From positions 1 through 28,110 of IMG/VR virus record IMGVR_UViG_3300031953_000084: DNA of 28,110 nt; one strand, written 5' to 3'. Every line of letters starts with the position of its first letter. Positions within the stretch are counted from its first letter, which is position 1. The notes under the pieces are model-generated. The model was not told the origin of the DNA, ran no database searches, and saw nothing but the letters and a program-made list of their open reading frames with translations. Origin of the DNA: a virus (Duplodnaviria > Caudoviricetes). Positions 1-28,110 of the stretch are shown here, in pieces. Made by a program: the position numbers and the translations under genes.

Positions 1-2
1 CC

Positions 3-602
3 GCGCACATGACGCCGCACCTCACGCAGATCATTGGCTTTATGATCGGCACCGGCGCGCGAGCAAGCGAAACCCTGAGCCTGCAAGCCTCAACGCTTTA
101 CATCAGCACCGGGCAGGCCATGCTTGACCGCACCAAGAACGGGCAACCCCGGATGGTGCGCTTTCCCGCGCGCGCCGGGCGGATGATCCTGAGCCGCGAG
201 CTGCCGACGATTGGCAGCGTATTCACCGACAATCACGGCAGGCCATATGAAACCGGGCGGATCACCGCGAGTGGTAAGCGCGACAGCGCGTCAATCAAAA
301 CAGCATTCAACCGGGCGCGCGATGCCGCCGGACTAGCCAGCGCCGGGCCCGACAAGGTGACGCCCCACACCCTGCGCCACACTTGGGCAACATGGCACTA
401 TGCGCAAAACCGCGACTTTGGCGCGCTCTTGGATTTGGGCGGATGGTCAAGTGCCGATGTCGCCAACATATATCGCAAGATCGCCCCCGATGATCTCGCG
501 GCGCGGTTGCTTGCGCATGGGTGGGATTTCCGCACCGCCGGGCGCTTGGATGCGCTCACCGTGCCGCCGCTGCGCCTCGCGCACAACAGTGGCAAACTAT
601 GA
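3..602 (+). CDS. int: Tyrosine recombinase/integrase, C-terminal catalytic domain (5'-partial)
   Basis: Catalytic set R (TGARASE), K (TKNG), HxxR (HTLRHT), W (GGW), Y (NIY); frame open to the window edge. Confidence 0.9.
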   Translation, partial: AHMTPHLTQIIGFMIGTGARASETLSLQASTLYISTGQAMLDRTKNGQPRMVRFPARAGRMILSRELPTIGSVFTDNHGRPYETGRITASGKRDSASIKTAFNRARDAAGLASAGPDKVTPHTLRHTWATWHYAQNRDFGALLDLGGWSSADVANIYRKIAPDDLAARLLAHGWDFRTAGRLDALTVPPLRLAHNSGKL

Positions 603-673
603 GCCCGCCGCTCATAGACTTTGAGTGGCGCATAGATACGGGCGAGAGGCCCGCATTTCTTTTGGCCACGCGT

Positions 674-687
674 CACCTTTAAATGTT
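674..687. promoter_or_regulatory. Putative operator CACCTTTAAATGTT upstream of HNH gene
   Basis: 12/14 match to palindrome CACCTTTAAAGGTG, which recurs in other intergenic gaps. Confidence 0.6.
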
Positions 688-712
688 TAGATCGCCCCGA
701 AAGGAAAGAAAA

Positions 713-1198
713 ATGACAGCAGACAAAAGCAACAAGCCGGGCGCGCCGCGCCTCACTATCGGTGACAATGCAGACTTGCCGCCACGCCTTGAGGATTGGC
801 ACCTAGGCCCGCTTGAGAGCTACAAACCGACACCCACGCGCGCGCAGCGCATCCGGGCCTTGCGATGGCCTGCCGCCGGGCGGCGGCAGGCCATCCGCGA
901 CAAGCTCGCCGCGTATTCAATCGCGCACCCTGAAACGGGGTGCGCGATTTGGACTGGCGGCACCTCAGGCTCAGGCAAGGGCGGGAACTATCCACGCATG
1001 TGCCTTGATGGCGCGACTGTGGCGGCGCACCGGGCGGCATGGATCAATGAGAACGGGATGATCCCACCGCGCAAGCAAATTGATCACAAGTGCCGCAACC
1101 GTCTTTGCGTTAACCCCGATCACCTTGAGCTGGTCACTCACCGCGAAAACATGCGGCGGCGCGATGCGGCACTTGCAGAACAAAGGCGAACACCTTGA
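713..1198 (+). CDS. HNH endonuclease (HNH_3-like)
   Basis: CAIWTG...AHR...IDHKCRNRLCVNPDHLELVTHRENMRR; ATG at 713 follows AAGGA. Confidence 0.85.
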   Translation: MTADKSNKPGAPRLTIGDNADLPPRLEDWHLGPLESYKPTPTRAQRIRALRWPAAGRRQAIRDKLAAYSIAHPETGCAIWTGGTSGSGKGGNYPRMCLDGATVAAHRAAWINENGMIPPRKQIDHKCRNRLCVNPDHLELVTHRENMRRRDAALAEQRRTP

Positions 1199-1671
1199 GC
1201 GGGGCAGCATGGATCGGGCGTCAGCTTTTTCTTGGGCGCACCATCATTGGCGCGGTCCAACCATCCAATGAGGCGGGGGCATGGCTTGGGATGTCATACC
1301 TGCCCGGCGCAGCAATCCTGATCGGGCGCGATTTCCCAAGCGAGGTGGCGGCACAAGAGCGGGTTTTGCAGTCAGCCCAAAGCCGGTGCAAGGCGATGTT
1401 TGGTGCTGGCATCGGCACCACGGAAAGCGTCGTGCATGATGGCCGCGCCCTGCGCGTCATAGCGCGTGCCATATGGCGGGCGGGCGTTTGGCGCTGTGAT
1501 CGCCCGGTGAACGCCCATGCGATGTTTGCCGATCTTGGCGAGGCTCTTGGGTTTAAGCCTGAGGATGCGCCCCTAATCAGCGAGGGCAGGGATCAGGGCA
1601 GCGGCTCATCCGCCGAACCGACGCACGATGATGGTGAGTTTCTTGAGGACATAGAGCGCGAGCGCGCATAA
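1195..1671 (+). CDS. Hypothetical phage protein
   Basis: 158-aa ORF; TTG start overlaps HNH stop (TTGA); fills the gap to the next intergenic region. Confidence 0.6.
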   Translation: MSGAAWIGRQLFLGRTIIGAVQPSNEAGAWLGMSYLPGAAILIGRDFPSEVAAQERVLQSAQSRCKAMFGAGIGTTESVVHDGRALRVIARAIWRAGVWRCDRPVNAHAMFADLGEALGFKPEDAPLISEGRDQGSGSSAEPTHDDGEFLEDIERERA

Positions 1672-1706
1672 GTCCCGGATCGCGGCGCGGGCTTGTACAT
1701 GCCATT

Positions 1707-1742
1707 AACACCTTTAAAGGTGTTTAATCACTCTTTAATATG
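1707..1742. promoter_or_regulatory. Tandem operator pair / promoter region
   Basis: Perfect 18-bp palindrome AACACCTTTAAAGGTGTT (1707-1724) plus degenerate copy CACTCTTTAATATG (1729-1742), 20-bp period. Confidence 0.7.
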
Positions 1743-1776
1743 AGACAGCAACCCAAACAACCCACAGGAGGCCGAT

Positions 1777-1977
1777 ATGGCAGACCCCGTATTTTACGCC
1801 GAAGATCGAGAAGGCGTGCTGCGCCGCTGGATACCGCCCGCGAACCTAAGGAAAATCGCCCCGCTAATTGAGGCAGTGGAGAGGATGGAGGAAGCCGACG
1901 AAGCGAACGAAGGCGAAATCCCCCTACACATTATCCAACAGGTCTATGCCGCCCGCCGCGCGGCGCAGTCCAAATAA
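1777..1977 (+). CDS. Hypothetical protein
   Basis: 66 aa, strong AGGAGG SD, directly downstream of operator pair. Confidence 0.65.
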   Translation: MADPVFYAEDREGVLRRWIPPANLRKIAPLIEAVERMEEADEANEGEIPLHIIQQVYAARRAAQSK

Positions 1978-2040
1978 CCCATCGCCATCACGGCAGATGA
2001 AACGCAAAAGCGCCCCGGCCCAAACTGAAAGACAAGAAAA

Positions 2041-2325
2041 TTGGCACAATTCACCACCACCACGAAAATAGAAGCAACCGCAATCATCGCTTTTAATGAA
2101 AGTGAGCTGCGCGCGCTCGACGCAATGATCGGGTACGGCATAGAGCCGTTCCTAAAGGTTTTTTACCAGCAACTAGGCACAACCTACATGAAGCCATACG
2201 AGGCCGGTTTGCGCAGCCTATTCGCGACCATAAATCCGCCGGTAGGGAAAGCACTTGCGCAAGTCAATAAAGTGCGGGCGCAACTGAAAAGGGCTGAGAG
2301 GGAAGGTGAACAACATGGCATTTGA
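2041..2325 (+). CDS. Hypothetical protein
   Basis: 94 aa, protein-like composition, TTG start, overlaps next gene. Confidence 0.6.
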   Translation: MAQFTTTTKIEATAIIAFNESELRALDAMIGYGIEPFLKVFYQQLGTTYMKPYEAGLRSLFATINPPVGKALAQVNKVRAQLKRAEREGEQHGI

Positions 2326-2776
2326 CAATCCCACCAACCGAGGCCGCGCGCTCAAGATCGTTGAGGCCTTGGCGCACGTTGAGAAATCCGCCGCGAGCAA
2401 CAAGGCCACCCCGGATGAGATCGCGCACATTTGCGCGCCTGTGGTTGAAATGCTGCGCCTCATGGGGGCGTTGCCCCTTGCGCCCACGTTGACGCAAAGC
2501 GAGATCGCGGTGATCGTCGGGCCTGATGTCGTGCAAGACGCGCCAGAGCCGCCCGCTGAGCGCCCTGAGGCGGGCGGGATGATGCTGCCGCGCGAAACGC
2601 CGCGCAAGGCCGCTGAGGGGCGCGGCGGCGCTTGGGCGGCAGACAGCAACGCCCCGGCTTGGGCGATCATTCGGGATGCGGCGGTAAATGCGCCGCTCAG
2701 CGATCTCGCCGCCGCGATGGCGGTGATGGCAACCCGGATGGATGATGCCCTTTATCGCCTCAAGGGTGCCGCATGA
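2315..2776 (+). CDS. Hypothetical protein
   Basis: ATG at 2315 after AAGGTG SD; ATGA-coupled to next ORF. Confidence 0.65.
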   Translation: MAFDNPTNRGRALKIVEALAHVEKSAASNKATPDEIAHICAPVVEMLRLMGALPLAPTLTQSEIAVIVGPDVVQDAPEPPAERPEAGGMMLPRETPRKAAEGRGGAWAADSNAPAWAIIRDAAVNAPLSDLAAAMAVMATRMDDALYRLKGAA

Positions 2777-3003
2777 CCGCGAGCGCAAAATACATGATCC
2801 GGCTTTGCGCCATTGGGCTCACGCCGATCTCAAGCGAGCTGAGCGCAATCGCGGACAGTAAGCACCTGTTCTATGACCAGCTCAGCGAGGCTGATCAGCT
2901 CAGCGAGGCGGGCATGGCAATCGCGGACGCCGCCGCCACACTTGACGCCGTTGCGGCAATCCTGAGCGATAGTGCCGCCGCCTTGCGCGAGGTGATCACC
3001 TAA
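2773..3003 (+). CDS. Hypothetical small helical protein
   Basis: 76 aa, ATGA overlap with upstream gene. Confidence 0.6.
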   Translation: MTASAKYMIRLCAIGLTPISSELSAIADSKHLFYDQLSEADQLSEAGMAIADAAATLDAVAAILSDSAAALREVIT

Positions 3004-3079
3004 GGCATCCGCGATGCCAGGTTGTTCAGATCACGCGCCCACCGAACCAAAGTTCCGGGCGATTAATTTACCCGGCACT

Positions 3080-3118
3080 CACCTTTTAATATTGTGTCTC
3101 ACATTTTAATGTGAGACA
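3080..3118. promoter_or_regulatory. Tandem operator pair / promoter region
   Basis: CACCTTTTAATATT (3080-3093) and CACATTTTAATGTG (3100-3113), 20-bp period; the second lies within inverted repeat TGTCTCACATT-TT-AATGTGAGACA (3095-3118). Confidence 0.7.
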
Positions 3119-3166
3119 AGATCACCAGACGCCGGGCGCACCGCCCTGCAACCTGAGGTTCAAACC

Positions 3167-3433
3167 ATGACCAACCGCATCAAACTTTCCGCAAAATTTC
3201 TCACCGTCAACGGCGCGCGCGCAGGCATCCAGATCTCGGCGGGCCCTTGGATCGCGGGCGTGCCCGCCGAGATGATCAAGGTGCGCTGCAAGCGCGGCAC
3301 TTTCCCCGCCGGTTTCCGCGAGGCGCTTGAGATCGAAAACAACAGCGACAGCCGCGAGGATTACTTTGAGGCCGATTGCATCCGCCTGATGCCCGGCCAT
3401 CCCCTTTACACCGCAGCAAAGGCGGCGGCTTAA
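3167..3433 (+). CDS. Hypothetical protein with ENNSDxxxDYF...PGHPLY motif
   Basis: 88 aa, GAGG SD, downstream of operator pair. Confidence 0.75.
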   Translation: MTNRIKLSAKFLTVNGARAGIQISAGPWIAGVPAEMIKVRCKRGTFPAGFREALEIENNSDSREDYFEADCIRLMPGHPLYTAAKAAA

Positions 3434-3442
3434 GCCGCCGCC
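3421..3442. repeat. Perfect 22-bp palindrome spanning a stop codon (copy 1)
   Basis: GGCGGCGGCTTAAGCCGCCGCC; 20/22 identical to 5704-5725. Confidence 0.85.
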
Positions 3443-3469
3443 GCGAAACAATTGGCCGAAAGGGCGAAA

Positions 3470-4192
3470 ATGGAATTGAAAGTTTTGATTGGCTGCGAAC
3501 AATCCGGCGTTGTGCGCGATGCCTTTGCAGCCCTTGGGCATGACGCTTGGTCGTGCGACCTGTTGCCCGGTGAAACCCCAAGCAACCGGCACATCATTGG
3601 AGACGTGCGCGAGGTGATGCTATGGCAAGAATGGGATATAGTTGCAGTAATGCACCCGCCATGCACCCGGCTCTGCAATTCCGGCGTGCGATGGCTCAAC
3701 GAACCACCAAAGAACCCGCCCGCCGATTGCACCGCCAGCGAGGCCGAGATTTGGCCAACCCTTTCGCGCGCCGCAAAACTGGAAATGATCTGGCGGCACC
3801 TTGAGGCCGGTGCCGCGCTGTTTTCCGATTGCTGGAACGTGCCGCACATTCCACACATAGCGATTGAAAACCCGGTGATGCACCGCCACGCGAAAGCCCG
3901 GATCAAGAATTTCAAGCCGCACGCCGACAGCTTTCAACCTTGGCATTTCGGCACGGATGAGGACGGCCCCGACAATGAGAAAAAACGCACCCTGCTTTGG
4001 CTACGCAACCTGCCCGCACTGATCCACACCGGAACGCTTGACGGATCAACCGCGCGCGATAGTGTTCACAAGGCCAGCCCCGGCGCAGACCGTTGGCGCG
4101 AGCGCAGCCGATTTTTTCCCGGCGCAGCTCAGGCGATGGCGGCGCAATGGTCCGATCACGCCATCAATTGCGCTCAGGCCCGCGCCGCCTGA
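3470..4192 (+). CDS. Phage DNA (cytosine-5) methyltransferase-like protein
   Basis: Variant motif I (IGCEQSG), motif IV HPPC, motif VI IENP, KRT motif; recognisable small phage MTase-like family. Confidence 0.75.
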   Translation: MELKVLIGCEQSGVVRDAFAALGHDAWSCDLLPGETPSNRHIIGDVREVMLWQEWDIVAVMHPPCTRLCNSGVRWLNEPPKNPPADCTASEAEIWPTLSRAAKLEMIWRHLEAGAALFSDCWNVPHIPHIAIENPVMHRHAKARIKNFKPHADSFQPWHFGTDEDGPDNEKKRTLLWLRNLPALIHTGTLDGSTARDSVHKASPGADRWRERSRFFPGAAQAMAAQWSDHAINCAQARAA

Positions 4193-4220
4193 GTATCCGC
4201 ACCGGCGCGAGCGTCAAGAG

Positions 4221-4253
4221 AGGCCCCGGCGAGATCAGCGCCGGGGCCTTTTT
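4221..4253 (+). terminator. Intrinsic terminator
   Basis: 11-bp stem AGGCCCCGGCG/CGCCGGGGCCT, 7-nt loop, T-tract; follows MTase gene. Confidence 0.8.
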
Positions 4254-4257
4254 GTTG

Positions 4258-4452
4258 TCACCCGATTGCGGGGCGCGCCATGCCCGCCGCCGCAGGTGAC
4301 GGGCATGGCGCGACGGAGCGCTCAGCTCGCCGGTGAGTCGCGCCATGCCAATCAGGCAACACATGGCCCGCAAGGCAGGCCATGATGATCAGCGCGCTCA
4401 AATGATCGCGCCGCCGCATCTTTGGGCGGCAGGGATGGCGGAGCCGGATCAT
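4258..4452 (-). CDS. Possible small hypothetical protein
   Basis: 64 aa; ATGA overlap with 4449-4742; runs through strong inverted repeats, so uncertain. Confidence 0.3.
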   Translation of the reverse strand: MIRLRHPCRPKMRRRDHLSALIIMACLAGHVLPDWHGATHRRAERSVAPCPSPAAAGMARPAIG

Positions 4453-4742
4453 TGCAACAGCTTTCCGACCGACCTTAAAAGCCGTTCGAAGTTATTCCAG
4501 AACAAGACAAGCACCGACAGAACGGCACCGGCACCAAGGATGAGGCCGCGCCAGTGCGCCCAAAACAGGCCCTTAGCTTCCTCATAGCGCGCGATGCAAA
4601 CCAGCGTCTCACTGTGGCTGAGGATCGCGCGAATTTTTTCAATCTCATCGGGCTCAAGCTTGGCATAATCGGCACCAAGAGCGGCTTGCAGCTTGGCGAG
4701 GACGGCAAGAATTTGGACATCCGCCGGGGAATGATCGGGCAC
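4449..4742 (-). CDS. Small single-pass membrane protein (holin-like or exclusion-like)
   Basis: 97 aa; GTG start with AAGGA SD; one C-terminal hydrophobic segment GLILGAGAVLSVLVLFW. Confidence 0.7.
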   Translation of the reverse strand: MPDHSPADVQILAVLAKLQAALGADYAKLEPDEIEKIRAILSHSETLVCIARYEEAKGLFWAHWRGLILGAGAVLSVLVLFWNNFERLLRSVGKLLQ

Positions 4743-4838
4743 GTTGTTTTTCCTTTCACGCCAGGGCAGCGCCCCGGTTTAAGTGCCAGAGCGCGCCGCA
4801 GCACCCTCATCTTTTTTGTATTGTGCAAAACAGATTAG

Positions 4839-4867
4839 TTGAATGTCACCCTTAAAGGTTAGATAAG
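4839..4867 (+). promoter_or_regulatory. Putative promoter with operator CACCCTTAAAGGTT (4847-4860) in the spacer
   Basis: TTGAAT at 4839-4844; 12/14 match to operator palindrome; upstream of sprT-like gene. Confidence 0.6.
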
Positions 4868-4915
4868 GATTGCGGAAGCCGGGCGCAGCGCCCGCCAACG
4901 CAAAGGATCGCACCC

Positions 4916-5716
4916 ATGACCAGCACCGGCCACAACCTGCCCGAAACGCCAACCGCAGAAACCTATGGCGCGCTTGATGCCGCCTATGATTTTTTCAATG
5001 AGCGGCTATTTGGGGGCCGGTTGATGCCTTGCCTTTTTGTGATGCAGCGCAGCAAGCCAACCCGGGGCGGGCACTTTCACGCGGAAATCTGGCAAAGCCA
5101 AACCGTCAATGATTATGCCGCCGATGAGATCGCCATCAATCCCAATCAGATGATGAGCGCGGGCCTGCAAGAGAACATGCAAACGCTCGCGCATGAAATG
5201 TGCCACCTTGAGCAACACCATTTTGGCAAGCCCTCGCGCAACGGATACCACAACAAAGAATGGGGTGCGATGATGGACAAGATCGGCCTCACGCCATCGA
5301 ACACCGGCGCGCCGGGCGGCAAGCGCACCGGGCAGCAAATGGCAGATTTCATTGAGCCCGGCGGGGCGTTTGAGGCCGGACTTGCCGAGCTGATTGATAG
5401 CGGCTTTTCGATACCTTGGCTTTCCATTGACACAACGCCGCCGCCCAAAGAAGCCAAGCCGTCCACGCGCGCGAAATTCACCTGCGTTGGATGCAGCTCA
5501 AACGCTTGGGGCAAGCCAGAGCTGCGCATCCATTGCGCCGATTGCAGCTTGCCAATGATCCCCTCAACCGCTGAGCCTGAGGACGCCGCCGCGATGTTGA
5601 GCGGATACATGAAGCCCGATCAGATCGCGCAGGCTCTTGGCCTCAGCGTCAAAGAGGCCAAGAGCAACACAGCGCAGATAGACGTTGAGGAATACATTGC
5701 GGGGGCGGCGGCTTGA
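4916..5716 (+). CDS. SprT-like zinc metalloprotease with C-terminal Zn ribbon
   Basis: HEMCH (HExxH) plus GYHNKEW third ligand; CVGC...CADC. Confidence 0.85.
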   Translation: MTSTGHNLPETPTAETYGALDAAYDFFNERLFGGRLMPCLFVMQRSKPTRGGHFHAEIWQSQTVNDYAADEIAINPNQMMSAGLQENMQTLAHEMCHLEQHHFGKPSRNGYHNKEWGAMMDKIGLTPSNTGAPGGKRTGQQMADFIEPGGAFEAGLAELIDSGFSIPWLSIDTTPPPKEAKPSTRAKFTCVGCSSNAWGKPELRIHCADCSLPMIPSTAEPEDAAAMLSGYMKPDQIAQALGLSVKEAKSNTAQIDVEEYIAGAAA

Positions 5717-5725
5717 GCCGCCACC
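5704..5725. repeat. Imperfect palindrome spanning a stop codon (copy 2)
   Basis: GGCGGCGGCTTGAGCCGCCACC; near-identical to 3421-3442. Confidence 0.8.
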
Positions 5726-5834
5726 CCCGAGCCCAAGAGCGGCGCACGAGACAATCCGTGCAAAATCCGTGCAGTGAGCTGCCGAAAACAGTGCAGGTTA
5801 TTGATTTTTAAGGAAATAACGACACAATCAAACT

Positions 5835-5882
5835 CCCCTCCTAAGGGGCAGGTTAGTGGTTCGAATCCACTCGGGGTCACCA
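5835..5882 (+). tRNA. 3' half of tRNA-Arg(CCT), att core (not a complete tRNA)
   Basis: Anticodon loop CTCCTAA (CCT 5840-5842), T-arm AGTGG-TTCGAAT-CCACT, 3' acceptor strand ending CCA; no D-arm or 5' acceptor strand upstream. Confidence 0.85.
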
Positions 5883-5938
5883 CCCAACACCCTTGAAAAC
5901 AAAGACTTTAAAGCCGGTTTTCAGGGTGCCCCGCGCCG

Positions 5939-5952
5939 CACCTTTAAATGCG
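5939..5952. promoter_or_regulatory. Operator-like site inside attP
   Basis: CACCTTTAAATGCG, 12/14 match to CACCTTTAAAGGTG. Confidence 0.5.
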
Positions 5953-6058
5953 TTTGACCGCATTTGCGTGTGAAGTGCTGCCAATTGCACGCAAAATCCG
6001 TGCAAAATCCGTGCAGTCTGTTCCGGCCCTGTTCCGGGCTCAGCTCAAATGATCGCGC

Positions 6059-6613
6059 TCATCCATGCCGCGCGAAAGCATCAGACAGCATCAGGCGCTC
6101 ACGGATTTCAGCGATCAGCGCCGCCACCTCGCCGGGCAGAGCATCCGCCGCGCCGTTGTTATCAATCACCCAATCCGCATCACCGGCGCACAATTCCATT
6201 GAGCCGCCGGGCTCAGGCGGCAGGCGATCCGAGGCATCCACCCAAACCACAAGATCAAAAAGCGCGCGTGATCGCTCAAATTCAGCCCGCGAGCGCATCC
6301 CGGTGTAAATGTCATGCGCCTCAAGGATTTGCTCAGCAAGCATCGGGCCGGGGCGCAGGTTATAGGCCCGGATCGCGTGAAACCAGAGATCGCGGTGCGC
6401 GTGGCGATCCTCATAGGCCGCGCGCCAATCGGGATAGAGATCAGCGACAAGCGGAAAAACCGAGTGCTGCGCGGCAAACTCAGAGCTTGACACGCTGCGC
6501 AAGCCGTGGCGCGCGCGCAGCAAATCGCCAACGCTATCCTTGCCGTGCCGCCCGTGCCCGATGATCAACAGCCGACAGGCACCGGCAAGGCTCAGCTCAG
6601 AATTTTCCACCAC
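6059..6613 (-). CDS. P-loop kinase, deoxynucleoside monophosphate kinase-like
   Basis: LLIIGHGRHGKD Walker A of the GKD type; TGMR..E, VVWVDA and IDNNG motifs; GTG start at 6613 or 6610 overlapping HD gene end. Confidence 0.75.
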   Translation of the reverse strand: MVENSELSLAGACRLLIIGHGRHGKDSVGDLLRARHGLRSVSSSEFAAQHSVFPLVADLYPDWRAAYEDRHAHRDLWFHAIRAYNLRPGPMLAEQILEAHDIYTGMRSRAEFERSRALFDLVVWVDASDRLPPEPGGSMELCAGDADWVIDNNGAADALPGEVAALIAEIRERLMLSDAFARHG

Positions 6614-7226
6614 AAACCCCCGCAACAATCTCATCAAATTTCGCGCGATGCCCCAAGCGCACGGCAGCGGCGCGCAGGCGCGCAAACATGGCCCGCCAAT
6701 CATCGCGAGCCGCAACGTGTTGAGGGCAATGCGTGACCGCCCAAAGATAGGCATCAAGCCCATCGCACAAGCTCAGCAAGGCGGCGTGATCCGCGCGCAA
6801 TGCCGGAAAGCGCAGGCCCATTTCGCTCAGGGCCTCAGCCTCAAGCGCAGCAAGCGCGGCATAGAGGGCGGGGTTGCGCCACTTGACCGGCGATGCGAGA
6901 TCGCCAACCGCATTCTCGCCCAAGTCATGCGTGATCGCGGCGCGCAACAGCTCAACCGGGGCATCAGGCATAAATTGCAAAATAAGGACCGCCACCCGTG
7001 CAGAGTGACCATCAACCCGATCCCGCGTTGCCGCATAGATCGGGTTGGTATGCCAACGGTGCGTTGATCCCGCGAGCCAAGGCGAGGGTGCGCGGGCAGG
7101 CGCAGGCCCCGCCACACCGGGACAGATCACGGAGAGGGCGCGCAACGCGAGCCGTAAGGCCCAAGCGTACCATTTGCGCGCAAGCATGGCGCACACCGCC
7201 TGCCGCGCGTAAATCATCAGGCTCAT
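6597..7226 (-). CDS. HD-domain phosphohydrolase (YfbR/DatZ-like)
   Basis: RWHT...GHS...THDLGE..VGD..SPVK...CDGLD pattern. Confidence 0.85.
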   Translation of the reverse strand: MSLMIYARQAVCAMLARKWYAWALRLALRALSVICPGVAGPAPARAPSPWLAGSTHRWHTNPIYAATRDRVDGHSARVAVLILQFMPDAPVELLRAAITHDLGENAVGDLASPVKWRNPALYAALAALEAEALSEMGLRFPALRADHAALLSLCDGLDAYLWAVTHCPQHVAARDDWRAMFARLRAAAVRLGHRAKFDEIVAGVCGGKF

Positions 7227-7271
7227 GGGGCCATCCTTTCAAGTTTCAATAATTGAGAGAGAGGTGCGCGC

Positions 7272-8954
7272 TCAGGCGCGCCAGCGCGCATCAGGCGTTT
7301 GCGTGATCAGCGTGCGCTTGCCGTTGGCATAGGCAACAACGTGTGATCGCTGCCAGCTCGACGGGCTGTTATTATAGCCCTGATCAAGATCGCCCGACAT
7401 CCCGGCGATATAAACCCCGTCCAGAATTTGCGGCGAGTGCTTGTCAGCAATCGTGAGGCGCGTGCCCATCTTGGAAAGCCCAACCGCAGTGCCGCGCGAG
7501 CCGTTGGGGCCCTGATGCCCGTGCATCCCGCACTCAATGCCGCCGCTATCTTGGCAGATCACAAATGAGCCGCCCATTGGCACAAAATCAATGCCCTCAA
7601 GCTCGCGAGCATCCTCATTCTTGAGGGCCCAACGGCAAAGGTTGAACCCCTCAGAGCCCTCGCGGATCGACCGCAACAGGGCAAGATTGCACTCATGCCA
7701 ATATTCTGCGTTTGGCGTATCCATCCGGTCAGCATCACGCCGCGCCCACTGCATGAGCCGATCATCATGATTGCTTTCAATCATCACCGTGCGGCAGGTT
7801 TCGCGCTCAAGCGCGCGCAGGAACTTTGCACCCTCACGCACTTGCCAGCGGATCCCGGAATGACCGGCGGCATTCATCCGGGCGCGATGGATCGGATCAC
7901 CATCAACATGCCGGGACGCCATTTCAAATGACATCAGATCGTGAATAAATTGGTACTCAGGCCGCAAGGCATCCATCAGGCTCGCCTCATGTCGCCCCCA
8001 TAACGCTTCAAAGACATCAGGCCCGAGGCTTGGGATGTGAATGTCGCCAAAGGTGATCGCCTTGACGCGGTTGCCCGAGCTGATCCGCCCGGCGCGCACG
8101 ATGGTATCAAGGTCTTGAAATGCGCCATCAGCGGTTGCCGAAATCTGCCGACACCATGCGCCGCCCGTATCATCTGCCTCAACAAGCGTGGCACCCAAGA
8201 CGTGATGAAACTCAGCCTTGAGCCCGGCCTTTTTCTTCACATAGTTTGGCACCGTGCAAGCGCCCGTTGTCATGACCGATGGCACGAACTTGCCGGGCAT
8301 CGCAGGCACGCTTTCAAACGCAAGCTTGGCGTGAGGAAAGACCGCCGTGCGGCCCTGAGCATAGGTTGTCAGACCGCTCAGCGGGCGCACCGCCGTTGGC
8401 AGGGTATTCATTTCAGCGCAGAACACCACCGGCCCGCAATCCATCGGCTCAAAGCGCAGATGCGGCAGCACCTCGCGCGCAAACTGCGCGGTGCGGGTTT
8501 GATGGTCGGTATAGAGCGCGTGATTGTAAGTGAAGCCGCCAACAACAACCTCAGCGCCAACGTGCCGGGCATAGGCTTGCAGGTTTGACCAAAACCGCAA
8601 ATGCACATCGGTATCATCTTGGGCGGCGGTTAAAATCCAGCGCCGCACCTCGCCGCGCCGGATCGCGGCGGCGGGCGCGCCGGGCCGGGCGAAAAGGCCC
8701 CAATCGGGCATGAAATGATCATCGCCGCGCGCCTCAGCGGCGGCTTGCGTCTTGAGAAAGGCGCGCACCATGCGCTCAGTTGTTTCATAGCCGGTGAGAG
8801 ACACCCGGCGCGCCGCCTCAGGCACGCAAGAGCCCTTGCCGCCACGGGGATCACGGAACGGATCAAAGCCATCCCTCAGCGCCGCCTCAAGGGCATCCTT
8901 GAGGCGCTGCGCGCGGGCCGGGTCCTGCGCCCCGGTCTTGCGTCTATTTTTCAT
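7272..8954 (-). CDS. T5 A1-like protein, calcineurin-like metallophosphoesterase
   Basis: ILTAAQ, FTYN, LPTAVRPLSG, TTGACT.PNY.KKKAG.KAEFHH blocks recalled from the A1 family; metal motifs GDIH, HD, SNHD, MHGH, DKH. Confidence 0.8.
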   Translation of the reverse strand: MKNRRKTGAQDPARAQRLKDALEAALRDGFDPFRDPRGGKGSCVPEAARRVSLTGYETTERMVRAFLKTQAAAEARGDDHFMPDWGLFARPGAPAAAIRRGEVRRWILTAAQDDTDVHLRFWSNLQAYARHVGAEVVVGGFTYNHALYTDHQTRTAQFAREVLPHLRFEPMDCGPVVFCAEMNTLPTAVRPLSGLTTYAQGRTAVFPHAKLAFESVPAMPGKFVPSVMTTGACTVPNYVKKKAGLKAEFHHVLGATLVEADDTGGAWCRQISATADGAFQDLDTIVRAGRISSGNRVKAITFGDIHIPSLGPDVFEALWGRHEASLMDALRPEYQFIHDLMSFEMASRHVDGDPIHRARMNAAGHSGIRWQVREGAKFLRALERETCRTVMIESNHDDRLMQWARRDADRMDTPNAEYWHECNLALLRSIREGSEGFNLCRWALKNEDARELEGIDFVPMGGSFVICQDSGGIECGMHGHQGPNGSRGTAVGLSKMGTRLTIADKHSPQILDGVYIAGMSGDLDQGYNNSPSSWQRSHVVAYANGKRTLITQTPDARWRA

Positions 8955-9214
8955 TTTGGGGCTTGCCTTTTCTGATCTTTCAAGCGCCGGATTTGGTCAT
9001 AAAATTGCGAGGCATCCGTTAGGGCCTCGACAATGACCGCAGAGCGCGGGGCAGCATCTATTTCAACCGCAAGGGATCGCTTGAAATCTGCCGTATATGA
9101 GGGCGGCGCAGGCACCGCCGTTGCGTCAAAGACAGCCCGGCCCGGCTCGCCGCAGGCACTCAACAAACTCAGAGCTGCTAGGGCGAGGCCCCGGCGCGGA
9201 TCGCAAAATTGCAT
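8951..9214 (-). CDS. Outer-membrane spanin (Rz1-like lipoprotein)
   Basis: Signal peptide with lipobox LSAC; overlaps 3' end of i-spanin. Confidence 0.8.
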   Translation of the reverse strand: MQFCDPRRGLALAALSLLSACGEPGRAVFDATAVPAPPSYTADFKRSLAVEIDAAPRSAVIVEALTDASQFYDQIRRLKDQKRQAPK

Positions 9215-9404
9215 CTCTCACCTCTTGCGCTTGCTGCGCGTCTAGCTCGCGGCGCACCTCAGCCGCCGCATCGGCGCGCTCGCGCGCCACAAAGGCCAGC
9301 GCGGCACCGCCAAGGGCGAGAACCAACACCACCAACAAAAACGCCCGCCGGATTACAGGGCGGGCGCTCAGGGCGCGCAGGGCGATGAACGCAGCGCCAA
9401 TCAT
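9126..9404 (-). CDS. Inner-membrane spanin (Rz-like)
   Basis: N-terminal TM segment, helical periplasmic part, two C-terminal Cys; ATGA-coupled to endolysin. Confidence 0.75.
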   Translation of the reverse strand: MIGAAFIALRALSARPVIRRAFLLVVLVLALGGAALAFVARERADAAAEVRRELDAQQAQEVRDAILRSAPGPRPSSSEFVECLRRAGPGCL

Positions 9405-10138
9405 TGCCGCGCCGGGCGACTCATGCCGGCCGATTTCAGCGAGTCCACACAAAGCCGATGCTCAGCCTTGCGGCGGTTGCTCAATCCGGCCACCACGCGC
9501 CCGCCCGCCCTATTCCAGCGCAACAGCTCATCGCAGGCCCCAAAGAGATCGCCCGCGTTTGCCCGGCGAACCAAAGTTGAACCGCAGGCCGCGCCGGTGC
9601 CGACATTATAGGACCAACTCAAAAACGCCGTTGCGGCACCCTCAGGCAAATCAGCCTTAAGGCACTTGCCGAGCCCGGCAGCATAGGCGTGCAGCTCGCG
9701 CTCAAGCATCTGATCACATTCCGCTTTGGTGTAGCTATCACCGCGCTCAATGCCCTTGGTTTCGCCATAGCAAACCGTCCAAACGCCGACGACATCCTGA
9801 TAAGCCTTTGTGCGTAAACCTTCCCACTGCCCTACAAGGGCAATCGACGCCGCGAGGGCACCCGCCGCAGCGATCCCGATGGTGCGCTGCCTGAGAAAAA
9901 GCGCGCCACTTTCATCCTTGATAAAATCGCCAATATTCTGTTGCAGGATGCGAGCGAGAGGCCCGACAACCGCCACCAAAATCACAAGCGAATTATAGGC
10001 CATAGGCGGAAGCCCCAAAGCGTCATGCCCGAATTTCGAAAGCAACACCTCAGCTCCGGTGATCAAAGCGATCAGAGCAAACAACCACACCGACCAAGAG
10101 CCGGTGAGCAACACACGCCAGTTTTCTACAAATTTCAT
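9401..10138 (-). CDS. Endolysin (GH24 lysozyme) with N-terminal two-TM holin-like domain and SAR-like segment
   Basis: Catalytic E-x8-D-x5-T (WEGLRTKAYQDVVGVWT), YNVG, GLSNRR.AE; ATG at 10138 with GAGGA SD. Confidence 0.9.
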   Translation of the reverse strand: MKFVENWRVLLTGSWSVWLFALIALITGAEVLLSKFGHDALGLPPMAYNSLVILVAVVGPLARILQQNIGDFIKDESGALFLRQRTIGIAAAGALAASIALVGQWEGLRTKAYQDVVGVWTVCYGETKGIERGDSYTKAECDQMLERELHAYAAGLGKCLKADLPEGAATAFLSWSYNVGTGAACGSTLVRRANAGDLFGACDELLRWNRAGGRVVAGLSNRRKAEHRLCVDSLKSAGMSRPARQ

Positions 10139-10151
10139 GTTTGATTTCCTC

Positions 10152-10181
10152 AAAAGAAAAGGGCCCGCACAAAGGCGAGCC
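10152..10181 (-). terminator. Intrinsic terminator just upstream of the lysis cassette
   Basis: Minus strand GGCTCGC-CTTTGT-GCGGGCC followed by CTTTTCTTTT. Confidence 0.55.
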
Positions 10182-10491
10182 GATCTATGCGCGAGCCGTT
10201 ACCGCTCCACCACGCCCGGCGAGAGGCGCGCTGGAGCGGCTTTAGCTATGGGTTTTGTAGTGGTATTGGCCAGCCAGACGATCACGACCCGCGCCCGGCA
10301 CGCTTCGCAGTAATAGGCACCATGGCGGCAACCTATTAGTCCCTCAGAAACAGGCAGACACACACCACCTCATGCAGCGGTTTGCGATCTCCGGACATAA
10401 GACGTCCTTGTGTTTGAGGTGCGGTCAATGCGTGACTGGGTTGGGTTAGCCGCGCGGGGTGGCGTGCGCCAGCCTTGCCCCGTCGCGCTTG

Positions 10492-12747
10492 TCAGGCCGA
10501 TCCATCCGCAAACGTACTGACCTGCGCCCAATAGCTTATGGTCAGCGCAAGATCGGCGGTGCCGCTGGTCAGGTCGCTCACCTTCAAGTCAACGAGGATC
10601 GCGCTCGGGGTGTTCTTGCGGAATTTCAGAATAGGACTGAAGATATTAGTTCGGACAGTGAGATACGAGCCAAACGCGATATTTTCCGCCTCAACTCCCG
10701 AGAACACAATGGACGGCCCTCCATTCCGGTGTAGGAATGGCAATCCGCGCAAGTAAATAGCATTGCCCGGCGTCATCCCCGTTGTGTCAATATTAACAAT
10801 CCGGCATGTCGCTGTAACGAGGCCCCCAATACCTAATGGTCGCATGGTGCCAGCGTCGTAGATCATCTCGCGGCGGGCATTATAAAGCGCCGACGTGCTG
10901 GTTGCGGTGGCGACGTTTCCGGCGGTTACAGCGTCTGCCAGTACCGGGGACCATGATCCGTCAACCGTATAGCCGGGGCACTCGTGGATCGCGGACAGCG
11001 CCTCTGCCGCCATGCCCTCGCCCATAACAACGAGGCCGCGCCCAGTGTAGTGTGCGCCTGAGCCGACCGGCAGCTTGTCCGCAGGGACGTAACGCAGCGT
11101 CGGCCATGTATTGCGGCTGTCGAGCATAACCTCGCGGTGATACTGCCGGAATGGCTTGTTGGACGGCGTGTCGAGCAAGGCCCCGGCAACGATGGTCGTT
11201 TCCTCCCCCTCAATCAGCCCCGCCGCCGAGAGGTCGCCCAGAACGCCGGTTACGAACTTGTTGCGATATACGGCGGCAGTATCCGCAGTATTTGCCTCGC
11301 CCTGCATCCAGAGCATTGCATCCGCTACGGCTGGCGAGCCAGGAATTGCCGCCAGCGCATTGGCAATGCCGGGATACATATAGGTTGTCAGATCGGTGAA
11401 TGTTCCGCCGAGCGTCCAACTGTTTGCCGTGAGGGTCGCAGGTTTGATGAATGCCTCAATAGGATGCGCGCCTTTGGCGTAGAGGATCAGATAAACCGGA
11501 CGCCCGGTCATTTCATTTGCCCGGCGGGCAGCGGCATAGGCCATGTTATTGGCGTATTCTCCGACTCCCGCGTTGTATGTGTCGAGTGGATATTCTCCCA
11601 CAACCGGCTGCGTATAGGCCGAGCCTACTGCGGTTTCGTTGCCGTTCCAAACGAAGATGGGCAGGGGTGTGCTCATATCGCCGCCCGTGCTGGACTCGTT
11701 GCTGCGCATATTGGACTGGCCGAGGGCGAGCATCACAAAGGGACGCCGTTGCGCCACCTGCGCCGCCGCCGCTTCGGCATCCAGCGCCGCCTGCGCAGCC
11801 CCCGCTTCGGCATCCAGCGCCGCCTGCGCCGCCGCTTCGGCATACAGCACCGCCTGCGACAGCGCCACGGCGTCAAGCGCGCCCTCAATCGACGCGGCCT
11901 CGGTCACGTCAAGGATTTGCATCTGCGCGATTGCGTCTGACTTGTCCTCGCCGTACGACCGGACATACTGTCGGACGTAAACGGTGTCAGCCAGCATCGC
12001 ATCAACATTCCCCAGCGGCGGCGTACCCACCGAGAAGGTATAGGCTGCCCGGATGATGCCGGTGGTCACAGATGGCGTGCGGTCGCTAAGAACGGTGTTG
12101 CCAATGGCGGAGTAATCCTCCCCCAACCGCGCGAGACCAAAGCGCATCCCTGCGCCGGAAATATCCGCAGTGTTCACGACGCGACGCGCGACGAAGTAGG
12201 CGAGATAGACGCGGCCCGGGTGGACTGGGAACGCCTCGCGCCGCGAGATGGTCCGGTCGGCTGCGGTGATGATCGCGCACTCGCCCAGCCCCGCGACGCT
12301 GCCCGAGGTGATCGCGGGATCTCCATCAAGCCCCGTCAGTGCGCCCGGGGCACCAGCGGTCGCCGTCACCCACGCGGCCATTGCACGGCCTGGTCGGTTG
12401 CCATCTGATGCAGCCCCAGCGCCCCCCGGCTGGACCGCCGTGTCGGCCTTGGCCCCCTGCGCTGTGGTGGCAAAAGTGGCGTCCAAAGCATCCAGAGCGG
12501 CCAGCACCGCATCCGTCATAGGTAGTTTTGCCAGATCAGCCAACGCCAACGCCCCTGCGGCTGCGCTGTCCTTGATTGCTATCTTATCTGCCCGCACTGG
12601 CGCGCCCTTGACTGGTGCGGTGCCTATTGCGGCCGTGACACGGGGCAGGGTCACGGCGGCCTCAATAGCCGAATTTATAGCAGCTTCAAGCTGGCCCTTA
12701 GTGGCGACCTTTAGGTTGGTGCCGGATGTTGGAAGTGTAAAAGCCAT
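10492..12747 (-). CDS. Tail fibre/spike with SGNH (sialate O-acetylesterase/CE6-like) domain
   Basis: Position after tail-tip gene; LGQSNM, AKGA, WMQGEAN and GAHY motifs. Confidence 0.85.
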   Translation of the reverse strand: MAFTLPTSGTNLKVATKGQLEAAINSAIEAAVTLPRVTAAIGTAPVKGAPVRADKIAIKDSAAAGALALADLAKLPMTDAVLAALDALDATFATTAQGAKADTAVQPGGAGAASDGNRPGRAMAAWVTATAGAPGALTGLDGDPAITSGSVAGLGECAIITAADRTISRREAFPVHPGRVYLAYFVARRVVNTADISGAGMRFGLARLGEDYSAIGNTVLSDRTPSVTTGIIRAAYTFSVGTPPLGNVDAMLADTVYVRQYVRSYGEDKSDAIAQMQILDVTEAASIEGALDAVALSQAVLYAEAAAQAALDAEAGAAQAALDAEAAAAQVAQRRPFVMLALGQSNMRSNESSTGGDMSTPLPIFVWNGNETAVGSAYTQPVVGEYPLDTYNAGVGEYANNMAYAAARRANEMTGRPVYLILYAKGAHPIEAFIKPATLTANSWTLGGTFTDLTTYMYPGIANALAAIPGSPAVADAMLWMQGEANTADTAAVYRNKFVTGVLGDLSAAGLIEGEETTIVAGALLDTPSNKPFRQYHREVMLDSRNTWPTLRYVPADKLPVGSGAHYTGRGLVVMGEGMAAEALSAIHECPGYTVDGSWSPVLADAVTAGNVATATSTSALYNARREMIYDAGTMRPLGIGGLVTATCRIVNIDTTGMTPGNAIYLRGLPFLHRNGGPSIVFSGVEAENIAFGSYLTVRTNIFSPILKFRKNTPSAILVDLKVSDLTSGTADLALTISYWAQVSTFADGSA
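11769..11858. repeat. Three tandem 30-33-bp coding repeats (AQAALDAEA-like)
   Basis: Unit CCGCTTCGGCATCCAGCGCCGCCTGCGC at 11769, 11802 and a degenerate copy at 11832. Confidence 0.85.
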
Positions 12748-12755
12748 GATTTTTC

Positions 12756-14954
12756 CTATGAGTCAGTTATTGCGGAAACGCTCGATGTAAAATCAGAGGC
12801 GCTTGCATATTCACCGCGCGAGCGGGCGAAATAAAAGCGAGTAACAGATGCGCTAAGGCCGCTTTCTGTAACGCTCACAATTGTGTTTTGACTTGTATAG
12901 ATGGCGGTGCCGATCAAGCTTGCGGCACCGCTATCATCGGCATCGCTGCCAAATATTTCTATTGCGCGGAAATCGGCATCATTTGGGGTGCGGAAACTCG
13001 CGGTAATTGTCCCTGCGCCACCCGCCGCCGCGCCATCAACTGGAACGTCAATTGCGATGTCAACAACGGGCCGCACATCCTCAATCTCAACCCAATCAGA
13101 CGCGCCGTTAATACCAACGGCGCGAACCCGGATACCGTAATAGGAGCTGGGCGATCCGGTGAGGTGGCCAAACACCCTGCCAGACCCATCACGCACATCT
13201 TGACCGATCACACCGCCCGTCTCATACCACCCAAACACCGCGCCCGGACCTTCGCTGTCCCTGTACTCCCATTCATAACCCGTGACACTTGAGGCCGACG
13301 GATCAAACGAGAAACGAATACGGGGAACGATTGCGCCGCCCGTGTTTAGATTGACCGCATCGCCAGTTGTGACGCTGATAAAGCCGGGAACTTTTGTGCC
13401 GGATCGTGAGGCGTCATAATCCTCATTAAACACATCCTCCTCATCCGTGGCCGGTGCCCAATCATAAATCGCGGCATCGTGCTTGACCAAAGACGCGGGC
13501 AACCGCATCGCCACCTCGCCACTTTCGCCCATCGGGTCCAAGCCGGGATTGATCGCCTCAATTTCATAAACCCCATCAAGCGCATCATAGGGCGCAGGCA
13601 GAGCCATATTGACAGTCGCGCCGCCCACTAGATCAAAAGCCTCAGGCGGCAGCGTGCCGCCCTCTATGCGCTCTTGGCGGCGCAGGCGCAGGCCGGTGAT
13701 CTTGCGCACCCGCATGGCTTGCGTTGCAGAAGGGCAAAACGGCAAATCCATTGTTTTAATGGCAGGCACCCCGCCATCCGCCTCAAGGGCACCGGGGATC
13801 GCCCATGGTAGCAATTCCGCCGTCTCAAAGCCGCGCGCAGACGCAAGGTAAGTCACCCGCAGTTGATTGATCAGCTCAGCCCCGGCGATCATATCGGGGA
13901 ACTCAAACCCATCACCCAAGAGATAAGTCACCGTCGCCCACGGGGCACGGTAAACCCCCGCCGCATATCCCAACTTGCCACCAACGCGGATGAAATCAGC
14001 CGCGCCGGAAATCATCATTGGGTTGAGCTGATCCTCAATCTCACCCTCAGACCAAACCACAGTGCCGCCGCAAATATAGCGCGCCTCAGTGCCACCCGAT
14101 TTGAGCGGCACCACCACATCACAAGCATCAGGCCCATCTTGATAAAATGAGGCGTGAATTTGATCGGGCCGATAAGGCCGGAACGGGTTTTGCGTCAAGG
14201 CATCCATCGCACAAAGCGCATGGTTTTCAGACCATTCCCAAGTGCCAGGATCATTCTGATCATGCGCCGGGTTGCGGGGATCAAAGATTAATGACCACCG
14301 CCCCTCAACCTCAACAAGCGGCGGCGCTGAGGGCCATCGCTCTTGCCGTTTTCCACTATCGCCCGCCTTGAGCTGAATCCAAATGATTGTATTGCCACGC
14401 CACGCATCGGATGCCTGCCAAAGATGCTCAGCAGTGCCCTCGACATAGGCCGCATCCGTGATGAAATGGCTGGGCGGGGCCGTATGATCGCCACGCGACA
14501 TCCAAACCGTAACATGGCCCTCAAATGGCGAAACCGTCGCCGTTGCGCCCGGCCCGTCAAGGTCAAACGGATCGCCCGTCAATTCAACCGCGCGCTTATC
14601 CAAAAACAGCGCAAAGCCAGACATATCAGAGGGCCTTGAGTTGAGTATCCAAGCGCCAAAAATACTTTCGCCCTTGACCGGCGTGCCCGCAGGCGTGCCC
14701 GTGGCGCGGCACTCACCATAAACAAAGCGGAACGAGGGGGCCGTTGTCGGTTGCGCCAAATCGCTCGCGACATCCTGCGCCGTTGGCTTTTTTCCAAAGA
14801 CCGCTGCAAGCGCGGTGCTGATCAGGATTGACGCACCCATTTGGATGATCCCCGAAGCGATGGCGGCGGCTTGCGCGGCAGTGAAGCCGATAGCCAACGC
14901 CGCCGAGGTGATCGCCGCAGTGATGCCCGCAATGATCGGTGCTAAAAATGGCAT
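12756..14954 (-). CDS. Tail tip / host-specificity protein (gpJ-like) with Fn3-like C-terminus
   Basis: Hydrophobic N-terminus, RFVYGECR, DPR...WEWSEN.ALC, QAMR; Y.IRVRAV...SDW. Confidence 0.8.
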   Translation of the reverse strand: MPFLAPIIAGITAAITSAALAIGFTAAQAAAIASGIIQMGASILISTALAAVFGKKPTAQDVASDLAQPTTAPSFRFVYGECRATGTPAGTPVKGESIFGAWILNSRPSDMSGFALFLDKRAVELTGDPFDLDGPGATATVSPFEGHVTVWMSRGDHTAPPSHFITDAAYVEGTAEHLWQASDAWRGNTIIWIQLKAGDSGKRQERWPSAPPLVEVEGRWSLIFDPRNPAHDQNDPGTWEWSENHALCAMDALTQNPFRPYRPDQIHASFYQDGPDACDVVVPLKSGGTEARYICGGTVVWSEGEIEDQLNPMMISGAADFIRVGGKLGYAAGVYRAPWATVTYLLGDGFEFPDMIAGAELINQLRVTYLASARGFETAELLPWAIPGALEADGGVPAIKTMDLPFCPSATQAMRVRKITGLRLRRQERIEGGTLPPEAFDLVGGATVNMALPAPYDALDGVYEIEAINPGLDPMGESGEVAMRLPASLVKHDAAIYDWAPATDEEDVFNEDYDASRSGTKVPGFISVTTGDAVNLNTGGAIVPRIRFSFDPSASSVTGYEWEYRDSEGPGAVFGWYETGGVIGQDVRDGSGRVFGHLTGSPSSYYGIRVRAVGINGASDWVEIEDVRPVVDIAIDVPVDGAAAGGAGTITASFRTPNDADFRAIEIFGSDADDSGAASLIGTAIYTSQNTIVSVTESGLSASVTRFYFARSRGEYASASDFTSSVSAITDS

Positions 14955-15346
14955 CTCCACGCCCCTCTAATAAGTGTTTTTACAACCACAAGCCCGGCCT
15001 CAGATTTGGCAGCAAACTCGCCCGGGCGGATGCAGACCGCCAAGGCCGCGCCAAGGGCGTCAGCACTTTCAATCAAGACCAGATCACCGGCGCGCGGGGC
15101 GGGCGTTTCCGGCAGATCAAAGGTTTCACGGCACCACGCGAGATAACCGCCCGCGCGCCTCAGGATGCGCGCCGCGCCAAGCGCCGTGCTGTAGTGATCA
15201 GCGCACCGCGCCAATGGGTCTATGCCATGGATCGCCGCAAAGGCCGTGCAAGCCGCGGTGCAGTCGGATCGCAAGCCCCACTTAAACGGCGCGCGCATAT
15301 GCTCAAAAGCCGCCGCAAAGGCGGCGCGCTCATCTACTCCGGCCAC
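14942..15346 (-). CDS. Tail assembly protein, NlpC/P60-like
   Basis: PFKWG..DC and GDLVL motifs; gpK-like position. Confidence 0.75.
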   Translation of the reverse strand: MAGVDERAAFAAAFEHMRAPFKWGLRSDCTAACTAFAAIHGIDPLARCADHYSTALGAARILRRAGGYLAWCRETFDLPETPAPRAGDLVLIESADALGAALAVCIRPGEFAAKSEAGLVVVKTLIRGAWRCHF

Positions 15347-15915
15347 TGTTGCGGATTGTACCGCAGCTTATTGGCGTTTTGCACATGACGCCCCGCCGTA
15401 TCCCCCGGAAAAGATGCGCTCTGCGCCTCAAAACTATGCGTGATTGATGCCGATGCGCGGGCAGACGGGCCCACGCCAAGCCCTAACACCATATCATGCG
15501 CGAGCTCGCCACCCGAGCGCGAAAGCGAACCCTTTCGGCTATCGAAATAGCCAGTGAAAAGCTCCACCGGATCAGATTTCAGGACATTTCCACCCGGCTC
15601 AGTCGTTGTGGCAAAATAGACGGTCATTGCCCTGTTTCGGATCACCTTGCCGCGCTCAGCCAACATATCGGAAATCGTTGCCGCGACGCGCACCGATGCC
15701 TCAGAGGTGGCCAAGCCACCGCTTTCCTGAGGGGCCTGAAACTGCACCAACTTGCCCGCACCCAACCACACGGCACCGCCCCAAGAGAGATCGCCGCTGC
15801 CGGTATGAATGCGGATCACCTCACCGGGCCAATCGGCATAGGTCAATAAGACCGGATAGAAATGCCCACCAAGATCGGCAATAAGGCCCGCCGATACGCC
15901 GCGCGTTAATCCCAC
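15334..15915 (-). CDS. Minor tail / tail hub protein
   Basis: TGSGDLSWGG..W.GAG, LFTGYFD, Q...FPGD motifs; position; probable GTG start at 15915. Confidence 0.7.
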   Translation of the reverse strand: MGLTRGVSAGLIADLGGHFYPVLLTYADWPGEVIRIHTGSGDLSWGGAVWLGAGKLVQFQAPQESGGLATSEASVRVAATISDMLAERGKVIRNRAMTVYFATTTEPGGNVLKSDPVELFTGYFDSRKGSLSRSGGELAHDMVLGLGVGPSARASASITHSFEAQSASFPGDTAGRHVQNANKLRYNPQQWPE

Positions 15916-16655
15916 GGGTTGACCTCCTGCCATCCGTCCGCAAATTCATCCTCAAACACTTCAATGAAATCCCACTGAAACCCGTAAGTGCCGGACAAGC
16001 CCTGCACCGCGCGCGGCACGCCCTGCGCCTCAAAAACCACGTTTTCCGCATGGCCAAGGCTCACCAGCCCGCTCATCGTGAATGCCTCAGGCTTATCGGT
16101 GCGGATGATTGCCGCCCCCGCCTCATCTGAGCGCGCCACCGTCAGCACATAGGCGCTTTCAATGGCATCCCCATCCGTGATGCTGATCAGCTCAGAGGGG
16201 CGGGCAGCGATTTGACCGGGCGGCAACCCGGTGAGCGCGAGACCATGCCACCCACCATCCGTTGCCGGGGCGCCGGAAAGTGCAAAGTCACCATCGCCCC
16301 AAATAATCGGGGCACCGCCGGCACTCCAAAGCAAATCAACCCCGCTATCGGTCCAGCTTAGGACATTGCCGCGCAAATCATTGCGACCGCGATACATATG
16401 CCAAAGCGCAGAATGACACTCAACGCGCACCAACTTGGATTGCCCCGCCCATTGGCGGTTGAGCATCCGCACAAACCCTGCGCCCGCCGCATCGGTGCCA
16501 ATGCCCGTGACATGAGCGGTTGCCACGCGCCGCCCGCGCTGAGCTGATGAGGTGCGAGGACGCCCCTCAATGAGCCCAACAGAGCGAGATTGCGGATAAA
16601 CCTCAGCCAATTCCCAGCCGGTGAGCTGGAAAGGGGGCCATGCGAATACCTTCAT
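15906..16655 (-). CDS. Distal tail protein-like
   Basis: Immediately after tape measure (TAATG overlap); ends F.EV motif. Confidence 0.65.
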   Translation of the reverse strand: MKVFAWPPFQLTGWELAEVYPQSRSVGLIEGRPRTSSAQRGRRVATAHVTGIGTDAAGAGFVRMLNRQWAGQSKLVRVECHSALWHMYRGRNDLRGNVLSWTDSGVDLLWSAGGAPIIWGDGDFALSGAPATDGGWHGLALTGLPPGQIAARPSELISITDGDAIESAYVLTVARSDEAGAAIIRTDKPEAFTMSGLVSLGHAENVVFEAQGVPRAVQGLSGTYGFQWDFIEVFEDEFADGWQEVNPWD

Positions 16656-18871
16656 TATGGGGCCCATCCTGATTTACTGTTTCGGAACGTCTTTTGCGTT
16701 GCGCTCACCGATTGTGAAATGCTGCGCTGGTTCATGACCTGCACCTTTGCCATGATGGTGCCGTTGTCAGACAACATCAAATCGCCGCCGATCACATGAA
16801 TTTCAGAGGGGCCGGATCCACCGGACGCAGGCCCGCCCAATTTACTATTTGGGATCACTTGCGCGCCCATCGGCAGGTTGACCAGCTCAGGCCCGCGCTC
16901 ACCGACCCAAGACAAACCGCCACGCCAATTGTCAGTGCCGAGCGCGTTTGCGCCAATCGACATGCCGCCAAAAAAGGGCAAGCCGCCGATCAGGTTTTTA
17001 ATGCCTTTCATCGCCAGCATTTTCAGAACCTCAGCGGCGAAAGACTTGAGCGCCCCCTTGCCCTCACCGATATTATTAACGAGGTTGGTAAATGCCGTTT
17101 CCCATCCCTTATCAAAAAGCTCAGTTTCGTCTTTTGTCTTTTTGACCTCTTTGCCGATGGCGCGCACCCCGGCGGCGGCAGCGCCCGCAGATGCCGGGAT
17201 TTCCTTGAATTTTTCGTTAACCTGCGAGAGCCGCTGATTATATTCCTCTTGCGTGATCACACCGGCATCAAGCGCGCGCTTGAGAACATCCTGAGCCGCC
17301 GCCATTTGCTCAAGGCGGGCTTTGGCCGGGTCAATCGCCGTGACCAGCTTGCCCAACTCATCGGTGAGCCCGGCAACACTGCCCGGCGCGGTGCCGGGCG
17401 ATGAGCCCGGCGCGCCGCCCGTTGATGCGGGCGGTGCATCACCGGGCGAGCGCGCGCCACGGCTAGGAAATTGACTGCGCTTAAACCCCTCAAGGGTTTT
17501 TTGATAGCGCGTGAGCTGCGCCTCAGCCGCGTCAAGCTGCGCCTCAGCGGCGGCGGTGTTTTCCGCCATCGCCTCAGCGTATCCCGAATTTCCCCCGGCG
17601 GTGAGCGGGTTTTGATCCAAGAGCGCGCTGCCCGCCTGTTGCTTGGCGCGCGCAAGCGCAAGCTCGCCCTTTGCCGCCTCAAGTGCCGCACGCCCCTGAT
17701 CAATATGTGTGGCAATCAGTTGCTCGCCGGATGCGACCGACGCCGCATTGCTGCGATCAACCGCAGCGAGCGCCGCCTGCAAATCATCATACGCCTGATC
17801 CGCCAATTCAGCGGCGGTTTGACTTTCTCCAAACCGGGTTGACAGCAGGAAAATACCGCCCGCAACCGCCGCAATGGCAAGCCCAATCGGGCCACCAAAG
17901 AACGCCATCGCCGCGCCAAGCGCGATCATTGCGGTGCCCGCGATGCCCGCGTTATCCGACAGCGTGACCATGATGCTTGCCGCGTTCGCAATTGCGCCAA
18001 CCAAAGTTGTGCCAAAGAGCGTTGCCGCCTCAATAAACGCCGGATCGAGAACCGCCGTTGCGAGATCGGAAAAGGCACTCACAAGCATTGTGATTGAGCT
18101 TTGCAGCGGCCCGCCCGCAACGCTCGCATCTTGAAACTGCACCGCCAAGACTTGCAGCGCAGGCGCGAGGCCAACCGCAAGCTGATTGCGCATCCCCTCA
18201 AAAACAAAGCCAACCCGGCTCAGGGCGTCATTGGCCACCTCAACCTTTGACGCCATTTCATCCGACATGCTCAGGCCAAATTTCTGCACCTCCTCACGCG
18301 CCGCACGGATCGCGCCCGACCCTTGCAGCAAGGCGAGCGAAACCTCATTTGAGCGCACGCCAAAATCACGCATCAGCCCGGACGCATCCTGCGCGCTCAA
18401 GCCCATATCATTGATCCGATCAGCAATTGCGCCAAAGCGGGCGTCAACGTCCATTTCCATCAGCGTGCGGGCATCAAGCCCAAGCGCCTTGAGGGCATCC
18501 GACGCCGGGCCCGTACCCTCGCGCGCGGCCTCAGCGAGCCGCTTGCCCATCATCTGCACCGCGCCGTTCATATCGCCAACCGATGCACCCGCATCAGAGC
18601 CCGCGATTTGCAGCGCGCGTAGGCCATCAATGGAACCATCAATTGAGCGGGCCATTTTGGCCTGAGCATCAACCGCCTGCAATCCGCCCTTTGTCATGGC
18701 GATCATGCCCGCCGAGGCGGCGGCAAATGAGGCCCCCGCCGCAATGCCCGCGACCTTTGCGCCGCGCGCAAGCCCGTTCATGAGCGCCTTGGCGCGGCCA
18801 ATGCCGCGCGCAAGGTCCTTTGTATCTGCGCCAATGGAAACTTTGAGGTTTCCGATATTCTGAGCCGCCAT
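16655..18871 (-). CDS. Tail tape measure protein
   Basis: IGNLKVSIGADT N-terminus, Ala-rich helical body, C-terminal VGERGPELV. Confidence 0.92.
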   Translation of the reverse strand: MAAQNIGNLKVSIGADTKDLARGIGRAKALMNGLARGAKVAGIAAGASFAAASAGMIAMTKGGLQAVDAQAKMARSIDGSIDGLRALQIAGSDAGASVGDMNGAVQMMGKRLAEAAREGTGPASDALKALGLDARTLMEMDVDARFGAIADRINDMGLSAQDASGLMRDFGVRSNEVSLALLQGSGAIRAAREEVQKFGLSMSDEMASKVEVANDALSRVGFVFEGMRNQLAVGLAPALQVLAVQFQDASVAGGPLQSSITMLVSAFSDLATAVLDPAFIEAATLFGTTLVGAIANAASIMVTLSDNAGIAGTAMIALGAAMAFFGGPIGLAIAAVAGGIFLLSTRFGESQTAAELADQAYDDLQAALAAVDRSNAASVASGEQLIATHIDQGRAALEAAKGELALARAKQQAGSALLDQNPLTAGGNSGYAEAMAENTAAAEAQLDAAEAQLTRYQKTLEGFKRSQFPSRGARSPGDAPPASTGGAPGSSPGTAPGSVAGLTDELGKLVTAIDPAKARLEQMAAAQDVLKRALDAGVITQEEYNQRLSQVNEKFKEIPASAGAAAAGVRAIGKEVKKTKDETELFDKGWETAFTNLVNNIGEGKGALKSFAAEVLKMLAMKGIKNLIGGLPFFGGMSIGANALGTDNWRGGLSWVGERGPELVNLPMGAQVIPNSKLGGPASGGSGPSEIHVIGGDLMLSDNGTIMAKVQVMNQRSISQSVSATQKTFRNSKSGWAP

Positions 18872-19233
18872 CAGACTTTCCCCCTTTGTGCGCGCACTTG
18901 AGCGAGCTGGGCGGGATCGCCCCCCCACGCGAGAAACAATTGATCAAGGCTGATCTCCTGTTGCTCAGCCGTTTGCGGGCCCCGCTTTTGTTGTTTTGTG
19001 AACATGGCATCCAACTCAGGAAGCTTTTGCTGGCGAGAGAGGGCAGCAACATGCCAAGCGTGCCACGCCCGGCCATCTTGCTCAACGGACAGGCGGCGGC
19101 GCGCACCCTCAAGGCGCGCAACCATCTCACGGGGCGTGATCCGCCAAAATCCCTCAGGCTCTAAGCCGTGCGAAACATAGACACGATGCAGCTCAAGCCA
19201 ATCCCATTCCGCCTGCCCGTCATTTACTTTCCC
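18871..19233 (-). CDS. Tail assembly chaperone gpT portion, reached by -1 frameshift
   Basis: -1 frame open from GGGAAAG (19227-19233): GKVNDGQAEWDWLELHRVYVSHGLEPEGFWRITPREMVAR... Confidence 0.8.
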   Translation of the reverse strand, partial: GKVNDGQAEWDWLELHRVYVSHGLEPEGFWRITPREMVARLEGARRRLSVEQDGRAWHAWHVAALSRQQKLPELDAMFTKQQKRGPQTAEQQEISLDQLFLAWGGDPAQLAQVRAQRGKV

Positions 19234-19556
19234 GGCTCACCATCCTCTTTGGCATCTGGAAAGGCGGCAAGGATCGCATCCATCATGATCCTGTCATGAT
19301 CGCCGCGCACCTCATCAATCAACCGCCCGGCATCGGCAATCGTGGCCTCAGGCCGCTCATCCAACATCATTGCCCAAAACAACAGGCGCACGATTTTCAT
19401 CCGGGGGCGCGTTGTGTCGTTCAAATCTTCCAAGAGGTCAGTGATCGGGCGATTTGCGGCATCCTCAAGCTCACAAATCGCGTTGGTGGACAACATCAGA
19501 TTGATCTTGCCCCCCTCAAATGGGGCAGCGATTTGACCGCGCACTTTGTTTGCCAT
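19224..19556 (-). CDS. Tail assembly chaperone gpG-like (GTA-gp10-like)
   Basis: MAN..RG, NAICELE; ends CCG GGA AAG TAA. Confidence 0.85.
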   Translation of the reverse strand: MANKVRGQIAAPFEGGKINLMLSTNAICELEDAANRPITDLLEDLNDTTRPRMKIVRLLFWAMMLDERPEATIADAGRLIDEVRGDHDRIMMDAILAAFPDAKEDGEPGK

Positions 19557-19609
19557 GAGGCTTGCCTTTCAAGGTCATAATGCAGAAATAAGGTGAGACA
19601 GGCCCGCGA

Positions 19610-20044
19610 TTAAGGGGCGGCGGCAGTCAATGTCGGCTTGCCGGATGGTTTCACCGAGAACTCACCGGCCATTGTGGTTGTGGACGGATCGCCCGGCTTC
19701 CAGCTTTGCGCGATGCCCGAGAAATCAAGCATGACGCCGTTGGGATACGTGATGCGGAAATCGCCCTTGCCCGCGATCATCGCCCCATAAAGGGCATCCG
19801 TTTCCGATGCGTTATAGTTGAAAGCGATGGTTGCCGGATCAGTATCCAGCAAGCCCGCGATAAACTCGCGGAAATCATCGGGGCTTTCAAGGTGCGTGGC
19901 ATCAATCGCCTCACGCGTGATGCCGGGCGAGGTGATTGACGTGACCTCAAAACCAACCTTGGTATAGGTGACAGACCCACCATCGACGCCATCGCCAATG
20001 GAAAAGGTTGCCTTCATGCCGGTCGTGGCGCTTGTTACGGGCAT
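19610..20044 (-). CDS. Major tail (tube) protein
   Basis: IDATHLESP..FREFIAGL.D and K.SGKP motifs. Confidence 0.9.
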   Translation of the reverse strand: MPVTSATTGMKATFSIGDGVDGGSVTYTKVGFEVTSITSPGITREAIDATHLESPDDFREFIAGLLDTDPATIAFNYNASETDALYGAMIAGKGDFRITYPNGVMLDFSGIAQSWKPGDPSTTTMAGEFSVKPSGKPTLTAAAP

Positions 20045-20069
20045 TGCCGAACTCCAATATTTTCAGGAT

Positions 20070-20528
20070 TTAAAGTGACGGATCATCCGGCGTTGCGCCA
20101 AAGGTGATCGTGAATTTCATCAGCCTCACACCGATAATGAGTGCGCCCTGATTTTGGGCGACCTCAACCGACATCAGCCGATTGGAACGGGCGAGGCCGA
20201 AGCCGCCCGCGCCGATCATGGTTTGCTCAACGGCAAGCTGCATATCATCCAGTTGATCCATCGGATCAGCGCCGCCGCGCGCCATCAACACCACATCAAG
20301 CGAGAGCTGCCGCGTGATCTCGCTCAAATCCTCATGATCCAGAACCTCGCCGCCGGTGAACACATAGAGCGCGGGCATTTTCTCATCAGGCACCACCCAA
20401 CCGGCGGGCGGCGTATTCAATACCGCAACCGGCACCGCACCGCTGCCGGGATCAACCGTGATCCCCGCGCCGGTGAGAGCGGCCTTAAATCGGTGCCGGA
20501 TTTCCTTTGCGATCAGGGTTGCACTCAT
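20070..20528 (-). CDS. Tail terminator / minor tail protein
   Basis: Position before tail tube; PALYVFTGGE; LDD....VE. Confidence 0.65.
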   Translation of the reverse strand: MSATLIAKEIRHRFKAALTGAGITVDPGSGAVPVAVLNTPPAGWVVPDEKMPALYVFTGGEVLDHEDLSEITRQLSLDVVLMARGGADPMDQLDDMQLAVEQTMIGAGGFGLARSNRLMSVEVAQNQGALIIGVRLMKFTITFGATPDDPSL

Positions 20529-20848
20529 GGGACCACCTCAAGTTGCGCCGTGACCAGCGCATCAGAGGCCGGGCTTGCGCTTTCCTCATGGAATAGGAAC
20601 TTGTAAATTTGACCATCCTTGGGATCAACAAGATCGCCCTCGCTGAGATCGGCAAGCTCATGGCGCGGCGCGCGCAGCACCGGGATCAGCGTTTCAATCT
20701 CAACCCCGTTGTGCCCGTCAACCCGGCGCGGCACCTGCCGGAACACCGCCTGAATATCGCGGGCTTGCGGTGCGCCGGGGTGCAGGGTGACGGTGCCGCC
20801 AAACGCCCGCGCGAGAGAGGCGGCGACACCGCGAAAGGGGCCCTGCAT
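20525..20848 (-). CDS. Head-tail joining protein (gpFII-like)
   Basis: 107 aa, position, coupled overlaps, GD motif. Confidence 0.65.
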   Translation of the reverse strand: MQGPFRGVAASLARAFGGTVTLHPGAPQARDIQAVFRQVPRRVDGHNGVEIETLIPVLRAPRHELADLSEGDLVDPKDGQIYKFLFHEESASPASDALVTAQLEVVP

Positions 20849-21168
20849 CAGATCAGGACGACAACGCCGGTCGCAGAGGGATCAGCCGCCGCCTGCGCGG
20901 CATAGCCGATCAGCGTATTGGTGGAGGCAACCGTTGTGCATTGCCCGGCGGTGTTGTCCCAATAGACTTTCGCGCCAACGGTCCAAGCCTGCGCGCTCAG
21001 CTTGTTGAGGATAAAGACACCCTCGCGGGCAATCGTCACATCATCGCCAATTCCGGCATCACCGGCAGCAACGCCGAACATCGAACCGACCAAGACACCC
21101 GCGCCAGAGGATACGGCAGCGGCGGCGATAACGGTGAGCATGGCACCGTTTTGCAGATAGTTTTTCAT
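20848..21168 (-). CDS. DUF2190-family capsid cement/decoration protein
   Basis: MKNYLQNG...GVA...EGVF...GAKVYWD...IG; follows capsid gene. Confidence 0.85.
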   Translation of the reverse strand: MKNYLQNGAMLTVIAAAAVSSGAGVLVGSMFGVAAGDAGIGDDVTIAREGVFILNKLSAQAWTVGAKVYWDNTAGQCTTVASTNTLIGYAAQAAADPSATGVVVLI

Positions 21169-21265
21169 CAATTTCCCTTTCAGGGCTTGAGGTTTTCAAA
21201 GGCTTCTCACAACAAAGGGTACCCCTCAGGGTGCCCCTCATCACATCAGGCCGGGGCCGTAAGGC

Positions 21266-23299
21266 TTAGCCGCGCTTGTAAGCGCCCATATAGCCGACAG
21301 CGCCGCAGGCAAAGTCATGCTCAATGGTCATGCGCGTGCCCTGCGAACCAAACGGATCATCAACCCGCACGCGGGGGGCGCGGTATCCGTCAAGATAGCC
21401 GTGCTTGAACGAGTGCGTTTTCTTGGACTTATCGACAGCCAAGAACCATTTGCCATCGGTGATTTCCTCAGACACCACCAAGCGCAGGCTTTTGGCGAGC
21501 GGGTTGATGTTTAGTTGCTCAGCGGCCAGCACCGGCGCAAGGAATTGCTCAGCCTCAGTTTCGCGCTCAGGCCCGACGATCAGCACCGAGGGGCCATTGG
21601 CCTTGATCGACCGCCCACCAGCTTGCTTGTGCGAGCGCATCGCCAACCGGCCAGCCGCAACGGTGACGGTTGTGATCGCGCCACTCGCGCCGACGTTCCC
21701 GTGATCGGCATGGAAAAGCGCTTTCGTATCGGTGAGAACCGGGTTGCTCAGGAGCATCGCCCAAAAGGTTTCTTCCTCAAACTCGGGAACGATCCCGGCG
21801 GCGTTCAGCAGAACCTCAGCAATTGCGCCCATTGCGTCATTGACCATCAGTTGACGCGAAACCGCGATGCCGGTTGCGTAAGATGCCAGGGCGAGGCTTT
21901 CCTTACCTTCACCGAAGGTGCCAAACTTGATCTCGCCGTTTTCGCCAATCTTTTTCAGCGTTGGGAAGTTGTCGGGGCGCACGATGTCATGCGCGCGGAA
22001 ATCGTTGAACACCATTTCACGCGAGAATGCGTCAAAGGTCGGATCAACAAGATCATAGGCACTTTCGATCACAGTGTTGAACGCGCTGGACAGGATCAGC
22101 GGGAAATCCGAGGTGGAATGCCCGGCGAGCATCATCACATCAGCCTTGGCCCCAGTGCTGCGCGGGCGAGCGGCCCCCGTCAGATCAGCGGCCATTTCCA
22201 CAAAGCCCATTTCCATATAGGGGCGGGCGCGATCATCGGCAGGCGTGCGGCCAAGCATCTGAGCAACAGCGGCCTCAGTCATGCCAACGCGCTTTGTGTC
22301 ACGCTCATCGCGCAGGATTTCAACCCGATGCGTGCGCGGTTGCCCGGCGGCGGCGGCACTCATGATCACGCGGTTTGCCTCATCAAGCGTTGTGCCGTCG
22401 TCAATCATGCGGTCAACCTCAGCTTGACCAACATGCGCCATGAAGGGCGCGGCGGCGGCGCGGATCGATTGGACGCGCGAGCGGTCAGCAGCAACCGCAT
22501 CAGCGGCGCTCATGACCGGCGCAGGCGCAGCGGCGGGCACAACAGCGGCGACGGGGGCGGCGGGCGCGATGATGTTATCTTTCGACATAGTGTCAACCTC
22601 TTGCTTTGGTTCATTGGCCTCTTGGCCGGTTGTTTGGCTTGCGCCACCATCGGAGCCCGCCTGAGCGGCCACGAATTTCATTTTCGCCTCTTGGGCGCGG
22701 CCTATTGCGGCACTCGCCGCATCAAGCGCGGCGGCGCGGCTCATGGCCGGATCGCTCACCACCTTCACCGGCGCGGCAGTCACCGCATCAGCAAAGCCCG
22801 CCTCAACCGCCGCCTGCGCGGTGAACATGGTTTCAGCCCGCATGATCTCGCGGGCCGCATCGGGCGTGATCCCGGCGCGGGCGGCGTAAACTGCCGCATA
22901 GGCACCCGCCGTCACGTCAAGCGCAGCGGCAGACGCGGCGAGCGCCGCCGGGGTGCCGATTACGTAGGTTGAGGGATCATGGATCAACATCAGCGAGCCT
23001 GCCGACATCTCAATGTGATCGGCACTCATGATCATCAGCGAGGCGGCGCTGTGCGCCGAGCCTGTCACCTTTACCGTGACCTTTCCGGGGTGCGCCTCAA
23101 GAGCCGCGCGGATCGCCTCACCCTCGCATGGGTTCCCGCCATCGGAATTGACAATCAAGACAACATCGCCCTGCATCCGGGCAAGGGCATCCGACACCAT
23201 CCGGGCAGAGAAAAAGCCCGTATCCTCAGGCCAAATATATTCGTCTTTGACAACCGTGCCGAAAAGCCGGATTTCGCCGCCATGGATCAGATCGCTCAT
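21266..23299 (-). CDS. ClpP-type prohead protease - major capsid protein fusion
   Basis: NSDGG, SAAS (Ser), LIHDP (His); Ala/Pro scaffold-like linker; HSTSDFP, DF, GEIKFG, SRQ..VND capsid motifs. Confidence 0.9.
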   Translation of the reverse strand: MSDLIHGGEIRLFGTVVKDEYIWPEDTGFFSARMVSDALARMQGDVVLIVNSDGGNPCEGEAIRAALEAHPGKVTVKVTGSAHSAASLMIMSADHIEMSAGSLMLIHDPSTYVIGTPAALAASAAALDVTAGAYAAVYAARAGITPDAAREIMRAETMFTAQAAVEAGFADAVTAAPVKVVSDPAMSRAAALDAASAAIGRAQEAKMKFVAAQAGSDGGASQTTGQEANEPKQEVDTMSKDNIIAPAAPVAAVVPAAAPAPVMSAADAVAADRSRVQSIRAAAAPFMAHVGQAEVDRMIDDGTTLDEANRVIMSAAAAGQPRTHRVEILRDERDTKRVGMTEAAVAQMLGRTPADDRARPYMEMGFVEMAADLTGAARPRSTGAKADVMMLAGHSTSDFPLILSSAFNTVIESAYDLVDPTFDAFSREMVFNDFRAHDIVRPDNFPTLKKIGENGEIKFGTFGEGKESLALASYATGIAVSRQLMVNDAMGAIAEVLLNAAGIVPEFEEETFWAMLLSNPVLTDTKALFHADHGNVGASGAITTVTVAAGRLAMRSHKQAGGRSIKANGPSVLIVGPERETEAEQFLAPVLAAEQLNINPLAKSLRLVVSEEITDGKWFLAVDKSKKTHSFKHGYLDGYRAPRVRVDDPFGSQGTRMTIEHDFACGAVGYMGAYKRG

Positions 23300-24729
23300 G
23301 AGCGTTTTCCTTTCTCATTTTCAGGAACCGCGCCCGCATCAACCGGCGGGGCGGGGTGCCGGGCGGCATCCTCAAGGCGCTCGCGCGCGATGGTATCAGG
23401 ATCCAACCCCATCGCGCGTTGTTCGCGCGACAAACTTGTAAGCCCGGCCTCAATCTTTTTGATGATCGCCGGGATTTCCTTGGTTGGATCAATCAACGCC
23501 CGGCGTTGCGCCGTCCAACCCATTTGCAGCGGGCTCAGCGACTTGCCGCTCTTGAGGCGGTAAGCATCCATCGCCCACCGCCCGACACCCGCGCAGAATT
23601 GCGAGATCAATATTTGCTCTTGCCAAGTCTCAACATTCTTATCCATTTCAAGCCGCCCGGCGCGCATGGATGAGAAATTGACGTTACTGAGATCGCCGCT
23701 GAGGCTTTCCCCGGTGATGCCGATGCCCATTGCCACAGCCCAAAGCCCAAGGCGCATGACAATGTTGTAATCATCGACCTTGGGCGGCGTGGTGAATGTC
23801 ACCTTTTGCCCGGCCTCAGTATAAACAAAGGCCCCCGGCGCAAGCGCATCAAGCCCGCTCGCACCCTCAGGGATACCCTCATCCCCGGTTTCAACAACAC
23901 CCGCCAAAAGGGCGCTGATTTTTTGCTTGAGGATTTGCGCCTCTTGGTAATCGCGCATCTCACTCAACGTCACCATCACCGGCGCAAGCCAAGGCACGCC
24001 GCGCATTTGGCCGGGCCGGTCAATCCGGCGGATATGCAGGACATCCGAGGCCGGAACCCGCGTGCTTTTCAGCGACAGGCGGCGCACCGCCGCGCCGGGG
24101 TGTTGCTCAAAGATGTGATAGGCAACAGCGATGCCGCTGCCGTCATATTCAATCCCGTCAATCACCTCATTTTGCCCGTGGGTTTGCACGGTGCTGTCAA
24201 GGTGATCAATTTCTAGAATTTCCACCGAGAGGGGCAGGGCTGCGCTCTGATCATCGCGCGTGCGGCGCAAGGCCAGAACCTCGCCGCTTTCAAAGAGGCT
24301 GTTGCTCACTACGCTTTGCATGGTGGCAAAATTCATCGCCCGGTGCGCGTCAATTTCGGTTGACTGCATAAAAGGCAGGATCACCGCCGCCGCATCCGTG
24401 GCGGCTTTCTTGTTGGTGGCGGTGATGGATGGTGCAATGCCCGCGCCAACCACGTTATTTGTGACCACAGATTGCGCGCGCTTGGCAAAGGGTGCGTTGC
24501 GGATCAGATCGCGCGAGCGTTGGCGCAGCACGCGCCGCGAGCCAAGCGAGGCGGCATCGGCATCCGTTGCCGGTCCCCTGATCCCCTTGACGCGCCGCCC
24601 CATGCCGCCCGCGTCATAATTCATCAAAATGCTTGCTTTGGCCTTGGCTTGGATGCGCGAGAGGCCCTTGATCGGTGAAATCGCGAGAATTGCGCGATCC
24701 AGCATTGAGGCATTGCCAAAGTGCTTCAT
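23296..24729 (-). CDS. Portal protein, lambda family
   Basis: LRQRSRDLIRN, RPGQMRGVP, GDLSNVNFSS.RAG, IDPTKE; ATG at 24729. Confidence 0.93.
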   Translation of the reverse strand: MKHFGNASMLDRAILAISPIKGLSRIQAKAKASILMNYDAGGMGRRVKGIRGPATDADAASLGSRRVLRQRSRDLIRNAPFAKRAQSVVTNNVVGAGIAPSITATNKKAATDAAAVILPFMQSTEIDAHRAMNFATMQSVVSNSLFESGEVLALRRTRDDQSAALPLSVEILEIDHLDSTVQTHGQNEVIDGIEYDGSGIAVAYHIFEQHPGAAVRRLSLKSTRVPASDVLHIRRIDRPGQMRGVPWLAPVMVTLSEMRDYQEAQILKQKISALLAGVVETGDEGIPEGASGLDALAPGAFVYTEAGQKVTFTTPPKVDDYNIVMRLGLWAVAMGIGITGESLSGDLSNVNFSSMRAGRLEMDKNVETWQEQILISQFCAGVGRWAMDAYRLKSGKSLSPLQMGWTAQRRALIDPTKEIPAIIKKIEAGLTSLSREQRAMGLDPDTIARERLEDAARHPAPPVDAGAVPENEKGKRS

Positions 24730-24733
24730 TGGA

Positions 24734-24943
24734 TCAAACCCCGCGATCAGTGTTGGGATAGCGCACCGGGAAGGCCGGGCGCGCCGCACTTGCGGCAAGA
24801 TCGGCCTCAATCAGCCGCTTGATCTTGAGCAATTCCGGCAAGGTGCGATATTGCACCATTTCCCCGGCGATCATGGCTTGCGACAGCCCGCCGCTGATGA
24901 GCTGATTGATGTTCGCAAGGTCTTGCGAGGTATAGGACGCCAT
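24734..24943 (-). CDS. Head completion protein (gpW-like)
   Basis: 69 aa between terL and portal; G..VQYR.L.EL. Confidence 0.8.
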   Translation of the reverse strand: MASYTSQDLANINQLISGGLSQAMIAGEMVQYRTLPELLKIKRLIEADLAASAARPAFPVRYPNTDRGV

Positions 24944-24949
24944 TTGCGA

Positions 24950-27043
24950 TCACTCCAAATAGGACATGCGCCGGATAGGCTTGCGGGCCTGCGCGGCGGC
25001 GGGCAAGGCATCCGGGGCAACGCCCCCGATCAGCTCAACCGCGTTGGGATTTTCCAGACCGCCAAGAGCCCAAGGCTTAGGGCTTACCGGGTCCAGCTTT
25101 AAAAGGCCCTTATGCTCAGCAACCGCTTGCGCGTATCCGCTCAAGTCAATGCTTTCATTTCGGGGCATGTTGGGGCGCTTAACCCAACCCTTATCGCCAC
25201 GCTTTTCAGCGGTGAACTCTTTGATCCGATCATCTGGCATCCATTCGCCAAGGATCAGCGAGCCGGGCCCGCCATCGGCCCGGCCAAGCGATGCAAAGGT
25301 TGTGTCTTTGTGCTTGTCGGTTGCGATATTCAAAAGCTTGATGTCTCGGGCTTGCTTGCCATCGCTCGCGCGGGTTGGCGCGCGATACCATTGCCGACCC
25401 TCAACCTTGAAACCGCCGTGCCCCCGGATCATGAACCACTTGGAAGCCTCGCCGTCCTTGCGGCGGGCCTGCCAGAACTTTGTTGCATTGTCGGAAACGC
25501 CGGGCTTGCCGTGAAAGTCACACCCAAGCGCCAGAGGGCGCAGGCCATAGCGCGCGCCCTTGACTGGATAAACCGCATCCATCAACGGCAGCAAAACCGC
25601 CCAATCCTCAAGATATGTGGCCGGATCAAGCATTCGATCGGCAGCGTGCGGCGCACCCTCAGGCGGCGTGTGCAGATCAAAGCGGTCAATGATCGCCCTG
25701 CGCCCATCAACCCCGTAAGCGGTCACTTGCACGTCAAAGCGGTTGCCTTGCACGTCAACCGACACGATCACAAAGCGCGCCCATTCCGGCGCGATGCCCT
25801 GCGCGTAAGGCTTGCAGCTCGCGCGCAAATCCTCAAGGCTCAGCGCGCCCTCATCGCTCATCGCGCGGGGCAGATACGGCAATCCCTGATCGGTGTTGAT
25901 TGTGACTTGCAGCGGGCTTTCATCACCGCCCGCCTTGAGTGTCAAAAGCGCCGTTTCATACTTCCCAACCAAACGCGCCCAAGAGGCAAAAGCCGCCGCC
26001 GCGCCGTTCAACCAATAGCTCACGCGATCCGATTTCAGAACATCGCCGCTTTCAATGCGGGCAAGCCCACCCTCAGCGGCCTCATGCAACCAATATCCGG
26101 CGCGGTTGAGGTTAACCTTGTCGCGATGCTCAATCACGCACCCATTATGCGGGCAGATCATCACCGCCGATGCCCCGGCATCCGCCGGGCTCAGGCTCTT
26201 GTCATAGCTCAGCCGATCAAAGCGCGGCTCAAAAGCTTCACCGCAGCTTGGGCAATTCCAATGCCAACGCGCGCGCGTGCCGCCGTTGTATAGGTCCAGG
26301 ATGCCCGCGCAGGGCGGGGCCTCATGCGGCGTTGATGGCTTCCATTCCGGGTTGGTGATCACATGGCCGGGCGATGCCTCAGCCACAGTCATGCCGCGTG
26401 ATCCGAGCGTTTCCGTGCGTTTGGCCCCCATCGCAAAGGGCGAGCCCTCTTTGCCGATATTAAGCGCCATCCGATCAAGATCGGTGAAAAGCACGGTGCG
26501 CGTTGTCTTGCCGCTCAGAAATGCCTTGGTTGGCGGGCCGATGGCGACCTTTGCGCCGCCGATAAATTTCTTACTCAGGATATTGCGATCCGAGCGGCCC
26601 CGGCCCTGCCGCTTGGCAAGCTCAGGGCTGTTTTCAATCATCGGCATCAACTCTTGATCAACCCATGCCTCAGCCGTGGCCTCAGTCATATGCACAATCT
26701 GGCAAACACCCGGGTCACAAATCACCAGATGGCTCACCGTTGACATCAGCATGACGGTTTTGCCAGCCCGCGCCGGGCCTGCAAAGATCACCTCGCGATA
26801 GCGCCGGGAAATGGTCATTTCGGCAGGCTCAATCATGTAAGGCGTGACGCCGCGATCAAAGCTTGCCCAACGCCCGTTGGCGTTTACCTTCATGTAAGCC
26901 TCAGCGGCATCAACAACACCCATCCGGGTTGCAGGGCTCAGAGAGGGCAGGGCTTGCTCAAGCACCGATGGCGCGCTTGCATAGGGCGGCATCGGCGGCA
27001 GCTCAGGGATTTCCCCGGCGCGGCGATTTGGCAGCGTAACCAT
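24950..27043 (-). CDS. terL: Terminase large subunit (lambda gpA family)
   Basis: GPARAGKT Walker A, TDLDR Walker B variant, CPSC...CPHNGC, VDVQ and RNESID nuclease motifs. Confidence 0.95.
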   Translation of the reverse strand: MVTLPNRRAGEIPELPPMPPYASAPSVLEQALPSLSPATRMGVVDAAEAYMKVNANGRWASFDRGVTPYMIEPAEMTISRRYREVIFAGPARAGKTVMLMSTVSHLVICDPGVCQIVHMTEATAEAWVDQELMPMIENSPELAKRQGRGRSDRNILSKKFIGGAKVAIGPPTKAFLSGKTTRTVLFTDLDRMALNIGKEGSPFAMGAKRTETLGSRGMTVAEASPGHVITNPEWKPSTPHEAPPCAGILDLYNGGTRARWHWNCPSCGEAFEPRFDRLSYDKSLSPADAGASAVMICPHNGCVIEHRDKVNLNRAGYWLHEAAEGGLARIESGDVLKSDRVSYWLNGAAAAFASWARLVGKYETALLTLKAGGDESPLQVTINTDQGLPYLPRAMSDEGALSLEDLRASCKPYAQGIAPEWARFVIVSVDVQGNRFDVQVTAYGVDGRRAIIDRFDLHTPPEGAPHAADRMLDPATYLEDWAVLLPLMDAVYPVKGARYGLRPLALGCDFHGKPGVSDNATKFWQARRKDGEASKWFMIRGHGGFKVEGRQWYRAPTRASDGKQARDIKLLNIATDKHKDTTFASLGRADGGPGSLILGEWMPDDRIKEFTAEKRGDKGWVKRPNMPRNESIDLSGYAQAVAEHKGLLKLDPVSPKPWALGGLENPNAVELIGGVAPDALPAAAQARKPIRRMSYLE

Positions 27044-27639
27044 TAGATCAACCCCCGATCAAGCGGATCAAGCACATCAGGCCGCTCGCCAATTGCCGCC
27101 GCCTCTATCGCGGTCTTGATCGACAGCAAAACCTCATCATTGTAAGCAACCACGCGCTCAACATCCGCGCCGGTGAGCGAAAACTCACGCTCAAGCCAGT
27201 CGGGTTGACCATCAAGCCCGGCCCTGACCTCAGAGAAAACGAGATCAAGCAACTCAACCATCTCATCAACCTGCACCAATGAGCGGCGGCGCTCAGCGGC
27301 TTGCATCCAAACAAGCTCAGCCTGCGCCAGCTCGCGCATCTGCGCCGGGCTCAACCCGGCCTTTTGGTCTTTTTTATCAATGCCAAGAAACGCCATGCGC
27401 TGTTGCGCAACGAAATCATCAGCCGCGCGCTTTTCATTGGCGGCGCGCGCTTGCGTTTCATCGAACCACGCCTTGCAATCGGAAAACAGAAAGCCGTAGG
27501 CGACACCGTTGCCGCCCTCAGTATCAACCGGCATCCCCTTGGATCGCCATTTATCAATCGTGTTTTCGGATACGTTGAAAATTTGCGCAATCTGCGCCCT
27601 ATTCAAAAGCGGCTCAGCACCGCCGACATGATCGGTCAT
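27043..27639 (-). CDS. terS: Terminase small subunit (Nu1-like)
   Basis: N-terminal winged HTH LNRAQIAQIFNVSENTIDKW...GMP; coupled to terL. Confidence 0.9.
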   Translation of the reverse strand: MTDHVGGAEPLLNRAQIAQIFNVSENTIDKWRSKGMPVDTEGGNGVAYGFLFSDCKAWFDETQARAANEKRAADDFVAQQRMAFLGIDKKDQKAGLSPAQMRELAQAELVWMQAAERRRSLVQVDEMVELLDLVFSEVRAGLDGQPDWLEREFSLTGADVERVVAYNDEVLLSIKTAIEAAAIGERPDVLDPLDRGLI

Positions 27640-27773
27640 GGCTTGCCCCTCTTGGGAATAATTGAAAAGGCCGGGGCGACGGGATCAAAGCCCGCCGACA
27701 GCCCGGCCCGGTGCCGATGAAAACCGGCCCTTAAAAGCGCTCTTGGCGCATCCGTGCACATTACTAAATCGAG

Positions 27774-27791
27774 CGGGCCCCGAGGGGCCCG
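27774..27791. other. Inverted repeat, candidate cos-region element
   Basis: CGGGCCCC-GA-GGGGCCCG in the intergenic gap ~135 bp upstream of terS. Confidence 0.35.
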
Positions 27792-27849
27792 GCTTATTTA
27801 TCCATTGCGATCACCCCGCTCATAAAAGAAATCCTCAAGGCGAGGGGGA

Positions 27850-28110
27850 TCAGCGCCCACCCGTCAACTCATCCCGCAACCGGAACCCAAGCAAAGGCCA
27901 AATCCTTTCACGGGCATTGCGGCGAGATATTGATTGCCCAATTTCGGCATCGAAATTTTCCGGCGAGGCGCACGCGCTTTCACCCGTGACAGTGAAGCCA
28001 TTGCGCAACGTGAGGGCGCAGACGGTAAGGCACGAGCCGGGGAAAACATGGAACTCACAGCCCGCGATTTCGGCATCAAGCATTTTGGGCGTAACCCGCT
28101 TTGCGGTTAG
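27850..28110 (-). CDS. Phage gp49/gp66-family protein (5'-partial)
   Basis: LTAKRVTP...TVCALTLRNGFTVTGESACASPENFDAEIG...IWPLLGF; frame open to the window edge. Confidence 0.85.
   Translation of the reverse strand, partial: LTAKRVTPKMLDAEIAGCEFHVFPGSCLTVCALTLRNGFTVTGESACASPENFDAEIGQSISRRNARERIWPLLGFRLRDELTGGR

Follow-up and report, generated by a model that had tools for sequence, protein, structure and literature searches.

The nuclease considered here is a relative of the A1 protein of phage T5, whose role in the destruction of host DNA has only just been shown. A recent preprint reports that breakdown of the chromosome in vivo requires A1, that A1 alone suffices for it, and that T5 dephosphorylates and excretes the breakdown products without recycling them (bioRxiv 10.64898/2026.04.02.716235). 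A mycobacteriophage metallophosphoesterase is described as a DNase in vitro (PMC12287305), and passages of the phiCbK and KASIA papers argue, without experiments, that non-T5 A1 homologues target RNA polymerase.

Here, we analysed an A1 homologue of a lambda-like, temperate Rhodobacteraceae phage from brine, using a viral DNA stretch of 28,110 nucleotides that we refer to as the window. The initial annotation had named three adjacent genes as an A1-like metallophosphoesterase, an HD hydrolase and a dNMP kinase-like protein, and these identities are upheld by profile (phrog_1745, PF12917 and phrog_139) and structure searches.

Organization of the locus

The three genes close the late operon, just before attP (Table 1). 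The late-operon position read from the letters stands, and the block ends at an att boundary made up of a tRNA 3′ half and arm repeats. Both overlaps that had been noticed were found as well: the A1 ATG shares an ATGA with the stop of the o-spanin-like gene at 8951-8954, and the HD and kinase genes share 14-17 nt, with the kinase starting at a GTG at 6613 or 6610 (a 234-aa ORF from 6763 is over-extended). The A1-HD gap of 45 nt carries an AAAGGA Shine-Dalgarno-like site. We confirmed that all three ORFs are real and intact, and all evolve under purifying selection, with dN/dS values against four relatives, approximate because dS is 0.6-1.4, of 0.065-0.078 for A1, 0.17-0.36 for HD and 0.13-0.29 for the kinase.

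Table 1. Features of the late-operon end and the attachment site in the window
Feature	Coordinates	Strand	Remarks
Tandem arm-type repeat, left of att core	5752-5775	+	Putative integrase arm site
att core	5835-5882	+	3′ half of tRNA-Arg(CCT), 48 bp
Tandem arm-type repeat, right of att core	5994-6017	+	Putative integrase arm site
dNMP kinase-like P-loop protein	6059-6613	-	183-184 aa; closes late operon
HD phosphohydrolase, YfbR/DatZ-like	6597-7226	-	209 aa; optional cassette member
A1-like	7272-8954	-	560 aa; T5 A1 family; predicted DNase
o-spanin-like lipoprotein	8951-9214	-	Stop overlaps A1 start; putative name; lipobox-like LSAC
i-spanin-like small membrane protein	9126-9404	-	Putative, from position and hydrophobic N-terminus
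Endolysin (phage lysozyme)	9401-10138	-	PF00959, E 1e-42; N-terminal DUF7940 membrane part, PF25612, E 5e-10
Terminator-like hairpin and U-tract	10152-10181	-	Directly upstream of lysis cassette

The o-spanin-like gene keeps its place in relatives, and its protein has no lysis-family match in Pfam and PHROG scans. The hairpin at 10152-10181 would gate the lysis genes together with the cassette. A similar hairpin followed by a T-run was seen by eye upstream in all six relatives inspected; the number of terminator-like sites in the window (14 against 8.6 ± 2.9 in shuffles) is weak evidence alone. The promoter scan returned 3 sites against 1.9 ± 1.4 by chance, and a candidate promoter near HD was rejected because it overlaps the HD start codon. 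An Rfam search of positions 4000-11000 found nothing real. The complete trio-bearing prophage G002 has a gene for a 250-aa protein before its late operon that matches nothing in Pfam or PHROG. The only lead for it is DUF6456 (Atlas, 12% of one cluster; TM 0.41), a term absent from the GafZ anti-termination paper, and we therefore do not claim the gene as an antiterminator.

The att core is identical over its whole length to the host tRNA-Arg(CCT) in 2 of 201 Rhodobacteraceae-family genomes (G096 and G137) and matches with at most two mismatches in 10 of the 201, and ARAGORN finds no whole tRNA within the window. An 11-mer of the arm type occurs in tandem on both sides of the core, giving 4 matches against 0.7 expected, a number that none of 100 shuffles reached. 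Arm repeats on both sides of the core indicate an attP, of the tyrosine-integrase kind at a tRNA, consisting of a tRNA 3′ half with arms on either side. Contigs from the sequencing runs that hold the phage part ways exactly at 5835 and 5882.

The three proteins

The window A1 matches phrog_1745 with an E-value of 2e-154 and T5 A1 over residues 92-550 with 36% identity (173/481 identities, E 2e-91). Judged by homology across the protein body and by its metal-binding motifs, it belongs to the T5 A1 family, and by analogy with T5 A1 we infer that it acts as a DNase. In the AF2 model (pLDDT 92), an N-terminal helical part and a middle alpha/beta domain precede a C-terminal calcineurin-like metallophosphoesterase (residues 293-560). 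The top structural match is the PolD DP1 exonuclease (Z 12.7, rmsd 3.4, 201 aligned), followed by YfcE, LpxH and SbcD (Z 11.4). Residues D304, H306, D339, N395, H396, H478 and H506 (DxH, D, NH, H and a final H) are invariant in 94 of 94 sequences; the first His of what we take to be metallophosphoesterase motif V is replaced by Asp in 28 of the 94, the window included. Sequence searches with A1 gave no match in Pfam or the PDB. We rejected the middle domain as a second, degenerate phosphoesterase after a profile comparison of the A1 halves (probability 0.3%), and an Atlas search with this domain returned unnamed viral clusters only.

The HD protein matches PF12917 (YfbR-like) above the cut-off (E 1.3e-7), and its profile matches DatZ (1e-5, best PDB match) and YfbR (1e-4), with an oxetanocin-like score close to both. 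Going by the alignment, it carries the YfbR/DatZ-like residue set R...H...HD..E...D...D, here R57, H74, H100, D101, E104, D109 and D155, each shared by at least 90% of 35 sequences and presumably corresponding in part to the YfbR residues. Its N-terminus is a variable extension of about 40 aa.

The kinase-like protein matches phrog_139 (dNMP kinase, E 3.6e-9) and has no match to Pfam DNMK at E 1. Its AF2 model (pLDDT 94) shows the P-loop and NMP-kinase fold of T4 gp1/T5-type dNMP kinases; the match to the T4 dNMP kinase 1dek (Foldseek E 2e-4, Z 11.2) is tied with those to other small-molecule kinases such as phosphomevalonate kinase (Z 12.2). The modelled fold does not fix the substrate, and dNMP kinase is a predicted activity. 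In records of close N4-like and RDJL-type roseophages, the kinase match falls in genes annotated as thymidylate synthase or MazG-like, a fusion context that favours nucleotides as the substrate.

Conservation of the cassette

The cassette recurs after lysis genes in other phages, but not as the fixed three-gene system that the initial annotation had proposed. In 24 non-redundant loci with related kinases, HD is present in 5, SSB in 9 and A1 upstream in 18, the last count being inflated because A1 served as the query for many of the loci. The slot between A1 and kinase is filled by HD, DUF7220, SSB or nothing, and it differs even among loci whose A1 proteins are 97-98% identical (HD in L014, DUF7220 in L005, nothing in L007). 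Seen from the nuclease, with four genes upstream and three downstream considered, a recognised dNMP kinase lies near A1 in 12 of 65 non-redundant A1 loci, and kinase and HD together in 2. Among HD relatives more distant than the close clade, 50 of 53 loci lack both A1 and a kinase in the neighbourhood. The conserved core is A1 plus the dNMP kinase-like protein, and the middle gene is interchangeable.

The A1-kinase pair is not obligate, and the nuclease is lost or swapped for another metallophosphoesterase. A1 is missing or a stub in L115 and L161, an unrelated gene of 481-504 aa stands in its place in L121 and L168, and no kinase is near the close A1s of L038, L040, L046 and L055. In L116, an HTH-metallophosphoesterase (phrog_704) occupies the A1 place, followed by DUF7220, SSB and kinase; because it shows no profile similarity to A1, we treated the two as non-orthologous. 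A second phrog_139 kinase subfamily follows A1 in L041, L144, L083, L098 and L106 and, behind an SSB, in RcCronus, and in ParMal1 A1 adjoins the kinase family of the window. In XM05, a dNMP phosphatase, a dCMP deaminase, a methyltransferase, A1 and a gene annotated as 'kinase' stand between helicase and polymerase. Such helicase, primase or polymerase contexts account for 14 of the 65 A1 loci. The window A1 falls into a clade with a FastTree support of 1.0. Of its 30 other members, 23 are found in a lysis or virion context, 7 carry no label and none is in a replication context.

A candidate role in late breakdown of host DNA

We tentatively propose, at somewhat less than an even chance, that A1 and the kinase break down the host chromosome in the late phase and return its deoxynucleotides to phage DNA, a reading built on predicted expression and enzyme roles. 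Transcription of lambdoid late operons starts long before the holin fires, while replication is still running, and the equation of late expression with action at lysis in the initial annotation is therefore dropped. The cassette would be read with the lysis genes past the terminator, which would keep a toxic nuclease silent in the lysogen. During the late phase, A1 would break down the host chromosome and the kinase would convert the released dNMPs to dNDPs, which host kinases would finish, feeding continued phage replication. HD, where present, might trim or clean the pool of surplus, damaged or non-canonical dNMP or dNTP. Phage DNA could be spared by being packaged, by methylation or through a choice of target made by the N-terminal domain of A1.

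In favour of this proposal, T5 A1 and the mycobacteriophage metallophosphoesterase are reported to degrade DNA, the metal-binding motifs are kept and the modelled fold resembles nucleases, PolD DP1 and SbcD/Mre11 among them; A1 precedes the kinase in most kinase loci, with unrelated kinases filling the same place, and the labelled members of its clade lie in lysis or virion contexts and none in a replication module. Against it stand the small share of A1 loci with a kinase, the loci in which A1 is absent, a stub or replaced, a kinase substrate that the fold does not fix, the Asp in motif V, the argument of the phiCbK and KASIA papers for RNA polymerase as the target and, in T5, the excretion of breakdown products.

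Alternative explanations

A1 could also be virion cargo. In this reading, which we consider unlikely, A1 would be synthesized late, packaged at low copy number and carried with the DNA into the next cell, there to do a T5 pre-early-like job without a pre-early gene (DNA entry, end processing, host-DNA damage or blunting of defences). Kinase and HD would act in the cell that makes the particles. Such cargo does not conflict with late breakdown of host DNA. The more general version, which we place on the doubtful side, is that many temperate or small phages package a late-made Mre11/PolD-type nuclease, A1 or the interchangeable phrog_704 protein, so that a takeover or anti-defence enzyme arrives before phage expression and the linked kinase and optional nucleotidase handle the released nucleotides.

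Particle tables argue for such packaging. In CsCl-purified particles of R5C, gp55, an A1 homologue encoded late, within the head-tail operon, is listed with 31.3% coverage and 1.86%, level with the hub (1.84%) and the distal tail (1.81%), and in R4C particles the late-encoded gp20, a phrog_704 HTH-metallophosphoesterase in the slot held by A1 in RcCronus, is listed with 67.8% and 2.40% (PMC12014285 supplement). The replication-module A1s of vB_EliS-L02 and XM05 are absent from the particle tables of that supplement (PMC12014285), and the 8 phiCbK virion proteins identified from excised bands do not include gp126. In L040 and L046, which belong to the window's clade, A1 directly precedes a gene of a 'DNA ejection' family.

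On the other side, these are two positives from one study, neither in the clade of the window. The same tables also list likely carry-over, namely a helicase in R5C (0.81%) and the integrase in R4C (1.79%), and implausible ratios such as 0.01% for the R4C tail tube (PMC12014285 supplement), which leaves room for co-purification of an abundant late DNA-binding protein. A cryo-EM study of R4C counts 12 structural proteins, and its searched passages and supplements do not mention gp20. Injection of a potent DNase is at odds with lysogeny, and the closest phrog_704 relative from a cultured phage is on the strand opposite to the late genes of that phage.

It is improbable that A1 is an accessory nuclease of replication or recombination that acts on phage DNA in proofreading, end resection or branch clearing ahead of packaging; SSB and kinase would then be ordinary helpers of replication that happen to lie last in the late operon. 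The ranking of the fold matches, with the PolD proofreading subunit ahead of Mre11/SbcD, the A1 loci in replication context and the SSB in 9 cassettes are in line with this role. It is opposed by G002, which has no polymerase and encodes SSB and primase in an early module apart from the cassette, by annotated neighbourhoods in which no Rad50/SbcC partner of A1 was seen, and by the reported ability of T5 A1 to destroy chromosomal DNA by itself (bioRxiv 10.64898/2026.04.02.716235).

A counter-defence function, in which A1 would be a phosphodiesterase of cyclic-nucleotide signals and HD and kinase would buffer dNTP depletion or damaged nucleotides, appears about as improbable. A passage of one study predicts it for A1 orthologues (PMC7824862), mycobacteriophage Gp48 is reported to silence defence genes via DNA damage (PMC12287305), and patchy loss and replacement fit a role in conflict. 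Late expression, however, follows the firing of most defences, unless the protein is packaged, and the T5 A1 data in vivo point to DNA. PADLOC, a library of defence rather than counter-defence models, matched none of four window proteins.

That the genes are unrelated passengers at an att-proximal insertion hotspot, with no common function, seems very improbable: the fast turnover of the middle slot and the unrelated gene in the A1 place of L121 and L168 would fit, but translational coupling and purifying selection speak against it, as do two nuclease families that recurrently pair with two kinase subfamilies.

The initial annotation had argued that opposing kinase and phosphatase activities imply a non-canonical substrate. 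This argument does not hold: the kinase is mostly found without HD, T5 has both activities on ordinary DNA, and no base-modification genes were found among the scanned proteins of G002. The production or editing of a modified nucleotide for phage DNA (a dZ-like pathway) can be nearly dismissed, despite DatZ being the best PDB match of the HD profile and dATP/dGTP pyrophosphohydrolases following the nuclease in L097, L103, L145 and R4C: HD is missing from 19 of 24 kinase loci, neither PurZ, a polymerase or a thymidylate synthase nor any other family of base-modifying enzymes turned up in the 32 window proteins or the 27 scanned proteins of G002, and those 27, which cover the prophage except for some small ORFs and genes of evident structural function, contain neither purZ nor mazZ.

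Comparison with known systems

The late-operon A1 clade presents, in temperate phages, an enzyme uncoupled from two-step injection and apparently also from A2, and small inducible prophages and the cultured RcCronus make timing, self-protection and nucleotide fate open to deletion tests. Recycling of the host chromosome by temperate Roseobacter-type phages, if it occurs, bears on the phosphorus economy of infections in marine and brine habitats and on the amount of host DNA left for transduction. A packaged nuclease would represent a widespread class of injected enzymes that has gone unremarked in published virion proteomes.

With T4 gp1, the window kinase shares a P-loop ending in GKD and the predicted NMP-kinase fold, but it is shorter (183 vs 241 aa), only 14-16% identical and structurally tied with dephospho-CoA and phosphomevalonate kinases. 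The HD protein has the motif set and profile match in common with E. coli YfbR and DatZ of cyanophage S-2L, from which it differs in its extra N-terminal segment and in the purZ/mazZ context, which was not found. Gp48 of mycobacteriophage A10ZJ24 belongs to the same superfamily as A1 and is reported to degrade host DNA (PMC12287305); unlike the window A1, it is a single gene expressed early.

The replication-module A1s (phiCbK, KASIA, Lacusarx, XM05, L02, RHEph09 and ParMal1) have HD dNMP phosphatases, methyltransferases or kinases as neighbours. Unlike that of the window, they are flanked by helicase and polymerase genes and presumably expressed early or in the middle phase, and the virion proteomes consulted do not list them. 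Closer in arrangement is RcCronus (Cronusvirus), a cultured, small and predicted-temperate Rhodobacter phage whose gp22-24 are an A1-like protein, an SSB and a phrog_139 dNMP kinase. This cassette closes the structural operon after the tail genes, as that of the window closes the late operon; it differs in its A1 clade (38%), its kinase subfamily, the lack of HD and an endolysin located elsewhere. Gene 22 is listed with no known function in a comparative paper.

T5 itself has the homologous A1 (36%) with its metallophosphoesterase motifs, and also a nearby deoxynucleotide phosphatase gene (Dmp) and a dNMP kinase. PHROG scans of the window, a partial genome, and of the G002 proteins revealed no A2-labelled family, judged by family label. 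T5 A1 lies in the terminal repeat of a virulent phage, is pre-early, works with A2 and yields products that are excreted. The window A1 does not share this pre-early (first-step-transfer) arrangement, being coupled to a spanin-like stop; it belongs to an integrating phage, where it lies beside a kinase in the last part of the late operon, and its phosphatase is an optional HD enzyme.

Composition of the cassette

Loci were collected with the T5 A1-family metallophosphoesterase (A1), the YfbR/DatZ-like phosphohydrolase (HD) and the dNMP kinase-like protein of the window as queries. Kinases at least 50% identical to that of the window formed 30 clusters, six of which, including one with the trio present (L011), were left out for having less than 1.5 kb of upstream sequence. 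Upstream of the kinase in the remaining 24 loci (window counted) we found A1 in 18, a count inflated by the many loci that the A1 query had brought in, DUF7220 in 10, SSB in 9 and a phrog_704 metallophosphoesterase in one. The initial annotation had proposed A1, HD and kinase as one system, but a fixed three-gene unit is not supported, as HD is present in only 5 of the 24 loci and the middle slot differs between A1s that are 97-98% identical, holding DUF7220 in L005, nothing in L007 and HD in L014. A1 itself is absent or present only as a stub in L115 and L161, and in L116 it is replaced by a non-orthologous HTH-metallophosphoesterase (phrog_704). Because the middle gene varies and A1 can be lost or replaced, the unit is a dispensable nuclease and kinase cassette with a variable middle gene.

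In L121 and L168 the place of A1 is occupied by a protein of 481-504 aa that had no Pfam or PHROG match. L008 has a frameshift in A1, and in L087 and L126 the gene is split; possible causes are decay, an inserted element or an error of assembly.

Positions of features in the window and in related loci
Feature	Sequence	Position	Strand
Integrase fragment	window	9-602	+
Methyltransferase gene	window	3452-4192	+
Small membrane-protein gene	window	4449-4742	-
SprT-like protease gene	window	4916-5716	+
attP (48-base core)	window	5835-5882	
Kinase	window	6059 to ~6613	-
HD	window	6597-7226	-
HD N-terminal extension	window	7105-7226	-
A1 (560 aa)	window	7272-8954	-
ATGA overlap	window	8951-8954	
Terminator-like hairpin	window	10152-10181	-
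Tail fibre/spike gene	window	10492-12747	-
A1 frameshift	L008	6719-6762	
phrog_704 replacement of A1	L116	6043-7284	
481-504 aa protein	L121	5761-7206	
481-504 aa protein	L168	2692-4206	
gp20 (phrog_704)	L234 (R4C)	10611-11741	
250-aa gene	L228 (G002)	12689-13441	

Properties of the encoded proteins

All three ORFs were recovered where the initial annotation had placed them, as was the ATGA shared by the A1 start and the stop of the spanin-like gene. HD starts 45 nt past A1 and has a ribosome-binding-like site of its own; the GTG start of the kinase lies 14-17 nt within the 3′ end of HD. The genes are under purifying selection, with omega against four relatives of 0.065-0.078 (A1), 0.17-0.36 (HD) and 0.13-0.29 (kinase).

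A1 is 36% identical to T5 A1 across residues 92-550. Its seven motif residues are invariant in all 94 aligned sequences (that of the window plus 93 from the 120 homologues listed), and aspartate takes the place of the first motif V histidine in 28 of the 94, including the window. The AlphaFold model (pLDDT 92) places a calcineurin-like domain at residues 293-560; no Foldseek match reached E 0.001, and the top VIA-align match was the PolD DP1 exonuclease (Z 12.7, rmsd 3.4, 201 residues), followed by YfcE, LpxH, SbcD (Z 11.4) and Mre11 (Z 10.8). Because PolD DP1, SbcD and Mre11 are among these matches, the modelled fold is compatible with a nuclease, without proving one.

HD is YfbR-like, with every expected catalytic position present and DatZ and YfbR as nearest solved relatives. 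Its hydrophobic, basic N-terminal extension of ~40 aa is weakly conserved and absent from several relatives. The kinase is a P-loop protein with an NMP-kinase fold, for which T4 dNMP kinase is one of several tied best matches; phage relatives were found inside genes labelled thymidylate synthase or MazG-like.

Genome layout, attachment site and proposed late expression

The window is the whole virus record, with no further genome sequence beyond it. Family searches identified a lambda-like late operon (terminase, portal, protease-capsid, tail, endolysin) on the minus strand and integrase-fragment, HNH, methyltransferase-family and SprT-like genes on the plus strand. Brine metagenome runs contain near-identical DNA, two of them possibly being its origin, and close kin are prophages of Rhodobacteraceae genomes (A1 identity 87-92%). 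The tail fibre/spike gene encodes a sialate O-acetylesterase-like domain (PF03629) and had no counterpart among the searched loci of close relatives.

The proposed end of the block at attP was confirmed. A 48-base core ~176 bases beyond the kinase stop matches the 3′ half of tRNA-Arg(CCT) without a mismatch in 2 of the 201 genomes searched. A tandem 11-mer, less frequent in shuffled sequence, lies on either side of the core, and other contigs diverge exactly at the two core ends; this core with its flanking repeats is attP. In relatives, a tRNA (Thr, Ser, Arg or Gln) likewise lies 3′ of the kinase. Because its identity and orientation vary among close relatives with the same cassette (L005, L006, L007, L011, L014, L022, L156, L158, L159, L161, L163, L165, L168, L173), integration modules are evidently swapped beside the kinase gene. 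The integrase lies ~5.2 kb from attP, with the HNH, methyltransferase and SprT-like genes in between, a layout repeated in G002, a complete trio-bearing relative prophage. G002 also keeps the SprT-like gene, which abuts attP opposite the cassette, and the small membrane-protein gene divergent from it.

In the window, and similarly in all six relatives inspected (L005, L006, L007, L013, L014, L156), a terminator-like hairpin with a T-run lies ~15-25 bases 5′ of the endolysin start. No credible internal promoter candidate was found in the window. The simplest reading is late transcription by read-through past the hairpin, an arrangement under which a toxic nuclease would stay unexpressed in the lysogen. 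A 250-aa gene just 5′ of the G002 late operon, with only a weak DUF6456 lead, is a candidate late regulator. Late timing had been regarded as unexpected for nucleotide salvage. Because lambdoid late operons are transcribed long before holin firing, while replication is ongoing, late does not mean the moment of lysis and salvage at this stage is not paradoxical.

The A1 family and possible virion packaging

An A1 survey of 85 loci, 78 with a usable gene call, gave 65 at 95% identity. Labelled by four genes upstream and three downstream, using only clusters of at least two, 25 had a lysis/virion context, 14 replication and 3 both; 23 were unlabelled. Neighbours included a dNMP kinase in 12, an HD enzyme in 11 and both in 2. 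In the window clade (FastTree support 1.0, midpoint root), the other 30 members comprised 23 late, 7 unlabelled and no replication contexts. In L040 and L046, a window-clade A1 lies within the virion operon, immediately 5′ of a 'DNA ejection' family gene (phrog_598).

The theme of nuclease and nucleotide enzyme is repeated with other parts in cultured phages. RcCronus carries A1-SSB-kinase 3′ of its tail genes (its gene 22 is given as of no known function in PMC8601537), R4C has a phrog_704 nuclease and then a dATP/dGTP pyrophosphohydrolase in that slot, XM05 has a dNMP phosphatase, a methyltransferase, A1 and a kinase lying between its helicase and polymerase genes, and in RHEph09 a dNMP phosphatase follows A1. 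Generality is weakened by the phrog_704 relative nearest among cultured phages, which is encoded on the other strand from the late genes.

Packaging of an A1-type nuclease in the virion is a bold lead, but a rather unlikely one. In the purified-virion data of the PMC12014285 supplement, the late-slot enzymes R5C gp55, an A1 homologue of the head-tail operon (31.3% coverage, 1.86%), and R4C gp20 (67.8%, 2.40%) were listed, whereas the replication-module A1s of L02 and XM05 had no entry, a tally of 2/2 versus 0/2 from a single study. However, that proteome has signs of carry-over and poor quantitation, the R4C structure paper nowhere mentions gp20 in the passages searched, and a packaged nuclease conflicts with lysogeny. 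The word 'nuclease' is absent from the main text of PMC12014285, and R4C gp20 bears the annotation of a transcriptional regulator.

Proposed function and relation to known systems

Synthesis of a modified nucleotide, also raised initially, is argued against by G002, which encodes a repressor, SSB and primase and in which a scan of 27 proteins found neither a polymerase nor PurZ or any other base-modifying family. We tentatively favour, at somewhat below even probability, host degradation with recycling: A1 would degrade the host chromosome late in infection, the kinase would return dNMPs to phage replication and HD would be an optional cleaner of the nucleotide pool. This reading, in which activity, substrate, timing and self-protection are inferred, draws on the report in bioRxiv 10.64898/2026.04.02.716235 that the loss of DNA in vivo requires T5 A1 and that T5 A1 suffices for it, on a phage metallophosphoesterase described in PMC12287305 as a DNase in vitro, and on the repeated nuclease-kinase pairing. 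A neighbouring DNA methyltransferase is a possible route of self-protection. Co-oriented methyltransferase genes lie beside A1 in 12 of the 65 loci, and are common in phages generally.

In the open-access literature searched we found no description of a cassette of A1 and kinase behind lysis genes, nor of virion-packaged A1. A1 homologues beyond T5 have been noted in phiCbK, KASIA, Lacusarx, R5C and Pan1, and passages of PMC7824862 predict them to be anti-signal phosphodiesterases. The observation is real: a known host-takeover enzyme occurs here in a new variant, encoded in the late operon alongside a kinase, and the genes are not a fixed trio.
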